A stretch of DNA of 64,000 nt. Source: a virus. The first letter of the stretch is position 1. Each line of letters starts with the position of its first letter. This document shows, piece by piece, positions 1 through 64,000 of this stretch. Below the pieces are notes generated by a model. The model was given only the letters and a program-made list of their open reading frames with translations. It was not told where the DNA came from and searched no databases. Where the stretch lies: the IMG/VR virus record IMGVR_UViG_3300032093_000017; one strand, given 5' to 3'. The position numbers and the translations under genes were made by a program.

Positions 1-2184
1 AAGATTCGTCTTGTGACAATCGATATTGAGGTTGCATCCGAGAATGGATTTCCAAATGTATTTGATTGTGCAGAAGAACTTTTGGCAATTACATTACAAA
101 ACTACGCAACAAAGCATATCATTTGCTTTGCTTCTCGTCCTTATATTAATACTCGTAAGGATGTTATGTATGTTGAATGTAGGGATGAAATTGATTTGAT
201 TCAACACTTTCTCGCATTTTGGGAAAAGGAAACTCCTGATGTAATTACAGGTTGGAACTGTGAGTTGTATGATATTCCTTATATTGCTGGAAGAATTGAT
301 AGAATTCTCGGTGAAAAGGAAGCACGTCGTCTTTCTCCTTGGGGAAATATTCGTAGAAGAGAACTTGTAATTAAGGGTAGGGAACAAATCTCTTATGAAG
401 TTGCTGGGGTTTCAATTATTGACTATCTTGACCTTTATAAGAAGTTTACTTATAAGGCACAGGAATCTTATCGTCTAGACCATATTGCAAATGTTGAACT
501 GGGACAAAAAAAACTAGACCACTCTGAGTTTGAGACCTTTAAAGATTTTTATACAAAAGATTGGCAAAAGTTTATTGATTATAATATCCGAGACGTTGAA
601 CTTGTAGATCAATTAGAAGATAAAATGAAGTTAATTGAACTTTGTTTTACGATGGCATATGATGCTAAGGTCAATTTCAATGATGTGTTCTTTCAGGTAA
701 GAACTTGGGATGCAATCATTTATAACTACTTGAAAAAAAGGAATATTGTTATTCCACCTAAGGACCGTTCGGAAAAGAGTGATAAATTTGCTGGAGCATA
801 TGTTAAGGAACCGATTCCTGGAAAGTATGATTGGGTTGTTTCTTTTGACCTCAATTCTCTTTATCCTCACCTCATTATGCAATACAACATCTCACCAGAG
901 ACACTCTTGGAAGAAAGACATCCCAGCGCAACTGTTGAAAGGATATTAAATCGTCAAGTCAAATTTGATAATTATAATGAATATGCGATATGCCCGAATG
1001 GTGCAATGTATCGTAAAGATGTTCGTGGGTTTCTTCCAGAACTAATGGAGAAAATGTATAACGACCGTGTAATCTTTAAGAAAAAGATGTTGGTTGCAAA
1101 GCAGCAATACCAAAAGACTAAGACAAAAGAATTGGAAAAAGAGATTTCTAGATGCAACAACATCCAAATGGCAAAAAAGATTTCTCTTAACAGTGCTTAT
1201 GGTGCTATTGGTAATCAGTATTTTAGGTATTATAAACTAGCAAATGCCGAAGCAATCACAATGTCTGGGCAAGTTTCCATTCGTTGGATTGAAGGTAAAA
1301 TGAATTCTTACTTAAATAAAATTCTTAAAACTAATGATATTGATTATGTTATTGCTTCAGATACTGATTCTATCTATCTTAATCTTGGTCCTTTTGTCCA
1401 AACTGTATACAAAGGAAGAGAAAAAACTACTGAGGAAATTGTTGGCTTCCTTGATAAGGTCTGTAAGATGGAATTTGAAAAATATATTGAAAGTTCTTAC
1501 CAAGAATTGGCGGACTATGTGAATGCTTATGACCAGAAGATGCAAATGAAACGGGAGAATATTGCTGACCGTGGAATCTGGACTGCCAAAAAGCGTTATA
1601 TTCTTAATGTTTGGGATAGTGAAGGTGTTCGTTATGAAGAACCTAAATTAAAAATTATGGGATTGGAAGCAGTTAAATCTTCTACTCCTGCTCCTTGTCG
1701 TCAAAAGATTAAGGATGCTCTCAAAATTGTGATGACTAAAACGGAAGACGAAATGATTTTCTTTATAGATAATTTTCGTAAAGCATTTAATCAACTTCCC
1801 CCAGAAGAAATTTCATTTCCACGTTCAATTAATGACGTAGATAAACATAAATCTTCATCAACTCTTTATAGTAAAGGAACTCCAATTCACGCGAGAGGAG
1901 CACTTCTTTATAATCATCTAATTAAAGAAAAGAAGTTGGATAAGAAGTATGCGAAAATTCAAAATGGTGAAAAGATTAAATTTTGTTATTTGAAACTTCC
2001 AAATCCAATTCACGAAAACGTAATTTCTTATATTCAAGAATTTCCAAAGGAATTTGGACTAGACAAATACATTGATTATGACCTACAATTCAGTAAAGCA
2101 TTTTTGGAACCAATGAAAGTCATTCTTGACGCAATTAATTGGAGAGTTGAAAAAACTGTAAACCTTGAATCATTTTTCTCTTGA
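1..2184 (+). CDS. gp43: DNA polymerase, family B (T4 gp43); 5' end lies outside the window
   Basis: Exo I DIE; SFDLNSLYP, KISLNSAYG and DTDS motifs; frame is open from base 1 (KIRLVTIDIE). Confidence 0.97.
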   Translation, partial: KIRLVTIDIEVASENGFPNVFDCAEELLAITLQNYATKHIICFASRPYINTRKDVMYVECRDEIDLIQHFLAFWEKETPDVITGWNCELYDIPYIAGRIDRILGEKEARRLSPWGNIRRRELVIKGREQISYEVAGVSIIDYLDLYKKFTYKAQESYRLDHIANVELGQKKLDHSEFETFKDFYTKDWQKFIDYNIRDVELVDQLEDKMKLIELCFTMAYDAKVNFNDVFFQVRTWDAIIYNYLKKRNIVIPPKDRSEKSDKFAGAYVKEPIPGKYDWVVSFDLNSLYPHLIMQYNISPETLLEERHPSATVERILNRQVKFDNYNEYAICPNGAMYRKDVRGFLPELMEKMYNDRVIFKKKMLVAKQQYQKTKTKELEKEISRCNNIQMAKKISLNSAYGAIGNQYFRYYKLANAEAITMSGQVSIRWIEGKMNSYLNKILKTNDIDYVIASDTDSIYLNLGPFVQTVYKGREKTTEEIVGFLDKVCKMEFEKYIESSYQELADYVNAYDQKMQMKRENIADRGIWTAKKRYILNVWDSEGVRYEEPKLKIMGLEAVKSSTPAPCRQKIKDALKIVMTKTEDEMIFFIDNFRKAFNQLPPEEISFPRSINDVDKHKSSSTLYSKGTPIHARGALLYNHLIKEKKLDKKYAKIQNGEKIKFCYLKLPNPIHENVISYIQEFPKEFGLDKYIDYDLQFSKAFLEPMKVILDAINWRVEKTVNLESFFS

Positions 2185-2321
2185 TGAATTTACCGATTAA
2201 CGAAAAAGAATTAGATATAATTATCAATTCATTGAAAGGAAAATTTCCCAGTTTATATGCAAAACTTTGGTCACATAAAATAAATTATTCAAAAAAGGAG
2301 ACTAAAAATGGATTTTCTTAA
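2184..2321 (+). CDS. Small hypothetical protein (45 aa, [11 protein letters not shown]...)
   Basis: ATG overlaps the gp43 stop (TGATG); read by eye. Confidence 0.55.
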
Positions 2322-3312
2322 AGATATTGTAAAAGAAATTGGAGGTGAATATACGCAACTTGCATCTGATATTGATGAGACTGAAACTTATGTTGAAACA
2401 GGTTCATACATTTTTAATGCACTGGTTTCAGGTAGCATATTTGGTGGTGTATCTGGGAATAAGATTACTGCTATTGCTGGAGAATCTTCTACTGGAAAGA
2501 CTTTCTTCTCTCTCGCTGTGGTTAAGAATTTTCTTGATAATCACCCCGATGGTTATTGTCTCTACTTTGATACTGAAGCTGCTGTAAGTAAATCCTTACT
2601 TCAAGGTCGTGGTCTTGACATTAACCGAATTGTAGTCGTTAATGTAGTCACAATTGAAGAGTTTAGAAGCAAAGCATTAAAGGCAGTTGATTTGTATCTG
2701 AAAAAGAAGGAAGGAGAACGCAAACCTTGTATGTTTGTTTTGGATTCTCTGGGAATGCTTTCTACTGAAAAAGAGATTGAAGATGCATTGAATGATAAAC
2801 AAGTTAGAGATATGACTAAATCCCAACTTGTAAAAGGTGCATTCCGAATGCTTACTCTTAAACTTGGACAGGCAAAAATTCCTATGATTGTGACCAATCA
2901 CACTTATGATGTTGTGGGTTCTTATGTTCCTATGAAAGAAATGAGTGGTGGTTCTGGTCTTAAATATGCAGCATCTTCTATTATCTATCTTTCTAAGAAA
3001 AAAGAAAAGGATGGAACAGAAGTTGTTGGTAATATCATCAAATGTAAGACACAAAAGTCTCGTTTGAGTAAAGAAAATAAAGAAGTGGAGGTGCGTTTGT
3101 ATTATGATGAACGTGGTCTTGATAAGTATTATGGTCTTCTTGATCTTGCTGAAAAGTATGAAATCTTTAAGAAGGTGGGAACTCGTTATGATATTGGAGA
3201 TGGTACAACTCAATTTGGAAAAACTATTAATGAAAATCCAGAGAAGTACTTCACGCCAGAAATAATGCAGGCATTAGATGAAGCAGCAAAAAAAGAATTT
3301 TCTTATGGGTGA
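2308..3312 (+). CDS. uvsX: RecA-like recombinase UvsX
   Basis: Walker [27 protein letters not shown]. Confidence 0.95.
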
Positions 3313-3863
3313 TGAGAAACATTCGGGTCATAAAAACTGGAATTGATGTATCTAAAATTTTAGAACAAATAAAACAATATCCAGAAGATTGGGGTTCACA
3401 AAAAAATATTAAAGATAAAAAAATAAAACAACTTGACCCAACAAAATATACTGTTACAGTAGACGTTCTTCAATTAATAATGGGAGGAATAAAAAAGGAA
3501 GGTCAGTATGTTGGTGATACTGAAATTTGCATTCAAACACCAGCATACGAAAAACACACAGAAATTCTTAAATTCTTAAAGACATATTTTAAGAAAATAC
3601 GTCGTTGTGCTTTTCTTTCTTTGCCTATTGGTGAAATAGTAGGTTCTCATATTGATGAAGGAACTTATTATCTTACGAAAGATAGATATCACCTTTCCAT
3701 TCAGGGAAAATACAGGTATAGTGTAGGTGATGAAACTATGATTGTTGAACCTGGAACTTTCTTTTGGTTCAATAATAAACTTCCCCATAGTGCTGAAAAT
3801 ATTGGTGATGAAGTTAGAATTACTTTTGTATTTGATGTGCCTCATCATAAAAAAAATCCATAG
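3309..3863 (+). CDS. 2OG-Fe(II) oxygenase, aspartyl/asparaginyl beta-hydroxylase-like
   Basis: HxD (HID) ... H triad; [17 protein letters not shown] cupin pattern. Confidence 0.8.
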
Positions 3864-3874
3864 TTAGAGGAGAA

Positions 3875-5251
3875 ATGGAAAAAGTTGAAACTACGATTCT
3901 TAGAAATCTCTTATTTAATAATGATTATTGTAGAAAGGTATTACCTTTTATAAAAAATGAATACTTTGAGAATCTTCACGAGAAAGTAGTTTTTGAGGAG
4001 ATTTGTAAATTTATTGTTGCTTACGAACAACTAGCAACAAAAGAAGTTCTTTTGATTGAAACAGAAAAAAGAACTGATATTACAGAAGATACTTACAAAA
4101 TTATTTGTGATTATATTTCTAAACTTGATGATGCTCCAGCAGATAAACAATGGTTGGTAGATACTACTGAAAAGTGGTGTAAAGACCGAGCAATTTATCT
4201 TGCTCTTATGGAAAGTATTAAAATTGCTGACGGGCAAGATGAAAAGAAATCTAGAGATTCCATTCCAACAATTTTACAAGAAGCACTTGCTATTGGATTT
4301 GATAGCCACATTGGACACGATTACCTAAAAGATTACCAAGAACGATATGACTCTTATCACAGGAAAGAAGACAAAATTCCATTTGATTTGGAATATTTTA
4401 ACAAAATTACCAAAGGGGGCATCCCTAACAAAACTCTTAATATCGCACTTGCTGGTACAGGTGTCGGGAAATCTCTATTCATGTGCCATGTGGCTAGCTC
4501 CGTGTTGCTCCAAGGACGGAACGTATTGTACATTACGCTTGAAATGGCAGAGGAGAAAATTGCTGAACGAATTGACGCAAATCTCTTAAATGTTAATATC
4601 AAAGATATTGAAACATTGCCAAAAGTAATGTTTGATACGAAAGTAAATAATATTGCGAAGAAAACACAAGGAACTCTGATTATCAAAGAGTATCCAACTG
4701 CTTCGGCACACGCAGGTCATTTTAGAGCACTTCTTAATGAACTCTCTCTTAAGAAATCATTTAAGCCTGATATTATTTTCATTGACTACCTTAATATTTG
4801 TGGGTCCTCAAGATATAAGAGTAATTTTTCAGTCAATTCTTACTCTTATGTTAAAGCAATTGCGGAAGAACTTCGTGGTCTTGCAGTTGAGGCAAATGTT
4901 CCAATTGTTTCCGCTACCCAAACTACTCGTAGTGGATTTTCTAGCTCCGATCCTGATCTTACTGATACTAGTGAATCCTTTGGTCTTCCTGCTACTGCTG
5001 ACCTTATGTTTGCCCTTATTAGCACAGAAGAGTTGGAACAACTTGGGCAGATTATGGTAAAACAATTGAAGAATAGATATAATGACCCAACAATGAATAA
5101 AAGATTTGTAGTTGGAATTGATAGAGCAAAAATGCGTCTTTATGATGTGGAACAAAGTGCTCAAAAGGATATACTTGACTCTGGACAAGAGGAAGAGTAT
5201 AATTATGAAGAAAAGAAACCTAAAAAGTCGTTTGAAGGATTTAAATTTTAA
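3875..5251 (+). CDS. gp41: DnaB-like replicative helicase gp41
   Basis: AGTGVGKS, ITLEMAEE, IDYLNI, SATQTTR, QLKNRY. Confidence 0.96.
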   Translation: MEKVETTILRNLLFNNDYCRKVLPFIKNEYFENLHEKVVFEEICKFIVAYEQLATKEVLLIETEKRTDITEDTYKIICDYISKLDDAPADKQWLVDTTEKWCKDRAIYLALMESIKIADGQDEKKSRDSIPTILQEALAIGFDSHIGHDYLKDYQERYDSYHRKEDKIPFDLEYFNKITKGGIPNKTLNIALAGTGVGKSLFMCHVASSVLLQGRNVLYITLEMAEEKIAERIDANLLNVNIKDIETLPKVMFDTKVNNIAKKTQGTLIIKEYPTASAHAGHFRALLNELSLKKSFKPDIIFIDYLNICGSSRYKSNFSVNSYSYVKAIAEELRGLAVEANVPIVSATQTTRSGFSSSDPDLTDTSESFGLPATADLMFALISTEELEQLGQIMVKQLKNRYNDPTMNKRFVVGIDRAKMRLYDVEQSAQKDILDSGQEEEYNYEEKKPKKSFEGFKF

Positions 5252-5667
5252 TGGAAACTGCTAAACACGTAGATTTTGATAAGTATGCTGAGTTTGTGGA
5301 TGCTGTAACTTCTGATGCATCTAAAGACTTTCTTTCTTTGTCTGATAGGCTTGTTGCACTGGATGAAAAGGGTGCAAATATTGAACGACTCCTGACTGCT
5401 GGTGTTGGTATTAATGCCGAGGGTGGGGAGTTTCTTGAAATCATTAAAAAAATGATTTTCCAAGGAAAACCTTTCAATGAAGATAACCGAGAACATCTGA
5501 TTATTGAACTTGGAGACATTATGTGGTATGTTGCTCAAGCTTGTATGTCACTTGGTGTCAGTATTGATGACGTAGTTGCTCGTAACGTTCAAAAACTTCT
5601 CAAGCGTTATCCTGAAGGTGCTTTTGATGTTTATTTCTCTGAAAACCGTGCTGCTGACGACCGATGA
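5251..5667 (+). CDS. mazG: MazG-like NTP pyrophosphohydrolase
   Basis: EGGEFLEIIKK...ELGDIMWYVAQ; standard position after gp41. Confidence 0.9.
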   Translation: METAKHVDFDKYAEFVDAVTSDASKDFLSLSDRLVALDEKGANIERLLTAGVGINAEGGEFLEIIKKMIFQGKPFNEDNREHLIIELGDIMWYVAQACMSLGVSIDDVVARNVQKLLKRYPEGAFDVYFSENRAADDR

Positions 5668-5849
5668 CTAAAGAAAAACAAGTAACAGTTAAAATGAATG
5701 TTCGTGCTGCTGCTGCAGTTCGTCAAATTTTATATGAAGCACAAAAAGGATACACGACAGACATAAACAATGTCCCTCCACGTATTTTTGAAATTCGTGA
5801 AGTTATTGCAGATTTTGACGATGCAATCACCCAAGTAGTAGAAACCTGA
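5664..5849 (+). CDS. Hypothetical protein (61 aa)
   Basis: Translationally coupled ORF after mazG. Confidence 0.7.
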   Translation: MTKEKQVTVKMNVRAAAAVRQILYEAQKGYTTDINNVPPRIFEIREVIADFDDAITQVVET

Positions 5850-5859
5850 ACTATATTAT

Positions 5860-5896
5860 AAATCCCTAATTTCTAAATAAAAGAAACTAGGGATTT
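5860..5896 (+). promoter_or_regulatory. Hairpin (14/15 bp) covering the RBS of the next gene, with late-promoter-like CTAAATA at the loop; may also act as a terminator
   Basis: aaatccctaatttct / agaaactagggattt inverted repeat. Confidence 0.65.
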
Positions 5897-5900
5897 TTTA

Positions 5901-7043
5901 ATGGCAATTATTAATAGTAGTGGATACAAATTACTAAATGCCACAACAGTAATTAATATTTTAAAATCTAGTGCGGTTCAAAATCAAAATTATCCTCATG
6001 TAAGGTCTAGATTTTATGATTTAAAGAGAACAAGTGATAGTAAAATTTTATTAACTGTGAAGTCTCAGTATTCTTCTAATTTGGAAAGAATATATGATGA
6101 TATAACTAAATTATTTTCTACTGACGTTTTATTAAATGGAAAAAGTATTTTTGTTACTGGAAGACAATCCAATGTTTTGGGTGTAGATTTTATATTAACT
6201 TTACAAAAAGCAACCTCTAAATTTGAAATATTTTTTAAAAGTCAAAAATCAATAAAACCAAAAGTTCCAGAATTATTAAGGCCAGGTATTTTGAATGAAG
6301 AATATTTTGTTTCAAAAATTAATGATCAGGTAAAAAAAATTAATGAGGCAAAAAATACGATTGCTTTGCCAAATTTATTTGACCCGAATTTGAATTTAGT
6401 TTTATATGAAAATAATCAGCAAAAATATACAATAAATGGAATAAAATCAATTGAGAGGGTTGGACAACTTTTAGGGAAAGAGGATGTTTCAATTAAAACT
6501 AAAAATAATAAAAAAATTAAAATTTCTTTAAAAAAGGAAAATTTTTCTTTTTGGGGAAGTGCGAGTCAATATTCTGCAGCAAATGATATTTTGGATTATC
6601 TGATAAAATCTAATTTGATTTCAGTGTCAAATTCTTCCGGAAGGGGGGTTTTGACTGATATTTCTACTGGAAAACCATTAATTGGCATTAGATTAAAAGC
6701 AACAATTGGAGAAATTAAAAAATATTGTTTTGGTGAAGGTATGAATAAAGTTGATTATATTTTAATACAATCATTTAATGTTGGAGATTTCAGGGATATT
6801 AGAAAAGTTGGAGGTGGTCAAGATTATAAGTTGGAACTAAATTCTTCAATAATATATAAAGAGACTTCAAATGACATAATAAGAATGAGAGATAATGTTT
6901 ATTTGACAATTGTTCCTAGTTCTAGCAATTCTTCTGCCTTGATGCCAAATTATCCTGGATTTAGAATACAATTTGCCACTAAAGGAGCATCAAAGGGTTA
7001 TTATGAACCATCACTTGCTAATATTTCGTTAGGAAGATTGTAA
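5901..7043 (+). CDS. Hypothetical protein, putative PD-(D/E)xK nuclease
   Basis: E..F, KEDVSI...ISLKK pattern; AT-rich. Confidence 0.5.
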   Translation: MAIINSSGYKLLNATTVINILKSSAVQNQNYPHVRSRFYDLKRTSDSKILLTVKSQYSSNLERIYDDITKLFSTDVLLNGKSIFVTGRQSNVLGVDFILTLQKATSKFEIFFKSQKSIKPKVPELLRPGILNEEYFVSKINDQVKKINEAKNTIALPNLFDPNLNLVLYENNQQKYTINGIKSIERVGQLLGKEDVSIKTKNNKKIKISLKKENFSFWGSASQYSAANDILDYLIKSNLISVSNSSGRGVLTDISTGKPLIGIRLKATIGEIKKYCFGEGMNKVDYILIQSFNVGDFRDIRKVGGGQDYKLELNSSIIYKETSNDIIRMRDNVYLTIVPSSSNSSALMPNYPGFRIQFATKGASKGYYEPSLANISLGRL

Positions 7044-7070
7044 TTATAAATATTTAAAAAACAAGTAATA

Positions 7071-8270
7071 ATGAAGAGTTTTACTCAATTTGTAAGAGAA
7101 GCAGTAGAAACCCTTGCATCTACCGAAGCAAAAAATCGTGGTCTTGTTGGAAACGGACACGGTGATTGGTATGATAAGCAAGGAAATTTTGTTGCGAAAA
7201 CAGTAAACGGAAAATTAAAGTTTTTTGGTCAAGGTGATACCACATCTCAAGACGGAATACCCGGAGAAGAAACAAAAAAACAAAGTAGTGCAACTCAAGC
7301 AGCACCACAACCATCTACAACAGAAAAACTACCAGCAGAACAAACTGCAAATGGAATTGTAGTAGTTTTAGGGAGATTTAACCCCCCATCCAAAAATCAC
7401 GAACAATTATTAAAAGCAGGATTTAATAATGCAAAAAGAATGGGATATGAGTATAGAATATATCCAAGTAGAATCCAAGATGGTCAATCAAATCCATTAA
7501 GTCCAAAAACAAAAATTTCTCTTATGAGAATGATGTTTAAAAAATATTCTGAATATATTGTTGATAGTGAAGAAACTAGAACTGTTTTTGATTCTTTAGT
7601 CTCAATTTATAATGATGGATATACTGATGTTACTATTGTGGTTGGGCAAGACAGATTGGGAGAATTTCAAAGTTTAGTTCATAAGGGAGAGGGTCAAGAC
7701 TATCAGTTTAATAATATTCAAGTTATATCTGCTGGAATTAAAGACCCTGATGGTGAAATTGAAGACCCTGGTTCTTCTGCAAAAATGAGAACATCTGCAG
7801 CAGTAGGAGATTATGCTGGATTTGTTCAGGGAATTCCTTCTGGAATAAGTCAGGCAGACAAAGAAAAAATATTTAATATGGTTTCAAAATCTATGAATGT
7901 AACTGAAGACACAGAAGTTTGGAGAATTGTTCCTGAACTTGATTATGATGGATTGAGGTGGAATTATAAGAACAATGGACTTTTTGAAGTTGGTACATTT
8001 GTGGAAAGTTTGAGTAGTGGTCTTATTGGAAAAATATTCCGCAGAGGTTCTAATTACTTGATTTGTGTAACTGAAGATGGAAAGATGTTTAAAAATTGGT
8101 TGAAAGATGTTCGTGAAGTTTATGAAGTTGGAACTTGTAATTACAGAAAGCACACACAGGAAATGACACCTAAAGAACCTGTGGTTTCTTTTACTGATGT
8201 TGAAGTTAAAGAAACTATGCCAAAGAAAACGATAAATATCAATAGGAAAAAATTATCTACAAAAAGATGA
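7071..8270 (+). CDS. Cytidylyltransferase-like (HIGH superfamily) protein with capsid-targeting-like N-terminus
   Basis: GRFNPP..NH, VVGQDR, SSAKMR; starts MKSFTQFVRE; TATAAATA at 7045-7052. Confidence 0.8.
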   Translation: MKSFTQFVREAVETLASTEAKNRGLVGNGHGDWYDKQGNFVAKTVNGKLKFFGQGDTTSQDGIPGEETKKQSSATQAAPQPSTTEKLPAEQTANGIVVVLGRFNPPSKNHEQLLKAGFNNAKRMGYEYRIYPSRIQDGQSNPLSPKTKISLMRMMFKKYSEYIVDSEETRTVFDSLVSIYNDGYTDVTIVVGQDRLGEFQSLVHKGEGQDYQFNNIQVISAGIKDPDGEIEDPGSSAKMRTSAAVGDYAGFVQGIPSGISQADKEKIFNMVSKSMNVTEDTEVWRIVPELDYDGLRWNYKNNGLFEVGTFVESLSSGLIGKIFRRGSNYLICVTEDGKMFKNWLKDVREVYEVGTCNYRKHTQEMTPKEPVVSFTDVEVKETMPKKTININRKKLSTKR

Positions 8271-9658
8271 AAGATTGGGCAGAGATTATTTCTGAAGCAA
8301 AAGATAAAAATAAAGAAAAAGCAGAAAGGCAAAGAAGACTTAAAATTGCTAAGACTGCATTGAAGGGTTCTGCTCTTTTGGATAAAGGGAAAACTGGAAA
8401 AAAGGAAGATAAAAAAGATTCTAGATATTTGGATTATCTTGAGCGTCGTCAAGCAACAAGAGAACAAGAAATTGAAAAGCAAAGAGGACAGGAAGAAGAA
8501 AAGAAAAAGCAAAAATTAATGAGAATAAAAGAAAAAAATCTTGAAAAATCAAAAGAAAGAATCAAGTCAGCAATTGGTGGTGTAAAAACTGATACGATTG
8601 GTTCCAAAGAAGGTGGGGCAACTGCCACAATGAAAGCACTTGGCAATTTAGGTTCTCTTGCAGGTGGATTGGCAAAAGCAGCAATTCATACTCCTGGTTA
8701 TTTAAAAGCAAAAGGAGAATATAAAAAAGCAAAGGAAACTAAAGTCACCTCAAATCAACCAGAAAAAGCAAGAGAAAGAAAAAAACCAGGAAGACCAAAA
8801 AGACCTCCAGTTTCATTATCAACTCAACAATCTTCATCAAGTCCAGAACAAAAAAGACCTGTTCCTGCAACTAAGAGACTTGTTCCTGCTACCAAGAGAC
8901 TTCCATCATCTGGTGGTGTTCCTGAGGGGTCAAGAGGTCCAAAAGCAATGACTTTGGGGCAGAGGGCAAGACAAAATCCAAAAATCAAAGCAGGACTTAT
9001 TGCCCAAAGAAATGAAGAATATTCAAATTGGAGAGAAGAATTCTTGTTTGAAGTTGATGAATTAAAGAATGAAAAAACTGCAAAGACAAAAAACAAAAAA
9101 GATAAGATTGATGTGATGAAGGGCACTAACTCAAAATTTATTGAGATTAATCCAAATATTTCTGAGGACCATAAGGAAATTGCCAGTGGTAAGAAAAAAG
9201 ATGATGAAGGTTATATGGCAAATGTTGAATTGGACCAAATGGAAAGAGCAATCAAAGCACTTCGCAAAAAGATAAAAAAAGCAGATATGCAAATGCCTGC
9301 TTGGGTTCAATCAAAAATTACTAGAGCAGCAGATTATATTGATACTGCTTCCGAATATCTCCAAAGTGATGAAGGTCTTTCTGAATCTGTTGATAAAGAT
9401 GCAATGAAGTGCAACAAACCAAAATCACAAGCACACGGGTCTGGTGAAACTGGAAAGTCACATATTGTAAAGGCTTGTGAAGGTGGAACAGAAAAAATTA
9501 TTCGTTTTGGGCAACTTGGTGTAAAAGGTTCTCCAAAAAAAGAAGGTGAGTCTGAGGCATATGCAAGTCGTCGTCATAGATTCCAAACAAGACACGCAAA
9601 GAATATTTCTAAAGGAAAAATGTCTGCTGCTTATTGGGCAAATAAAGTTAAGTGGTGA
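8267..9658 (+). CDS. Modular basic hypothetical protein (probable virion-internal protein)
   Basis: Lys-rich; modules AWVQSKITRAADYI and IRFGQ...SAAYWANKVKW; short KRxVPAT repeat. Confidence 0.7.
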   Translation: MKDWAEIISEAKDKNKEKAERQRRLKIAKTALKGSALLDKGKTGKKEDKKDSRYLDYLERRQATREQEIEKQRGQEEEKKKQKLMRIKEKNLEKSKERIKSAIGGVKTDTIGSKEGGATATMKALGNLGSLAGGLAKAAIHTPGYLKAKGEYKKAKETKVTSNQPEKARERKKPGRPKRPPVSLSTQQSSSSPEQKRPVPATKRLVPATKRLPSSGGVPEGSRGPKAMTLGQRARQNPKIKAGLIAQRNEEYSNWREEFLFEVDELKNEKTAKTKNKKDKIDVMKGTNSKFIEINPNISEDHKEIASGKKKDDEGYMANVELDQMERAIKALRKKIKKADMQMPAWVQSKITRAADYIDTASEYLQSDEGLSESVDKDAMKCNKPKSQAHGSGETGKSHIVKACEGGTEKIIRFGQLGVKGSPKKEGESEAYASRRHRFQTRHAKNISKGKMSAAYWANKVKW

Positions 9659-9707
9659 TTGATGACTAGTTTGAGATAAATAAAATTGAACCTAATAAGA
9701 GGGGATT

Positions 9708-9881
9708 ATGGGAGTAGTAGTTGCATTGGTAAAACCACTCATTCTTCAAATTGCTACACATCCAGAAGTTAAGAAACTTGTAATTGAACTTCTTGAGAAA
9801 TATGTAAAAACAACCGATAACACAATTGATGATATGGTTGTTGTGTTAGTTAAAGAAAAACTCTTTACTCCACAAAAATGA
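9708..9881 (+). CDS. Hypothetical protein (57 aa, ...TDNTIDD...)
   Basis: RBS gagggg, ATAAATA upstream; read by eye. Confidence 0.65.
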   Translation: MGVVVALVKPLILQIATHPEVKKLVIELLEKYVKTTDNTIDDMVVVLVKEKLFTPQK

Positions 9882-10042
9882 TAACTTGTTTTATAACAAA
9901 TTGGGGAGTAACTATTATTTTAGGTTTATTGTTGACTGCATCTGAGTGGTTAGCAAAAACAAAAAAATTTGAAGAAAATGGATTACTAGATTTAACTACT
10001 AACTTTTTAAAAATAATTTTACGCAAAGAAGACAAAAAATAA
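9878..10042 (+). CDS. Small membrane protein (54 aa)
   Basis: ATGA overlap; one hydrophobic helix; read by eye. Confidence 0.55.
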   Translation: MITCFITNWGVTIILGLLLTASEWLAKTKKFEENGLLDLTTNFLKIILRKEDKK

Positions 10043-10096
10043 AGGTCTTCTTTTTTTATAAATATCAGTATAAGAAAAACTTACGGAAAAAAAGAC

Positions 10097-10984
10097 ATGG
10101 CACTTTGGGGTAAGGCAGACGGTGTATTTTCACCAGGAACAGTTACTGTCAACTATACAAATAAAACAATTACTGGTGCTGGAACATCATTTAGAGCAGT
10201 AGGTGTCACTACTGGTGCAGTAATTACCATCGGTGCTGGAGGAACTTTTGGAAATGCGGTAATTTCTGGAATTACTTCGGAGACTCAAATTTCAATTGCA
10301 ACAACTCAGTATCTGAGTGGTGCTGCTATTGCTGGAATTGCATATTCAATATCTCAAAAACCAGTTTATACTTTAGAAGATACAAACTTTGCTACTATAA
10401 CTGGAACTGGCAATTCTGCATCAACTAATAGAGTATATGGTGTTGATGAGTTTGAGCAAACTGCTGCTACCGAAAGTGGTTCAAAATATGCTGCGGCACA
10501 CGCAGGTTGGGTGGGAGTTCATACATATATTGATTGTGAGAATCAACTGAGAGTTAAGACCGAAGTGTTGGTTGCAATGTCTGGAATTAGCACATCTGCA
10601 CTCGCAACATATTCAGCAACTGGTGATGCTGCTGATGATGCAGTATATGCAGACAATTACATTACGATTAGTGCTCAACCATCAAATAGAGTTGGAATTG
10701 CTACAACCGTTGCAACCACATTCGCAGTTACTGCAGCAGCAAATGATTCTGAAGCACTTTCTTATCAGTGGCAGTTCTCAACTGCTGTTGGAGCAGCATT
10801 TACCAATGTTACTACTGGATTGCTTGGTGGTCTTATTTACACCAACCCAACTACAGCAACTCTTGGTATTGCGGCAACAACTACAACTGCCAACAGACCT
10901 AATGGTTACTACTATAGAGTTAACATTACTACTGCTGCTGGTGCTGCGAAGACTTCCGATACAGCAAGACTTACTTATGCGTAA
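10097..10984 (+). CDS. Virion structural protein with C-terminal Ig-like domain
   Basis: TATAAATA at 10057-10064; T/A/G-rich; ITISAQP...LSYQWQ...YYYRV. Confidence 0.75.
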   Translation: MALWGKADGVFSPGTVTVNYTNKTITGAGTSFRAVGVTTGAVITIGAGGTFGNAVISGITSETQISIATTQYLSGAAIAGIAYSISQKPVYTLEDTNFATITGTGNSASTNRVYGVDEFEQTAATESGSKYAAAHAGWVGVHTYIDCENQLRVKTEVLVAMSGISTSALATYSATGDAADDAVYADNYITISAQPSNRVGIATTVATTFAVTAAANDSEALSYQWQFSTAVGAAFTNVTTGLLGGLIYTNPTTATLGIAATTTTANRPNGYYYRVNITTAAGAAKTSDTARLTYA

Positions 10985-10991
10985 TTGATAT

Positions 10992-11363
10992 ATGAGATTT
11001 GATGAGTTGAATGAAGATAATTATTTAATGTTTGCAATTAAACATTATGATAATCCACAATCAATGACCCAAGATGATTTTTATGAAGATCTGAAAAGAT
11101 TTAATTGGATTAATAGATTATTGAAAAAATATAAATCATCTGGGTCATTAAATATTCATTTGTTAATTAATCATTTTATAATTCTTTATAATGTATTTGG
11201 AGATGCTACAACTCCTTTATTGTTTTATAAAGTGGATAGTCAATTTTGGAGTATCATTAAAACTTTTATTGTTTATTTGGGAAGACTTCCAGAATACCCA
11301 AAGACTGATATCCATAGCATACCAGTAGATATAGATTTTTTAAAACAATTAAATGTGATCTAA
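10992..11363 (+). CDS. Conserved T4-like hypothetical protein
   Basis: FAIKHYDNP...LINHFIILYNVFG. Confidence 0.8.
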   Translation: MRFDELNEDNYLMFAIKHYDNPQSMTQDDFYEDLKRFNWINRLLKKYKSSGSLNIHLLINHFIILYNVFGDATTPLLFYKVDSQFWSIIKTFIVYLGRLPEYPKTDIHSIPVDIDFLKQLNVI

Positions 11364-11584
11364 TGGATAAAGTAGATAGATTAATTAAAATAATTCGTAA
11401 CATTAAAGAGGAGATGGGTTCTCCTGTGATTGCTAATTCCACAAACAACCCAAACGGTCCGATTAATATTGCAGGATTGCCACCAGATCAACCACCAGTT
11501 GATTTGAGAAAAGGAAGAAGAAGAAATTGGAACCCATTTTTTAAAGATCTTGCAAAAATTCAGAGAAGAAAACCTCAAAAATAA
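11363..11584 (+). CDS. Hypothetical protein
   Basis: Coupled ORF. Confidence 0.65.
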   Translation: MDKVDRLIKIIRNIKEEMGSPVIANSTNNPNGPINIAGLPPDQPPVDLRKGRRRNWNPFFKDLAKIQRRKPQK

Positions 11585-11592
11585 TTAAAAAA

Positions 11593-12015
11593 ATGTTTCA
11601 ACAATCATCTACCGAAACAAAAATAGCTCTCCTTGAGGAGAGAATAAATGTATACGAGCAGATGATGGAACGCATTGATACTGCGATTCAGAAGATAGGA
11701 GAAACGAGTCAAAATATCAGTCAAATGCTTGCCATTCATAATGAAAAGATTGAGCAGTGCAATAGAACAGACAATATTATTGTAAAGATGATTGAAGATA
11801 TTAAAGTATCATCAAAAGAACAACACGAACAAATAAGTGAAAAGTTGGGTGAAAGAATAGGGAAAGTAGAAGAAAAGGTAGAAAGTATTTCAAAATTTAG
11901 ATGGCAAGTACTGGGTGGTTTAGCAGTAGTTGCCATCTTCATTAAATTTGCCCCACCCGCATTAAATCTCTTGACAACACATCATAATTCAAGTAGCATA
12001 GAGAGAACGAAGTAA
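11593..12015 (+). CDS. Coiled-coil protein with C-terminal TM helix
   Basis: Heptad pattern followed by WQVLGGLAVVAIFI. Confidence 0.7.
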   Translation: MFQQSSTETKIALLEERINVYEQMMERIDTAIQKIGETSQNISQMLAIHNEKIEQCNRTDNIIVKMIEDIKVSSKEQHEQISEKLGERIGKVEEKVESISKFRWQVLGGLAVVAIFIKFAPPALNLLTTHHNSSSIERTK

Positions 12016-12029
12016 TATTCTTTTTTGTA

Positions 12030-13031
12030 ATGAGTTTTGTTGATTCCAAATACATCGGGCTGGTATCTTCCCGACTGGATAAGTTTGCTAAGAAAAAAGA
12101 AGGTCTTTATAACTTTCGGTGCCCTTACTGCGGTGACAGTCAAAGGACAAAGAGTAAGGCAAGAGGATATATTTACCAATTAAAGAACGACCATAATTTT
12201 AAGTGTCATAATTGTGGAACTTCTAGAACATTTACAAACTTTCTCAAAGACTTAGATGTTGTTCTTTACGACCAGTATGTGATGGAAAGATATAAAGAAG
12301 GAACTACTGGAAAAAGGTCTCAAACAAAGAACCCAGAGTTTAAGTTTGAGAAACCAAATTTTTCAAAAAAGGCATTTGACCTGCCTACCATCGCAGAACT
12401 AAATAAAGAACATTCTGCAAGAAAATACTTAGAAGATAGAAAAATACCTAACAACTATCTGTGTGAATTGTATTTCTGTGAAAAGTTTAAAGAATGGACC
12501 AACACGCAAAAACACACCTTTGATAAAGTAGAACGGGACGAACCACGAATTATTATTCCTTTAATCAATAAAGGAGAAATATTTGGATTTCAAGGTCGTA
12601 GTTTAAATAAAAAATCAAAGGTGAAATACATTACAATTATTCTTGATGATACACATCCAAAAATTTACAATTTGGATAAACCAGACTACGACAAAATTGT
12701 TTATGTTGTTGAAGGACCAATTGATAGTATGTTTTTGGATAATTCAATTGCTATGGTTGGTGCAGACATCGATAAAATGTTTTTCATATCCAACTTTGCA
12801 ACAGAATTTGTAATGGTGTATGACAATGAAAAACGAAATAAACAGATCGTAGATAGAATGGAAAAAGCAATACAAATGCGATTTCCAATCGTCATTTGGC
12901 CGAATGACTTGAAAGAAAAGGATATTAATGATATGATCCTTTCAGGAATTGATGCCCCAAAAATCATCAAGGAAAATACTTATATGGGATTAGAAGCAAA
13001 AGCAAAACTTATTGGATGGAAACGAGTATGA
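12030..13031 (+). CDS. gp61: DNA primase gp61
   Basis: CPYCGD..CHNC Zn finger; VEGPIDS and YDNE TOPRIM motifs; KDIND. Confidence 0.95.
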   Translation: MSFVDSKYIGLVSSRLDKFAKKKEGLYNFRCPYCGDSQRTKSKARGYIYQLKNDHNFKCHNCGTSRTFTNFLKDLDVVLYDQYVMERYKEGTTGKRSQTKNPEFKFEKPNFSKKAFDLPTIAELNKEHSARKYLEDRKIPNNYLCELYFCEKFKEWTNTQKHTFDKVERDEPRIIIPLINKGEIFGFQGRSLNKKSKVKYITIILDDTHPKIYNLDKPDYDKIVYVVEGPIDSMFLDNSIAMVGADIDKMFFISNFATEFVMVYDNEKRNKQIVDRMEKAIQMRFPIVIWPNDLKEKDINDMILSGIDAPKIIKENTYMGLEAKAKLIGWKRV

Positions 13032-14722
13032 GCAACGGTACAAAGGTAATTAAGAGAAGTGGTGATAATGAACCTCTTGATCTCAATAAACTTCACTTAA
13101 TGGTTGAGGAGGCATGTAGGGACCTCTCTGGTGTTTCTGCATCACAGGTCGAGATGCAATCTGGTATTCAATTCTATGATGGAATTACAACAGCAGAAAT
13201 TCAGGAAATTTTAATTCGTTCTGCATCTGATTTGATTGATTTGGAAAATCCAAATTATCAATTTGTTGCAGCAAGACTACTTCTGTTTTCGGTGAGAAAA
13301 TCTTTGTATGGAAGAGTTCAAGATCATCCTACTTTTGTAGATCATATTAAGAAATGTGTTCTTGCTGGAGTATATGATCCAGAAATCTTGACTAACTATA
13401 CAGAGGAAGAACTTAATCGTCTTGGTGGTTATATTAATCATAACCGTGATTATCTATTTACTTATGCTGGTCTTCGTCAAGTAGTTGATAAGTATCTTGT
13501 TCAAGACCGTAGTGCTGGGCAAGTATATGAAACTCCACAGTTCATGTATATGATGATTTCTGCGACTATTTTTGCTAGATATCCAAAAGAAACTAGAATT
13601 TCTTATGTCAAACGATACTACGACGCAATCTCCAAACACAAAATCAACATTCCCACACCTATCATGGCAGGAGTGCGAACTCCACTTCGACAATTTGCTA
13701 GCTGTGTTCTTGTTGATGTTGATGACACCCTCGATAGCATCTTTAGTTCTGATATGGCTATCGGCAGATATGTTGCACAAAGGGCGGGAATCGGCATCAA
13801 CGCAGGTAGAATCCGTGGCATCAACGCTAAAATCAGAGGTGGAGAAGTTCAGCACACAGGTGTTGTCCCATTCCTCAAAAAGTTTGAAGCAACTGTCAGA
13901 TGCTGCACTCAAAATGGCATCCGTGGTGGATCAGCAACTGTCCACTTCCCAATCTGGCACCAAGAGATCGAAGACATCCTAGTATTAAAAAATAACAAAG
14001 GAACCGAAGACAACCGTGTTCGTAAGTTAGACTACTCTATCCAAATCTCTAAACTGTTCTATGAACGATTCATCAAGAATGAAGAGGTCTCTCTCTTCTC
14101 CCCACACGCAGTTCCTGGTTTGTATGATGCTTTTGGAACTGATGCTTTTGACGAGTTATATGTACGTTACGAACGAGATGAGTCTATTCCTAGAAAGACT
14201 ATCGGAGCTCAAGAACTCTTTTTGGACCTCCTGAAAGAACGTGCTGAAACTGGTCGTATTTACATTATGAATATCGACCACTGCAACTCTCACTCATCCT
14301 TTATGGATAAGGTTGAGATGAGTAATCTTTGTGTTTCTGGTGATACTAAAATCAAAATTAGATATCCAGAACCCATTTATAATGATATTGGTGAAGTATC
14401 TGATTGGAGAGTTTGTGAGATTGAAATTCATATTGAAGATTTAGAAATTTACCTTTCTGATAGGATAGCTATAATTGCATGTCTTTGTGATGATGTTCCT
14501 CAAATAGAAGTTCTTTCTTATAATATAGAAACTAATCAACAAGAATGGGCACCTATTACAGCATTTGCCGAAACATCACCAAAAGCAAAGGTAATGAAAA
14601 TTACTGATGAAGAAAGTGGTAAGAGTATTGTAGTTACACCAGAGCATCAAGTATTCACAAAAAATCGTGGATATGTAGTGGCAAAAGACCTAACCGAAAC
14701 CGATGAGTTGGTAATTAACTAA
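13028..14722 (+). CDS. nrdA: Class Ia ribonucleotide reductase alpha, N-terminal fragment fused to split-intein N half (intein N 14330-14719)
   Basis: ATP cone, PTP, FASCVL, ...MSNL, then CVSGDT (block A) and TPEH (block B), then stop. Confidence 0.95.
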   Translation: MSNGTKVIKRSGDNEPLDLNKLHLMVEEACRDLSGVSASQVEMQSGIQFYDGITTAEIQEILIRSASDLIDLENPNYQFVAARLLLFSVRKSLYGRVQDHPTFVDHIKKCVLAGVYDPEILTNYTEEELNRLGGYINHNRDYLFTYAGLRQVVDKYLVQDRSAGQVYETPQFMYMMISATIFARYPKETRISYVKRYYDAISKHKINIPTPIMAGVRTPLRQFASCVLVDVDDTLDSIFSSDMAIGRYVAQRAGIGINAGRIRGINAKIRGGEVQHTGVVPFLKKFEATVRCCTQNGIRGGSATVHFPIWHQEIEDILVLKNNKGTEDNRVRKLDYSIQISKLFYERFIKNEEVSLFSPHAVPGLYDAFGTDAFDELYVRYERDESIPRKTIGAQELFLDLLKERAETGRIYIMNIDHCNSHSSFMDKVEMSNLCVSGDTKIKIRYPEPIYNDIGEVSDWRVCEIEIHIEDLEIYLSDRIAIIACLCDDVPQIEVLSYNIETNQQEWAPITAFAETSPKAKVMKITDEESGKSIVVTPEHQVFTKNRGYVVAKDLTETDELVIN

Positions 14723-14726
14723 TAGG

Positions 14727-14780
14727 ATAGGGAGTGTAATTTCTACATTTTATAAATAGTTATGAGATTACACTTCCTAT
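14727..14780 (+). promoter_or_regulatory. 17-bp hairpin with late promoter TATAAATA (14751-14758) in the loop, abutting the endonuclease ATG
   Basis: atagggagtgtaatttc / gagattacacttcctat, two G-U pairs. Confidence 0.8.
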
Positions 14781-14781
14781 T

Positions 14782-15453
14782 ATGAAAACCTATATTGTAT
14801 ATAAAATTACGAATAAGAAAAACGGAAAGTCTTATATAGGAAAATCTGAATATCCATTAGAGCATCGTTGGAATCGTCATTTATCATCAGCAAGAAATGG
14901 TTCTAAATTTAGATTTCATTCTGCTATTAGAAAATATGGGGAAGATTGTTGGGACTTATCTGTGATTGAAACTTACCAAACTGAAGATGAAAACTTTATT
15001 AATGAAAAGGAAACTCACTTCATTAAACTCTTTGAAAGTGATACTAAAGGTTATAATGCTACTTCGGGGGGAACTGGTGGATGGATGCTTCCAAGATGCT
15101 CACAGGAGGTTCAGGAAGAGTGGAGAAATGGTATTTCCATAAGAACTATTGGTTACAATAATCCAAACTATTCTGGATACACTGATGAGGAACTCATAGA
15201 AGTAGGTGTAAAGTTTGCTAAAAAATATGGATTTATTGGTGGAAGGAAAAGAATAGTTGAGTTTGCTCTTAGTGAATTAAATATTAAGTTTCCAAAACAT
15301 TTCTCCAAAAATAGATTTGACGGAAACCATCAAAACTTTTATAAATCTATTGAAGAACAAACTGGATTGGTGTATAATCCTTATTATAGAGACGAAACTC
15401 AAAGAAAACTTGCTAAACAACTTTTAGAACAAAATAGGAGAAAAAAATGCTAA
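14782..15453 (+). mobile_element. Free-standing GIY-YIG homing endonuclease between the nrdA halves
   Basis: IVYKITN...YIGKS, R..H, E, GYNAT.GG. Confidence 0.9.
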
Positions 15454-16541
15454 AGATTGAATATCTTGAAGAAGAAATCCCAGTTTATGATATTACAGTA
15501 GAAGGAACTCATAATTTCTTCGCAAATGATATTCTAGTCCATAATTGCCAGGAAATTACTCTTCCAACAAAACCACTTCAACACATTGATGATCCCAATG
15601 GGGAGATTGCACTTTGTATTCTTTCTGCTGTTAATGTTGGCAAAGTAAAGTCTGATGATGAATTTGAAGATCTTTGTAATCTTTCTGTTCGTGGTTTGGA
15701 AGAATTGATTGATTATCAAAACTATCCTGTAGTTGCTGCAGAGATTGGAACCAAAGCACGTAGATCTTTGGGTGTTGGGTATATTGGTTTGGCACACTAT
15801 CTTGCTAAACTTGGTTTTAATTACGATACTCAAGAAGCTTGGGATGCGGTTCATCAATTGTCTGAATCGTTCCAATATTTCCTTCTAAAAGCATCAAATG
15901 AAGTTGCTAAAGAAAAGGGTGCCTGTGAATATTTTAATCGCACTAAGTATTCGCAAGGTATTCTTCCAATTGACACTTACAAGAAAGATGTGGATGAAGT
16001 TTCTTCTGTTCCTCTTCATCACGATTGGGAATCGTTAAGGCAATCAATCAAAGAGTTTGGTCTCAGGCACTCCACTCTTACAGCACAGATGCCATCTGAA
16101 TCCAGTTCTGTCGTCTCCAATGCCACAAACGGCATCGAACCACCTCGTGGATTTTTATCAATTAAGAAATCTAAAAAAGGTCCTCTCAAACAAATTGTTC
16201 CTCAATATCAACATCTTAAAAACAACTATACGTTGCTTTGGGATATGCCTAGCAATCGTGGTTATATTAATATTGTTGCAGTTATGCAGAAATTCTTCGA
16301 TCAAGCAATTTCTGGAAACTGGTCGTATAATCCAGAAAATTATGCCAATAATGAAGTTCCTGTTAGCGTAATGGCACAAGATATGCTTACTTGTTTTAAA
16401 CTTGGGCATAAGACGGCATATTATCAAAATACATATGACAATAAGACCGACGAAATTAAGGAGGAAAAAACTAATATTGACGATTTGGTTAAAGAACTTT
16501 TAGAGGGGGGGGAAGACGACTGTGAATCCTGTAAAATTTAG
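15447..16541 (+). CDS. nrdA: Split-intein C half (33 aa, 15447-15545) fused to the C-terminal fragment of NrdA
   Basis: VYDITVEGTHNFFANDILVHN|CQEITLP; AQMPSESSS, YY, terminal CESC; RBS aggag at 15436. Confidence 0.95.
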   Translation: MLKIEYLEEEIPVYDITVEGTHNFFANDILVHNCQEITLPTKPLQHIDDPNGEIALCILSAVNVGKVKSDDEFEDLCNLSVRGLEELIDYQNYPVVAAEIGTKARRSLGVGYIGLAHYLAKLGFNYDTQEAWDAVHQLSESFQYFLLKASNEVAKEKGACEYFNRTKYSQGILPIDTYKKDVDEVSSVPLHHDWESLRQSIKEFGLRHSTLTAQMPSESSSVVSNATNGIEPPRGFLSIKKSKKGPLKQIVPQYQHLKNNYTLLWDMPSNRGYINIVAVMQKFFDQAISGNWSYNPENYANNEVPVSVMAQDMLTCFKLGHKTAYYQNTYDNKTDEIKEEKTNIDDLVKELLEGGEDDCESCKI

Positions 16542-17706
16542 AATCACTGCAGAGAAAGAAAAAATGATTCAAGGAATGACCGTATTTAATACTCAAGAGG
16601 TAGATGCCAAAAAGCAACCTATGTTTTTTGGTGCTCCTCTTGGAGTTCAAAGATATGATTCTTATAAGTATCCTGTCTTTGATAAATTAACTCAACAACA
16701 GTTAGGATATTTCTGGAGACCTGAAGAAGTTTCTTTGCAGAAAGATCGTTCGGATTATCAAACTCTTCGTCCAGAACAAAAACATATCTTCACTTCTAAT
16801 TTGAAGTATCAAATTCTTTTGGATTCAGTTCAAGGTCGTGGTCCAGGGATGGCATTTGCACCTTACTGTTCACTTCCAGAATTGGAAGCCTGTATGAAGG
16901 TTTGGGAGTTTATGGAGATGATCCATAGTCGTTCCTATACATACATTATTAAGAATGTTTATTCTGATCCAACAGAAGTTTTTGATTCCATTTTAAATAA
17001 TGAAAAGATTTTAGAAAGAGCATCATCAGTTACTGGTGCTTATGATGACTTTATTAATTCCGCACAACTTTATGGAAACTCAAATCTTTGGGTTCACGCA
17101 CAAGAAGGTGTTGGAACTGCAAAAGAACAAAGATATGAACTAAAAAGAAAACTTTATCGTGCAATTGCAAATGTCAACATTCTCGAAGGTATCAGGTTTT
17201 ATGTCTCGTTCGCTTGCAGCTTTGCGTTTGGTGAACTCAAACTTATGGAAGGATCCGCTAAAATTATCTCTCTCATCGCAAGAGACGAAAATCAGCACCT
17301 TGTTATTACTCAAAACATCCTCAATAAGTGGCGTGAAGGGGATGATCCAGAAATGCAACAAATTGCTAAAGAAGAAGAGGAATGGGTAAGAGGTGCCTTT
17401 GAGAATTGTGTAAATGAGGAAAAGAGGTGGGCAGAGTATCTGTTCAAAGATGGTTCTATGATTGGTCTAAACGATAAACTTCTTTGGAGTTATGTTGAAT
17501 GGGTTGCGAATCGTCGTATGAAAGCAATTGGACTTAAACCACTCTATGATATTTCTGCAAAGAATAATCCACTTCCTTGGACTGAGCATTGGATTTCCTC
17601 TAAGGGACTTCAAGTTGCTCCACAGGAAACGGAAGTAGAATCTTATGTGGTTGGTGGCATTAAGCAGGATATTACAAAAGATTCTTTTAGTGGATTTAAA
17701 CTCTAA
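16522..17706 (+). CDS. nrdB: Ribonucleotide reductase beta subunit
   Basis: FWRPEEV, EMIHSRSY, EGIRFYVSF, RDENQH, APQETE. Confidence 0.96.
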   Translation: MNPVKFRITAEKEKMIQGMTVFNTQEVDAKKQPMFFGAPLGVQRYDSYKYPVFDKLTQQQLGYFWRPEEVSLQKDRSDYQTLRPEQKHIFTSNLKYQILLDSVQGRGPGMAFAPYCSLPELEACMKVWEFMEMIHSRSYTYIIKNVYSDPTEVFDSILNNEKILERASSVTGAYDDFINSAQLYGNSNLWVHAQEGVGTAKEQRYELKRKLYRAIANVNILEGIRFYVSFACSFAFGELKLMEGSAKIISLIARDENQHLVITQNILNKWREGDDPEMQQIAKEEEEWVRGAFENCVNEEKRWAEYLFKDGSMIGLNDKLLWSYVEWVANRRMKAIGLKPLYDISAKNNPLPWTEHWISSKGLQVAPQETEVESYVVGGIKQDITKDSFSGFKL

Positions 17707-17710
17707 AATT

Positions 17711-17762
17711 GTAACAAAAATAACAAAAAAAATTGACTATATAACGTACAAGGGAATATAAT
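17711..17762 (+). promoter_or_regulatory. Sigma70-like promoter (ttgact-N18-tataat) with an imperfect NtcA-like box upstream (GTA-N8-AAC)
   Basis: -35 at 17733-17738, -10 at 17757-17762, box at 17711-17724. Confidence 0.4.
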
Positions 17763-17771
17763 AAGTCCCTA

Positions 17772-17830
17772 ACGTTCATCTGCTATTTGCGAATTGCGAA
17801 TGTAGACGGAAGTAAGCCGACTCGGAACGG
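17772..17830 (+). ncRNA. Glutamine riboswitch aptamer 1 (glnA-motif-like)
   Basis: CGTTCATC-P2 hairpin-GACGGAAGTAAG...GGAACG; P1 cgttc/gaacg. Confidence 0.8.
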
Positions 17831-17831
17831 A

Positions 17832-18002
17832 ACGTTCATCTATGGAAGCACTCATTCTATCTTGCTTACAAGCACAATTAATTGTAGGAAGAGTTCATAA
17901 ACAAGACATTCCTAAACAAGCAAAGAATGATTTAATTTGGGAGATTAAACAAATCTCACCAAAGACGTGTAAAATAGACGCAAAAGCCGACTGAAGGAAC
18001 GC
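17832..18002 (+). ncRNA. Glutamine riboswitch aptamer 2, with P2 loop expanded by an ORF
   Basis: CGTTCATCTAT...ATAGACGCAAAAGCCGACTGAAGGAACG. Confidence 0.7.
17842..17994 (+). CDS. 50-aa peptide embedded in aptamer 2 (MEALILSCLQAQ...TCKIDAKAD)
   Basis: Open ATG-to-TGA frame read by eye; two Cys near the ends. Confidence 0.6.
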   Translation: MEALILSCLQAQLIVGRVHKQDIPKQAKNDLIWEIKQISPKTCKIDAKAD

Positions 18003-18032
18003 TCTTTAACCTAAAAACTAAGGAGAAACCTA

Positions 18033-18197
18033 ATGTCAAAAGTTGTATACCGTGGTGTTGAATATGACACTACAAACCGTCCTAATCAAACATTTAAATG
18101 TGAACCAAGAGTAGAAATTTATCGTGGTGCTATGTTTTATGTTGATGAAAATGGAAACAAACTTTCTATGCAGAAGTCGGGGGAAACAATTAAATGA
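18033..18197 (+). CDS. DUF4278-like small protein (54 aa)
   Basis: RBS aggag; two YRG motifs (VYRGVEY, IYRGAMF). Confidence 0.8.
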   Translation: MSKVVYRGVEYDTTNRPNQTFKCEPRVEIYRGAMFYVDENGNKLSMQKSGETIK

Positions 18198-18286
18198 AAA
18201 AAATTAATGTCCTTCAACTTATTAAAGAACAAAAACAAAAAGAAAATCGTCGTCACCAAGCTAAAATAGTGATGATTAAAAAGTAA
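18194..18286 (+). CDS. 30-aa basic peptide (MKKINVLQLIKEQKQKENRRHQAK...)
   Basis: ATGA overlap; ends just before a terminator. Confidence 0.55.
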   Translation: MKKINVLQLIKEQKQKENRRHQAKIVMIKK

Positions 18287-18290
18287 ATTG

Positions 18291-18321
18291 ATAGGAGGGG
18301 CAATACCCCTCCTATTTTTTT
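18291..18321 (+). terminator. Rho-independent terminator
   Basis: ataggagggg/cccctcctat followed by a T run. Confidence 0.85.
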
Positions 18322-18348
18322 ATAAATAACTAAAAACAGTCTAAAAAG

Positions 18349-19734
18349 ATGTCTTTAAGAAATTCATATAAAAGTTTTTATACTGAAGGTGTTGCAGCAG
18401 AACATCCAGATATTGCGGGACAAAAAGAATTTGCAAATAAGGCAGATGCTGAAATTGCTCGTAGAAGAGCAGCAAGAGCAAAGAAAGCAGGACCACAACT
18501 TCCTGGTTTTGTTGCGTCAGTAAAGAAAGAAGAAGTTGAAGTAAATGAAGCACACTGGAATCCAGTAACAAAAAAAATTCAGGATAAACCACCATCAAAG
18601 GAAGAAATTGAATCTTTGGCAGCAAAAGCAAGAACTAAGAAAAAAGTAAGAAAACCACAAGGTTCTATTCGTAAAACTAGTGGAACATTTAAACCATCAT
18701 CACCAGAAGAAGCAAAAGCAAATAAAGCATCTTGGGGTGACTATTGGAGTTCTGCAGCAAAAGGTTACAAAGAGGAATATGTAAATGAAAAAATTGACGT
18801 AGGTGCTGATGTCAGTAAAACAATTAGTGATTTCGTTCATTCAAAGAGCAAAACCTTCAAAGGTGATAGTAAGAAGCAAAGAATTAAGAGAGCACTTGGT
18901 GCTTATTATGCAGCACAAAGAGAAGAAACAGAAAACATTTATAATTATGTAATTGAAACTTTAGTTGATGCTGACTTCGCAGAAAGTTATGAAGCAGCAG
19001 AAGTAATGTTTGAACATATTAGTGATGAGTTTACTGCAGCAATTCTTGAGGAATATATTGAAGAAAAGGCAAGAGGAACCAGAAAGAAAACAACAGTTCA
19101 CGCATATGACGTTGATGAAACCTTATTTGGGCACGGCAAAAAGGGCAAACCAAATGTTCAGGTTCACGTTAAAGACGCATCAGGAAAAAGAGTTAAGAGT
19201 CTAAGCAACCAAGAGTTCAATACTCATAAGTTGGAGAAGGGTCATTCTTATGACTTTAGTGAGTTCCAGAGTGCTAAGAAGTTCAAAGAAACTTCAAGTC
19301 CAAATAAAAAAGTAATCAAGGATATTAAGAGAAAGCAGGCAAGAGGACAAAATGTTCATCTTATTACTGCTCGTTCTAAGTTTGATAAACCAAGTGAATT
19401 CCAAGGTCATCTCAAGAAGCACGGTGTTGATGTAGATAAGTCAAAGATTCACTATACTGGTGGGATGAAAGGTGGTGATATTGGTAAGAAGAAAGTGGAT
19501 GTTGCGAATGCAGTAGCAAAGCAAAGTGGGGCTAAGAGCATTCATATGTATGATGATGCTGCAAAAGTTCATAAGGCATTTGAAAAAGAAAAGAAAGAAG
19601 CACCAACATCAAAGAAAATCAAAACACATATGGTTGCACCAGATAAAAAAGGTGAATCAAGAGTTCGTTCTTATCAAGCAACTAAGAACGAAGAAATGAG
19701 TTCTTACGAGTACTGGAAACAATTTATTGATTGA
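18349..19734 (+). CDS. Modular late protein with an embedded HAD-like phosphatase domain
   Basis: TATAAATA at 18321-18328; YDVDETLF, LITAR, MYDD; YNYVIETLVDADFAES module. Confidence 0.7.
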   Translation: MSLRNSYKSFYTEGVAAEHPDIAGQKEFANKADAEIARRRAARAKKAGPQLPGFVASVKKEEVEVNEAHWNPVTKKIQDKPPSKEEIESLAAKARTKKKVRKPQGSIRKTSGTFKPSSPEEAKANKASWGDYWSSAAKGYKEEYVNEKIDVGADVSKTISDFVHSKSKTFKGDSKKQRIKRALGAYYAAQREETENIYNYVIETLVDADFAESYEAAEVMFEHISDEFTAAILEEYIEEKARGTRKKTTVHAYDVDETLFGHGKKGKPNVQVHVKDASGKRVKSLSNQEFNTHKLEKGHSYDFSEFQSAKKFKETSSPNKKVIKDIKRKQARGQNVHLITARSKFDKPSEFQGHLKKHGVDVDKSKIHYTGGMKGGDIGKKKVDVANAVAKQSGAKSIHMYDDAAKVHKAFEKEKKEAPTSKKIKTHMVAPDKKGESRVRSYQATKNEEMSSYEYWKQFID

Positions 19735-19771
19735 TAAATAAGTATAGAAAAGTACTTTTTATTACTAAAAA

Positions 19772-21319
19772 ATGAATAAGCAGGACTTGGATGCTTTAGC
19801 AAACTTGTATGGGGAAGTTTATTATCCTCAGGATGTAGAGCAACTTGATGAAATTTCTGTTAATTTTGGAGGACAAGCAGCAGTTGATAAAGTTAGATCG
19901 CAAATGGCAGCACAAAGAAATATTAATGCAACAAATCAAAGAGCACAGTTGGGAGTAGTAAAAACAAATAAAGGATATATTGCAAAACCTGGAGAAACTT
20001 CATATGACCCAGAAAAGGGTGCTGAAGCAATAAGACTTGCGAATAGATTGAATAGAGAAACTGGTTTGGGTAAACCTCAGGCACCAAGACCAGCAGGTTC
20101 TCCTCCACAAAGACCAGCAGCAGGTTCAGGTTCAACACCTCCATCAAGACCAGCAGCATCTTCAACGGTGCTTGCAAAACAAAAAGGAGTTGAAGGGAAA
20201 TTAGATAAAGCAACTGGTAAGTTTACTGCTGGTGCTTTTAGTGGTGCAGAGAAGTCCCGTTATGCAAGTGTTGCCGCACAAAATGCAGCAAGGAATTCTG
20301 CATCATCGGCACCAAAACCTCCAACACCAGCAGTTGGAAAGTTGGGAAATACTTCATTTGAAAGAAGAACTCCAACATCTGCTGAATTAAGAGCAGCACA
20401 ATCAGCAAGAGCAAGTGGTGCGTCTCCAGAAAAAGCACTTCAAGCAGCACAAAAAACCAATCTTCCAACTCAAGGTCCTACTCCTGCAATCCCTGATTTG
20501 AAAAGTATAAATGCAGATTTAGCAAAAGCAAACTCTCCTGCTGTTATAAATAGACCAGCACCAGCAGGTACTGCACTTGCAGCACAACAATCACAACAAA
20601 AAAAACCCCCAACTCCAGGAACAGGAGCAATAAAACCAATGACGCAAAAATCATCTTACGAATGGCCTTCTGCTAAAACAATTAAAGATATTGCAGATGC
20701 TTATTCATCAATTTACGAAGCAAAGAAAAAAGTAGACCAAGATAAAGATGGTGATAATGACTTTGCTGATGTAAGAATTGCAAGAATGGTTGCTTCTGGT
20801 GTTCCCAAAGAAGTAGCAATCGCAAAGGTAAGAAATAAATCATATAATGAAGAAGTTGAGATTGACGAAGCAACTGCAATGGCTAAGAAAGGTTATGATG
20901 AAACTGCAATCCGTAATAAGATTGCAAAATCAACAGGTGGTGGAAAATCTGCTGATAGAGCAACTGCACTTGAAAACAGACCAACTTATGGAGATAGTGC
21001 AAAGCAAAAAGCAAGACAAAATCTTGCCAGAGCACAAAGAGGTGATTTCCGTAAGACAACTTCTTCAAATCCTGGTCTTCACGGATACGCTCACAAGTCT
21101 AATGACCCTGCCGTAAAAGCAAAGCAGGCAGCAAGAGGAGCACAAAGAGGTGCTCTGACCCCTAGAGAGAAAAAGCAACTCAATAGAGAGGCATATGAAG
21201 CATATGAATTTGTAGTATCACATCTTCTTGAAAATAACTTTGCATCAACAGTTGAGGATGCAAATATAATTATCAACAATATGAGTGAAGTTTGGTTCAA
21301 TCATATTATGGAAGGTTGA
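19772..21319 (+). CDS. Modular late protein, A/P/K-rich, with EF-hand-like loop and conserved C-terminal module
   Basis: ATAAATA upstream; DQDKDGDNDFAD; YEFVVSHLLENNFAS...NMSEVW. Confidence 0.7.
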   Translation: MNKQDLDALANLYGEVYYPQDVEQLDEISVNFGGQAAVDKVRSQMAAQRNINATNQRAQLGVVKTNKGYIAKPGETSYDPEKGAEAIRLANRLNRETGLGKPQAPRPAGSPPQRPAAGSGSTPPSRPAASSTVLAKQKGVEGKLDKATGKFTAGAFSGAEKSRYASVAAQNAARNSASSAPKPPTPAVGKLGNTSFERRTPTSAELRAAQSARASGASPEKALQAAQKTNLPTQGPTPAIPDLKSINADLAKANSPAVINRPAPAGTALAAQQSQQKKPPTPGTGAIKPMTQKSSYEWPSAKTIKDIADAYSSIYEAKKKVDQDKDGDNDFADVRIARMVASGVPKEVAIAKVRNKSYNEEVEIDEATAMAKKGYDETAIRNKIAKSTGGGKSADRATALENRPTYGDSAKQKARQNLARAQRGDFRKTTSSNPGLHGYAHKSNDPAVKAKQAARGAQRGALTPREKKQLNREAYEAYEFVVSHLLENNFASTVEDANIIINNMSEVWFNHIMEG

Positions 21320-21438
21320 TATAATATTACAATTCATTAAGGCACCTTGACAGGTGCTTTTTTTATGACTATAATCACTCTGTTAGGGTTGAAGATAAGT
21401 TATACCTATAAATAACTTGAATATTATTAGGAACCCGA

Positions 21439-21876
21439 ATGAGTTATGAAAACCCTTGGAGATATCAAGGAAGGATATTTGAATCAGAAGATATTCAAGA
21501 TTATTTTGGGTTTGTTTATTTAATTGAATGTTCTCAAACTAACAGAAAATATTTGGGTAGAAAATACTTTTGGTCTTTTAGAACTCCCAAAGGAAAGAAA
21601 AGAAAAGTAAAACAAGAATCAGATTGGAAAAATTATTATGGTTCTTGTCCTGAGTTAAAAGAAGATATAAAAAAAATAGGAAAGGATAAGTTTCAAAGAA
21701 CTATTTTATCACTTCATAAAACTGTTGGTAAAACCAACTATGAAGAAACAAGGCAATTGTTCTTAAACAATGTCTTAACTGAGTCTCTTGACAATGGGTT
21801 TCCTGCGTATTATAATTCGAATATACTTTCGAGATATTTTAGGAAGGATTACTTCAATGAAGATTCACGCCAATAA
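21439..21876 (+). CDS. GIY-YIG-family endonuclease (conserved in T4-like phages)
   Basis: GFVYLI...KYLGRK; YYNSNI; TATAAATA at 21407-21414. Confidence 0.75.
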   Translation: MSYENPWRYQGRIFESEDIQDYFGFVYLIECSQTNRKYLGRKYFWSFRTPKGKKRKVKQESDWKNYYGSCPELKEDIKKIGKDKFQRTILSLHKTVGKTNYEETRQLFLNNVLTESLDNGFPAYYNSNILSRYFRKDYFNEDSRQ

Positions 21877-22054
21877 AATGTGTAATGATGTGATTGATAA
21901 TCATATTAATCGTATGCATTTTTTGTGTGATGAAAAAAGAATTAGAGATGCTGAAAGTGTCTATAGTGAAATTCGTGATTGGGTAATTCAAAAAGAAAAT
22001 CTTGAAGTGTTATCTTTAGAATATATCAGTGATTATTTTGTAGATTTTGAGTAA
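21857..22054 (+). CDS. Hypothetical protein (65 aa)
   Basis: Internal ATG of ORF 21788..22054. Confidence 0.55.
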   Translation: MKIHANKMCNDVIDNHINRMHFLCDEKRIRDAESVYSEIRDWVIQKENLEVLSLEYISDYFVDFE

Positions 22055-22147
22055 AATCTAAATAATCTGATATAATGAAAAAATCCTTAAGGATTCCTAT
22101 TATGAGTAGGTTTTTATAAAATGAGTTTTTGACTGTGAAAATTAGAG

Positions 22148-22196
22148 CCGTGGAAGGTGCCTCCCGAGAGGGTTGGTGTACCCCCCTTCTATACGG
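22148..22196 (+). ncRNA. Structured GC-rich 5' leader, unassigned
   Basis: ccgtggaagg/ccttctatacgg outer stem; ccc-GAGA-ggg inner hairpin. Confidence 0.5.
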
Positions 22197-22218
22197 ATGT
22201 AGAGTTCAATTAATTTAA

Positions 22219-22866
22219 ATGCAAAACATCTTTACTGTAGCCCTGCCTCTTCTGGCATCGGTTACAACCAGTACGGCATCACTGCCATTCGTCAACTACA
22301 AGATGAAAAGTCCTCCTCCCCCGTTGGAAGAGACAATTAAATTGAATCTTGTAGATGAAAAGAAGACAGCAATCCGAGAGGTTGCTCCCGAAAAACCAAA
22401 AGAGAAAAGGCTAATTTGTAAAGGGTGTTCAGAACATGAACAACTTGCTGTGGATTATTTCCAAGAGCAAGGAATTAAAGACAGAAACGCCCTTGCTACT
22501 ATCCTGGGCAATATTAAGCAAGAATCTATGTTCGTGCCTAATATTTGTGAAGGTGGTAGTAGGACTCAGTACCATCACTGCGGTCGTGGTTATGGTCTGA
22601 TCCAATGGACATCTGCCGATCGTTATTATGGATTGGGTGATTTTGCTAAGAGATTTGGTGGAAATCCATCATCTCTTCAAACGCAACTTGGTTATCTAAC
22701 GACTGAGGTTCAGTGGAAACGAATTGCTGATAGGATGAAAACTCCTGGAAAATCTATCAATCGTTACATGGACTATGCGTATAGTTGGATTGGTTGGGGC
22801 ATTCATGGTGCTCGCACATCATATGCTCATGAATATGCTAACCGACTGATCACGGTAGAAGTTTGA
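22219..22866 (+). CDS. Phage tail lysozyme-like muramidase with N-terminal signal/anchor
   Basis: ILGNIKQES, GYGLIQWT, QLGYL. Confidence 0.8.
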   Translation: MQNIFTVALPLLASVTTSTASLPFVNYKMKSPPPPLEETIKLNLVDEKKTAIREVAPEKPKEKRLICKGCSEHEQLAVDYFQEQGIKDRNALATILGNIKQESMFVPNICEGGSRTQYHHCGRGYGLIQWTSADRYYGLGDFAKRFGGNPSSLQTQLGYLTTEVQWKRIADRMKTPGKSINRYMDYAYSWIGWGIHGARTSYAHEYANRLITVEV

Positions 22867-22922
22867 CACAATAGAATAATATGGGGGGTCAATATAAATC
22901 CCCCCTCTTAAACAAATTTTAA

Positions 22923-22979
22923 TTGACATAATACAAAAGTTGATTTATGATGTTGGTCATCTTAAGATTTGCTTAAGAC
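22923..22979 (+). promoter_or_regulatory. Sigma70-like promoter (ttgaca-N17-tatgat) plus an 11-bp-period CTTAAGA direct repeat
   Basis: -35 at 22923, -10 at 22946; repeats at 22961 and 22972. Confidence 0.5.
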
Positions 22980-23048
22980 GAATAAATAACGAAGATTTGC
23001 TTTGTTGTAAATCTTCACAATGTCGTTTAGTACACAAAAAACATTTTT

Positions 23049-24548
23049 ATGAAAATCAAACAACTGATGTTTGCACCTGTTGCTCTTGGTATGGTTGCTC
23101 CTGCTTTTGCGAATGCCGCAGATCTTAATATGGCAGCAGTCAATCAATATTCCAGTTCAGAACAAGTCTCAAGTATCACTCAATTGTCTGATGTAAAGCC
23201 TACTGATTGGGCATATCAGGCACTCAGCAATCTTGTCGAACGTTACGGTTGCGTTGCTGGTTATGAAAACGGAACTTACCTTGGTGGTAAGGCAATGACC
23301 CGGTTTGAGGCAGCAGCACTTCTGAATGCTTGTCTGGATCGTGTAACTGAAGTTACCGATGAACTCAGTCGTCTTTCGAAAGAGTTTGCTGATGAACTAC
23401 TTGTCATTCGTGGTCGTGTTGCCAAACTAGAAACACAGGTTGGTCAACTTCAGGCAACTCAGTTTTCTACTACTACCAAACTCAAAGGTGAAGCAACCTT
23501 TGTTCTTGGTGGTGTAGAAGGTGCTCGTCTTGCTAATGGAACCAATGTTGGAAATACTGCATTCAACTATGATGTTCGTCTAAACTTTGACACTTCCTTC
23601 ACTGGTAAGGATTTGCTGAAGACTCGTCTGCGTTCTGGCAACTTCTCTTCACAACCTTTTGGTTCTTCTTCTTCTCTGTTCAAACTGGACAAGGCAGAAA
23701 GTCTTGCAAATGCAGTGCAACTTGACCGTCTTTACTACAGTTTCCCCGCACTTGCTAAAGGTGTGACTCTGACTGCCGGTGCTCTGGTTCGTAACACTGA
23801 GATGGCATGGACTCCTAGTGCTTACAAGTCTGATATTCTGGACTTCTTTGCTGTTGCTGGTGCTCCTGGTGTCTATAACAAGGCAACTGGTTCTGGTTTT
23901 GGTATTCAGTATGCTCAACCTGGTAAGAAGGGTGGTATTGTTGCTGGTCTGAACTATGTTGCTCAGAATGGTAATGATAGTTCCAAGGGTCAATTTGATG
24001 AGACTGGTGCTCTGAACACTCTTGCTCAGATTGGTTATCGTGCTCCTCAGTATGGTATTGCATTTGGTTATCGTTATGGAACCGAAGGCACTCGTGTTCG
24101 TACCTTCAATGCTATTAACGGTGGTTCTGGTGCTCTTGCTTCTGGTCAATCTTCCAACAGCTATGCTATCAATGCTTACTGGCAACCTAAGAAGTCTGGT
24201 ATTGTACCTTCAATCTCAGGTGCTTATGGTTGGAATGATGTTAGCCTGAATTCTCTTGGTAAGACAACTCCTACTGGTGCTACCAACTCCCAGACCTGGT
24301 TTGCTGGTCTTCAGTGGAGTGATGTGTTTGCTAAGGGAAATGCTGCTGGTTTTGCCATCGGTGCTCCTGGTAATGCTGCTTCACTTACTGATAGTCAGAA
24401 GGCTCTGATGTGGGAAGCTTTCTATCGTTACAAAGTCAGCGATAACATTAGCATCACTCCTGCTGTGTTTTATGTTTCCAACAATCAAGGACTCAAGAAT
24501 GCTTCAGATAACTATGGTGGTGTGATTCAGACGACTTTTAGGTTTTGA
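23049..24548 (+). CDS. Cyanobacterial outer-membrane porin (SLH + OprB-type barrel, Som-like)
   Basis: Signal peptide; DVKPTDWAYQALSNLVERYGC; TRFEAAALLNACL; FSTTTKLKGE; terminal TTFRF. Confidence 0.93.
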   Translation: MKIKQLMFAPVALGMVAPAFANAADLNMAAVNQYSSSEQVSSITQLSDVKPTDWAYQALSNLVERYGCVAGYENGTYLGGKAMTRFEAAALLNACLDRVTEVTDELSRLSKEFADELLVIRGRVAKLETQVGQLQATQFSTTTKLKGEATFVLGGVEGARLANGTNVGNTAFNYDVRLNFDTSFTGKDLLKTRLRSGNFSSQPFGSSSSLFKLDKAESLANAVQLDRLYYSFPALAKGVTLTAGALVRNTEMAWTPSAYKSDILDFFAVAGAPGVYNKATGSGFGIQYAQPGKKGGIVAGLNYVAQNGNDSSKGQFDETGALNTLAQIGYRAPQYGIAFGYRYGTEGTRVRTFNAINGGSGALASGQSSNSYAINAYWQPKKSGIVPSISGAYGWNDVSLNSLGKTTPTGATNSQTWFAGLQWSDVFAKGNAAGFAIGAPGNAASLTDSQKALMWEAFYRYKVSDNISITPAVFYVSNNQGLKNASDNYGGVIQTTFRF

Positions 24549-24570
24549 TAAGTACTCATAAGATGATTGG

Positions 24571-24599
24571 AACCACCCCTTTCTGGGGTGGTTTTTTTT
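24571..24599 (+). terminator. Rho-independent terminator
   Basis: aaccacccc/ggggtggtt followed by a T run. Confidence 0.85.
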
Positions 24600-24650
24600 A
24601 ACTAGTATAAATAAGTAAAATATTTTGAAATTTATTTATAGGATTGGAAT

Positions 24651-24908
24651 ATGGAAAATATAAAAATTAGATGTCGTTCTTGTGGAAAAGAATTGGAGGG
24701 GCATCCAATAAAAACTATAACTTGTGGTTGTCCAAATATGGCAACTATTCGTGGTGGAGTCATTACAGCATTAGATTTATCTAATATAGTAATGCTGAAT
24801 TTTTTTCACACCAAAGAAAAAAATAATGTATTGACAAATGAAGACATTGCTTGGCAAGAAGCACGTCGTCAAAGGAAAGTAGGACGATTGGATTTTGAAG
24901 TTCGTTGA
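24651..24908 (+). CDS. Zn-ribbon hypothetical protein
   Basis: CRSC...CGC; TATAAATA at 24606. Confidence 0.75.
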   Translation: MENIKIRCRSCGKELEGHPIKTITCGCPNMATIRGGVITALDLSNIVMLNFFHTKEKNNVLTNEDIAWQEARRQRKVGRLDFEVR

Positions 24909-25022
24909 TATAAGTTTTGTAAAGTACTTTACATTTTTTTAATGTCTGTTTGGTAATCAACACAAACTTGACAACCATAATGTGCTGATTATTATAACTA
25001 ATAATATTCAACTTAAAACCCT

Positions 25023-25172
25023 ATGGATCAGCACACCTATGATAATTGGGTGAAGATTAAGGCAACTTTTGAATCTTCTGGCAATACTGACAATATGTTC
25101 TACAAGAGGGCAGTTGAAATTGTAAAGACCAGAAGAGACCCTCTGGCAAAGTTTCTTGGTGATGAAAAATGA
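25023..25172 (+). CDS. Small hypothetical protein (MDQHTYDNWVKIK...)
   Basis: Read by eye; follows a ttgaca promoter-like element. Confidence 0.6.
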   Translation: MDQHTYDNWVKIKATFESSGNTDNMFYKRAVEIVKTRRDPLAKFLGDEK

Positions 25173-25372
25173 TGTATGAGCAAGAAGAGTTTATTACACG
25201 CACAGAAGTTCAGGAGATGATCGATGCTTCTATACGAAGACACAACCGTAATGCTTCTATCATTAGTATGTGCGTCGGTTGGGTGGTTCTTGCTCTATTT
25301 GCTGAGGGACTTTTAAGGTTGATTGGTGTTATTCCACCATTACTTCCATTTCTTAAAATTACTCTAAACTAA
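25169..25372 (+). CDS. Small membrane protein
   Basis: RRHNRNASIIS followed by a TM helix. Confidence 0.65.
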   Translation: MMYEQEEFITRTEVQEMIDASIRRHNRNASIISMCVGWVVLALFAEGLLRLIGVIPPLLPFLKITLN

Positions 25373-25615
25373 TCTTTTTATATGGAAAAAGAAAATATGA
25401 GTAGCACAATATTTTCAGCAATGATTATTTTTGGTATAATCGGACTATTCATTGTTTGGGCACTCAATCACGCATATCCACAATGATTTTTCATATTGTA
25501 GAAGCACTTGCAGATAGTCCAATATGGTTAGGACTTTGTGGAGCAGGTTTGACTATTGCTCCGATTATTGGTATAATGATAATTCACAGATCACCTAAAA
25601 AGTAATATTTTTTTC

Positions 25616-26617
25616 ATGAAAATAGCATTAATCACTGGCATTACTGGGCAGGATGGTTCTTATCTTGCTGAATTACTTTTAGGAAAAGGATATGAAGTTC
25701 ATGGTATTATTAGGAGGTCTTCTCTTATTAATACTTATAGAATTGATCATATTTACAATCACATTAAATTGCATTATGGAGACCTCACAGACTCAACAAA
25801 TCTTGTAAGGGTGATTCAGCAAGTTCAACCAGATGAGATTTATAATCTAGGTGCTCAGAGTCATGTGAAGGTTTCTTTTGAGATGCCTGAATATACAGGA
25901 CAAACAGATGCATTGGGGACTCTTCGTATTCTTGAAGCAGTTCGTTTGCTTGGGATGGAGGATAAAGTTCGTATCTATCAAGCATCTACATCTGAGATGT
26001 TTGGATTGGTTCAAGAAATACCACAAAAAGAAACAACACCATTCTATCCTCGTTCTCCCTATGGGTGTGCTAAAGTTTATGGGTATTGGATTACTAAAAA
26101 TTATCGTGAAGCATATGGAATGTATGCTTGCACGGGGATTCTTTTTAATCATGAATCTCCTCGCAGGGGTGAGACATTTGTTACAAGAAAAGTTGTAAGA
26201 GCATTATCTAAAATTTCTGTCGGACTTCAAGATTGTTTATATCTTGGTAATTTAAATGCTAAAAGAGATTGGGGACATGCAAAAGATTTTGTGGAAGCAA
26301 TGTGGTTAATGCTTCAGCAAGATAACCCTGATGATTATGTAATTGCAACAGGGAAACAATATTCAGTTAAAGAATTTGTAAATGCTGCCGGTCCTTATTT
26401 TGGTCTTCATATTGAATGGAAAGGTGAGGGGTTGGATGAAGTTGGAGTTGAAAAGTTTAGTGGAAAACCAATCATTCGTGTTGATTCTAAATATTTTAGA
26501 CCGACTGAAGTAGAGACTTTATTGGGTGATGCTACAAAAGCAAAGGAAAAATTAGGTTGGGAACCTCAAATTTCATTTGAGCAATTAGTTGAGGATATGT
26601 GTATTCATGGACAATAA
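25616..26617 (+). CDS. gmd: GDP-mannose 4,6-dehydratase
   Basis: [30 protein letters not shown]. Confidence 0.96.
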
Positions 26618-27569
26618 TTCTAAAATATTGGTTGCTGGTGCCAACGGAATGGTTGGATCGGCAATTGTTAGAAATCTTGAAAGTAAAGGTTATACTAACA
26701 TCATCAAAGGAACTCGTGATGATGTAGATTTCACGAATCAAGATGAAACCGAAAGGTATTTTTGCTCAGAAGAACCTGAATACGTGTTTGTTGCTGCTGC
26801 TAAAGTTGGCGGTATTATGGCAAACAACAACTATAAGGCAGACTTTCTGACTGAGAATATCCAAATACAAACTAATCTTATTCAGCAGTCTTATAACTTT
26901 GGTGTAAAGAAACTGTTGTTTCTTGGTTCATCTTGCATTTATCCTAAGTTTGCAACTCAACCAATTGCAGAAGACCAATTGATGACTGGTCCTCTGGAAC
27001 CGACGAATGATTCCTATTCAATTGCCAAGATTGCTGGTATTATGATGTGTCAAGCATACCGTCAACAGCACGGTTTTAATGCTATCTCTCTGATGCCTAC
27101 CAATCTTTATGGACCTAATGACAATTTCAATCTGGAAACTTCACACGTTCTTCCTGCAATGATTGCTAAGTTTCATAAGGCAAAGGAAGATGGGTATGTA
27201 ATTGATTATGGTGGTCCTTGGTATGGACCATCCGTAAAACTCTGGGGTGATGGTTCTGCAATGAGAGAGTTTCTGCACGTTGATGATTTAGCAGAGGCAT
27301 GTTATGTCTGTATGCAGAGTTATGATGAATTAGAGCATATTAATGTTGGTACTGGTGAAGATGTTAGAATATGGGAACTTGCAAATATTATTTCGGATGT
27401 AGTTGGTTTTCCTGGAGAGATTTCTTGGGACTTCACTAAACCAAATGGAACTCCACGTAAAGTTCTTAATGTGGATAAGATTAAATCACTTGGATGGAAA
27501 CCTAAGATTGGTCTTCGTGATGGTATTGAAAAAACTTACGAATGGTATAAAAATTATGCACAATCATAA
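26607..27569 (+). CDS. fcl: GDP-L-fucose synthase
   Basis: [32 protein letters not shown]. Confidence 0.95.
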
Positions 27570-28356
27570 TTTTCCAACGATTTATTGTGCGAGTCTAAAA
27601 GAAAGCAAAGATCGTCAAGAAAATATAAAAAGACAATTTTTAGAAAATAATATTCAATCATTTCAATTTCTTTTATCAGATAGATTTGAAAATACAAATG
27701 ATATAATTGAAGGTTCTAAAGTATTTTATATTGATGATGGAACAAAGGGAGCAATAACTTCACATCTTAGAATGATAAATTATTGGTATAATAATACTAA
27801 TGAACCTTATGGTTTCTTTTGTGAAGATGATCTGAGTTTAGAAACTATTCAATATTGGAATTTTACTTGGGAAGAATTTATTGAAAATCTACCAAAAGAT
27901 TGGGATTCGATTCAATTAATGTGTGCAAGTGAAAATTCTGATGATATTAGATTGAGAAGAAGAACTTGGGATGATTTTTCTGTTGGTGCTTATATTGTCA
28001 CAAGAAAGTTTGCAAAAGTTTTAATTGATTCTTTCATAAAAGAAGATAAATTTCTTTTGGAATTTCCAAATAATAATGATTGGGTTCCTTTAGCAGAGCA
28101 TTTAATTTATTACTCACCAAAAAGTGTTGTAGATAGTCAAAACTTGCAATATAATGTTTATGTTCTTCCTTTATTCGTAGAAGAAATAAAATTTACTACT
28201 ACTTTTTTTGAAAGAAAATCAAAATATTGGGGAGAAGATACTGGACTATATAAAGAAACACATAAAGGTCATCATATTGATTCTTATCATAAAGTTTTAA
28301 ATTGGTGGAAAAATGTGGGAAAAAATTTATCTTTGAATGAAATATTAAATAAATGA
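27556..28356 (+). CDS. Glycosyltransferase, GT25-like
   Basis: SHL, CEDD, LPKDWD. Confidence 0.65.
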   Translation: MHNHNFPTIYCASLKESKDRQENIKRQFLENNIQSFQFLLSDRFENTNDIIEGSKVFYIDDGTKGAITSHLRMINYWYNNTNEPYGFFCEDDLSLETIQYWNFTWEEFIENLPKDWDSIQLMCASENSDDIRLRRRTWDDFSVGAYIVTRKFAKVLIDSFIKEDKFLLEFPNNNDWVPLAEHLIYYSPKSVVDSQNLQYNVYVLPLFVEEIKFTTTFFERKSKYWGEDTGLYKETHKGHHIDSYHKVLNWWKNVGKNLSLNEILNK

Positions 28357-29018
28357 AATTTTTAACATTCTTGAATAGTGGATGCATAAACATTTGCAAA
28401 AATATGTTAATTTCTGCAGAAAGAGTAGGAATTGATGTAAATGATTTTTATATTGCTTGTTTAGATAGTAATGCATATGAAAATCTAAATGAATATAAAA
28501 ATGCTTTTCTTTATGTTGATCAACCAGTAGTTGAATATCAAAATTGGACTTTTGATGAAAATAGTGGGTTTAGAAATATTGTAAAAAATAAATGGAGCAT
28601 TATTCAAAAAATTTATCAAGAACATAAAAATTTATGTTGGGTTGATACTGATATTGTATTTGTTGAAAATCCAATTGAATATATTTCAGGACACGAGGAA
28701 GTTCTTTTTCAGGGGGATTCTCCTGGGTCTACTTTGTGTTCTGGATTTATGGTTTTCAATGAAAGTAAAGAATGTAAACAGATGATAAACGATTGTGCTT
28801 CTTCTGAGGGGCAGGACGATCAATTAATTATTAATGATGTAGCAATTAATAAATATCCAGAAAATATTGCTATCCTAAATCGTGACTTGTTTCCAAATGG
28901 GTATGCATATTATACTGAAGGAAAAAAAGAAAATGCACTCATAGTTCATAATAATTGGATGGTTGGTGTAGATACTAAAATTGAAAAGTTTAAGGAGGAA
29001 AATTTATGGTACTTATGA
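28353..29018 (+). CDS. Nucleotide-diphospho-sugar transferase (GT77-like)
   Basis: VDTDIVF, CSGF, DDQ, FPNG, HNNW. Confidence 0.7.
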   Translation: MKFLTFLNSGCINICKNMLISAERVGIDVNDFYIACLDSNAYENLNEYKNAFLYVDQPVVEYQNWTFDENSGFRNIVKNKWSIIQKIYQEHKNLCWVDTDIVFVENPIEYISGHEEVLFQGDSPGSTLCSGFMVFNESKECKQMINDCASSEGQDDQLIINDVAINKYPENIAILNRDLFPNGYAYYTEGKKENALIVHNNWMVGVDTKIEKFKEENLWYL

Positions 29019-29869
29019 AAAATGATGCATTAAGACCTGCATCAATATCTCCCACATATCCTCCTTATCATACTGGAGAATATCTTGAAGAATATTTCTT
29101 TAAGAGGTGGAACAAAGAAAATATTCAATCAAATAGAGAATATATTGATGTCTTCTGGACGAATAATTTTTGCAATTCAATGTTTGCAGGTCAACAGTAT
29201 GAAAATATTCAAGAAGAGTTAGATGATGCATTAGATTCGGATGGAAAATATTTTACAGTATCTCAATTTGACGATGGGCCTTTTGAAAAATTTCCAAAAG
29301 ATACTTTAATTTTTTCTGCTGGTGGGAATCGTGAAGGAGATAATATTATCCCAATTCCTTTGATTTGTAGTCCAATTCCAAAAGAATGGATTCCAAATAA
29401 AGAAAAAACCATTTTTGCTTCTTTTGTTGGTTCTAGAAATACGCATCCCATTCGTATGGATATGTGTAATCATTTATCAGGAAAGGATGGGTATAAAATT
29501 TCTGCTGGAAATTGGTCTACTGAAGTCCCTATAGACAACTTTAAACGGTTTCTAGACATAACCTGCTCTAGTAAATTTGGACTTGCTCCAAGGGGATATG
29601 GAAAGAGTAGTTTCAGATTATATGAAATTCTTCAATTGGGTACTGTTCCTGTTTACATTTCTAACGAACACTATATTCCTTGGATGGATGAATTAGATTG
29701 GAATGATTTTTGTGTTCCTGTAAATGAAGATGAAATTGAAGACATTGATACTATATTAAAATCAATAGATGATGTAGAGTACAATAGACTTCTTGAGAAT
29801 GGTAGAAAGGTTTATCAGGAGCATTTTTCTCTTGAAGGGGTATTTAAAAATATTATAAAAAGATTATGA
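29006..29869 (+). CDS. Exostosin-family glycosyltransferase (GT47-like)
   Basis: SKFGLAPRGYGKSSFRLYE...VPVYIS. Confidence 0.75.
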   Translation: MVLMKNDALRPASISPTYPPYHTGEYLEEYFFKRWNKENIQSNREYIDVFWTNNFCNSMFAGQQYENIQEELDDALDSDGKYFTVSQFDDGPFEKFPKDTLIFSAGGNREGDNIIPIPLICSPIPKEWIPNKEKTIFASFVGSRNTHPIRMDMCNHLSGKDGYKISAGNWSTEVPIDNFKRFLDITCSSKFGLAPRGYGKSSFRLYEILQLGTVPVYISNEHYIPWMDELDWNDFCVPVNEDEIEDIDTILKSIDDVEYNRLLENGRKVYQEHFSLEGVFKNIIKRL

Positions 29870-30777
29870 ATATAGCATTATTATCTGATTATTCCATAGA
29901 AGAATATAAAAAATGTGGAAAAGAAAAATATTGGTCAACACCTAGAGGAATATATGATGCTTTTCTAAAAGACGAAAGAATATCTGAAATAAGATGGTAT
30001 CCATTACCTAGAGGGAATGAGTTTGGATTTATTGAATTGAAAAAACAATATGATGATGGGGAATTTGTTCCTGATATTATTTTTTATATGTCTTGTGGAC
30101 CTGCTAATGCGGATAAATTTTTTAATAAAGAAAATTTCCCAAAAAGTAAATTGGTTGTGGAATGTGGAGATGAACCTCAAACTTTTTCTTACAATGTAGA
30201 GAGAACTAAAAATGCGGATTTAATACTTACTCCCGATGTTGAGTGTTATTTGCATTATAAATCAATCGGTTATGACGTAATATTTACTTCACATTGGACT
30301 GATATGAATATTTTTTATTCATCTTTTACCACATATGAACCATTTGATGTTGTAACTTCTATGTATGGTGAAAGGGGTGAAGTTGTTAGTTATCTCCAAG
30401 AAAATCTTGGATCTTCTTTTTATCTTAAAAATAATTTAAAAGATATTGAAAATGGAGATCTTTATAGAAATGGAAAAATAGTTTTCCAAAAAGCAAGAGC
30501 TGGTGAAGTCACTCGACGTATTTTTGAAGGAATGTCTTGTAAAAAAATGGTAATAACAGATAGACTTGATAAAAATAAACAACTTGAAAATATTTTTGTT
30601 GAGAATGAAGAAATTATATTTTATTCTTCCAAAGAGGAAGCACTTGAAAAGATACAATTTTATTTAAATAATGATGATGAAAGAAATCGTATAGCAGAAA
30701 ATGGATATAAAAAAGTAATAGATTGCTTTACTACAAAAAATATTGTAGAATATGTTTTAACCGGAAAAGATGAATGA
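29866..30777 (+). CDS. GT-B glycosyltransferase (CgeB-like C-terminus)
   Basis: RIFEGMSC, ERNRIAENGY. Confidence 0.7.
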   Translation: MNIALLSDYSIEEYKKCGKEKYWSTPRGIYDAFLKDERISEIRWYPLPRGNEFGFIELKKQYDDGEFVPDIIFYMSCGPANADKFFNKENFPKSKLVVECGDEPQTFSYNVERTKNADLILTPDVECYLHYKSIGYDVIFTSHWTDMNIFYSSFTTYEPFDVVTSMYGERGEVVSYLQENLGSSFYLKNNLKDIENGDLYRNGKIVFQKARAGEVTRRIFEGMSCKKMVITDRLDKNKQLENIFVENEEIIFYSSKEEALEKIQFYLNNDDERNRIAENGYKKVIDCFTTKNIVEYVLTGKDE

Positions 30778-31529
30778 AAAAAATACTATTAGTTTTTGCT
30801 GACTATAATGACAATCGGCAAGAGTTTTTTGATAAGTATATGTCTCCAAGAAATCAAGAATATGCAGACAAGCATGGATTTGAGTATCTTGAGTTAAAAG
30901 AAAATTTATACAAGTATCGTGGAAGTTATACCTGGTTAAAATTTACTGTTCTTGAGCAAATGCTTGATGAAGGATACATCAAAGATGGGGATATTATAAC
31001 ACACCTTGATGCTGATATGTGCGTTGCAAAAATAGATATTCCATATGAGACAACAAAATCCTTTTCATATTCTATTGATTCTGGAAATACCCATTGTATG
31101 GGATCTTTTTCTATTAAAATTAATGAATGGTCTAGACAATTAATTTCAAATGTTCTTTCTGAAGATAGATATAGATCACTTAATGATGCTGTTACCAAAC
31201 ATGAAAGATTTGGATATGTAAATAGTTTTTGGCACGAGTTTAGAGAGCAGGCATCTTGGTATTCTTTAGCAGGAATTAAAAGACATTCTGATGAACCATT
31301 TTGGAATTTACCTGATTTTGGATGGCATTCATCAAAAGATGAATGGACGGTTTATTCTTTAGAAGAACTTTATGAACACGTTGAAGTTCTTCCAACTGCT
31401 TGGAATGTTACTGAACTTGAGGGGGAATCCTCTTGTGAATTTTTAATAAATAAGGTGTCAAAAGGAGATGTAATTATTCGTCATTTTGCTGGTGGACAAC
31501 AATGGAGAAAGGAGTGGTTTGAACAATGA
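30774..31529 (+). CDS. Glycosyltransferase, GT34-like
   Basis: YADKHGFEY, WLK, LDAD, EQ, IRHFAG. Confidence 0.6.
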   Translation: MKKILLVFADYNDNRQEFFDKYMSPRNQEYADKHGFEYLELKENLYKYRGSYTWLKFTVLEQMLDEGYIKDGDIITHLDADMCVAKIDIPYETTKSFSYSIDSGNTHCMGSFSIKINEWSRQLISNVLSEDRYRSLNDAVTKHERFGYVNSFWHEFREQASWYSLAGIKRHSDEPFWNLPDFGWHSSKDEWTVYSLEELYEHVEVLPTAWNVTELEGESSCEFLINKVSKGDVIIRHFAGGQQWRKEWFEQ

Positions 31530-32149
31530 AAAAGTATTTTTTGGATTGTGGAACGAATTTAGCACAAGGTTTGATAAAATTTATAGATGATGGAATTATA
31601 GATAGTACTTTTGAAATTCATTGTTTTGAACCAAATCCTTATGCAATTGAATTTTCAAAAAACAGATTGTTGAATAGTAAGTATAAAAATCATTCTATTA
31701 TTTTTAATGAGGTTGCTTTATGGACTGAAGAATGTAGTAAAGTTTTAACATTGGAATCATTTGATGGTGAATATTTTTGCCAACAAACAGGTAATCTTTT
31801 GGGATATGATTTAAAATCTGGTGGTGCAACTAATATTATGGGTGATGAATGGAGCAAACCTGGATGGATTGAGGATAACTGGATTGATAAAAGTTTGGAA
31901 GTTAAATGTATTGATTTTTCAGAATATTTAAAAAAAACTGTCAATGAAAATGATTATGTCATATGTAAAATGGACATTGAAGGTGCCGAATATGATGTTC
32001 TTGGTAAACTTATAGATGATGATAGTATAGATCTAATTGATGAAATTTATATTGAATGGCACAATCATTTATTGAAGACGAATTATGATACGCAAGCATT
32101 TATTGATGAAATGAAACGTAGAAATATAAAAGTTGAGAGTTGGATTTAA
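31526..32149 (+). CDS. FkbM-family methyltransferase
   Basis: LDCG, FEPNP, KMDIEGAEY. Confidence 0.8.
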   Translation: MKKYFLDCGTNLAQGLIKFIDDGIIDSTFEIHCFEPNPYAIEFSKNRLLNSKYKNHSIIFNEVALWTEECSKVLTLESFDGEYFCQQTGNLLGYDLKSGGATNIMGDEWSKPGWIEDNWIDKSLEVKCIDFSEYLKKTVNENDYVICKMDIEGAEYDVLGKLIDDDSIDLIDEIYIEWHNHLLKTNYDTQAFIDEMKRRNIKVESWI

Positions 32150-32151
32150 TC

Positions 32152-32769
32152 ATGAAAACTTTCATTTGTCATTGGAAAAAGTTAAAAAAAAGAAAAGAAG
32201 TTCTTTTAGAAGTTTTAAAAGAAGAAAAAATAGATGAATATGAATTTGTAACAGATTATGATGTTGATGATTGGAATATAGATGAAATTAAAAAAGAATT
32301 TCCAAAAATTTTTGAATTAAATCCAAAAGGAAGAAAGTTAAAATATTCTGAAATTTCTTTATCTTTAAAGCATATTAAAATAATTAATGAAGTCGCAGAA
32401 AAATACGATTATGCTTTAGTTTTGGAAGATGATGTAATTCTGTGTGATAATTTTCAAGAAGAATTTTTAAAGACTTTTCAACAACTTCCAGAAAATTGGG
32501 ATTTGGGGTGGGCTGGAACTTGTTGCAATCTACATTCTTATCCACCTAAAGGAATGAGAATATCTAAAACAAATGGTTCTAGATGCACTCATGCTTATAT
32601 TATAAACAATAAATGTGCAAAAAAAATTTTAGATGAATTGAAATATTGTAATGATGGAGCAGATTTTTATTATAATTATTTGATTGAAAAATATCAGTTG
32701 AATAATTATTGGTTTGAACCTCCATTGGCAATACAAAATCCTGACTTTGATACAACAATACAAAATTAA
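32152..32769 (+). CDS. Glycosyltransferase GT25
   Basis: SLKH, LVLEDD, THAYII. Confidence 0.75.
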   Translation: MKTFICHWKKLKKRKEVLLEVLKEEKIDEYEFVTDYDVDDWNIDEIKKEFPKIFELNPKGRKLKYSEISLSLKHIKIINEVAEKYDYALVLEDDVILCDNFQEEFLKTFQQLPENWDLGWAGTCCNLHSYPPKGMRISKTNGSRCTHAYIINNKCAKKILDELKYCNDGADFYYNYLIEKYQLNNYWFEPPLAIQNPDFDTTIQN

Positions 32770-32770
32770 A

Positions 32771-33625
32771 ATGAATATATCTTTTTTAGATTTTTGGCAA
32801 TACCCAAAAGCATTTAATCCAAATAATAATTTTTTTATTCATGTTATTCGTGAATTATTTGAAGAAGTTCAAGTTGTTCATCCAGAAGACGCAGATGTAA
32901 TATTTTTTAGTTCTTTTGGCACTGAAAATAGAATGTATAAAAATTGTAAAAAAGTTTTTTATACGGGAGAAAATCAAAGACCAAATTTTAAAAAATGTGA
33001 CTATTCTTTGACATTTGATTATGATAGTTATGATGGAAAAAATTTTCGTCTTCCTCTTTGGTATCTTTACATTGATTGGTTTGGGGTAATGACGTATGAT
33101 AATCCAGACTGGTTAATTCCTGAATCTTATCTTTATGATGAAAATGAATTTACAAAAAAAGAAAAGAATAAATTTTGTTCTATTGTTTTTGGTTCACCAA
33201 TAGATAGTAGATTGCAAGCAATTGATAGTATATCTAAATATAAACTAGTAGATGTTTTTGGAAAAGTAAACAAAAAATATTTTTTACCAGACGGTGAAAA
33301 ATATAAATTAGATTTAATATCTAATTATAAATTTTCACTTTGTTACGAAAATTCGATTCATTCTGGATATCATACAGAAAAATTTTTACACGGAAAAATT
33401 GCAGGAAATATTCCAATTTATTATGGGAGTGATACCGTAAGTATTGATTTTAATGAACATTGTTGTATTAATGCTAGTAATATGAGTTTGGAACAATTAA
33501 ATGAAAAAATTAAACAAATAGATAGTGATGATAAATTATATCAAGAAATTTTAAATCAACCTTTATTTACAGAAAAGATAAATCTTGATATAATAAAAGA
33601 ATCTTTTTATTGTATTTTAAAATAA
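32771..33625 (+). CDS. Alpha-1,3/4-fucosyltransferase-like (GT10)
   Basis: FYTGEN, RLPLW, YKFSLCYENS..GYHTEK, IPIYYG. Confidence 0.85.
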   Translation: MNISFLDFWQYPKAFNPNNNFFIHVIRELFEEVQVVHPEDADVIFFSSFGTENRMYKNCKKVFYTGENQRPNFKKCDYSLTFDYDSYDGKNFRLPLWYLYIDWFGVMTYDNPDWLIPESYLYDENEFTKKEKNKFCSIVFGSPIDSRLQAIDSISKYKLVDVFGKVNKKYFLPDGEKYKLDLISNYKFSLCYENSIHSGYHTEKFLHGKIAGNIPIYYGSDTVSIDFNEHCCINASNMSLEQLNEKIKQIDSDDKLYQEILNQPLFTEKINLDIIKESFYCILK

Positions 33626-33639
33626 ATTACTAAAAAATT

Positions 33640-34278
33640 ATGAATTATCAAAGACAACCTGATTTGCCTTATCCACAACCTTGGGAATGGATTAAAGATA
33701 ATATAGAATTTTCTGATGATGAATGTTTATATGTTGATGTTGGGGCAAATGATGGTTTGATTGTTTCCAATACAGCATATTTTGATCTTGACCTTAATTG
33801 GAAGGGAATATGTATAGAACCACATCCTAGAGCATTTTCTGAATTAATAAAAAATAGAACTAATTCTATTAATTTAAATATTTGTATTTCTGATGAAGAA
33901 GGTGAAGTTGATTTTTGTGCTGTGAGTGGATATGCAGAAATGCTTTCTGGGATAGAAAAATGTTACCATCCAGACCATAAAAAAAGGATAAAATCAGAGA
34001 TTGAAAAATATGGTGGCAATAAAGAAATTGTAAAAATAATTTCAAAACCATTACGACAAGTTTTATCTGAAAATGAAGTAAAAAAAGTTGATTATCTTTC
34101 AATAGACACTGAAGGATCAGAATTGCAAATTCTCAAAAGTATTGATTTTGATGCTGTAGATATTAGAGTAATTTCCACTGAAAATTCTTCTAAATCTGAT
34201 ATAAAAATATTTTTAGAAAGTAAAGGATTTGTTTTTGCTGATATGGTATGTTGTGATGAAATTTATTATAAAAAATAA
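33640..34278 (+). CDS. FkbM-family methyltransferase
   Basis: VDVGANDG, IEP, SIDTEGSE. Confidence 0.85.
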   Translation: MNYQRQPDLPYPQPWEWIKDNIEFSDDECLYVDVGANDGLIVSNTAYFDLDLNWKGICIEPHPRAFSELIKNRTNSINLNICISDEEGEVDFCAVSGYAEMLSGIEKCYHPDHKKRIKSEIEKYGGNKEIVKIISKPLRQVLSENEVKKVDYLSIDTEGSELQILKSIDFDAVDIRVISTENSSKSDIKIFLESKGFVFADMVCCDEIYYKK

Positions 34279-34281
34279 ATT

Positions 34282-35007
34282 ATGAAAATAGCAGTTTGTT
34301 TTTCGGGAAAAACTAGAAATTTTGAAGATACTTATCCTTATTTTAAAAAAAATTTATTTGATAAATTTGATACTGATGTATTTGTATTTTCATCTCCCAA
34401 TAAACATGGATATGATTATAATATAAACAAAATTAAAGAATTGTATGATCCTAAAAAAATTATTTTAAATGATGATAATTTTTATAAAAATATATCTAAG
34501 GAATATAATTTTAAAGACCCATTAATACAAATGTGGTATAATATTTTTCATGCCGATAAACTAAGAAGGGATTATGAAATTAAAAATGATTTAAAATATA
34601 ATTATGTTTTTAGAATGAGATTTGATTTCTTTTTTATTAAAACTTTAAATGAAGTTTCAATAAAATTAAATGAAATAGATGATAACACTGTTGCAATTCC
34701 ATATAGGTGGAATTTTTCGGAAGTTCATCCTATGGCAAAAACTGACATGTTTTCTATAGGTACTTCAACATCTATGACAAAATATTGTAATTTATTTGAA
34801 TGTATAAATGATTATATTTTTTCTTTGCCAAAAAATAGTAATGGAACCCCTCATCCAGAATCTTTACTTGGAGTTTATTTAAATTCAATTGGATTGAATG
34901 TGATTCCAACCGAATCACCATATGAATTTGAGTATCCTAATGAAATAGATATTGGATCTAAAGAACTTTCGTTTATATCAAATTATAGAAAATCTGCATT
35001 TGATTAA
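34282..35007 (+). CDS. Putative glycan-modifying protein (KIAVCFSG..R family)
   Basis: Paralog of 38332; RMRFD; HPE. Confidence 0.55.
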   Translation: MKIAVCFSGKTRNFEDTYPYFKKNLFDKFDTDVFVFSSPNKHGYDYNINKIKELYDPKKIILNDDNFYKNISKEYNFKDPLIQMWYNIFHADKLRRDYEIKNDLKYNYVFRMRFDFFFIKTLNEVSIKLNEIDDNTVAIPYRWNFSEVHPMAKTDMFSIGTSTSMTKYCNLFECINDYIFSLPKNSNGTPHPESLLGVYLNSIGLNVIPTESPYEFEYPNEIDIGSKELSFISNYRKSAFD

Positions 35008-35050
35008 CTATTGTTATTGTGATATAATACCTGTAGTAGTTTTTTTTTTT

Positions 35051-35677
35051 ATGACTGAAAGATCATACTCTAACGATCCAACAAATGTAATAACGGAGTA
35101 TCAATTCTGTCCGAATGATTGTCCTTCTCAAGTATTTGATTTGCCAAATAAAAATGAAATATCAATAGTGGTTGTTGGTGCTCATGATGGTGTTAATGGA
35201 GAACAATATGGATTGATGCCATTTCTTGATAATATTGATAATTTTAAAATCTATCTAATAGAACCAATAAAGTCATGGTTTGATCAGTTGTACGAAGTTT
35301 ATGGAAAATTTGGAGAACGTGTAGTATATTTAAATTATGCAATTACTGAAAAAACTTCAAAAATAAAAATGATAGATCAGGGAGTCATGTCTAAAATTGG
35401 TGATGGGAATTTGGTAGTTGAATCAAAATCTTGGAATGATTTTATATGTGAAAATAAAATTAATTCTATAGATATTTTGCTTTTAGATTGTGAGGGGTAT
35501 GAATTTAATATCTTGAAGCAAATTAATTATGAAAAAAATCCACCAAAAAATATTAGATATGAATATGTACATTCCCAAGATAAAGAGGAGATGGATTTGT
35601 TCTTAAAAAAAATGGGTTATGATATAACCTTAGATGATACTGACCCGACATATAATAAAGTTGCTAAAAGAGTATGA
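35051..35677 (+). CDS. FkbM-family methyltransferase
   Basis: VGAHDG, IEP, LDCEGYE. Confidence 0.75.
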   Translation: MTERSYSNDPTNVITEYQFCPNDCPSQVFDLPNKNEISIVVVGAHDGVNGEQYGLMPFLDNIDNFKIYLIEPIKSWFDQLYEVYGKFGERVVYLNYAITEKTSKIKMIDQGVMSKIGDGNLVVESKSWNDFICENKINSIDILLLDCEGYEFNILKQINYEKNPPKNIRYEYVHSQDKEEMDLFLKKMGYDITLDDTDPTYNKVAKRV

Positions 35678-36468
35678 AGATAAAAGTTTTTGTAGTAACC
35701 TATAATAATTTTGAGTATTTAAAAAATAATATAGTATCTATTTTAAACTCTGATTTAGTTAATTATAATTATTCAATAAATGTTATTGATAATTATTGCC
35801 AGGGAAATAAAGTAAAAAACTTTTGTTATGAAAATAATATAAATTTATTTGAAAATAAGTTAAGACCTTCTTTTTCTACAGGGCATCTATCCAGAAGTTG
35901 GAATCAATGTATTATTAATGGATTTAAAGATTTAAATAATCCCGATTGTGATATTCTTGTTTTGTGTCAAGATGATAATTTATTTTTATCTGAATGGTGC
36001 AATGAATTGATTGGTCATCATGATACTTATGAATTTATTTCTATGGGTGGTGGTGATCAATTCCATTCATATAAACCAGAACATATTAAAAAAGTAGGTT
36101 TATGGGACGAAAGATTTTGTAATATAGGTTATCAAGAATATGATTACTTTATTAGATCTTATATTTACAATAAAGAATATTCTTCTATTAATGATCGAAA
36201 ACACAAAAGATTATATAATACTATTGGAGATAAATTTATAAGTCATGATGACCATTTGATTGGTGGTATGAGAAGTGATCCAAGACATTTAAATAGTACA
36301 AAATATCATAATATATCACATCAAATTTTAATTCAAAAATGGGGAAGTGAAATTTGGAATATTGACTACTTAAACACTTTATGTGTAAGTAAAATACCAA
36401 ATTATGTATATTATCCTTATTTTGAAAAGGACATATATAATTTGAAAGAAAAAAATTATTTGATTTAA
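35674..36468 (+). CDS. GT2-like glycosyltransferase
   Basis: VVTYN, VIDN, QDD, GLWDERF. Confidence 0.65.
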   Translation: MKIKVFVVTYNNFEYLKNNIVSILNSDLVNYNYSINVIDNYCQGNKVKNFCYENNINLFENKLRPSFSTGHLSRSWNQCIINGFKDLNNPDCDILVLCQDDNLFLSEWCNELIGHHDTYEFISMGGGDQFHSYKPEHIKKVGLWDERFCNIGYQEYDYFIRSYIYNKEYSSINDRKHKRLYNTIGDKFISHDDHLIGGMRSDPRHLNSTKYHNISHQILIQKWGSEIWNIDYLNTLCVSKIPNYVYYPYFEKDIYNLKEKNYLI

Positions 36469-36494
36469 TTTTTTTATTTATTTTTATTTTTTAA

Positions 36495-37862
36495 ATGAAC
36501 AGTTTAGTTATCTTTGATTTGGATGGTGTCCTAATCGACAGTAAAGATTATCATTATGAAGCATTAAATCAAGCACTTGGAAATGAGTATGCTATCGGTA
36601 GAGAAGAACATGTAAGCATTTATGATGGTCTTCCCACAAAAGCAAAATTAGAACTTTTAACCAAGAATAAAGGTCTTCCCGTAGATCTTTATGATAAAAT
36701 TTGGAGAGAAAAGCAAGAAGCAACTCTCAAAATCTTTAATGACTGCGTTGCAAAAGATTATGAGTTGATGGGATATTTCCAACAACTTGTAGATGCTGGA
36801 TATAAGATTGCTGTTGCATCTAACAGTATTCGTAATACTGTAAAGATTATTCTCTTACGTCTTGGGCTTCTGGAATTTATTGATATGTACGTCTCCAATG
36901 AAGACGTTGTTCGCAATAAACCATTCCCAGCAATGTATTGGAAGTGTATGACTGCTTTAGGTGCTCTTCCAGCAGACACTGTAATTGTTGAGGACAGTCA
37001 TATTGGTAGACAGGGAGCATTGGATAGTAAAGCGCACCTTGTTCCAGTGGAGAATAGAAAAGATTTAAATCAAGAAAAGATTAATAGGATTAAAAAGATT
37101 CTTAATGGCAAAAAACAAAAGGTTGCATGGGAGAGCAAAACTATGAATGTTCTGATCCCTATGGCAGGTGCTGGCAGTAGATTTGCTAGCCAGGGATACA
37201 CCTTCCCCAAACCTCTGATTGAAGTTAGAGGTAAACCAATGATCCAAGTAGTGGTTGAGAATCTAAACATTAAAGCAAACTATACTTTTATTGTTCAAAA
37301 GGAACACTATGAAAAGTATAATTTAAATTATCTTCTTCCACTGATTGCTCCTAATTGCAACATTGTTCAAGTAGATGGCATTACTGAAGGTGCTGCTTGT
37401 ACTACTCTCTTAGCTAAACAGTTTATTGATAATGATGAACCTCTTGTAATGGCAAACTCAGATCAGTTTGTTGTTTGGGATTCAAATGAAACTCTTTATG
37501 CTTTTCAGAATGGAGAATGTGATGGAGGTATCCTGACATTCCCTGCAACTCATCCCAAGTGGTCCTATGCTAAACTTGGTGAAGATGGATATGTTGAAGA
37601 GGTTGCTGAGAAGAAGCCAATTTCAGAACATGCAACTGTTGGAATTTATTATTGGAAGAAAGGTTCTGACTATGTTAAGTATGCAGAACAAATGATTAAA
37701 AAAGATATTAGAGTCAATAATGAGTTCTATGTTTGTCCTGTATTCAATGAAGCAATTTCTGATGGAAAGAAAATCAGAATTAAAGAAATAGAGAAAGATG
37801 GAATGTGGGGAATTGGAACACCCGAAGATCTAAACTATTTTTTGGAGAACTACAAAGAATGA
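36495..37862 (+). CDS. HAD phosphatase fused to a nucleotidyltransferase
   Basis: FDLDGVL...VEDS; IPMAGAGSRF...PKPLI; GTPEDL. Confidence 0.88.
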   Translation: MNSLVIFDLDGVLIDSKDYHYEALNQALGNEYAIGREEHVSIYDGLPTKAKLELLTKNKGLPVDLYDKIWREKQEATLKIFNDCVAKDYELMGYFQQLVDAGYKIAVASNSIRNTVKIILLRLGLLEFIDMYVSNEDVVRNKPFPAMYWKCMTALGALPADTVIVEDSHIGRQGALDSKAHLVPVENRKDLNQEKINRIKKILNGKKQKVAWESKTMNVLIPMAGAGSRFASQGYTFPKPLIEVRGKPMIQVVVENLNIKANYTFIVQKEHYEKYNLNYLLPLIAPNCNIVQVDGITEGAACTTLLAKQFIDNDEPLVMANSDQFVVWDSNETLYAFQNGECDGGILTFPATHPKWSYAKLGEDGYVEEVAEKKPISEHATVGIYYWKKGSDYVKYAEQMIKKDIRVNNEFYVCPVFNEAISDGKKIRIKEIEKDGMWGIGTPEDLNYFLENYKE

Positions 37863-38314
37863 AATTGATCGCACATAGAGGAAATTTGAATGGACCAAAT
37901 CCCACTAGAGAAAATAGTATTGATTATATTGAAGAAGCTATATCTGAAGGTTTTGACGTAGAGATTGATTTGAGACATAAAGATCAACGTTTTTATTTGG
38001 GACATGATGAACCACAATATCATGCACCTATGACTTGGTTAGTTAAATGGAAAGACAATCTTTGGATTCATTGTAAAGAACTAGAATCTTTAGACAAAAT
38101 TTCCAATAGTCCAATAGATTTTAATTATTTTTGGCATCAGGAAGATGACTTTACGTTGACAAGCAAAAAATATATTTGGACTTATCCTGGAAAATCTTAT
38201 ACATCAAATTCTGTCATTGTTATGCCAGAAATAAATTTAGATATAAATTCATTTAGTAAATTAAGAACATATGAATGTTTTGGTGTTTGTAGTGATTATC
38301 TGAATAAAATTTAA
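37859..38314 (+). CDS. GDPD/PLC-like phosphodiesterase
   Basis: IAHRG, EN, VEID, GHD, WIHCK. Confidence 0.75.
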   Translation: MKLIAHRGNLNGPNPTRENSIDYIEEAISEGFDVEIDLRHKDQRFYLGHDEPQYHAPMTWLVKWKDNLWIHCKELESLDKISNSPIDFNYFWHQEDDFTLTSKKYIWTYPGKSYTSNSVIVMPEINLDINSFSKLRTYECFGVCSDYLNKI

Positions 38315-38331
38315 AAAGAAGTTTTTTTACA

Positions 38332-39015
38332 ATGAAAATAGCACTTTGTTTATCTGGTCAACCTAGATATTTGGACGAAGGATACAAACAAATTTATGAA
38401 AATATATTATCAAAATATTCTGTTGATACATTTATTCATACTTGGTGGGATTCTGCAATTACTAATCAAAAAATGATAGGTTCTGATCATAATAGAACAT
38501 ATTTTTGGAAAGAAGATACTATACAATTAATAAAAGAATATTATTCCCCTATTGAATTTTTGTATGAACCACAGATAGAATTTGAAACATATTCTGATGT
38601 GAATTATGAATTACTTACTCCAATGAATGTTCATAGTATGTTTTATTCAATCCAGGAGTCGAATGAATTAAAAATAAAATATGAACAAGAGAATAATTTT
38701 GTTTATGATGCAGTAGTTAGATGTAGATTTGATATTTTATTTAATAAATTTGATATTAAACTTATTGATTTGGATTTGAATTTAATCAATTGCTATATGC
38801 TTAATGATGAATTTCCAAATGATCAATTTGCAATTTCATCATCATTTAATATGAACATATACTCTAAGATTTTTAGTAATTTAGAAAAGTATAAACAATC
38901 TGGATGGACTGGATTTATTGGAGAAAGGATTTTAAAGCATCATTTAGAAATGAATAATTTAAATTTTAATAAAAAAATTCAAGACAAAATAAACGTTAAT
39001 ATTATAAAAAAATGA
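38332..39015 (+). CDS. Putative glycan-modifying protein (KIALCLSGQPR family)
   Basis: Paralog of 34282; RCRFD; NDQFA. Confidence 0.55.
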   Translation: MKIALCLSGQPRYLDEGYKQIYENILSKYSVDTFIHTWWDSAITNQKMIGSDHNRTYFWKEDTIQLIKEYYSPIEFLYEPQIEFETYSDVNYELLTPMNVHSMFYSIQESNELKIKYEQENNFVYDAVVRCRFDILFNKFDIKLIDLDLNLINCYMLNDEFPNDQFAISSSFNMNIYSKIFSNLEKYKQSGWTGFIGERILKHHLEMNNLNFNKKIQDKINVNIIKK

Positions 39016-39965
39016 AAATAGCATTTCATGATAATTCTCTTTCTTTGAGGGGAACTACTGTAGCAATTTATGATTGGGCATATTGGACTAGGCATTATCT
39101 TGGAATTGAACCAATTATTATGTTTGATGTGAATCATTCTGCAAATGATTCTGGTGTTATTGAAAAATTTGAATCTGAATTTTCGGTATTTGGGTATTCA
39201 AATTTAAGCCAAATTGATACTATTTTGGAAAAAAATAATTGTGATGCCTTTTTGATGGAAAAGGGAGGTGAACCAGATGGGGTACTTTCATCTGTATGTA
39301 AAAATTTAATTAATGCTATTTCTGGAAATTGGAAATCAGAATGGGTGCATGGAGATGTTTATGCTATGGGATCTAAATGGTTATCAAAAATAACTGATTA
39401 TAAAATTCCATATGTTCCTTACATGGTTTATCTTCCCAATACTGATGAAAATATGAGGAATGAACTGGGAATTCCTCAAAATGATTTAGTTTTTGGTAGA
39501 AATGGTGGATGGGAAACTTTTGATTTGGATTTTGTGAAGCAAGCAATTGTTGAAGTTTTGGAAGAAAGAACTGACATTTGGTTTGTTTTTCAATTTACCG
39601 AACCCTTTGTCAATCACGAAAGAGTGATATATCTTCCTGGAACTGCTAATTTGGAAACAAAAGTTAAATTCATTAATACATGTGATGTTATGCTTCATGC
39701 AAGACAAGTTGGTGAATCTTTTGGATTATCTTGTGCGGAATTTTCAATCAGAAATAAACCTGTTATTACTTATTACAATTCACCAGAAAAAAATCACATA
39801 GATACTTTAGGAGAAAAGGGAATTTATTACGAAAATAAATCAGATATTCTTCATATTCTTAGAAATTTAGATAAAAATGAAATAAATGTATTAGAATGGA
39901 ATTGTTATCGGGAGTATTCTCCAGAAAAAGTAGTTCAAAAATTTAAAGAGGTTTATTTGAAATGA
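39012..39965 (+). CDS. GT-B (GT4-like) glycosyltransferase
   Basis: RGT; GESFGLSCAE; KPVI. Confidence 0.7.
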   Translation: MKIAFHDNSLSLRGTTVAIYDWAYWTRHYLGIEPIIMFDVNHSANDSGVIEKFESEFSVFGYSNLSQIDTILEKNNCDAFLMEKGGEPDGVLSSVCKNLINAISGNWKSEWVHGDVYAMGSKWLSKITDYKIPYVPYMVYLPNTDENMRNELGIPQNDLVFGRNGGWETFDLDFVKQAIVEVLEERTDIWFVFQFTEPFVNHERVIYLPGTANLETKVKFINTCDVMLHARQVGESFGLSCAEFSIRNKPVITYYNSPEKNHIDTLGEKGIYYENKSDILHILRNLDKNEINVLEWNCYREYSPEKVVQKFKEVYLK

Positions 39966-40855
39966 AATCATTAGTAACAGGTGGAGCAGGATTTATTGGA
40001 TCAAATCTTGTTGATGAATTGATTGAACTTGGACATGAAGTTATTGTAATTGATAATGAATTTTCCGATGTTCATGATCAATTTTATTGGAATACAAAAG
40101 CAAAAAATTATAAGTATGATATTCGGGATTATGAAAATACGCGACCTTTGTATGAAGGTGTAGATTATGTATTTCATCTTGCTGCTGAGGCAAGGATTCA
40201 ACCAGCAATTTTAAGTCCTATTGAAGCAGTTAGTATTAATTGTGTAGGTACTGTTACAGTCCTTCAGTGTGCTAGAGAAGCAGGAGTAAAGAAAGTGATT
40301 TATTCTTCTACATCTTCTGGTTATGGATTTAATGAAAAACCAAATCACGAAAATCAACGAGATGATTGTTTAAATCCATATTCGGTATCTAAAGTTGCTG
40401 GAGAAAAACTCTGCAAAATGTATAATGACTTATTTGGTCTTAAAACAATTTCCTTTAGGTATTTTAATGTTTATGGTGAAAGGCAACCTTTAAAAGGACA
40501 ATATGCTCCAGTTATTGGTATTTTCTTACGTCAACGAAAGGATGGTGAACCTCTTACTATTGTTGGGGATGGGGAACAACGTAGAGACTTTACACACGTA
40601 TCTGATGTAGTTCAAGCAAATATTCTTGCAGCAACAAAAGATATTGATGATGAATATTATGGTGAACTTTATAATGTGGGTAATGGTGTGAATTACTCAA
40701 TTAATGAAATTGCAAATGTTATATCTGATAAACAAATAAATATTCCAGCAAGAATTGGAGAATCACGAATTACTCTTGCAAATAATGGAAAATTGAGAAC
40801 CATTTTTGGATGGAGACCTCAAGTAAATTTAATGGATTGGATTAAAACTCAATGA
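39962..40855 (+). CDS. NAD-dependent epimerase/dehydratase
   Basis: TGGAGFIGS, PYSVSK, RYFNVYG, RDFTHV. Confidence 0.92.
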   Translation: MKSLVTGGAGFIGSNLVDELIELGHEVIVIDNEFSDVHDQFYWNTKAKNYKYDIRDYENTRPLYEGVDYVFHLAAEARIQPAILSPIEAVSINCVGTVTVLQCAREAGVKKVIYSSTSSGYGFNEKPNHENQRDDCLNPYSVSKVAGEKLCKMYNDLFGLKTISFRYFNVYGERQPLKGQYAPVIGIFLRQRKDGEPLTIVGDGEQRRDFTHVSDVVQANILAATKDIDDEYYGELYNVGNGVNYSINEIANVISDKQINIPARIGESRITLANNGKLRTIFGWRPQVNLMDWIKTQ

Positions 40856-41556
40856 ATTTATTGATAGAATATTTTAGATCCCCTGATTATCAGAGGCATA
40901 GTGAATATCTTACTTGTATTCACGAGAATTTGGAAAATGAGTACATTGATAAAGTTTATATTTTTATATCAGATGATGCAAAGTTAAATTTTCAATCTGA
41001 TAAAATAGAAATCATTCAAAGGGAAGAACGACCAACATATAAAGATCTTTTTGAATTTTGTAATGAAAATCTAAAAGATCAAATTTGTATTATTGCAAAT
41101 GCTGATATTATTCTTGATGAAACTTTATCTGCAGTTAAAGAAACTAATTTAGATAATATTTTTGTTGCTTTAACACGATGGGAAGTATTTTGCCAAAATG
41201 GTGAGTGGTGTATTGCTCCATTTGATAATTCTTCTTCCCAAGATGTTTGGATATTTACTTCACCAATTAAAACAACTGATGAGATGGAATTTACTTTAGG
41301 TAAACCTGGATGTGATAATAAAATTGCTAAATTGATGGCAGAACAGGGATACATTTTAAAAAATCCAGGAAAACAAATAGTATGTGCTCATTATCATATT
41401 TCTGGACATAGAAATTATAATAATGGTGATAGAATTCCTGGTCCATATACTTGCTTAGTGCCAAATAATGATATTAATACAGAAACACAACTTATTGAAA
41501 TTGATGGTTTTGATGAACAAGGACGAGCATACATTATACAGAAGGAAAGATCATAA
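40852..41556 (+). CDS. Hypothetical GT-A-like protein
   Basis: ANADI, SQDVWIF, GCDN. Confidence 0.55.
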   Translation: MNLLIEYFRSPDYQRHSEYLTCIHENLENEYIDKVYIFISDDAKLNFQSDKIEIIQREERPTYKDLFEFCNENLKDQICIIANADIILDETLSAVKETNLDNIFVALTRWEVFCQNGEWCIAPFDNSSSQDVWIFTSPIKTTDEMEFTLGKPGCDNKIAKLMAEQGYILKNPGKQIVCAHYHISGHRNYNNGDRIPGPYTCLVPNNDINTETQLIEIDGFDEQGRAYIIQKERS

Positions 41557-42356
41557 TGAAAGTTGGAATAATCGGAAATGGATTTGTTGGTAATGCCATA
41601 TACCAAAATCTAAAAAATAAGATTCAAAATTTATTTGTTTTTGATGTTGATGAAAACAAATCTTTAAATTCTTATGATGAAACTATAAATTCAGATATTG
41701 TTTTTGTTTGTCTTCCAACACCAATGAAAAATAAAATGGGTGGAGGGTGTAATTTATCTTATATTGAATCATTTTTTGATACTCTTCCTAAAAATCTATC
41801 TGGAATTTTTGTTATAAAATCTACTGTTCCTATTGGAACTACCGAGGAATTGAGTGAAAAAAGATTAGATCTAAAAATAATTCATAATCCAGAATTCTTA
41901 ACTGCCAGAAATTCTGTAGAAGATTTTAATAATGCTGATAGAAATATTATTGGTGGAGAAAAAGAATCATCTCAAAAACTAGAAAATTTTTATTTAAACT
42001 ATTTTCCTCATATCAAAACTATTTTAGTTTCTTCTGAAGAATCTGAATCAATAAAATACTTTTCTAACACATATCTTTCAATGAAAGTTACTTATTTTAA
42101 TTTAATGTTTGATTTATGTGACAAACTTGGAATTGATTTTGAAAAAGTTAGAAGTGGTGTTTGTTTGGATAAAAGGATTGGTGAATCTCATAGTTTGGTT
42201 CCGGGTATTGATGGAGACAGGGGATTTGGTGGAACTTGTTTTCCGAAAGATTTAAATGCTCTTAATGAAACTTTTAATGATAACGATTTGAATAGTTCTA
42301 TATTTTCTGAGATTTGGAATTATAACATTAAGATTAGAAAAAATATTGATTGGTGA
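41556..42356 (+). CDS. UDP-glucose/GDP-mannose dehydrogenase-like (short form)
   Basis: GNGFVG, CLPTP, KSTVP, NPEFL, GFGGTCFPKD. Confidence 0.88.
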   Translation: MKVGIIGNGFVGNAIYQNLKNKIQNLFVFDVDENKSLNSYDETINSDIVFVCLPTPMKNKMGGGCNLSYIESFFDTLPKNLSGIFVIKSTVPIGTTEELSEKRLDLKIIHNPEFLTARNSVEDFNNADRNIIGGEKESSQKLENFYLNYFPHIKTILVSSEESESIKYFSNTYLSMKVTYFNLMFDLCDKLGIDFEKVRSGVCLDKRIGESHSLVPGIDGDRGFGGTCFPKDLNALNETFNDNDLNSSIFSEIWNYNIKIRKNIDW

Positions 42357-42465
42357 ATATAATTTAGAAAATCATAATACAATTAGGTATAAATTACTAC
42401 TAGAGGGGCTTGACCCCTCTTTATTTTTGCTATATACTTTTGTAATGTTTCTTAACAAAACTTAT

Positions 42466-42675
42466 ATGACTGTAACAACCAATGAACGTGGTCAGCAAAA
42501 TATGTGGGCAATTGAACCCCCTGTTTATATTTCTGACGAAGATGCTATCAAATATGGAATGAAGACTTATGCTGAACGTGCAGAACTTGCCAATGGACGC
42601 TGGGCAATGGTCGGTTTTGTTGCTGGTATCATTTCTTATGCTAGCACTGGCAACTTCTTCTTCGGAGTCTTCTGA
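42466..42675 (+). CDS. hli: High-light-inducible protein (69 aa)
   Basis: AELANGRWAMVGF. Confidence 0.9.
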   Translation: MTVTTNERGQQNMWAIEPPVYISDEDAIKYGMKTYAERAELANGRWAMVGFVAGIISYASTGNFFFGVF

Positions 42676-42761
42676 TGACTGAAGTAATCTTCACACTCAC
42701 TGCAGTTGCCTTTTTCGTACTTTTGGGTTATGCTGTAGAGAAAGTCGCAGAAACTTACTGA
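42675..42761 (+). CDS. 28-aa single-TM peptide
   Basis: TGATG coupling at both ends; read by eye. Confidence 0.5.
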   Translation: MTEVIFTLTAVAFFVLLGYAVEKVAETY

Positions 42762-42925
42762 TGAGTGCTGGAATGCTTGGGCAACTTAGTCTTGCCCTTC
42801 AACAACTTGTAGAAGAAGGTGCCTGGTCTGATGATGATGAACTTAAAGTTTGTATCGCAGGCACCCTAAAGAAAGACAAATTTATTGTTATTCAAAACAC
42901 AACTAAAAGAGGAGAAACAAAATGA
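42761..42925 (+). CDS. Hypothetical protein (54 aa)
   Basis: Coupled ORF MSAGMLGQL... Confidence 0.55.
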   Translation: MSAGMLGQLSLALQQLVEEGAWSDDDELKVCIAGTLKKDKFIVIQNTTKRGETK

Positions 42926-43041
42926 AAAATCTTTTTACTGAAAAGGCGGAACGTATTAATGGTTGGTTTGCAATGATTGGATTCGTTGCTGCTGTCGGTT
43001 CTTATCTTGTTACTGGGCAAGTAATTCCAGGTGTATTTTGA
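42922..43041 (+). CDS. hli: High-light-inducible protein (39 aa; missing from the ORF track)
   Basis: AERINGWFAMIGF...TGQVIPGVF; RBS aggag. Confidence 0.9.
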   Translation: MKNLFTEKAERINGWFAMIGFVAAVGSYLVTGQVIPGVF

Positions 43042-43052
43042 TGGAGGTTACT

Positions 43053-43580
43053 ATGCGTAAAGAACAATATCAAGTTCCTCAAGTAGAATTCGTATTTCGT
43101 GAGTCTGGTGAGTTTGTAAATAAAACATCTGCAGATCTTTTCGATGGAAAACGTGTGGTTATTTTTAGCTTGCCTGGTGCTTTCACTCCTACTTGCAGTG
43201 CCTATCAGTTACCTGGATTCGAAGAGAAATATGACGACTTTCTGGGTCTCGGCATCGACGATATTTACTGCATCTCTGTTAATGATGGGTTTGTGATGAA
43301 TGCCTGGGCACAAGACCAAAACATTGAGAAAGTCAAACTCATTCCAGACGGCAATGCTTACTTCACACGTTCTATGGGAATGCTTGTCAATAAGTCTAAC
43401 CTTGGTTTCGGAGATCGCTCTTGGCGTTATGCTGCAGTCGTGGATAACGGAATCATCGAAAAACTATTCGTTGAAGTGGGGCAACGGGACAATGCAGACA
43501 CCGACCCTTACGAAACGACTACTCCAGAAGTGGTTTTCGAATATGTGAAGATAACTGTTAGGGAAACATCACAAGTTTGA
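43053..43580 (+). CDS. Peroxiredoxin (Prx5/type II)
   Basis: LPGAFTPTCS, SVND, RSWRY; RBS ggagg. Confidence 0.92.
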   Translation: MRKEQYQVPQVEFVFRESGEFVNKTSADLFDGKRVVIFSLPGAFTPTCSAYQLPGFEEKYDDFLGLGIDDIYCISVNDGFVMNAWAQDQNIEKVKLIPDGNAYFTRSMGMLVNKSNLGFGDRSWRYAAVVDNGIIEKLFVEVGQRDNADTDPYETTTPEVVFEYVKITVRETSQV

Positions 43581-43639
43581 AATAATAAGATATAATATGA
43601 AACCCTGTTGCTAAATAAGCAGCAGGGTTTTTTAGTATT

Positions 43640-43804
43640 ATGCCACGCGGACAATTGACCAAAGAAATCATTAAGTGTGAAGTTCTCAAATTAAAATCTG
43701 AGTTAGATAAGGAGTGGATGAATAAAACTGAATATGATCCAAAATGGTTGGCACACCATTATTTAAATAAGGTTATTGACAAAATAGAAGAGTATAGGCA
43801 TTGA
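43640..43804 (+). CDS. Hypothetical protein (54 aa)
   Basis: MPRGQLTK...; read by eye. Confidence 0.6.
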   Translation: MPRGQLTKEIIKCEVLKLKSELDKEWMNKTEYDPKWLAHHYLNKVIDKIEEYRH

Positions 43805-43841
43805 AATGGATAAATATCTTCAGTGTTTAGAAATATAAAAA

Positions 43842-44513
43842 ATGACATTAGATCTTCATAACTTTTTCAAGTATTATGATGATGGTAATGCGAATCATGT
43901 ATCAGCAGTTCAATGGTTAGAGGATAACCTTCCTGCTCAATTTATGGATGACTCAGAATCTGAATGGATTGGAATTTTTAGAACAAAACCACCAACTCCA
44001 GCAGTTCTTGATGTTCCATACTTTAACCAAGTAGACAACTATAGAGATGCACAAAGAACTTGCAACTCTTCATCGTGTGCAATGTGTCTTGCTTTCCTCA
44101 AACCAGGAAGCATTAAAGGTGATGATGAGTATGTTAAGAAAGTATTTGCGATTGGTGATACTACAGACCATGCAGTTCAAACTAAAGTTCTACAAGGTTA
44201 TGGTATTAAATCACACTTTAGTTATAATTTAAGTTTTGTTGATATTGATAAGAGTCTTGATAGAGGAAAACCTGTTGTTATTGGTATTCTTCACCGTGGT
44301 TCTCTAACTTCTCCTACTGGTGGGCACATGTGCGTGGTCATTGGTAAGACTCCAGATGGTAAGGGATATTATATTAATGATCCTTATGGTTCTCTCAATG
44401 ACAATTATACTGGTCCCGTAACGAATGGTAAGAAAACCATTTATACCAAAGCAGTTCTTAAGCACCGTTGGGCACCTACCGGAGGGGACGGATGGGGTCG
44501 TATCTTTGATTGA
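43842..44513 (+). CDS. C39-like cysteine peptidase with shared N-terminal module
   Basis: VPYFNQ, TCNSSSCAM, GGH, INDPYG. Confidence 0.85.
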   Translation: MTLDLHNFFKYYDDGNANHVSAVQWLEDNLPAQFMDDSESEWIGIFRTKPPTPAVLDVPYFNQVDNYRDAQRTCNSSSCAMCLAFLKPGSIKGDDEYVKKVFAIGDTTDHAVQTKVLQGYGIKSHFSYNLSFVDIDKSLDRGKPVVIGILHRGSLTSPTGGHMCVVIGKTPDGKGYYINDPYGSLNDNYTGPVTNGKKTIYTKAVLKHRWAPTGGDGWGRIFD

Positions 44514-44529
44514 TAAATAATAATGCCTT

Positions 44530-44605
44530 AATTGGTTCGCATCTTTAAGGTAGAGGGGGAGCAGAAATGCTCCTTTTCTTGTATAAATACTATTGCGAAC
44601 CAATT
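44530..44605 (+). promoter_or_regulatory. Perfect 12-bp inverted repeat enclosing a terminator (44558-44577) and TATAAATA (44582-44589)
   Basis: aattggttcgca / tgcgaaccaatt. Confidence 0.75.
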
Positions 44606-44616
44606 TAAGAGTAGAA

Positions 44617-45252
44617 ATGATAAATCCTAACAGGTTTTATACCTATGCCTATTTGCGTGAGGATAGAACTCCTTATTACATAGGTAAGGGAGTAAGATAT
44701 AGATTATTTGAAGGTAGTGGAAAACCTTGTCCTGTTCCAAAAGATAAAAATAGAATAATCTTTCTCAAACAAAATCTTATAGAAGAGGAAGCATTTAAAC
44801 ACGAAACTTATATGATAAGTGTGTTCGGCAGAAAGATTGATGGTGGAATTCTTTTGAATAAAACTTTTGGTGGTGAAGGTGCTTCTGGTAGAGTAGTCAA
44901 AGATTCCACCAGAGTAATTCTTAAAGAGAAATGTAGTGGGTGGAAACACACACCAGAAGCAATAGAAAAAATAAGACAAAGTTCTTTGAGTAGGATATAT
45001 TCCCCAAAAAGTGAGGAAACAAAAAGAAAAATAAGTAATACTCTAAAAGGAAGAAAATTATCAAAAGAGTTGGTAGATAAAAGAACTCAATCTGTCTGTA
45101 AAAATACTTATGTCATAATATCACCAGATGGGGTTAAATATAATACCAATAATTTAAAAGAATTCCAAAGACAAAATAATTTAAAACATCTTTATGATGT
45201 GGTTTCTGGTAAAAGGAAACAAGAGAAAGGTTGGACTGCTTTTAAAATATAA
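44617..45252 (+). mobile_element. Free-standing GIY-YIG-like homing endonuclease with NUMOD3-type repeats
   Basis: YTYAY...PYYIGKG, E, LLNKTFGGEG; KHTPEAIEKI, KSEETKRKIS. Confidence 0.82.
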
Positions 45253-45274
45253 ATAACTAAAAAGGATTCGCAAG

Positions 45275-45718
45275 ATGGACGCACAAGATTTTCGTAGTCT
45301 TCAAGAAGCATATTTGGAAGTCGTTAGTAATAATAATGAGTTGAGTGAAATGTCTTATAAAAAACTTCCTGTCGGCAAAATGATGAGAAAAGTTGAATAT
45401 AGGGCAGAAAGAGAAGCAGATACGAGAGCAGATGCAGAAACAGCAGACACAACTGCTTTTATGAGTCATAATCGGGCATTAAGAGCGCACAAACGCGCAG
45501 AAAGAAATAAAGAAAGAAGCAATAGAATGATAAATGTTGCTGATACTCATAGTAAGAAAGCAGCAAAGGCAAAATCAAAACTTAAAAAAGAACAAGTAGA
45601 CATCTACGACATCATCCTCTCACACTTACTTGATGAAGGATATGCTGAAACTCCAGAAGCAGCAGAAGCAATTATGGTGAATATGAGTGAAGATTGGAGA
45701 GAGAGTATTATTGGTTAA
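45275..45718 (+). CDS. Late cassette protein A (conserved N and C modules)
   Basis: TATAAATA at 45248; MDAQDFRSLQEAY...YDIILSHLLDEGYAETPEAAEAIMVNMSEDW. Confidence 0.8.
   Translation: MDAQDFRSLQEAYLEVVSNNNELSEMSYKKLPVGKMMRKVEYRAEREADTRADAETADTTAFMSHNRALRAHKRAERNKERSNRMINVADTHSKKAAKAKSKLKKEQVDIYDIILSHLLDEGYAETPEAAEAIMVNMSEDWRESIIG
45605..45718 (+). repeat. 114-bp dispersed repeat, copy 1 (copy 2 at 53383-53496)
   Basis: 108/114 identical by manual alignment. Confidence 0.92.
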
Positions 45719-45848
45719 ATACTTATGGAGAATGAAAACTCCTCGATTAATTTCAAGAGAAAGATCTTACAAAGAATTAAAGATCTTACAAATCACGGAA
45801 AGCACTTAGAAGCTTCCAAACTTTTCAACAAATACTTTGGAGACGACA

Positions 45849-46520
45849 ATGGCAAGAATCGATTTACATAACTTCTTCAAGTTCTATGACGAGAAGAACC
45901 CTAATCATGTGAAAGCAGTTCAATGGTTAGAAGATAACCTACCAGTCAAGTATCTGGAAGATAACGTAGATTGGGCGGAGATCTACAGAGGAAAAAAGGG
46001 TAATGCGGCACCAGCATCAGCACCATCTGCTGCCGCTCCTGTAGTTGGTGGTGACGATATGCCTATGATGGGTCTTAAATTAATCAAAGAGTTTGAAGGA
46101 TGCCATCTGAAAGCATATCCAGATCCTCTCACTGGTGGACTTCCAATCACAATTGGTTGGGGTTCAACCCGCAAGAAGGATGGATCTGCATTCCATATGG
46201 GTGATACTCTCACACAAACAGAAGCAGATGAACTTTTGATTGAACAATGCAAGAGAGAATTTCTTCCTGCACTTCGCAAAATTCCACACTGGAATGAAAT
46301 GTCTGATGGTAAAAAAGGTGCCCTACTTTCTTTTGCTTATAATCTCGGTGCTGGTTTTTATGGTTCTGGTGATTTTAATACTATCACTAAGAGACTGAAG
46401 AATAAAGAATGGGACTTAGTTCCCGATGCTTTATATCTCTACAGAAATCCTGGTTCAAATGTAGAAGCAGGTCTTGCTCGTAGAAGAAAAGCAGAAGGTG
46501 AATCTTGGAAAAAAGGTTAA
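45849..46520 (+). CDS. GH24 lysozyme (endolysin) with shared N-terminal module
   Basis: IKEFEG...AYPDP...TIGWG, SFAYNLG, GLARRRKAE. Confidence 0.92.
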   Translation: MARIDLHNFFKFYDEKNPNHVKAVQWLEDNLPVKYLEDNVDWAEIYRGKKGNAAPASAPSAAAPVVGGDDMPMMGLKLIKEFEGCHLKAYPDPLTGGLPITIGWGSTRKKDGSAFHMGDTLTQTEADELLIEQCKREFLPALRKIPHWNEMSDGKKGALLSFAYNLGAGFYGSGDFNTITKRLKNKEWDLVPDALYLYRNPGSNVEAGLARRRKAEGESWKKG

Positions 46521-46538
46521 CCCTATTCACAAAGGAAA

Positions 46539-46895
46539 ATGACTACTAAGAAAAACGAAAATGCTATGGGACAACTAATTCGTATATGTATCTTGGGTTG
46601 GTCTGCTGCTCTTCTCACTGCAAGTTATGCGGGTACTCTATCTAAGATGGACCCAACTTTTATTGCTACAGTCTTCACTGCATCTGCTGCTACTTTTGGT
46701 ATTAATACAATGAAGAAAGGTGGAGATGATGAAGATGAAAAAAAGCAAGAACCTAAAAGAGAGGAGTTTGTAGAAACTCCACCAGAACCACCTGCTCCTG
46801 AAGCACCACCAGAAACTCTTGAAGCAAGAGTGGAAGCACTGGAAACTAAAGTAGAAGATGGTGAAGGATTCGTTCAACCACGCACAGGAGCATAA
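46539..46895 (+). CDS. Two-TM membrane protein, holin candidate
   Basis: Two hydrophobic segments; charged/Pro-rich tail; adjacent to the lysozyme. Confidence 0.5.
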   Translation: MTTKKNENAMGQLIRICILGWSAALLTASYAGTLSKMDPTFIATVFTASAATFGINTMKKGGDDEDEKKQEPKREEFVETPPEPPAPEAPPETLEARVEALETKVEDGEGFVQPRTGA

Positions 46896-47108
46896 TGGCA
46901 AAATCAGCAAACAAAGGTAAGAAGGGTTCTTCTGGAGGAAAACAATCCAAGCAGAACCAGGGCAATGCTACAGCAAAGAAAGCAAAAAACGGTGGTAAGA
47001 AAAAATAATGTTACTAGAAATTTTAATTGCTGGTAATATTATAATTGGACCCAATTTATGTAAAGTTGATTTTATACACAATGGACATTTATATACGGTT
47101 GAATACAA

Positions 47109-47309
47109 ATGCCAAGAGAATGGAACACTCCTAAGAGAGAATCGTGGAATTCCCCCATCCACAACATATTGAAAGCAATAGATAACCACACCCGTCTCCA
47201 TATGGAGACGGGTGATTTTTGGCACGAAGAACAAGCACAAATTCTAAGAAAGTATGTTAAAGATTTAAAAATTTGGATTCACAAGCAAGAAGGTGTTTGG
47301 GATGAATGA
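47109..47309 (+). CDS. Hypothetical protein
   Basis: ORF track. Confidence 0.6.
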   Translation: MPREWNTPKRESWNSPIHNILKAIDNHTRLHMETGDFWHEEQAQILRKYVKDLKIWIHKQEGVWDE

Positions 47310-47407
47310 ATTTCCTTGGGGTGTAATTATAATTCTTTGTTCTGGTTTGATATTTACTGCCTATGTAATTTACTACATATTAAAGTTAGCATATTTGGAG
47401 ATGAAAG

Positions 47408-47620
47408 ATGAAACATCTGAGTCTGATCCTATCAATCACAAGTCTCACCATTAGTGGTGCTCTTTGTGTAGGTGCTTATATTACTTACCAAAAAGCACAA
47501 AAGATTTTGGATAATCCAGAAGAATTTGTTGGTGCTGTTGTGGAGAAGCAAGTCACTAAAGCATTTGATAAACTTCCTATTCCTAAGATAAATACTGAGA
47601 AGTTTAAATTACCATTCTAA
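47408..47620 (+). CDS. N-anchored membrane protein
   Basis: N-terminal TM helix; RBS ggag. Confidence 0.6.
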   Translation: MKHLSLILSITSLTISGALCVGAYITYQKAQKILDNPEEFVGAVVEKQVTKAFDKLPIPKINTEKFKLPF

Positions 47621-48030
47621 TGGATAAAGACCCATATATCTACAGAGTAAAACAGGTATTAAGAGTAGTTGATGGTGACACAATCGATGCGGACATTGAT
47701 CTTGGGTTCGATATTTCTCTTACTAAGCGAGTACGCCTTAGTGGTGTTGATACTCCGGAAAGTCGTACAACCGATCTCAAAGAAAAAGCACTTGGATTAG
47801 AAGTCAAAGAATGGTTGAAAAAAAATCTTGATGGTAAAAAAAATATTCTCATTAAAACGGAACTTCCAGACTCAACTGAAAAGTATGGGAGAATTCTTGG
47901 AAGGTTATATGTTGATGATGTATGTCTTAATGATCGTATGATTGCTGAAGGATATGCTTGGGAATACTCAGGAGGAACCAAAGTGAAGGATTTTGCTTTA
48001 CTAGAATCAAAAAGAAAGTCGAGCTGCTAA
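47620..48030 (+). CDS. Thermonuclease (SNase-like)
   Basis: VVDGDTI, VRLSGVDTPE, KYGRILG. Confidence 0.9.
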   Translation: MDKDPYIYRVKQVLRVVDGDTIDADIDLGFDISLTKRVRLSGVDTPESRTTDLKEKALGLEVKEWLKKNLDGKKNILIKTELPDSTEKYGRILGRLYVDDVCLNDRMIAEGYAWEYSGGTKVKDFALLESKRKSSC

Positions 48031-48837
48031 TTTTTTAGCAATCTTTTTAGCGGGGGCAAAGAGAGGTTTAAATCTTTCTTTGCCTTCTTTTGTAAATTTA
48101 TCTTTTATTACATCATCAATAATTATTTTATTATCAATCTCATAGAGAGCATTAATTTCAACTTGATCCCGAATGTATTGTTCTATATTAGTTACTTGTT
48201 CTACTAGACGAGTTCCTTCTGCAGAATATTCAAAGATATCAATATGACCTTCTTCTGCTAGAACATAATGTAGGACAGGTTTAACTTGTTTGATTTTAAT
48301 TTTAAATTTGTTCTTGGTTGCTTCTTTGATGATTGGTTCTGCAGCATTCTTTAAAGCATTCAAAACTGTTGTAGATGCTATTGTCGCAGCAGTGGTTACT
48401 ACTGCGACAGCACCAGCCGTAGCAACAAGAGAAGGGTCAGGTAAATTAATATCGACTCCATAAACACTAAAAGTGGGTTGAGGTTTAGTATCTGCTGGTA
48501 TTTCAGCAATCGGCACTTGGGAAGGAGGAGTTTGAGTAATCTGATTCAGTTGAAGAGGTGGGGTAGTATCTGGAAGACCTCTTGGTTTTTCTTCCTTTAG
48601 ATCTTCTTGTTTCTTTTGTTCTGCTCTCACTGCATAATCAAACTCTTCTTGTGTTGGGACATCAATTACTGGATAATTGATAGTCGTATCTGGCATATTA
48701 ATAATTGGCATATCAACACTTGGTATCACAGATCGTTCTGCTTTCCTAATTACGGGAGGTTCTATTGTTGGAATAATTGATGGAGCATCAATCCTAGAAG
48801 AATTAATTTTTATTGGTTTTATTTCCATTTGCCACAT
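48007..48837 (-). CDS. Pro-rich membrane-associated hypothetical protein
   Basis: Last gene of the minus-strand operon; central Ala/Thr hydrophobic stretch. Confidence 0.65.
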   Translation of the reverse strand: MWQMEIKPIKINSSRIDAPSIIPTIEPPVIRKAERSVIPSVDMPIINMPDTTINYPVIDVPTQEEFDYAVRAEQKKQEDLKEEKPRGLPDTTPPLQLNQITQTPPSQVPIAEIPADTKPQPTFSVYGVDINLPDPSLVATAGAVAVVTTAATIASTTVLNALKNAAEPIIKEATKNKFKIKIKQVKPVLHYVLAEEGHIDIFEYSAEGTRLVEQVTNIEQYIRDQVEINALYEIDNKIIIDDVIKDKFTKEGKERFKPLFAPAKKIAKKLAARLSF

Positions 48838-49387
48838 CCTGTATTCTTGGATACTTCACTACTATATCAGCACATATTTTTGCATAAGGACTATCTGGAT
48901 GAAATGAAATTCCATTCTTCACTGCCTCACCACACTTTAAAAGTCTCACAAGTTCAAAATCGAGTCTTGCTTTATCTGCTTCTGCTTGCTGTCTTGTAAT
49001 TTCTACACGAGCTCGTGCCTTACAAAGTTCTTGTAATGAACCATCAAGAGGAAAATTAAAACCCAAACTCACTCCAAAGTTTCCACTATGAGATTGGTAT
49101 GATGTTGGATCTTGACTTCCATTAAAACTTCCCAAAGAAAATGGGGCAATACTCATTGTAGGACCTTGACAAGAAACTCCATTGCCAAATGTATTCAAGG
49201 CATAAGGACCTTGAAGCACCTGAACTGCCTGGTTAGTTACATTACCAGTTGCAGATGCTGAAGGTCCCGCAATATTTGTATTGCTTGGTGCCTGTTGTGC
49301 AAAAGCAGAAGTTCCGATTAATATTATTGCGTAAAGACTGATATAGTATTTGCTATAGAATCTTCCGTAGTTTTTCTGTCTATCCAT
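48803..49387 (-). CDS. Secreted hypothetical protein (four Cys); start uncertain
   Basis: Signal-like ...SAFA; GVSCQGPT; FGVSLGFNFPLD. Confidence 0.7.
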   Translation of the reverse strand: MDRQKNYGRFYSKYYISLYAIILIGTSAFAQQAPSNTNIAGPSASATGNVTNQAVQVLQGPYALNTFGNGVSCQGPTMSIAPFSLGSFNGSQDPTSYQSHSGNFGVSLGFNFPLDGSLQELCKARARVEITRQQAEADKARLDFELVRLLKCGEAVKNGISFHPDSPYAKICADIVVKYPRIQDVANGNKTNKN

Positions 49388-49686
49388 GTTTCCTTTGCCA
49401 CTCCAGGAGTCAGATAAGTCTCACTAAATTGGAATGGAGCACCTTGAGTTTGAATTGTGTAATTCATACCAGGAGTAGGAGTTCCTGGTATATTAATATT
49501 GGTGCCAGTGACTGTGTAAGATGTCCCAGTTGTATATTCTATTTGTTTGATGACCTCAACCACTTCAGTGCGTGTTTTTGTTTCTGAGGTGATTGTCCCA
49601 CTAGTGAAGTTGGGAGTTACTGGTCCAGCGTATGAGGGACACATAACTCCCAGAACTGCAACCAGTCCGAGAGTTATGTGTCTCAT
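49324..49686 (-). CDS. Secreted Thr-rich beta protein
   Basis: Signal peptide SYA|GPVTPNF. Confidence 0.7.
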   Translation of the reverse strand: MRHITLGLVAVLGVMCPSYAGPVTPNFTSGTITSETKTRTEVVEVIKQIEYTTGTSYTVTGTNINIPGTPTPGMNYTIQTQGAPFQFSETYLTPGVAKETWIDRKTTEDSIANTISVFTQ

Positions 49687-50144
49687 TTAAATACACTTAA
49701 TTCGACGGATCTTTGTGCTGTTCCAGTGCTTCCAGGACCACCGGCAGTGATAGTAGCAACACCAGTAGGAGTTAAAGTGCCTGCAAGAGATCCTTTATCT
49801 CCACCTAACTGAGTAGTAGAGTTGCTATAAAGGTTGGGAGAAGCAATTGTTCCAGAAGCTGCCGACTGAGTGGTGACAACAGTATCTGCAGTAATTGATG
49901 TTTCTGAAAAAGTAAATGCTTGACCTGCCGTATTGACTTCATAAGAACTGGCAGTTCCAATACCGCCGAATGTATTTGCTTTAATATTTGTACCCGATAC
50001 TGCATATGAGGCTCCAATTCTTTCTGATTGGACCACTGCCCCTTGAACGTTTAATTGTACCGAATCAGTGATTTTAGATGTGATTTCAGCAGCACTTGTA
50101 GGAATGGCAAAGAATAACGAAAAGGCTAATAGAAGTCTTTTCAT
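49683..50144 (-). CDS. Secreted Thr/Ser/Gly-rich beta protein
   Basis: Signal peptide TSA|AEI; minus-strand ATAAATA near 50169-50175. Confidence 0.7.
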   Translation of the reverse strand: MKRLLLAFSLFFAIPTSAAEITSKITDSVQLNVQGAVVQSERIGASYAVSGTNIKANTFGGIGTASSYEVNTAGQAFTFSETSITADTVVTTQSAASGTIASPNLYSNSTTQLGGDKGSLAGTLTPTGVATITAGGPGSTGTAQRSVELSVFK

Positions 50145-50240
50145 TTTTCTATTTTATAGGACTAAAAGTATTTATCGTCACCATTTTTCATATTTAACTA
50201 CTTGTGGTATGATATAAATAAGTCGAATTTATTAAATTTT

Positions 50241-50465
50241 ATGACCGAACAACAGGAACATCTTGCAAATCTCGTAAAGCAAGCACAAGACCTATCTCTT
50301 GAATTGGAAGGATTGCAAACTAAGGCTACAGCAAAAAGAGAACTTTTTCTGAAGGTTCAAGGTGCGATTGAGTATCTTACCCAAATTGGTGTAACTCTTC
50401 CAGAACCAGAACCAGAAGAAATTCCACTTCCAGAAACAGAAGAACCTGAAACGGAAGAAGAATGA
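50241..50465 (+). CDS. Coiled-coil protein with acidic tail
   Basis: TATAAATA at 50213-50220; terminator at 50471-50494. Confidence 0.7.
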   Translation: MTEQQEHLANLVKQAQDLSLELEGLQTKATAKRELFLKVQGAIEYLTQIGVTLPEPEPEEIPLPETEEPETEEE

Positions 50466-50574
50466 GGTTTAGTCCCCGAAAGGGGACTTTTTTATGACTT
50501 GACACCAGAACCAGACCGTAGTATGATAAATAGGTAAACAAATGTTAAGGATTCCTCATAATTCTTAACATTGT

Positions 50575-50690
50575 CAAACACCCGTTAACCGAGACCTATG
50601 GGTGTATAAGAACGTCTCTCATACCCACAATGGAGGGTGTTGTGGGATATACTGTAACCATCCAGTTCCCCCTGGACTTTTACTTACCCT
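50575..50690 (+). ncRNA. PhotoRC-II-like structured psbA leader
   Basis: gagac/gtctc pairing; cccacaa-tggagggtg-ttgtggg hairpin directly 5' of a phage psbA. Confidence 0.65.
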
Positions 50691-50700
50691 TTTAAAACAA

Positions 50701-52260
50701 ATGACTGCTTCAATCGCTTCACGCCGTTCTGGCGAAAATACCTGGGAACAATTTTGTAACTGGGTGACTTCAACCGATAACCGTCTTTATGTCGGGTGGT
50801 TTGGTGTTTTGATGATTCCAACGCTGCTTACTGCTGCTACTTGTTTCATTATCGCATTCATTGGTGCTCCTCCTGTGGACATTGATGGTATTCGTGAACC
50901 CGTTGCTGGTTCTCTAATGTACGGAAACAACATCATCTCTGGTGCCGTTGTTCCTTCGTCCAATGCAATTGGACTGCACTTTTATCCCATCTGGGAAGCT
51001 GCTTCCCTAGATGAGTGGCTTTACAACGGTGGACCTTTCCAACTTGTTGTCTTCCACTTCCTCATCGGCATCTATTGCTATATGGGTCGTGAATGGGAAC
51101 TCTCTTACCGTCTAGGTATGCGTCCTTGGATTATGGTTGCTTACAGTGCTCCTGTTGCTGCTGCGAGTGCAGTTTTCCTGGTCTATCCTTTCGGTCAAGG
51201 TTCTTTCTCTGATGCAATGCCTCTGGGTATTTCTGGTACGTTCAACTATATGCTTGTGTTCCAGGCAGAGCACAACATCCTGATGCACCCCTTCCATATG
51301 CTTGGAGTTGCTGGTGTGTTCGGTGGTTCTCTGTTCAGTGCAATGCACGGTTCTCTGGTTACTTCCTCGCTGGTTCGTGAAACCACTGAGAATGAGTCTC
51401 AGAACTACGGTTATAAGTTCGGCCAAGAAGAAGAGACTTATAACATCGTTGCTGCTCACGGTTATTTCGGTCGTCTTATTTTCCAATATGCGTCCTTTAA
51501 TAACTCCCGTTCACTGCACTTCTTCCTTGCTGCCTGGCCCGTTGTAGGCATCTGGTTCACTGCTCTTGGTGTGAGCACTATGGCTTTTAACCTCAATCGT
51601 CGGGGTCCCGTCCTAGCAATTTGACGGTAAACATCGGGTGAACTGCTGGAAGCCCTCCACAAATGGGTAATCAGCATCCAAGTCCAAAGTACACTTTGGA
51701 AAGGTTCAGAGACTACCTGAGGAGTTCAGTCTCCTTAATAACAGGAATAAGTGCCCGACATCCTAAACGGATGAAGATATAGTCCACTCCTTAAAGATGG
51801 TAAATTTAAGGGTTCAGTGTAACGGTTTCAACTTTAACCAATCTATCGTAGATAGTCAGGGTAAAGTTATTAATACTTGGGCAGATGTGCTCAATCGTGC
51901 AGGACTCGGAATGGAGGTAATGCACGAACGGAACGCTAGATTTGTTGGTGTTCTTGCTTAGGAATAAGCATTAGTAAAATCGGGTTAAACGGGGAAACTC
52001 TCTATGAGACAATCCCGTACCAAGTCAGAAAGGGTTTAAGTTTTCTGAAAGGTCTAACGACTAGGTGGTGAGTCCCAACAATAATCCACCCACGAATGCC
52101 CGACATCCAGAACGGATGAAGAGATAGTCTGAACTTACTAGTGATAGTAAGAAGTAGAGGATAAAGAACCACTACGATAACAAAATTGCACAACTTCCCA
52201 CTTGACCTTGCTGCCGCAGAAGCAACTCCTGTTGCTCTTACTGCACCTGCAATCGGTTGA
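50701..52260 (+). CDS. psbA: Photosystem II D1; exons 50701-51593, 51820-51937 and 52189-52260 (360 aa spliced)
   Basis: Joined exons restore [12 protein letters not shown] and [14 protein letters not shown]. Confidence 0.95.
51594..51819 (+). mobile_element. Group I intron 1 (226 nt, no ORF)
   Basis: 5' exon ends in U with P1 acctc/ggggt U-G pair; R gttcagagacta, S gaagatatagtcc; terminal G. Confidence 0.92.
51938..52188 (+). mobile_element. Group I intron 2 (251 nt, no ORF)
   Basis: P1 gaacgct/ggtgttc; R ctaacgacta, S gaagagatagtct; terminal G. Confidence 0.92.
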
Positions 52261-52269
52261 TAAAATTGG

Positions 52270-52294
52270 AGACCCTTTACGGGTCTCTTTTTTT
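52270..52294 (+). terminator. psbA terminator
   Basis: gagaccc/gggtctc followed by a T run. Confidence 0.85.
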
Positions 52295-52347
52295 GTGCTA
52301 TAATGGAGTTTAAGATTTTATAAATAGTTAAAAGATTAAACACCATA

Positions 52348-52869
52348 ATGAGAACCACGAAGATTTGTAGAACCTGCACACAAGAACTTCCTATCTCTGA
52401 TTTTAGAGAAGGTCGTAGAAGGTGTTTAAGATGTGAGGAAAAAACTTATGCTGAAAACTGGGCAAGTAAAACTCACATTACTTGCAACAAGTGTGGTGTA
52501 GAAAAATTGATTTCTGAATATTACAAAGGGCACAAAAGGTGCAAGGAATGTTATAGTAAAGACTATAAGGATAAGAAACCTTCCTTTGATGATAAGAAGG
52601 ACTATATGTTGAAATATACTTATGGAGAAGATTTTGGACTAGACGAATATAAAAAACTCCTTCAGGAACAAAATGAAGTTTGTGCTATTTGCTTTAATCC
52701 AAATACCAATGGTAGAAAAGATAGTAATAGTCTTTATGTGGACCACGACCATAATACTGGTAAAGTTCGTGGATTGCTTTGTAGCAACTGTAATAGAATG
52801 CTTGGTCTAGTTGGTGATAATTTAAATACATTAAGTAGTGCAGTTAAATATCTACAAAAGCACCAATAA
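52348..52869 (+). mobile_element. Free-standing Endonuclease VII-family homing endonuclease (F-CphI-like)
   Basis: CAIC...VDHDH..GKVRGLLCSNCN..LG; two N-terminal CxxC/CxxC modules; TATAAATA at 52319-52326. Confidence 0.88.
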
Positions 52870-53025
52870 TATGAGTCATAATACCCAAAACGAACCTATA
52901 CCTAACTGGATAATCTGGGCAGGCATAGGACTTATGATATTCACAATACTTTGCTTTGTCTTACTAACTGTTGGGATGATTTATGAATGAGCAAAAGAAT
53001 AAATAACTAAAAAGTATCTCATAAG

Positions 53026-53496
53026 ATGGACTCACAAGAACTTCGCAATCTTCAAGAAGCATATATGGAAGTTGTTGAAAATCAGAAACTTGATGAAGAA
53101 ATAACTCCCGAAAGAAGAACACAATATAAAAGAGGTCTTAAAGTTAGACAAACAAACCAAGAAACTGGTTTTGGTAAAGGAAGACCAAGAAAAAGAGCAA
53201 CCTCACCACAACCAGGAGCACAACATTATAGAAAAGGAATGACGCAATCTCATCGTGATACTATGAGAGATGCTGCGAGAGAAGAAAATCCCGAAAGACC
53301 AGAAGGTAGTGGTTCTCTTCCAAAGGGTAAAAAGTTAGAAAGACAAAAGAAAACAGGTGTAAGTGCTGAAAGTTTTGATATTTACGACATCATCCTCTCA
53401 CATCTTCTTGATGAAGGATATGCTGAAACACCAGAAGCAGCAGAAGCAATTATGGTGAATATGAGTGAAGATTGGAGACAGAGTATTATTGGTTGA
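53026..53496 (+). CDS. Late cassette protein B (paralog of 45275)
   Basis: MDSQELRNLQEAY...YDIILSHLLDEGYAETPEAAEAIMVNMSEDW. Confidence 0.8.
   Translation: MDSQELRNLQEAYMEVVENQKLDEEITPERRTQYKRGLKVRQTNQETGFGKGRPRKRATSPQPGAQHYRKGMTQSHRDTMRDAAREENPERPEGSGSLPKGKKLERQKKTGVSAESFDIYDIILSHLLDEGYAETPEAAEAIMVNMSEDWRQSIIG
53383..53496 (+). repeat. 114-bp dispersed repeat, copy 2
   Basis: Matches 45605-45718. Confidence 0.92.
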
Positions 53497-53561
53497 GTAT
53501 AATGTGATATAATACGTAGGAGACCTGTGAAGGTCTCTTTTTTTATGAGCAATAATACTCA

Positions 53562-53590
53562 TTGACCTCTTTTGTAAAGTATTGTAAACT
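53562..53590 (+). promoter_or_regulatory. psbD promoter (ttgacc-N17-taaact) overlapped by a consensus HLR1 box
   Basis: Minus strand of 53571-53588 reads TTTACAAT-ac-TTTACAAA. Confidence 0.65.
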
Positions 53591-53619
53591 AAATATGAGA
53601 AATACTAAAAGGAGGATTG

Positions 53620-54681
53620 ATGGTATCTTCATCACTTTCATTACCAAACCAACAACGAAGTTGGTTTGATTTACTTGATGATTGGTTGAAAAGAGATAGG
53701 TTTGTGTTTATTGGATGGAGTGGTTTACTTTTTATGCCTTGTGCTTACCTAGCATTAGGTGGATGGTTTACTGGAATTACATTCGTCACGAGTTTTTATA
53801 CACACGGTTTAGCATCCTCATTTCTAGAAGGTTGTAATGCGTTGACCGCTGCGGTAAGCACCCCAGCAGATGCTATGGGTCATTCTCTTCTTCTGCTCTG
53901 GGGTCCTGAGGCTCAAGGGGATATCGTCAGGTGGTTCCAACTTGGGGGACTCTGGACTTTTGTGGCACTCCACGGTGCCTTTAGTTTGATTGGATTTATG
54001 CTTCGTCAGTTTGAGATTGCTCGTCTTGTAGGCATTCGTCCTTATAATGCTATTGCGTTTTCTGGTCCGATTGCAGTATTCGTTTCTGTATTCTTGATGT
54101 ATCCACTGGGTCAGTCCAGTTGGTTCTTTGCTCCATCCTTTGGGGTAGCAGCAATCTTCAGGTTCCTGCTGTTCCTTCAGGGTTTCCATAACTGGACTCT
54201 CAACCCCTTCCATATGATGGGAGTTGCTGGTATACTAGGAGGAGCACTACTCTGTGCGATTCACGGAGCAACCGTAGAAAACACTCTATTTGAAGATAGT
54301 GAGCAAGCAAATACATTCAAAGCATTTGAACCTACGCAAGAGGAAGAGACTTACTCAATGGTTACTGCGAACAGATTCTGGTCACAGATTTTTGGTATTG
54401 CTTTCAGTAATAAGCGTTGGCTTCATTTCTTTATGCTTTTCGTTCCCGTTATGGGTCTTTGGACTTCTTCTATTGGTATTATTGGTCTGGCTCTCAATCT
54501 TCGTGCTTACGATTTCGTGAGTCAGGAGATTCGTGCAGCAGAAGACCCTGAGTTTGAAACCTTCTATACCAAGAATATTCTCTTGAATGAAGGTCTTCGT
54601 GCTTGGATGGCTCCAGTAGACCAACCACACGAGCAGTTTGTGTTCCCAGAGGAAGTACTTCCGAGGGGTAATGCTCTTTGA
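53620..54681 (+). CDS. psbD: Photosystem II D2
   Basis: [31 protein letters not shown]. Confidence 0.97.
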
Positions 54682-54687
54682 TTTTAT

Positions 54688-54710
54688 AAGACCCTTCGGG
54701 GTCTTTTTTT
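54688..54710 (+). terminator. psbD terminator
   Basis: aagaccc-TTCG-gggtctt followed by a T run. Confidence 0.88.
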
Positions 54711-54996
54711 ATCACACAAGACCTATAGTAGTCCTACATACAACAGTTACTTCTTACTTATGAAAACCTTAACTCTTACAGAAGAGCAAATCAAACTTCT
54801 TGCTGATGCAGTATGGATGCGTCAGCGTCGTTTTATTGCTGGAGACAAACGATTCAAAGAATATGGGGAGATACTGAATAATATTCTTGAAGATATGGAA
54901 TACACTCCATCAAGATTTTGAATGTTTTCAATTCATAACAAAATCTACCACATTAACAAGAACCCATTATAATTACAAATGAGTTCTTACTTTTTT

Positions 54997-55659
54997 ATGA
55001 AGATCTTTTTAGATACAGCAGATGTTTCAATGATTAGTCCAGCATATGAGACTGGACTATTGGATGGAGTCACTACAAATCCATCACTAATTCTCAAAAG
55101 TGGTAGACAACTCCAAGAAGTTATTGAAGAAATTTCCACAACATTTACAAATTTAGAAAGCATTTCAGCAGAGGTTGTTGCAGATACTGCCGAAGAAATG
55201 CTTTCACAAGCACAAAAATTTTATACAATTGCACCAGCAGTTACAATCAAAGTTCCTTGTACTGTAGAAGGACTTAAAGTATGTAAGTTTCTGACAGATA
55301 AGGGAATTCAAGTCAATGTAACCCTGGTGTTCTCAGTAGCACAAGCAATTCTTGCATCCAAAGCAGGAGCAACATTCATTTCACCTTTCGTTGGTCGTTG
55401 GATGGATAATTCAATTGATGGAATTGAACTTATCAAAAACATCCGTAAGGCATTTGATTACTCAGGAACATCTACACAAATTCTTGCAGCATCTCTTCGT
55501 GATGTAAGACAGGTAGAACAATCTGCTCTAAATGGTGCTGATGTGGTTACAATTCCTCCTATTGTATTCTGGGCAATGTATAGTAACATTATGACTGATA
55601 AGGGTCTAGAACTCTTTCAGAAGGATTGGGAAACCGTTATTGATAATCAAAAAGAATGA
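54997..55659 (+). CDS. talC: Transaldolase (TalC type)
   Basis: FLDTA, GVTTNPS, IKVP, NVTL, SPFVGR. Confidence 0.94.
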   Translation: MKIFLDTADVSMISPAYETGLLDGVTTNPSLILKSGRQLQEVIEEISTTFTNLESISAEVVADTAEEMLSQAQKFYTIAPAVTIKVPCTVEGLKVCKFLTDKGIQVNVTLVFSVAQAILASKAGATFISPFVGRWMDNSIDGIELIKNIRKAFDYSGTSTQILAASLRDVRQVEQSALNGADVVTIPPIVFWAMYSNIMTDKGLELFQKDWETVIDNQKE

Positions 55660-56987
55660 AATCAATAGTTATATTTGGAGCAACTGGAGACCTTTGCAAA
55701 AGGAAACTTATACCGGCACTTTATTCTCTTCATAAGAAAAATCTTTTACCAAAAGGATTTAAAATTATTGGTGCTTCCAGAACCAAACATAGTAAGGAGA
55801 GTTGGGTTGAGATTTTAGGGCATTATTCTCAAGAGTTTATTAAAAGACTTAATTATGTTTCTTGTGACCTAAGTGATGTAGAATCTTTAAAACTGATAGA
55901 TTCTTATGATGACACCACTTATTTTCTATCAGTTCCTCCAGAAAGATATGTTGATGCAATTACCAATCTAAAAGAGGCAGGTAAGTTAGATGACGCAGAA
56001 AAATCCAGAGTCATTATTGAGAAACCTTTTGGCACCGATCTTCAATCTGCTAATCATTTACAATCTGTGGTGGCTGGATATTTACGCGAGAAACAAGTAT
56101 ATCGCATTGATCATTATCTCGGTAAAGATACTGTTAATAATATCCTTGCCACCCGCTTTAGCAATATATTATTGGAACCACTTTGGAACAGGAACTTTGT
56201 AGAAGAAGTTCAGATCTTTGCAACTGAAACAATTGGTTGTGAAGGTCGTGCTCAGTATTATGATACTGCTGGTGCTGTGAGAGATATGCTTCAAAACCAC
56301 ATGCTTCAGGTGCTTGCATTGATTGCAATGGAACCTCCTTGTAAAAATGATGCTAAAGAAATTCGCAGAGAGAAGGTTAAGGTTCTCGCAGCGACAAGAC
56401 TGGGTGATAATGTAGTTCTTGGACAATATGATGATTATAAAAATGAGGAAGGAGTAACTCCAGGTTCTCAAACTCCAACCTTTGTTGCTGGTGAGTTGTA
56501 TGTTGATAATTGGAGATGGAAAGGAGTTCCATTTCACTTTATGACTGGTAAAAAAATGCCTGTAAATTGTGTTGAGGTTGTGATTAAGTTTAAGTCTCCA
56601 CCACAACAATTGTTTGATGGGCACGATTGTAATGATAGAATTGTAATGAGATTGCAACCAGATCCACATTTGGATATGAGTATTGATATTAAATCTCCTG
56701 GTCTAAATGATAAGGTAGAAACGGCAATTCTTCAGTATCATTATCCAGTAGAAAAAGCAATTGATGGTTATGTAAAACTTTTTTATGATGCAATTAATGA
56801 AGATCAATCACACTTTGTTCACGCAGATGAAGTGTTAGAATCTTGGAGAATTGTTGATGATCTTTTATGTACTGGAGATCAATGTCGTATTATGACAATG
56901 CCATATCTTTATAACGAAGGTGTTTGGGGACCTTGGCAAAAAACAGAACTGATTACTAAGTGGGATTATCCACTCAAATTAAAATAG
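55656..56987 (+). CDS. zwf: Glucose-6-phosphate dehydrogenase
   Basis: GATGDL, EKPFG, RIDHYLGK. Confidence 0.95.
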   Translation: MKSIVIFGATGDLCKRKLIPALYSLHKKNLLPKGFKIIGASRTKHSKESWVEILGHYSQEFIKRLNYVSCDLSDVESLKLIDSYDDTTYFLSVPPERYVDAITNLKEAGKLDDAEKSRVIIEKPFGTDLQSANHLQSVVAGYLREKQVYRIDHYLGKDTVNNILATRFSNILLEPLWNRNFVEEVQIFATETIGCEGRAQYYDTAGAVRDMLQNHMLQVLALIAMEPPCKNDAKEIRREKVKVLAATRLGDNVVLGQYDDYKNEEGVTPGSQTPTFVAGELYVDNWRWKGVPFHFMTGKKMPVNCVEVVIKFKSPPQQLFDGHDCNDRIVMRLQPDPHLDMSIDIKSPGLNDKVETAILQYHYPVEKAIDGYVKLFYDAINEDQSHFVHADEVLESWRIVDDLLCTGDQCRIMTMPYLYNEGVWGPWQKTELITKWDYPLKLK

Positions 56988-56997
56988 GAGTAAAAAA

Positions 56998-58029
56998 ATG
57001 AAAGTAGGATTGATTGGATTAGGTAGAATGGGTGAAGGTATGTCTCGTCGTATGATGAAGGCAGGAATAGAAGTTTGGGGTTACAGAAGAAATCTTGATA
57101 AGGCAAATGAATTATTTGAAAGGGGTTATATTTCTGGATATGCTGCCGATATTGAAACTCTTGTTAGGATAGTTAAACGAAATAAAAATGGAGAACAACC
57201 TGGAATTTTTCAGATGGTTGTACCTGCAGAAACAGTAGAGGAGACTATCAATGAGCTACTACGATATTGTGGTGAAGGAGATATTATTATTGATCATGGC
57301 AATAGCAATTTTAAAGACAGTCGGAAGAGAGCAGAACGACTTGCAAAGCAGGGCATCCAGTATATTGATTGTGGCACTAGTGGTGGTGTTTACGGTTTGG
57401 ATCGTGGATACTGTCTTATGGTTGGAGGTGGAAATACTGCAGTCGCCACTTGTTCGCGCATTTTTAATGCACTCGCCCCAGGAATTGACGCTGCCCCCAG
57501 GACTCAATTTGACTCAGACATAACTTCTGCTGAATATGGGTGGTTGCATTGTGGTGGACCAGGTGCAGGGCACTTTGTAAAGATGGTGCATAATGGTATT
57601 GAATATGGTATTATGCAAGCATACGCAGAAGGATTCAACATTATCAAGAATGCAAATGCAGGTGCTCAGTATGTCAGAGAAGGAGATGCAGAAGTTGCCC
57701 CAATGGCAGATCCAGAATCTTACTGCTATGATATTGACGTTGCTGAGGTTGCTGAGTTATGGCGTCGTGGTAGTGTGGTTGGGTCTTGGTTACTTGACCT
57801 TACTGCTGATGTGTTACGCAGGGATGGTAGACTTAAACAGTTCTCTGGAGGCGTATCCGACAGTGGTGAGGGTCGCTGGACTGTTTCTGCCGCTGTGGAT
57901 CTGGGGATTCCCGCTCCTGTTATTACTACTGCGCTATTTGAAAGATTTAACTCACGCAATCTCGGATCCTTCGGAGCAAAAATCTTGAACGGAATGAGGT
58001 TTATGTTTGGGGGACATCACGTTAGATGA
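56998..58029 (+). CDS. gnd: 6-phosphogluconate dehydrogenase (short form)
   Basis: GLGRMG, GTSGG, GHFVKMVHNGIEY, DSGEGRW. Confidence 0.95.
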   Translation: MKVGLIGLGRMGEGMSRRMMKAGIEVWGYRRNLDKANELFERGYISGYAADIETLVRIVKRNKNGEQPGIFQMVVPAETVEETINELLRYCGEGDIIIDHGNSNFKDSRKRAERLAKQGIQYIDCGTSGGVYGLDRGYCLMVGGGNTAVATCSRIFNALAPGIDAAPRTQFDSDITSAEYGWLHCGGPGAGHFVKMVHNGIEYGIMQAYAEGFNIIKNANAGAQYVREGDAEVAPMADPESYCYDIDVAEVAELWRRGSVVGSWLLDLTADVLRRDGRLKQFSGGVSDSGEGRWTVSAAVDLGIPAPVITTALFERFNSRNLGSFGAKILNGMRFMFGGHHVR

Positions 58030-58134
58030 TTAGTTCAGAAACACCTTATAAATTGGATGAGATCATTCGTGATACTTGGCCACAACTTTACAGACCCATG
58101 AAAAAAGAGTATAATAAAGAAAAGGAAACTAAAA

Positions 58135-58446
58135 ATGAAAAAGTATAATGAAGAATATTTTTCAGTAATTGATAGAAACACTGGAAAAAAACTTATGGAT
58201 TGTGGTTTGGAGGAAGATGCTCTTGAGATGGTTTCTTTTGATCCCCAAAACCGCACTTATACTCGCAATAAGTTTCTGATGGGTCAGGTGATTGATGTTG
58301 AGATACCAAAGGCACTGCCAACGAATGAAATTGCTATCAATACCAAACCTTATCAAGAGCATCAAGATGAGTGGATGGTTGAGAAAATTAATCAATTACC
58401 ACAAATCAAACTTCCTGATAGGCAAGCAGAACCTTTTATGGTATGA
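58135..58446 (+). CDS. Hypothetical protein
   Basis: ORF track. Confidence 0.65.
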   Translation: MKKYNEEYFSVIDRNTGKKLMDCGLEEDALEMVSFDPQNRTYTRNKFLMGQVIDVEIPKALPTNEIAINTKPYQEHQDEWMVEKINQLPQIKLPDRQAEPFMV

Positions 58447-58578
58447 ATCATCGTAAAAGAAAACAATCTGAGAATCTTAAAAAGAAGAGGATGCACACCC
58501 CTGATCTAAATAGTCTAAGTCGTGCTTGGGCAAGGAGTGCTTGTGCTCATAAATACAAGAAAAAAAGTTGATAGTTAA

Positions 58579-60249
58579 ATGGGAAGATACGTTAAAACTA
58601 GAATCGTTACTGATGGATTGATTTATCTGAATGATGCTGGAAACTCTAAGTCATATTCTGGTGTCGGAACAGCAATCAAGAATTTAGTTGGATATGGTGC
58701 AACTAATACATCATTTAATCAAACATTTGTATCTTCGGGGACCAAGAGTCATTTTGTATCAACTGGAGCAACTTCTTATATAAGCAATACAAACGTAAGT
58801 GTAAGTGCTTCAACAGGTAGTGGTTTTACTATTTGTATGATGATTAAACCACAGATTTTAAATACTGTTGATGGCTGGAATTATTGGCTTGAACAATTAA
58901 CTTCCAATTCATTAATAGAATTTGGAGTAATTTCAAATGGAAGTTCCAATCCATTTTATCCTCTAAATGGGGGTGCAGGAACTGCTGGATGGCAGATAAA
59001 AGATAATTTAAAAATAGAAGGACAAAAAGTATTTACTTCAGTTGGTACTACTGCTTGGACTGTTCCTGTTGGGGTAACTTCTATCACTGCTGTTTGTGTT
59101 GGTGGTGGAGGAGGTGCTGGTGGTGGAAGTTCTTTCTATGAGGGTGCTGGTGGTGGAGGTGGTGGTCTTTCTTATGGTTCCACTGCTGTAACTCCTGGTG
59201 ATACTCTTTATATTAGAGTTGGTGCGGGGGGATCGGGTGGTAGATCATATAATTATGATAATGCTGGTTCTCAAGGTGGTGCTGGAAATGCAGGAGAATC
59301 AAGTTATATAAAAACTGGATCACATTCTGAAACTTCACTTCTTGAAGGTGGTGGAGGAGGTGGTGGAGGATATGCTGGTTTTCCTGATGCAGTTGGTGGT
59401 AGTGGAGGATCTTCTAGTGGAACCATAAGGACTAATGGTGGTTCTGGTGGTGCTGGTGGTAATGGGAGTAGCCTTCGTGGTGGAGGTGGAGGTGGTGCTG
59501 GTGGATATACTGGGAATGGTGGTGCGGGTGGGAGTGGTAGCAATGCTCAAAATGGATTTGCTGGATCTGGTGGTGGAGGTGGTGGAGGTGGAAATAGTTC
59601 TGCTAATCTATTGGAAGAGGTAGTTAATCCTGGTGGTGGAGTTGGAATAAATGAAGAAGGATCTGGAGGATCTGGGGGGACTGGCAATCAAACATTATTA
59701 TCTTTAAATTCTGGGTCACCTGGATCTTGGGGAAGTAGGGGAACTGCTTCAACTGGAGATTCTACTAAACAAACAAGTAGATCTGTCGGAGGTCTTTATG
59801 GTGGTGGAGGAGGTTCAAGAACTTCTGCATCAACTTATAGATTTGTTAGAGATGGAGGAAACGGTGGTCAGGGTGCAGTGAGAATTGTTTGGGGTCCCAA
59901 TAGATCTTATCCAATCAATAATACAGCAAATCCCATACCAGTAACACAATATGTAGAACTTAATGGTGGAGTATATTTTGGTGGAGGAAGTTCAACTGAC
60001 TGGAATTTTGTTGTTTTTGGAGTAACAACAAACTATTATACTTTTATATCTACAAATGGAAGCAATAAAACCTTAGGTTCTTCTAATGATTGGAACACAG
60101 CACCAGAAATTAACTTAAGTAAGATTTTTGGAACAGGAACAAGTAACTATAGTTGCTTATGGAACAATTGTATGATTTATAATCGTGAATTAACAAATGA
60201 AGAAATCCAAATAAACTTTGAAGCATTTAGACGTAAATTTGGAATCTAA
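58579..60249 (+). CDS. Tail-fibre-like protein: LamG-like domain interrupted by a glycine-rich domain
   Basis: IVTDGL..DAGN.KSY.G.GT at the N-terminus; IYNRELT.EEI..NF at the C-terminus; central poly-Gly block. Confidence 0.7.
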   Translation: MGRYVKTRIVTDGLIYLNDAGNSKSYSGVGTAIKNLVGYGATNTSFNQTFVSSGTKSHFVSTGATSYISNTNVSVSASTGSGFTICMMIKPQILNTVDGWNYWLEQLTSNSLIEFGVISNGSSNPFYPLNGGAGTAGWQIKDNLKIEGQKVFTSVGTTAWTVPVGVTSITAVCVGGGGGAGGGSSFYEGAGGGGGGLSYGSTAVTPGDTLYIRVGAGGSGGRSYNYDNAGSQGGAGNAGESSYIKTGSHSETSLLEGGGGGGGGYAGFPDAVGGSGGSSSGTIRTNGGSGGAGGNGSSLRGGGGGGAGGYTGNGGAGGSGSNAQNGFAGSGGGGGGGGNSSANLLEEVVNPGGGVGINEEGSGGSGGTGNQTLLSLNSGSPGSWGSRGTASTGDSTKQTSRSVGGLYGGGGGSRTSASTYRFVRDGGNGGQGAVRIVWGPNRSYPINNTANPIPVTQYVELNGGVYFGGGSSTDWNFVVFGVTTNYYTFISTNGSNKTLGSSNDWNTAPEINLSKIFGTGTSNYSCLWNNCMIYNRELTNEEIQINFEAFRRKFGI

Positions 60250-60272
60250 ATATTCATAAGTTGCAAAAACTT

Positions 60273-60641
60273 ATGACTCCTCTTCATTCGTCCAAAGAAT
60301 ACTTGTTTAATCTTTATACAACAAGTTCTGGAGAAGCAAAACGAATATGGAGGCAACATATTAAAGAACATTGGAATCATAAATGTGCTTATTGTGATTC
60401 TGAAGAAAACCTGACCATTGATCATATAGTTCCAAGATCAAAAGGTGGAACGGATTTCACAAACAATGTTGTCTGTTGCTGCCATTCCTGCAATCAAGAC
60501 AAGAAACATACTCCTTGGGAAGATTGGTTTTCCGAACAAGATTTTTTTACAGAAGAAAAAAGACGTGCTATACTAAAATGGATGCACAATAAGAAGGAGC
60601 AAGTGCTCTATAAATATCCACAAAGACAAAATAAAGTTTAA
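60273..60641 (+). CDS. HNH endonuclease
   Basis: CAYC...TIDHIVPRSKGG..NVVCCCHSCN. Confidence 0.88.
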   Translation: MTPLHSSKEYLFNLYTTSSGEAKRIWRQHIKEHWNHKCAYCDSEENLTIDHIVPRSKGGTDFTNNVVCCCHSCNQDKKHTPWEDWFSEQDFFTEEKRRAILKWMHNKKEQVLYKYPQRQNKV

Positions 60642-60648
60642 AAGTATT

Positions 60649-60897
60649 ATGAATTTTACAATTTATTCAAAGCAAGGTTGCCCCTATTGTGATAAGGTTA
60701 AAATGGTTTTAACTCTTTTGAGTGAAACAAAGAAATACAATGTTATTTCTTATGAACTTAATACAGATTTCAATAGAGAACAATTTTATGCAGAATTTGG
60801 AGAAGGTTCAACTTTTCCTCAAGTTATTCTAAACGATAAACATATTGGTGGATGTACTGATACAATCACATACTTACAAGAAAATAATATGCTCTGA
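60649..60897 (+). CDS. nrdC: Glutaredoxin
   Basis: CPYC, TFPQV, IGGCTD. Confidence 0.92.
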   Translation: MNFTIYSKQGCPYCDKVKMVLTLLSETKKYNVISYELNTDFNREQFYAEFGEGSTFPQVILNDKHIGGCTDTITYLQENNML

Positions 60898-60899
60898 TC

Positions 60900-61085
60900 G
60901 TGTCCATAAATAATTCTGAAAATTATAGCATTAATCGTGGTTTTGAGTTAATGCTTAGAAAAAAAGGAGGAGAGGAAAAAGAAACAAAATTGATACCAAA
61001 AACTTTCAATTTTGAAAAAGTATTTTCTCTACTCAAAAGAGAGATATACCTCAAAATTGAATTAGATATAATGAAAAAAAAGTAG
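60900..61085 (+). CDS. Hypothetical protein
   Basis: INRGFELMLR; syntenic small ORF. Confidence 0.6.
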   Translation: MSINNSENYSINRGFELMLRKKGGEEKETKLIPKTFNFEKVFSLLKREIYLKIELDIMKKK

Positions 61086-61102
61086 TCTCTCGGAGAAGAT
61101 CA

Positions 61103-61339
61103 ATGACAGCAACATATTTAGTGTTTGGTTCTTTTTTAATTGTTTTATTTTTTATGGTGGGACTTTTTATCGGATGGAGTGCCAGAGAATATATGATGAA
61201 CTATCAAGAAGGACCAAAACAAATTGCTTATCATCCAGAGTTTTACAATAAAAATGGTGAGTTAATTGATCAAGAAATTGTTTCAGTAAGATTTGATCCT
61301 GATTATTTTATTGATGAAGATGATAGTGATAATGATTGA
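61103..61339 (+). CDS. Membrane protein
   Basis: N-terminal TM helix; HPEFY. Confidence 0.7.
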   Translation: MTATYLVFGSFLIVLFFMVGLFIGWSAREYMMNYQEGPKQIAYHPEFYNKNGELIDQEIVSVRFDPDYFIDEDDSDND

Positions 61340-61376
61340 TAAATAAATTTAATTAATTTAATTCTGCATTAATTTT

Positions 61377-61967
61377 ATGACAATGACAGTAAAAGAAAAA
61401 ACAACGACTAAAAGAACCACTTCAAAAGCAAAAGAAGTTGTAAATGAAAATATAGATCTTCCTGCAAATCCTTTTGCTTTTGAGGTTTTGAATCTTGCAA
61501 GTTCCCAGAGAACTAATGCAAAAAAAGTTGAGATTCTTAAAAAATATGAACACGATTCATTGAAAGCAATTTTTATTTGGAATTTTGATGAGTCAGTAAT
61601 TTCACTTTTACCAGAAGGAGAAGTTCCTTTTTTTGGTGATAATACAATGAAGACAACAACAATGTCTGAAAGAATTGAAGATTCAATTAGGCAAATGTCT
61701 GATTCTTCAATTGGAGCAATTGATCAAAAGTATTCCACTCTCAGAAAAGAATATACATTGCTTTATAATTTTGTAAAGGGTGGAAACGATTCATTAAATG
61801 GAATTCGCAGAGAGAGCATTTTTGTTAATTTGTTAGAGGGAATTCATCCTCTTGAAGCAGAAATTATTTGTCTTTGTAAGGATAAAAAATTACAAACAAA
61901 ATATAAAATTACCAAAGAGATAGTTTCTGAAGCATATCCAGATATTACTTGGGGTAATAGAAGTTGA
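61377..61967 (+). CDS. Conserved T4-like hypothetical protein
   Basis: LPEGEVPF, RRESIF..LLEGIHP.EAE. Confidence 0.8.
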   Translation: MTMTVKEKTTTKRTTSKAKEVVNENIDLPANPFAFEVLNLASSQRTNAKKVEILKKYEHDSLKAIFIWNFDESVISLLPEGEVPFFGDNTMKTTTMSERIEDSIRQMSDSSIGAIDQKYSTLRKEYTLLYNFVKGGNDSLNGIRRESIFVNLLEGIHPLEAEIICLCKDKKLQTKYKITKEIVSEAYPDITWGNRS

Positions 61968-62227
61968 TTATGGTTTTAATACATAAAAATTGTGATCCAT
62001 CTGTGGCAAACAATAAATCTTTGCCGAGAAATTCTTACTTGGTTGCATATCAAGAAAGTAATGAAAAAAAATATGATATTGTTCAAGCAGGTTCTTTTGT
62101 AGAAGTATTTGATAATTACTATGATCAATATGGAAAAGGATGTATTTTAAATATCAAATGGTCAGAAGGAACAGTAAATCCAAAGTCATATAACTATCAA
62201 GTTAAAGATAAAAAATCAAAAAAATAG
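61964..62227 (+). CDS. Hypothetical protein
   Basis: ORF track. Confidence 0.7.
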   Translation: MIMVLIHKNCDPSVANNKSLPRNSYLVAYQESNEKKYDIVQAGSFVEVFDNYYDQYGKGCILNIKWSEGTVNPKSYNYQVKDKKSKK

Positions 62228-62290
62228 TTTGGAATGGGGGTTGATACAACCCCTTTTTTGTGTTAAAATTTTGAGAGAGATTAGTATCTT

Positions 62291-62455
62291 ATGGACAGAG
62301 AAAAACTAAAACTAATTGTCCGTAATCTTGAATTGTTGGTTGATTCTCTAAAGGCAGAAATCTATTCTGATGTCTCTGCTTATAAACCTAAAGAACCAAT
62401 GGGAAAAAGACCAATTTTAGATTACGACGAAATCTTTGAGGATAATAATGACTGA
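62291..62455 (+). CDS. Hypothetical protein (54 aa, MDREKLKLIVRNLELL...)
   Basis: Read by eye. Confidence 0.65.
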   Translation: MDREKLKLIVRNLELLVDSLKAEIYSDVSAYKPKEPMGKRPILDYDEIFEDNND

Positions 62456-62621
62456 TACTGGAAGAGCAAAGAAACTTGTAAAACTTCTTGAGAGGTTAAT
62501 TAATCAAGATCATCTTTATACGGATGATAAAATAAAAGAAATGAAAGCACAACTTCGTACTGTAAAAGAAGAAATTGCACAATTAGAAGCAAAAACATCA
62601 AAAGGATTTGGAAAGAAATGA
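62448..62621 (+). CDS. Hypothetical protein
   Basis: Coiled coil ending KGFG. Confidence 0.65.
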   Translation: MTDTGRAKKLVKLLERLINQDHLYTDDKIKEMKAQLRTVKEEIAQLEAKTSKGFGKK

Positions 62622-63373
62622 AACCAATTAAAGCAAAAGACCTTCTTGAATTAGATAAGGAAATGAAAGTTGTGATGCTTAATCAAACACAACTTCCACA
62701 AACTCTTGTTTATCAGGGTGGAAAAAATGATTACTCTGAAGAACCTATTCATACAAAGATTCCACCAAATGAAAAGGACTGTGGTAAATGGGTTATTGAG
62801 CAATTACTTGCAAATGAACGTGGGCACTGGGGTCCATTGGAGCATCCTGCGATTACTTTGGATTGCGTTGGATTTGTTCATAATGTAATGGTTCAGGCAC
62901 GAACTCATCGTGTTGGTGTGTCTTTTGATGTTCAATCTCAACGTTATACTGGTCGTCGTGTATTGAAAGTTGCAAGTGGAGATCTTAAACCAGAAAAGGT
63001 GTATTATGTGCGTCCAGAAGGTCTCTACCTTGACCGTAAAGGGCATAAGTACGAATGGACAAGGGAAGATTATGAAAGGCAGTTAAAGTTCTGTCTGGCA
63101 GCATCTGAGAGATATGCAGAAGGTTATAATACTCGTGGTATGGCAGAAGAACATCTTCGTGATTATCTTCCACAGAATATTCGTCAAAACTTTGTAGTCT
63201 CATTCTCACTTCGTGCTGCACTTCACTTTCTTGATCTTCGTGCAAAGTTGGATGCTCAAGTAGAAATTCAGGCACTTTGTGAGGCAATGGTCCCTATTAT
63301 TAAAGAATGGGTTCCTGAGATTTTTAGTTATTATGAAGAGAAGCGTCTCCATAAAGCACGTTTGAGTCCCTGA
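62618..63373 (+). CDS. thyX: Flavin-dependent thymidylate synthase
   Basis: GHWGPLEH, QARTHR..SFDVQSQRY, AQVEI. Confidence 0.92.
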   Translation: MKPIKAKDLLELDKEMKVVMLNQTQLPQTLVYQGGKNDYSEEPIHTKIPPNEKDCGKWVIEQLLANERGHWGPLEHPAITLDCVGFVHNVMVQARTHRVGVSFDVQSQRYTGRRVLKVASGDLKPEKVYYVRPEGLYLDRKGHKYEWTREDYERQLKFCLAASERYAEGYNTRGMAEEHLRDYLPQNIRQNFVVSFSLRAALHFLDLRAKLDAQVEIQALCEAMVPIIKEWVPEIFSYYEEKRLHKARLSP

Positions 63374-63403
63374 TCTAAATAATCGTACATATTATTTTAA
63401 CAA

Positions 63404-63646
63404 ATGGCAATATATCCAATTATTCACAAAGAAACTGGTGAAACCAAAGTGATTGAAATGAGTGTCAATGACATTATGCAATGGTATAAAGACAATCCTC
63501 AATGGACAAGAGATTGGTCTCAGGGTTGTGCTTCTCCAGGAGAAGTAGGTGATTTATTGAGCAAACACGTTAGTAGAAACCCAGGATGGAATGATGTCCT
63601 CCGTAAAGTTTCAAAAGTTCCAGGTGCAAATGTAAAACCAATTTAA
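63404..63646 (+). CDS. Conserved hypothetical protein
   Basis: GWNDVLRKV..VPGANV. Confidence 0.7.
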   Translation: MAIYPIIHKETGETKVIEMSVNDIMQWYKDNPQWTRDWSQGCASPGEVGDLLSKHVSRNPGWNDVLRKVSKVPGANVKPI

Positions 63647-63648
63647 CT

Positions 63649-64000
63649 ATGGCAAGAAAAAGAAGAAGCAATGATAATCAACCAATCGGAGTTGGTTATA
63701 CCTCCAAACAAATGAAGAGGAGAAAACCAATCAGTTCTGACTATCTGATTGATGTTGAACCTTTAACAGAGAATCAAAGAAAACTTTTTGAATCATATCA
63801 AAACGGAAAACATTTGGTTGCTTATGGTTGTGCTGGTACTGGTAAAACATTCATCAGTCTCTACAATGCACTTAAAGATGTATTAGATGAAACTACACCA
63901 TACGAACAAATTTATGTTGTTCGTTCTCTTGTAGCAACTCGTGAGATTGGATTTCTTCCAGGGGATCATGACGATAAGTCTGCTCTTTACCAGATTCCTT
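63649..64000 (+). CDS. phoH: PhoH-like ATPase, truncated by the window end (missing from the ORF track)
   Basis: PLTENQ, GCAGTGKT, REIGFLPG. Confidence 0.92.
   Translation, partial: MARKRRSNDNQPIGVGYTSKQMKRRKPISSDYLIDVEPLTENQRKLFESYQNGKHLVAYGCAGTGKTFISLYNALKDVLDETTPYEQIYVVRSLVATREIGFLPGDHDDKSALYQIP

What the first reader, a model, noticed from the sequence alone, without database searches (positions are those of the whole stretch)
17772..18002. Tandem glutamine-riboswitch-like RNA with a whole protein-coding gene inside the second aptamer
Seen: two consecutive units share CGTTCATCT...AGACG(G/C)AA...AGCCGACT...GGAACG. In unit 1, P2 is a short hairpin. In unit 2, the P2 strands (tctat at 17839, ataga at 17974) enclose ~130 nt, and an ORF of exactly 50 codons runs through it. 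Its ATG (17842) lies in the P2 5' strand. Its last codons and stop (ATA GAC GCA AAA GCC GAC TGA) are the aptamer's own conserved 3' nucleotides. Known: glnA-type aptamers bind glutamine, occur in tandem and precede DUF4278/gifB-type genes. Inference: aptamer folding and translation of the embedded ORF are mutually exclusive. This gives a nitrogen-sensing switch in which the regulated gene (or a ribosome-based actuator) sits inside the sensor. I know of no characterised example of this layout.
Basis: partly seen in the sequence, partly recalled or inferred. Interest (0 to 1): 0.88.

Follow-up and report, generated by a model that had tools for sequence, protein, structure and literature searches.

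The report
Gene nested inside interlocked glutamine riboswitch
A lake cyanophage starts a small operon with a glutamine-sensing RNA built from two interlocked sensor cores, one stem of which closes around a real 50-codon gene, so a ribosome reading that gene and the folded sensor cannot coexist on one RNA; I found no paper describing this layout.

Summary
At 17773-18002 there are two glnA-type (glutamine-I) units. The second unit's P2 strands (17839-43 and 17974-78) enclose 130 nt. A 50-codon ORF (17842-17994) starts in the P2 5' strand and ends on conserved core nucleotides.

The ORF is a real gene:
- dN/dS is 0.12.
- A profile search finds 279 clusters.
- AlphaFold gives a confident helical hairpin.

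The layout recurs in cyanophages. All 93 split units in viral contigs have the ATG 9-12 nt after CGUUC, and 91 of 93 ORFs stop at the same core nucleotides. P2 shows compensatory changes.

"Tandem" is only partly right, because the two cores are interlocked. Unit 1 has the AGUA half of loop E and unit 2 has the GAA half. Both linchpin pairs form only across units (178/178 and 174/178). The two "P3" octamers pair with each other.

C18002 is both the linchpin partner and the first base of the anti-Shine-Dalgarno that masks the downstream DUF4278 gene, as in gifB.

My proposal, not yet tested: glutamine folds the sensor, which hides the nested gene's start and frees the downstream gene, while ribosomes on the nested gene unfold the sensor.

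This scan has reported the same layout on other genomes. I found no publication describing it.

The parts
17733..17762 (+). Promoter-like site: TTGACT, 18 nt spacer, TATAAT. It places the transcript start a few bases before the sensor.
   Evidence: 11 of 12 consensus matches; sequence confirmed. This is a consensus match only.
17773..17777 (+). Strand a: CGUUC, the 5' strand of the outer P1. It carries the glutamine-contacting C1 and G2 of core A.
   Evidence: Invariant in 169 of 169 loci. Its partner is assigned from cross-unit linchpin and loop-E evidence.
17779..17806 (+). P2(1): short hairpin of core A (UCUGC / GUAGA, 18-nt loop).
   Evidence: Rfam alignment. All 4 pairs show changes on both sides in the insert-free alignment. 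In other phages this loop holds a 62-73 codon ORF.
17807..17814 (+). J23(1): CGGAAGUA, with G22 (17808), linchpin base G17809 and the AGUA half of loop E (17811-14).
   Evidence: G17809 pairs with C18002 and not with G17830. Cross-unit Watson-Crick pairing holds in 178 of 178 loci.
17815..17822 (+). Octamer d (AGCCGACU): one strand of the shared long-range helix. It was read before as a mini P3 hairpin.
   Evidence: d5:k4' is G-C in 105 loci, A-U in 61 and G.U in 7, with 5 exceptions. Double changes in S-SRM01 and S-CREM1 fit only the cross-unit duplex.
17825..17837 (+). Inner P1: GAACG (17825-29) and CGUUC (17833-37) closed by loop GAA. G17830 is the linchpin partner of C17981.
   Evidence: u2 N23: u1 N60 is C:G in 174 of 178 loci. 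The linker is mostly 3-5 nt across the listed loci, with one of about 21 nt (L100).
17839..17978 (+). P2(2): closing helix UCUAU (17839-43) / AUAGA (17974-78) around a 130-nt loop that is the body of the nested gene.
   Evidence: many compensatory strand pairs. (3 of 4 pairs change on both sides). The loop RNA is unusually structured (z = -3.9).
17842..17994 (+). Nested gene: 50 codons, a two-cysteine helical-hairpin protein of no known family. The tail KIDAKAD is read from the sensor core.
   Evidence: dN/dS is 0.12 and third-position entropy is 0.93 against 0.19 for second position. 128 close clusters and 279 representative clusters. pLDDT 88.7. No Pfam, NCBIfam or PDB match.
17979..17984 (+). 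J23(2): CGCAAA, with G22 equivalent G17980 and linchpin base C17981. It lacks AGUA.
17985..17992 (+). Octamer k (AGCCGACU): the second strand of the shared helix. U17992 is also the first base of the stop codon.
17993..18002 (+). J31 GAAG (the GAA half of loop E, which overlaps the stop codon), outer P1 3' strand GAACG (17997-18001) and linchpin base C18002.
   Evidence: The role of the G23-C60 linchpin is taken from PMC6212724.
18002..18025 (+). Expression platform: anti-SD CUCUUU (18002-07) pairs with SD AAGGAG (18020-25).
   Evidence: predicted in all 23 freshwater-class loci. SD unpaired probability is 0.01-0.02 and rises to 0.35 when C18002 is withheld. This is modelling only.
18033..18197 (+). 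DUF4278-like (IF17-like) gene, 54 codons: the downstream regulated gene.
   Evidence: PF14105, 23 bits, E 1.1e-4, below the 25.3 cut-off. (phrog_5049).
18194..18286 (+). 30-codon ORF whose ATG overlaps the DUF4278 stop (ATGA). In some loci a relative directly follows the sensor.
   Evidence: phrog_545, E 0.0014. (L068, L088, L089).
18290..18316 (+). Intrinsic terminator-like hairpin (11 pairs) followed by a T run. It marks the end of the small operon.

Best explanation
The region 17773-18025 is the leader of a short phage operon: promoter, sensor, nested gene, DUF4278 gene, 30-codon ORF, terminator.

The sensor is one interlocked double glutamine-I aptamer rather than two independent ones.
- Core A uses the first CGUUC (17773-77), P2(1), J23(1) with its AGUA, and then the far-downstream GAAG, GAACG (17997-18001) and C18002.
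- Core B uses the local hairpin GAACG/CGUUC (17825-37), P2(2) and J23(2).
- The two AGCCGACU octamers (17815-22 and 17985-92) pair with each other as a shared helix.
- P2(2) closes around a real 50-codon gene.

Shown here: the anatomy, the coding status of the gene and the cross-unit pairings.

Inferred:
- Glutamine stabilises the whole fold. That buries the nested gene's initiation region (17825-17850 lies in the inner P1 and P2(2)).
- The G17809-C18002 linchpin pulls the first base out of the CUCUUU:AAGGAG helix. This exposes the ribosome-binding site of the DUF4278 gene, as proposed for gifB.
- Ribosomes translating the nested gene run through J23(2), the shared helix and the loop-E GAA, and they terminate 3 nt before the outer P1 strand. 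While the gene is being read, neither core can fold.
- The result would be one sensor with opposite outputs for the gene inside it and the gene after it, reset by ribosome traffic.
For: Anatomy and coordinates.

Glutamine-I identity:
- Unit 1 scores 31.3 bits.
- Natural insert-free copies of the window's unit-2 core score 35.4-37.2 bits against a gathering score of 35.

Layout conserved in cultured phages (P-SSM2, P-SSM4, S-SRM01, DSL-LC02, DSL-LC03) and in viral contigs:
- ATG position fixed in 93 of 93 split units and stop position in 91 of 93.
- P2 closure of at least 5 bp in 97% of true partners against 14% of mismatched partners.

Coding status:
- dN/dS is 0.12 in the loop interior.
- Synonymous change is halved where the ORF overlaps the core (pS 0.60 falls to 0.27).
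- The family has 128 and 279 clusters.
- AlphaFold pLDDT is 88.7.

Interlocking:
- Unit 1 has AGUA but no GAA, and unit 2 the reverse.
- The unit-1 linchpin base pairs with the base after unit 2's P1 in 178 of 178 loci (C:G 124, G:C 54). With its own unit it is mismatched in 54 loci.
- The second linchpin is C:G across units in 174 of 178 loci.
- d5:k4' switches between G-C and A-U (105 and 61 loci).
- S-SRM01 and S-CREM1 carry double changes that fit only the cross duplex.
- The formal pair count favours the nested over the tandem structure at every discriminating position.

Expression platform:
- The SD is masked in all classes, with compensatory changes in marine loci.
- Withholding C18002 raises SD accessibility from 0.02 to 0.35.
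- The published gifB logic is the same (PMC6212724).
Against: - No experiment shows glutamine binding, translation of the ORF or any regulation.
- The four P1 strands are invariant in 169 of 169 loci. The outer/inner P1 assignment therefore rests on the linchpins, loop E and the shared helix alone.
- Independent evolutionary events are few. On an ORF-interior tree the linchpin state changes only 3 times. All changes are concordant, but the sign test is not significant.
- Nearest-neighbour energies do not favour the nested over the tandem fold (-53.7 against -56.8 kcal/mol). Such models ignore tertiary and ligand contacts.
- Modelled accessibility of the ORF's AUG changes little with transcript length, so repression of the nested gene by the fold is inference.
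- Unit 1 alone aligns to RF01739 as a self-contained aptamer.
- In marine loci the terminating ribosome would itself unmask the downstream SD. That fits a coupling model as well as a reciprocal one.
Confidence: 0.55

Rival explanations
1. Two ordinary, independently folding tandem glutamine-I aptamers (a pseudo-cooperative doublet). The second simply tolerates a gene in its P2 loop.
For: Unit 1 aligns end to end with RF01739 (31.3 bits). Insert-free unit 2 copies pass the gathering score on their own. The tandem-constrained fold is slightly lower in energy than the nested one. Glutamine doublets are described as common (PMC9481103).
Against: Within a unit the loop-E halves are incomplete. Each own-unit linchpin is mismatched in 54 of 178 loci, while cross-unit pairs hold in 178 and 174 of 178. 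The P3 octamers covary with each other. Two isolates carry changes that break local P3 hairpins but keep the cross duplex.
Confidence: 0.12
2. Passenger genes. P2 loops are simply insertion-tolerant sites in a crowded phage genome. The nested ORFs are translated regardless of the sensor, and the overlap of start and stop with the core reflects compaction and shared ancestry rather than regulation.
For: All four combinations occur: ORF in P2(2) only in 81 loci, in P2(1) only in 37, in both in 26, in neither in 22. The downstream platform is the same with or without an ORF. The two ORF families are probably homologous, which suits spread by duplication. Modelled AUG accessibility is not strongly structure-dependent.
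Against: There is no spacer between the P2 strand and the ATG in 93 of 93 split units, although P2 length and sequence vary. Stops fall inside conserved core nucleotides in both positions: UGA/UAA in J31, and UAA in the AGUAA of J23(1). The loop RNA is unusually structured, which brings the strands together (z = -3.9). Physical exclusion between ribosome and fold holds whatever the origin.
Confidence: 0.2
3. Ribosome-as-actuator coupling. Glutamine controls initiation on the nested ORF. The ribosome that terminates on the UGA inside the sensor then opens the masked Shine-Dalgarno, so the downstream gene is switched on through translation of the nested gene rather than by the linchpin.
For: In marine loci the anti-SD is the J31 segment that holds the stop codon, with compensatory changes (CUGAAG:CUUCAG, CUAAAG:CUUUAG). 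In the window the stop lies 8 nt before the anti-SD.
Against: Loci without any ORF in P2(2) keep the same platform, so the ORF is not needed for control of the downstream gene. In the window's class a terminating ribosome should reach only about the first base of the anti-SD helix. That estimate is an inference from usual ribosome footprints.
Confidence: 0.18
4. The 130-nt insert is only an RNA domain (an extended P2 rod) and the open frame is not translated.
For: The insert folds much better than shuffles (z = -3.9). No Shine-Dalgarno precedes the ATG.
Against: dN/dS is 0.12 with third-position variation far above second-position. Fifteen ORF lengths are all in frame. The predicted protein fold is confident. 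There are invariant residues, including two cysteines.
Confidence: 0.03

Closest known systems
Glutamine-I riboswitch (glnA RNA, Rfam RF01739), e.g. the Synechocystis gifB (IF17) leader (PMC6212724; structure 5DDP as described in PMC6698751)
   Same: Both have the CGUUC/GAACG P1 with the ligand-contacting pairs, a P2 hairpin, J23 with G22, an AGUA/GAA loop E and a G23-C60-type linchpin. In both, the linchpin's 3' partner and the following bases mask the ribosome-binding site of a DUF4278 gene. A translational ON switch is expected for that gene.
   Different: Here two cores are interlocked. Loop E, both linchpins and P3 are formed between units, and P2 of one core encloses a protein-coding gene. 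Standard Rfam scanning at the gathering score reports nothing here.
Tandem glutamine riboswitch doublets, listed as pseudo-cooperative systems (PMC9481103; PMC2864571)
   Same: Two glutamine-type units lie head to tail in one leader.
   Different: Those are described as separate aptamers. In this RNA neither unit is complete on its own. No nested gene is mentioned in those papers.
Group I introns with homing-endonuclease ORFs in peripheral loops (phage T4-type introns)
   Same: A protein gene sits inside a loop of a functional folded RNA, so translation and RNA folding can interfere. This comparison is from my own knowledge and was not tested here.
   Different: The host RNA there is a ribozyme, not a ligand sensor. 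The ORF encodes a mobility enzyme, and its start and stop are not built from the RNA's ligand-binding core.
Leader-peptide attenuation (trp, his and similar operons)
   Same: The position of a ribosome on a short ORF in a leader decides which RNA fold forms.
   Different: The nested ORF here is a conserved folded protein under purifying selection. It is not a codon-content sensor, and the metabolite is read by the RNA.
Cooperative tandem glycine riboswitch
   Same: Two aptamers for one ligand make tertiary contacts and act as one unit. This comparison is from my own knowledge.
   Different: The glycine aptamers are each complete and dock side by side. Here the strands are exchanged between the cores.

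Membership tests
Glutamine-I riboswitch (RF01739) | P1 helix CGUUC/GAACG carrying the ligand-contacting C1-G59 and G2-C58 pairs | tested here: met
   Both strands are present twice (17773-77, 17825-29, 17833-37, 17997-18001). They are invariant in 169 of 169 loci. Which strand pairs with which cannot be read from P1 itself.
Glutamine-I riboswitch (RF01739) | P2 helix next to P1, supported by covariation | tested here: met
   In P2(1), 4 of 4 pairs change on both sides, and in P2(2), 3 of 4 do. More than 40 strand combinations close the ORF-bearing P2.
Glutamine-I riboswitch (RF01739) | Loop E (AGUA opposite GAA) within one aptamer | tested here: not met
   Unit 1 has AGUA (17811-14) but CG in place of GAAG. 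Unit 2 has GAAG (17993-96) but CGCAAA in place of CGGAAGUA. The motif is complete only across units.
Glutamine-I riboswitch (RF01739) | Watson-Crick linchpin between J23 position 23 and the base just 3' of the same aptamer's P1 (G23-C60) | tested here: not met
   In the window, G17809 faces G17830 in its own unit and C18002 across units. Across 178 loci, own-unit pairing fails in 54 and cross-unit pairing holds in 178.
Glutamine-I riboswitch (RF01739) | Score at or above Rfam's gathering threshold (35 bits) | tested here: not met
   Unit 1 scores 31.3 bits and unit 2 gives no hit with its insert. Natural insert-free copies with the same unit-2 core score 35.4-37.2 bits.
Glutamine-I riboswitch (RF01739) | Selective binding of L-glutamine | not testable with these tools
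   All bases named as ligand contacts in PMC6698751 (C1, G2, G22, C58, G59 equivalents) are present in both cores.
Glutamine-I riboswitch (RF01739) | Location upstream of a DUF4278 / IF17-like gene with a maskable ribosome-binding site | tested here: met
   The protein from 18033-18197 matches PF14105 at 23 bits, E 1.1e-4, just under the 25.3 cut-off. An anti-SD:SD helix is predicted.
Independent tandem (pseudo-cooperative) riboswitch doublet | Each aptamer is complete and folds on its own | tested here: not met
   The tandem model breaks both linchpins in 4 of 19 insert-free loci and gains no compensatory pair. The nested model has compensatory changes at the linchpin and in the shared helix.
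Glutamine-II riboswitch (RF01704, Downstream-peptide) | Match to the pseudoknotted model | tested here: not met
   There is no RF01704 match with E up to 10 in 17700-18060. Relatives give only sub-threshold overlaps of 25-26 bits.
Leader-peptide attenuator | Short non-conserved ORF enriched in codons of the sensed amino acid | tested here: not met
   The protein is conserved (11 invariant residues; dN/dS 0.12). It has 5 Gln in 50 residues, with no run.

The most novel reading that the evidence does not exclude
A ribosome-gated metabolite sensor. One glutamine-dependent RNA fold gives opposite outputs for a gene that lies inside it (start region buried when folded) and a gene that follows it (ribosome-binding site freed when folded). 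Ribosomes reading the inner gene erase the sensor. The leader therefore behaves as a two-state switch set jointly by glutamine and by translation. It is built from two strand-swapped aptamer cores, an architecture not described for any riboswitch class.
Probability: 0.35. Interest if true: 0.92.

Novelty: new variant of a known kind. Interest (0 to 1): 0.85.

Why it matters
Riboswitches are taught as untranslated leaders in which an aptamer and an expression platform precede the gene. Here the sensor is wrapped around a gene, and its ligand-binding core doubles as the gene's last codons and stop. Translation and metabolite sensing must therefore compete on one molecule.

The strand-swapped double core is also a new way to couple two ligand sites.

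The layout is common in marine and freshwater cyanophages. In my sample, 144 of 166 resolvable double sensors carry at least one nested gene, although the search patterns bias that sample. Standard Rfam scans miss it, so phage control of host nitrogen metabolism (IF17-like inhibitors of glutamine synthetase) is probably under-annotated.

The finding also supplies a natural system for studying ribosome-riboswitch interplay, and a family of unstudied two-cysteine small proteins tied to nitrogen sensing.

Tried and rejected
- Rfam on unit 2 as it stands gives no hit. I could not hand an insert-deleted sequence to Infernal, so I used natural insert-free relatives instead.
- A search for rare variants in the four P1 strands, to decide the pairing directly, found none in 169 loci.
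- A tree-based test of independence for the linchpin and d5:k4' covariation found only 2-3 and 1-5 independent pairs, so it was underpowered.
- Constrained-fold energies for nested against tandem were not decisive.
- Modelling of ORF start-codon accessibility along the growing transcript showed no clear trend.
- Foldseek of the ORF model against PDB returned only generic helical hairpins with E above 3.
- Pfam, PHROGs and NCBIfam gave nothing for the ORF beyond a weak phrog_504 hit.
- The window's own genome is not held.
- Ames and Breaker 2011 and Ren et al. 2015 are not in the library. Their content is cited only through PMC6698751, PMC5393176 and PMC6212724.
- The genome-contig scan for the unit-1 3' half gave 12 hits. 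Only 4 carry the whole element, and all 4 are short MAG/SAG contigs or a viral contig. I therefore rejected a cellular origin for this form.
- I rejected a CCG/CGG local hairpin in unit 1, because the variants ACAA and CCAA break it.

Full report
**Context.** The window is from a T4-like cyanophage. It holds ribonucleotide reductase genes at 12953-17706, a PhotoRC-II RNA and two group I introns. The closest isolates at this locus are the freshwater Synechococcus phages DSL-LC02, DSL-LC03 and S-SRM01.

The finding lies between nrdB and a 461-codon gene, inside a compact unit:
- a promoter-like site TTGACT-18-TATAAT (17733-62);
- the RNA element (17773-18025);
- a DUF4278-like gene (18033-18197);
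- an overlapping 30-codon ORF (18194-18286);
- a strong terminator-like hairpin (18290-18316).

**Observation.** Unit 1 matches the glutamine-I model RF01739 at 31.3 bits, below the gathering score of 35, with a local E-value of 4.8e-5. Unit 2 gives no match as it stands, and a gathering-threshold scan of the window reports nothing here.

Nature supplies it, however. Viral contigs L046, L051 and L010 carry the same unit-2 core around a short hairpin, and they score 35.4, 35.7 and 37.2 bits.

**The nested ORF is widespread and precisely placed.**
- P-SSM2, P-SSM4, S-SRM01, DSL-LC02 and DSL-LC03 show the same split unit.
It gave 125 copies. For the 120 with an upstream CGTTC within 400 nt, the distance to it is 17-48 nt in 27 copies and 143-200 nt in 93 copies, with none in between.
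- In all 93 long cases the first ATG lies 9-12 nt after the C of CGUUC.
- In 91 of 93 the frame stays open for 49-66 codons (15 lengths) and ends on the UGA or UAA of GACU(G/A)A.
- The closing P2 helix has more than 40 strand combinations. True partners pair over at least 5 bp in 97% of cases, against 14% for strands taken from other loci.

**It is a real gene.**
- Among 19 close relatives of the window's ORF, dN/dS is 0.12 in the loop interior.
- Entropy is 0.93 at third codon positions against 0.19 at second positions.
- Synonymous change drops from 0.60 to 0.27 over the last nine codons, where protein and sensor share the sequence.
- The protein has 128 close clusters, mostly of exactly 50 residues, and 279 representative clusters in a profile search. 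Almost all are small proteins of 43-116 residues, with one 556-residue, seven-stretch hit as the exception.
- Eleven residues are invariant, including C8 and C43.
- AlphaFold predicts a confident helical hairpin (pLDDT 88.7; helices 2-20 and 25-38). The tail encoded by the sensor core is less ordered.
- No known family or solved fold matches.

**"Tandem" needs revision.** Earlier notes of this scan on other genomes suggested interlocked cores, and I tested that lead here.

Published structures show that glutamine contacts C1-G59 and the G22 triple on G2-C58. P3 is extended by an AGUA/GAA loop E. A G23-C60 linchpin caps P1, with C60 and the following bases masking the gifB ribosome-binding site.

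In the phage element, unit 1 always has AGUA but CG instead of GAAG. Unit 2 has GAAG but CGCAAA instead of CGGAAGUA.

Across 178 loci:
- The unit-1 linchpin base pairs with the base after unit 2's P1 in every case (C:G 124, G:C 54). It is mismatched with its own unit in 54.
- The unit-2 linchpin base pairs with the base after unit 1's P1 in 174. It is mismatched with its own unit in 54.

The two AGCCGACU octamers, previously readable as 2-bp P3 hairpins, can form an antiparallel 8-mer. A scan aimed at variants with A at d5 found U at k4' in 61 of 65. With G at d5, k4' is C in 105 of 113.

Two isolates give discriminating double changes. S-SRM01 has d1 C with k8 G, a change that also destroys its UGA and lengthens its ORF by five codons. 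S-CREM1 has d8 G with k1 C. Both break the local hairpins and keep the cross duplex.

A formal count on 19 insert-free loci gives compensatory changes at each discriminating position under the nested structure, and only disruptions under the tandem one.

Caveats:
- The P1 strands never vary.
- On an ORF-interior tree the linchpin state changes only three times, so independent events are few.
- Nearest-neighbour energies do not separate the models.

**Census.** Among 166 resolvable double sensors, 81 have an ORF in P2(2) only, 37 in P2(1) only, 26 in both and 22 in neither. The sample is biased by my search patterns.

P2(1) ORFs (62-73 codons) also start in the P2 5' strand. Most end IGRK-UAA, with the stop inside the AGUAA of loop E.

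The two ORF sets align cysteine to cysteine in a profile comparison (probability 79%, E 1.7e-5). One P2(1)-type protein body sits in a P2(2) loop and there ends in DAKAD (L098). The tail is therefore dictated by the RNA core and the body by the protein family.

A scan of one genome per prokaryotic species found the full element only on four short MAG/SAG or viral contigs.

**Expression platform.** In the window, C18002 is both the cross-unit linchpin partner and the first base of CUCUUU (18002-07), which pairs with the Shine-Dalgarno AAGGAG (18020-25). All 23 freshwater-class loci show this.

In marine loci the anti-SD is the J31 segment that holds the stop codon, with compensatory changes.

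Modelling gives an unpaired probability of 0.01-0.02 for the SD. It rises to 0.35 when C18002 is withheld. This mirrors the mechanism proposed for gifB.

**Mechanism.**
- Shown: anatomy, coding status and cross-unit pairings.
- Follows from geometry: a ribosome on 17842-17994 occupies P2(2), J23(2), the shared helix, the loop-E GAA and, at termination, the outer P1 strand. Neither core can fold while the gene is read.
- Inferred: glutamine stabilises the fold. This buries the nested gene's initiation region in the inner P1 and P2(2), and it frees the DUF4278 ribosome-binding site through the linchpin, giving opposite outputs.
- Not excluded: a coupling model, in which the terminating ribosome opens the SD, and a passenger model.

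**Literature.** The papers I could read were the discovery paper (PMC2864571), the gifB study (PMC6212724), the glutamine-II structure (PMC6698751), the tandem riboswitch survey (PMC9481103), the S-CREM1 genome paper (PMC9964418), and all hits for "glutamine riboswitch" since 2022. None mentions interlocked cores or a gene inside the aptamer. This scan has reported the same layout on other genomes.

Noticed in passing
window 12953-16541 (+): The ribonucleotide reductase large subunit is a fractured gene. The N-part ends in an intein N-terminal splicing domain (12953-14722). A free-standing GIY-YIG endonuclease ORF follows (14740-15453). The C-part begins with the intein C-terminal domain...VHN|C (15438-16541). 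It resembles the split-intein 'fractured genes' that I recall from metagenomes.
   Followed up: partly
window 50566-50660 and 51584-52151 (+): A PhotoRC-II RNA (81.7 bits) lies here, followed by two group I introns only 116 nt apart (77.9 and 67.2 bits). They are presumably in psbA.
   Followed up: no
L005:115-300 (P-SSM4) and L057:1071-1268: A manA RNA (184 and 175 bits) lies next to the glutamine element: about 90 nt upstream in P-SSM4 and about 225 nt downstream in L057. The two structured RNAs may share a transcript.
   Followed up: no
L003:640-807 (S-SRM01): The k8 U-to-G change that keeps the cross-unit helix paired also removes the UGA stop, so the nested ORF runs 5 codons further to a UAA. 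This is a visible trade-off between RNA and protein constraints.
   Followed up: yes
L098:1690-1887 (-): A protein body of the P2(1) type (...HEPVHWTIKC...YFATKVEEE.C) sits in a P2(2) loop and carries the DAKAD tail instead of IGRK. This shows exchange of ORFs between the two loops.
   Followed up: partly
window 18194-18286 (+); L068, L088, L089: A 30-codon ORF overlaps the DUF4278 stop (ATGA). In some loci a relative (MNTLQLIKE...) directly follows the sensor in place of DUF4278.
   Followed up: no
L021, L036, L103, L117 (downstream of the sensor): Some marine loci carry an extra conserved hairpin module of about 40 nt (GGAACACGGAUCAC...AAAGGUG) between the sensor and the masked Shine-Dalgarno.
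   Followed up: no

Follow-up and report, generated by a model that had tools for sequence, protein, structure and literature searches.

The psbA Locus

The window analyzed here, meaning the whole 64-kb stretch of viral DNA, belongs to a T4-like cyanophage and contains psbA, which among the auxiliary metabolic genes of cyanophages is the best known and routinely serves as a marker of their diversity. The gene lies on the plus strand as three exons separated by two insertions. Exon 1 (50701..51593), assigned by translation and by identity to the D1 protein of S-PM2, encodes D1 residues 1–297 plus two nucleotides of a Leu codon (Leu297 in standard numbering). Exon 2 (51820..51937, 118 nt) runs from the third base of this codon to Ala336, and exon 3 (52189..52260) from His337 to the C terminus, stop codon included; both were assigned by exon joining. 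When the three exons are joined, an intact D1 of 360 aa results, in which the AFNL/NGF and ERNA/HNF sequences are restored. The window D1 possesses one additional N-terminal residue, its own codons 298 and 337|338 being standard L297 and A336|H337. The protein segment encoded by exon 1 shares 92.6% identity with D1 of S-PM2, and exon 1 is 82–86% identical to its counterparts in S-RSM4, Syn30, and S-RIM8.

Several putative expression signals flank the gene. A sigma-70-like promoter (TTGACA-17-TATGAT; 50499..50527, +) is proposed from its consensus match (11/12 positions), and the psbA 5′ UTR contains a PhotoRC-II RNA motif (50566..50660, +) that was recognized by Rfam model RF01717 (81.7 bits; gathering score 39). 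On the 3′ side, a hairpin followed by a T run (52268..52295, +) resembles an intrinsic terminator and is overlapped by a promoter-like site (52276-52304), after which comes a late-type box, TATAAATA (52319-52326).

A free-standing gene (52348..52869, +) for an EndoVII-type homing endonuclease of 173 aa, a relative of F-CphI, begins 88 nt beyond the stop codon of psbA and was identified by its match to the Endonuclease_7 family (Pfam PF02945, E 5.4e-22). The spacer between psbA and the nuclease gene (52264-52347) is 92–98% conserved among otherwise diverged loci with the same nuclease, and its hairpin could terminate transcription in both directions. A further promoter-like site, on the minus strand at 52400-52428, lies inside the start of the nuclease gene and could yield an antisense RNA like CfrI of S-PM2.

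Identification of Two Group I Introns

The sequence-only reading had called two group I introns in psbA and named covariance models as a check. A search of the 64-kb window with Rfam model RF00028 (gathering score 50 bits) returned exactly two group I matches, at 51584-51811 (77.9 bits, E 4.5e-18) and 51928-52151 (67.2 bits, E 7.2e-15), each spanning the full model (positions 1-253). Intron 1 (51594..51819, +, 226 nt) is an ORF-less member of the S-PM2-like psbA intron family and occupies the L297 site, while intron 2 (51938..52188, +, 251 nt), also without an ORF, belongs to a separate lineage and is located at A336|H337. The junctions read AACCT|CAATCG...CAGTG|TAACGG for intron 1 and AACGCT|AGATTT...AATTG|CACAAC for intron 2; in each case the 5′ exon has a U at position -1 and the intron terminates in G. 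These junctions, the two insertion sites, and the length of the middle exon had been read exactly from the letters, and the U-G P1 helices, P3/P7 cores, and terminal G residues described there are likewise present in both introns. Other in-frame boundaries (AACCTC|...|AACGG and AACGC|...|GCACAAC) would also keep the protein but break the U(-1)/terminal-G rule and were rejected.

The predicted secondary structures contain the expected exon-recognition elements. In the P1 helix of intron 1, ACCU|C pairs with GGGGU (51602-51606), which places a U·G pair at the splice site, the whole helix being invariant in the L297-site homologues; in intron 2, GAACGCU pairs with GGUGUUC (51947-51953), again with a U·G pair that is invariant in homologues. 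The P7 strands are GACUA/UAGUC in both introns and map around 51711-51716 and 51780-51784 in intron 1. P10 is weak in intron 1 (~3 bp) and amounts to ~4 bp in intron 2 (ACAA/UUGU).

Comparative analysis lends support to these foldings. An alignment of 17 L297-site homologues from IMG/VR showed double compensatory changes at 17 of 60 predicted pairs of intron 1, and RNAalifold, which cannot draw the P3/P7 pseudoknot, recovered P1, P2, P3, P4, P5, P6, P8, and P9 from these 17 sequences. For intron 2, seven sequences were available, with double compensatory changes at 8 of 70 predicted pairs. Compensation was also observed between exon and guide in the P1 helix of intron 2 at one locus (L138), where a G-C pair is replaced by A-U through a synonymous exon change (CGG to AGA) and a C-to-U change in the guide. 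Metagenome contigs were scanned for copies that carry both window junction sequences, whether doubly spliced or lacking the introns, and none matched.

Indirect Evidence for Splicing

Read without splicing, the psbA frame forms an ORF at 50602-51624 that stops eight codons into intron 1, in keeping with the premature end of D1 predicted by the sequence-only reading, and a D1 made from the unspliced message would miss the C-terminal ligands of the Mn cluster. The sequences 3′ of the L297 intron were compared with those of 18 distinct alleles. All 18 are open, with a full-length C-terminal frame, and their codon differences from the window comprise 372 synonymous and 118 nonsynonymous changes. 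A 13-residue segment of D1 containing Mn ligands is unchanged in every allele, and a 16-residue segment at exon 3 is identical in 17 of the 18, the remaining allele reading EVLHERNAHN. Exon 2 likewise differs from its homologues mainly by synonymous changes. The exons 3′ of the introns are under purifying selection, and because the alleles are open, synonymous changes are in excess, and the ligand segment is invariant, the psbA exons are evidently translated. Translation of the exons 3′ of the L297 intron in turn requires splicing.

The insertions are almost certainly genuine group I introns that are spliced, presumably also in vivo. That they are decayed, non-splicing remnants and psbA a pseudogene is scarcely credible: decay of this kind is at odds with two full-length Rfam matches, with compensatory changes in the helices, and with downstream exons that are intact and under purifying selection.

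Relationship between the Two Introns

A segment of 33 nt is nearly the same in both introns, 30 of 33 positions being identical between 51752-51784 and 52097-52129. The sequence-only reading had noticed this similarity around P3′-P8-P7′ correctly and had taken it as a sign of common ancestry or transposition. A derivation of intron 2 from intron 1 by transposition within psbA, or the reverse, with the core as its trace, would explain the 30/33 identity and could draw further on the observation that P8 is short in the window-type copies of intron 2, as it is in intron 1, but longer in other homologues of intron 2; this short P8 could reflect local conversion between co-resident introns. We nevertheless consider such a derivation very improbable. 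The global identity of the two introns is only ~62%, and blastn aligns nothing beyond the 33-nt core, whether intron 2 is compared with intron 1 or with the homologues of intron 1. Matches to the Rfam consensus and to introns of Streptococcus and Clostridium phages indicate that the shared segment is the P3′-P8-P7′ catalytic core, conserved across the whole class.

Phylogenetic analysis leads to the same assessment. When 79 distinct short introns of psbA were placed in a tree, they clustered strongly by insertion site (11 label changes, against a minimum of 9 and a mean of 42 after shuffling). Intron 1 falls into the L297-site clade within an S-PM2-like superfamily, while intron 2 is found on a long separate branch together with other A336|H337 introns of 251-259 nt. 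The relationship assumed by the sequence-only reading is therefore not borne out by the separate clades, the overall identity, and the class-wide nature of the shared segment.

Intron 1 is homologous to the psbA intron of S-PM2 and S-RSM88 (79.2% identity over 159 nt, E 1e-29). That intron is inserted at CGT|AAT, between R334 and N335 (R334|N335), so the L297 site does differ from the S-PM2 site, as the sequence-only reading had held: intron 1 lies 112 nt upstream of it, inside the Leu297 codon, and intron 2 lies 6 nt downstream of it. A search of the isolate phage collection with intron 2 gave no cyanophage match and retrieved core-only matches to introns of Gram-positive phages (Streptococcus, Clostridium). 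The data show a single family of ribozymes that has been retargeted to many positions in psbA; at every psbA intron site surveyed, the guide sequence matches its own exon.

Several further relationships were observed among these introns. The L297-site introns exist in two versions that differ only between P7 and P3′ (ACCTGAGG... versus AGGTGGTT...; columns 137-172 of the L297-site intron alignment, window 51716-51750), and the AGGTGGTT version resembles the corresponding module of intron 2 and of the 3′ intron of S-SRM01. This resemblance suggests recombination between intron lineages. A second lineage at A336|H337, with introns of 209-211 nt, is unrelated to the 251-259-nt type and groups with the L297-site clade in the tree; it was found at loci L008, L010, L071, L113, L128, L243, and L250.

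Similar sequences also occur in phages of other hosts. The P3-P5 region of intron 2 (window 51986-52018) has an exact 33-nt match in 12 records of phiKZ-like Pseudomonas phages; in OMKO1, the match (1501-1533) lies inside an ORF-containing gap that splits thymidylate synthase into thyA_1 and thyA_2; this gap presumably represents a group I intron. The core of intron 1 (window 51633-51747) resembles an unannotated region of the human-gut crAss-like phage cr116_1 (MT774389, 21773-21891; 81.5% identity over 115 nt), probably a related group I intron. An exact 24-nt core motif of the S-PM2 family gave 0 matches in 185,579 prokaryote species genomes.

The Downstream EndoVII-Type Nuclease

The psbA intron of S-PM2 and the free-standing endonuclease F-CphI constitute a case of collaborative homing. 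The nuclease of the window shares 46% identity with F-CphI of S-PM2 and conserves the equivalents of D101, H102, R110, and N118, residues that are essential in F-CphI (PMC6083498). It also possesses an additional N-terminal CxxC...CxxC zinc-finger module that is absent from F-CphI.

Co-occurrence with intron sites was examined at 73 unique loci. The L297 site is split in 15 of the 16 loci with a window-type nuclease and in 9 of the 57 others (Fisher p 1e-8), and the same picture emerged from loci gathered via the nuclease itself. F-CphI-type nucleases show a different preference, as they accompany the R334|N335 intron in 29 of 30 loci and the L297 intron in only 2 of 30. Among 70 assessable psbA loci from a less biased sample, the L297 intron was present in both nuclease-bearing loci (2/2) and in none of the other 68. 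When kinship was taken into account through independent pairs on the exon-1 tree, intron at L297 and nuclease agreed in ~4.6 pairs and disagreed in none (p about 0.06), and the same test gave no association of the nuclease with 3′ introns.

At the sole nuclease locus with an intact L297 site (L100/L248), AAT TTG AAT takes the place of the usual AAC CTN AAY. Nine close psbA relatives, among them L278, L281, L289, L291, L292, L295, L314, and L317, have a more distant EndoVII-type gene after psbA and lack introns both at L297 and at the 3′ sites.

The correlative evidence inclines us, by a modest measure, to a nuclease, of predicted activity and cleavage site, that is partnered with intron 1, with intron 2 carried along. 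Alternatively, the nuclease may act like F-CphI itself and cut within R334-H337, in which case intron 2 would be the protective partner and intron 1 would be linked by descent or co-conversion. Homology to F-CphI, the same place after psbA, and the conserved catalytic residues are consistent with such a target, as is an intron at R334|N335 or A336|H337 in 11 of the 16 nuclease loci. The main support comes from the five nuclease loci that have no 3′ intron (L234, L244, L245, L247, and L257), all of which are recoded in this region: psbA codons 333-340 carry synonymous variants, with an AGR codon for Arg334 and CAT AAT TTT in place of the usual CGT...CAC AAC TTC. This recoding at the F-CphI-type site may be an escape from nuclease cutting there.

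However, the 3′ state of the 16 loci is heterogeneous, with no intron in five, the R334|N335 intron in three, a long A336|H337 intron in five, and a short A336|H337 intron in three, whereas the L297 intron is nearly constant. The kin-controlled association with 3′ introns is absent, the additional zinc-finger module hints at an altered target, and the long A336|H337 introns are as frequent without the nuclease (5/10). Taken together, we regard cleavage within R334-H337 as rather doubtful.

A more specific version of the partnership with intron 1 can be formulated. The two-zinc-finger nuclease could be a retargeted paralogue of F-CphI whose target in intron-less psbA is the Leu297 codon, located ~280 bp away from the nuclease gene. 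Repair of the cut would then copy a cassette of ~1.3 kb that extends from intron 1 through the nuclease gene and thus includes exons 2 and 3 and, as an unrelated hitchhiker, intron 2. We put this forward tentatively, as a conjecture that is somewhat less likely than not.

Probable Mobility and Possible Regulation

The distribution of sequence differences around the introns is mosaic. Relative to locus L233, the window differs at 85 positions in exon 1 (~9.5%) and at a single nucleotide across the 755 nt that begin ~15 nt ahead of intron 1 and end in the intergenic region. The position of this near-identity block is only circumstantial evidence for nuclease cleavage of an intron-less allele at the insertion site of intron 1. 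Against L240, identity reaches 99% in both introns but drops to 80% in the exon 2 that separates them. This mosaicism is consistent with mobility. On the exon tree, the presence of introns switches at least 11 times. The best interpretation of the introns is that they are mobile selfish elements, and it is to selfish mobility that their patchy distribution points first.

One could also suppose that the introns are kept chiefly as a regulatory device, with two light- or redox-sensitive splicing steps that gate D1 synthesis during infection. Gating as such, put forward by the sequence-only reading, is plausible by analogy with the psbA intron of S-PM2, whose splicing responds to light intensity; the psbA introns of Chlamydomonas likewise splice light-dependently (PMC5931967), and functional D1 cannot be encoded by the unspliced RNA. 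Maintenance of this kind seems unlikely, given that neither intron is present in 64 of 70 assessable close psbA relatives, that presence changes as often as noted above, and that the introns move between diverged exon backgrounds, a pattern typical of selfish mobile elements. The introns may nonetheless have a regulatory side effect beside selfish mobility.

The explanation as a whole, which we hold to be very probably correct, thus involves two independent ORF-less introns of the self-splicing type that are mobile, intron 1 probably having spread with the downstream nuclease. Each intron would recognize its own 5′ exon through its guide sequence, forming P1 with a U·G wobble at the splice site, and both would have to be removed for D1 to be made, because the unspliced message stops within intron 1. 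Intron 1 would be an S-PM2-family ribozyme retargeted to the Leu297 codon, and intron 2 a member of another lineage, inserted just downstream of the classical S-PM2 site. The nuclease most likely spreads together with intron 1, as F-CphI does with the S-PM2 intron in collaborative homing, and exon 2, intron 2, and exon 3 would be carried along within the converted block.

Prevalence of Multi-Intron psbA

The sequence-only reading had considered a phage psbA with two introns, one of them at L297, to be unusual and had proposed a survey of intron positions. Two scans of IMG/VR with intron motifs retrieved at least 118 loci each, and D1 exons were mapped on 148 loci, yielding ~24 provisional insertion sites, an approximate figure since sites 320/321/324 and 1010/1011 are probably single sites blurred by mapping. 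Among the matches listed for these mapped loci, R334|N335 is occupied in 55 loci, L297 in 14, and A336|H337 in 16. Up to five introns were resolved per psbA gene. The pair found in the window (L297 plus A336|H337) recurs in L096/L233 and L050 and, together with a third intron, in L012/L051, L140, and L242. At another locus (L032, IMGVR_UViG_3300042987_001812), D1 exon fragments are spread over 4.6 kb (6653-11257), which suggests at least six introns in that psbA, some junctions being left ambiguous by the mapping.

These loci were collected mainly via intron motifs, and the counts are biased accordingly. In a less biased sample, the 80 closest relatives of exon 1, of which 70 were assessable, most genes have neither intron, and the L297 intron occurs in 2 of the 70. 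The two-intron arrangement is a minority state, yet a recurrent one. The claim of unusualness consequently stands in comparison with published isolates only; in IMG/VR, L297 and A336|H337 are each occupied in more than 12 loci, the exact pair is found in several, and genes with three to five or more introns exist. The L297 site is distinct from that of S-PM2 but is not rare in IMG/VR.

Full-text literature searches found no description of a multi-intron phage psbA, although this absence is no proof that none has been published. The literature searched mentions, for phage psbA, only the 212-nt insertion of the S-PM2 type, at one site, and HEG-bearing introns in S-CBWM1 and S-SRM01 (PMC5083919, PMC5931967, PMC8557907). 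Even among isolates, however, the window is not alone: psbA of S-SRM01 (MW015081) contains three group I introns (1103-2000, 2487-2695, and 2948-3154), located at H92|F93, with an HNH nuclease ORF inside, at A250|A251, and at R334|N335. The S-SRM01 paper discusses the first of these introns only (PMC8557907), and the GenBank record annotates psbA merely as D1 fragments. H92|F93 is the same position as site 276, an established intron site of chloroplast psbA in Chlorophyceae (PMC2997540).

Comparison with Known Systems

The closest parallel is S-PM2, whose psbA, like that of S-RSM88, is interrupted toward its 3′ end by a group I intron that contains no ORF. The window and S-PM2 also share an EndoVII-family nuclease gene directly after psbA, a PhotoRC-type 5′ UTR, and the gene order psbA-nuclease-psbD. 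They differ in that the window has two introns instead of one, neither at R334|N335; its S-PM2-like ribozyme sits in the Leu297 codon and has a different guide sequence; and its nuclease, with the extra N-terminal zinc-finger module, tracks the L297 intron and not a 3′ intron. The freshwater Synechococcus phage isolate S-SRM01 resembles the window in that its psbA has several introns, one of S-PM2-like sequence at a site other than that of S-PM2, and is followed by an F-CphI-type nuclease, but none of its three introns is at L297 or A336|H337.

Green-algal chloroplasts offer a second comparison, with several group I introns in one psbA and reports of light-responsive splicing (PMC5931967, PMC2997540). 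Four such introns are known in Chlamydomonas reinhardtii, and those of Floydiella occupy sites 276, 333, 414, and 790 (PMC5931967, PMC2997540). Many of these organelle introns carry ORFs, unlike those of the window, and the sites listed for Floydiella, the only algal site list compared, do not match the window sites (standard nt 890 and 1008).

The T4-type introns (td, nrdB, and sunY; subgroup IA) are also small phage introns in conserved metabolic genes with nuclease-dependent mobility, and the window introns share with them extra helices between P7 and P3′ in the Rfam alignment, assignment to subgroup IA being tentative. The introns of T4 mostly encode their own endonuclease, in contrast to the window introns, which contain no ORF and are accompanied by a free-standing nuclease. 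Overall, the window system is of the same kind as the S-PM2 intron with F-CphI and is set apart from it by the number of introns, both insertion sites, the lineage to which intron 2 belongs, the nuclease architecture, and the apparent partner of the nuclease.

Implications

The window psbA is a variant of a known system, because multi-intron phage psbA is recurrent in environmental viral DNA; taken alone, it is a clean example that represents a modest gain and no new mechanism. The broader picture from public viral contigs is that of a family of small ribozymes retargeted to about two dozen provisional sites in psbA, with at least two types of nuclease that track different sites. Psb​A PCR and annotation pipelines will overlook multi-intron genes of this kind or break them into pieces, as happened with S-SRM01. 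For the phages, the supply of D1 during infection can hinge on several splicing events, and the retargeted introns and nucleases form a natural set for studying how homing specificity evolves. Should the cassette described above prove real, a single nuclease would disseminate two distinct introns by a form of collaborative homing that acts at a distance, and homing of such cassettes would account for psbA as an intron hot spot of cyanophages.
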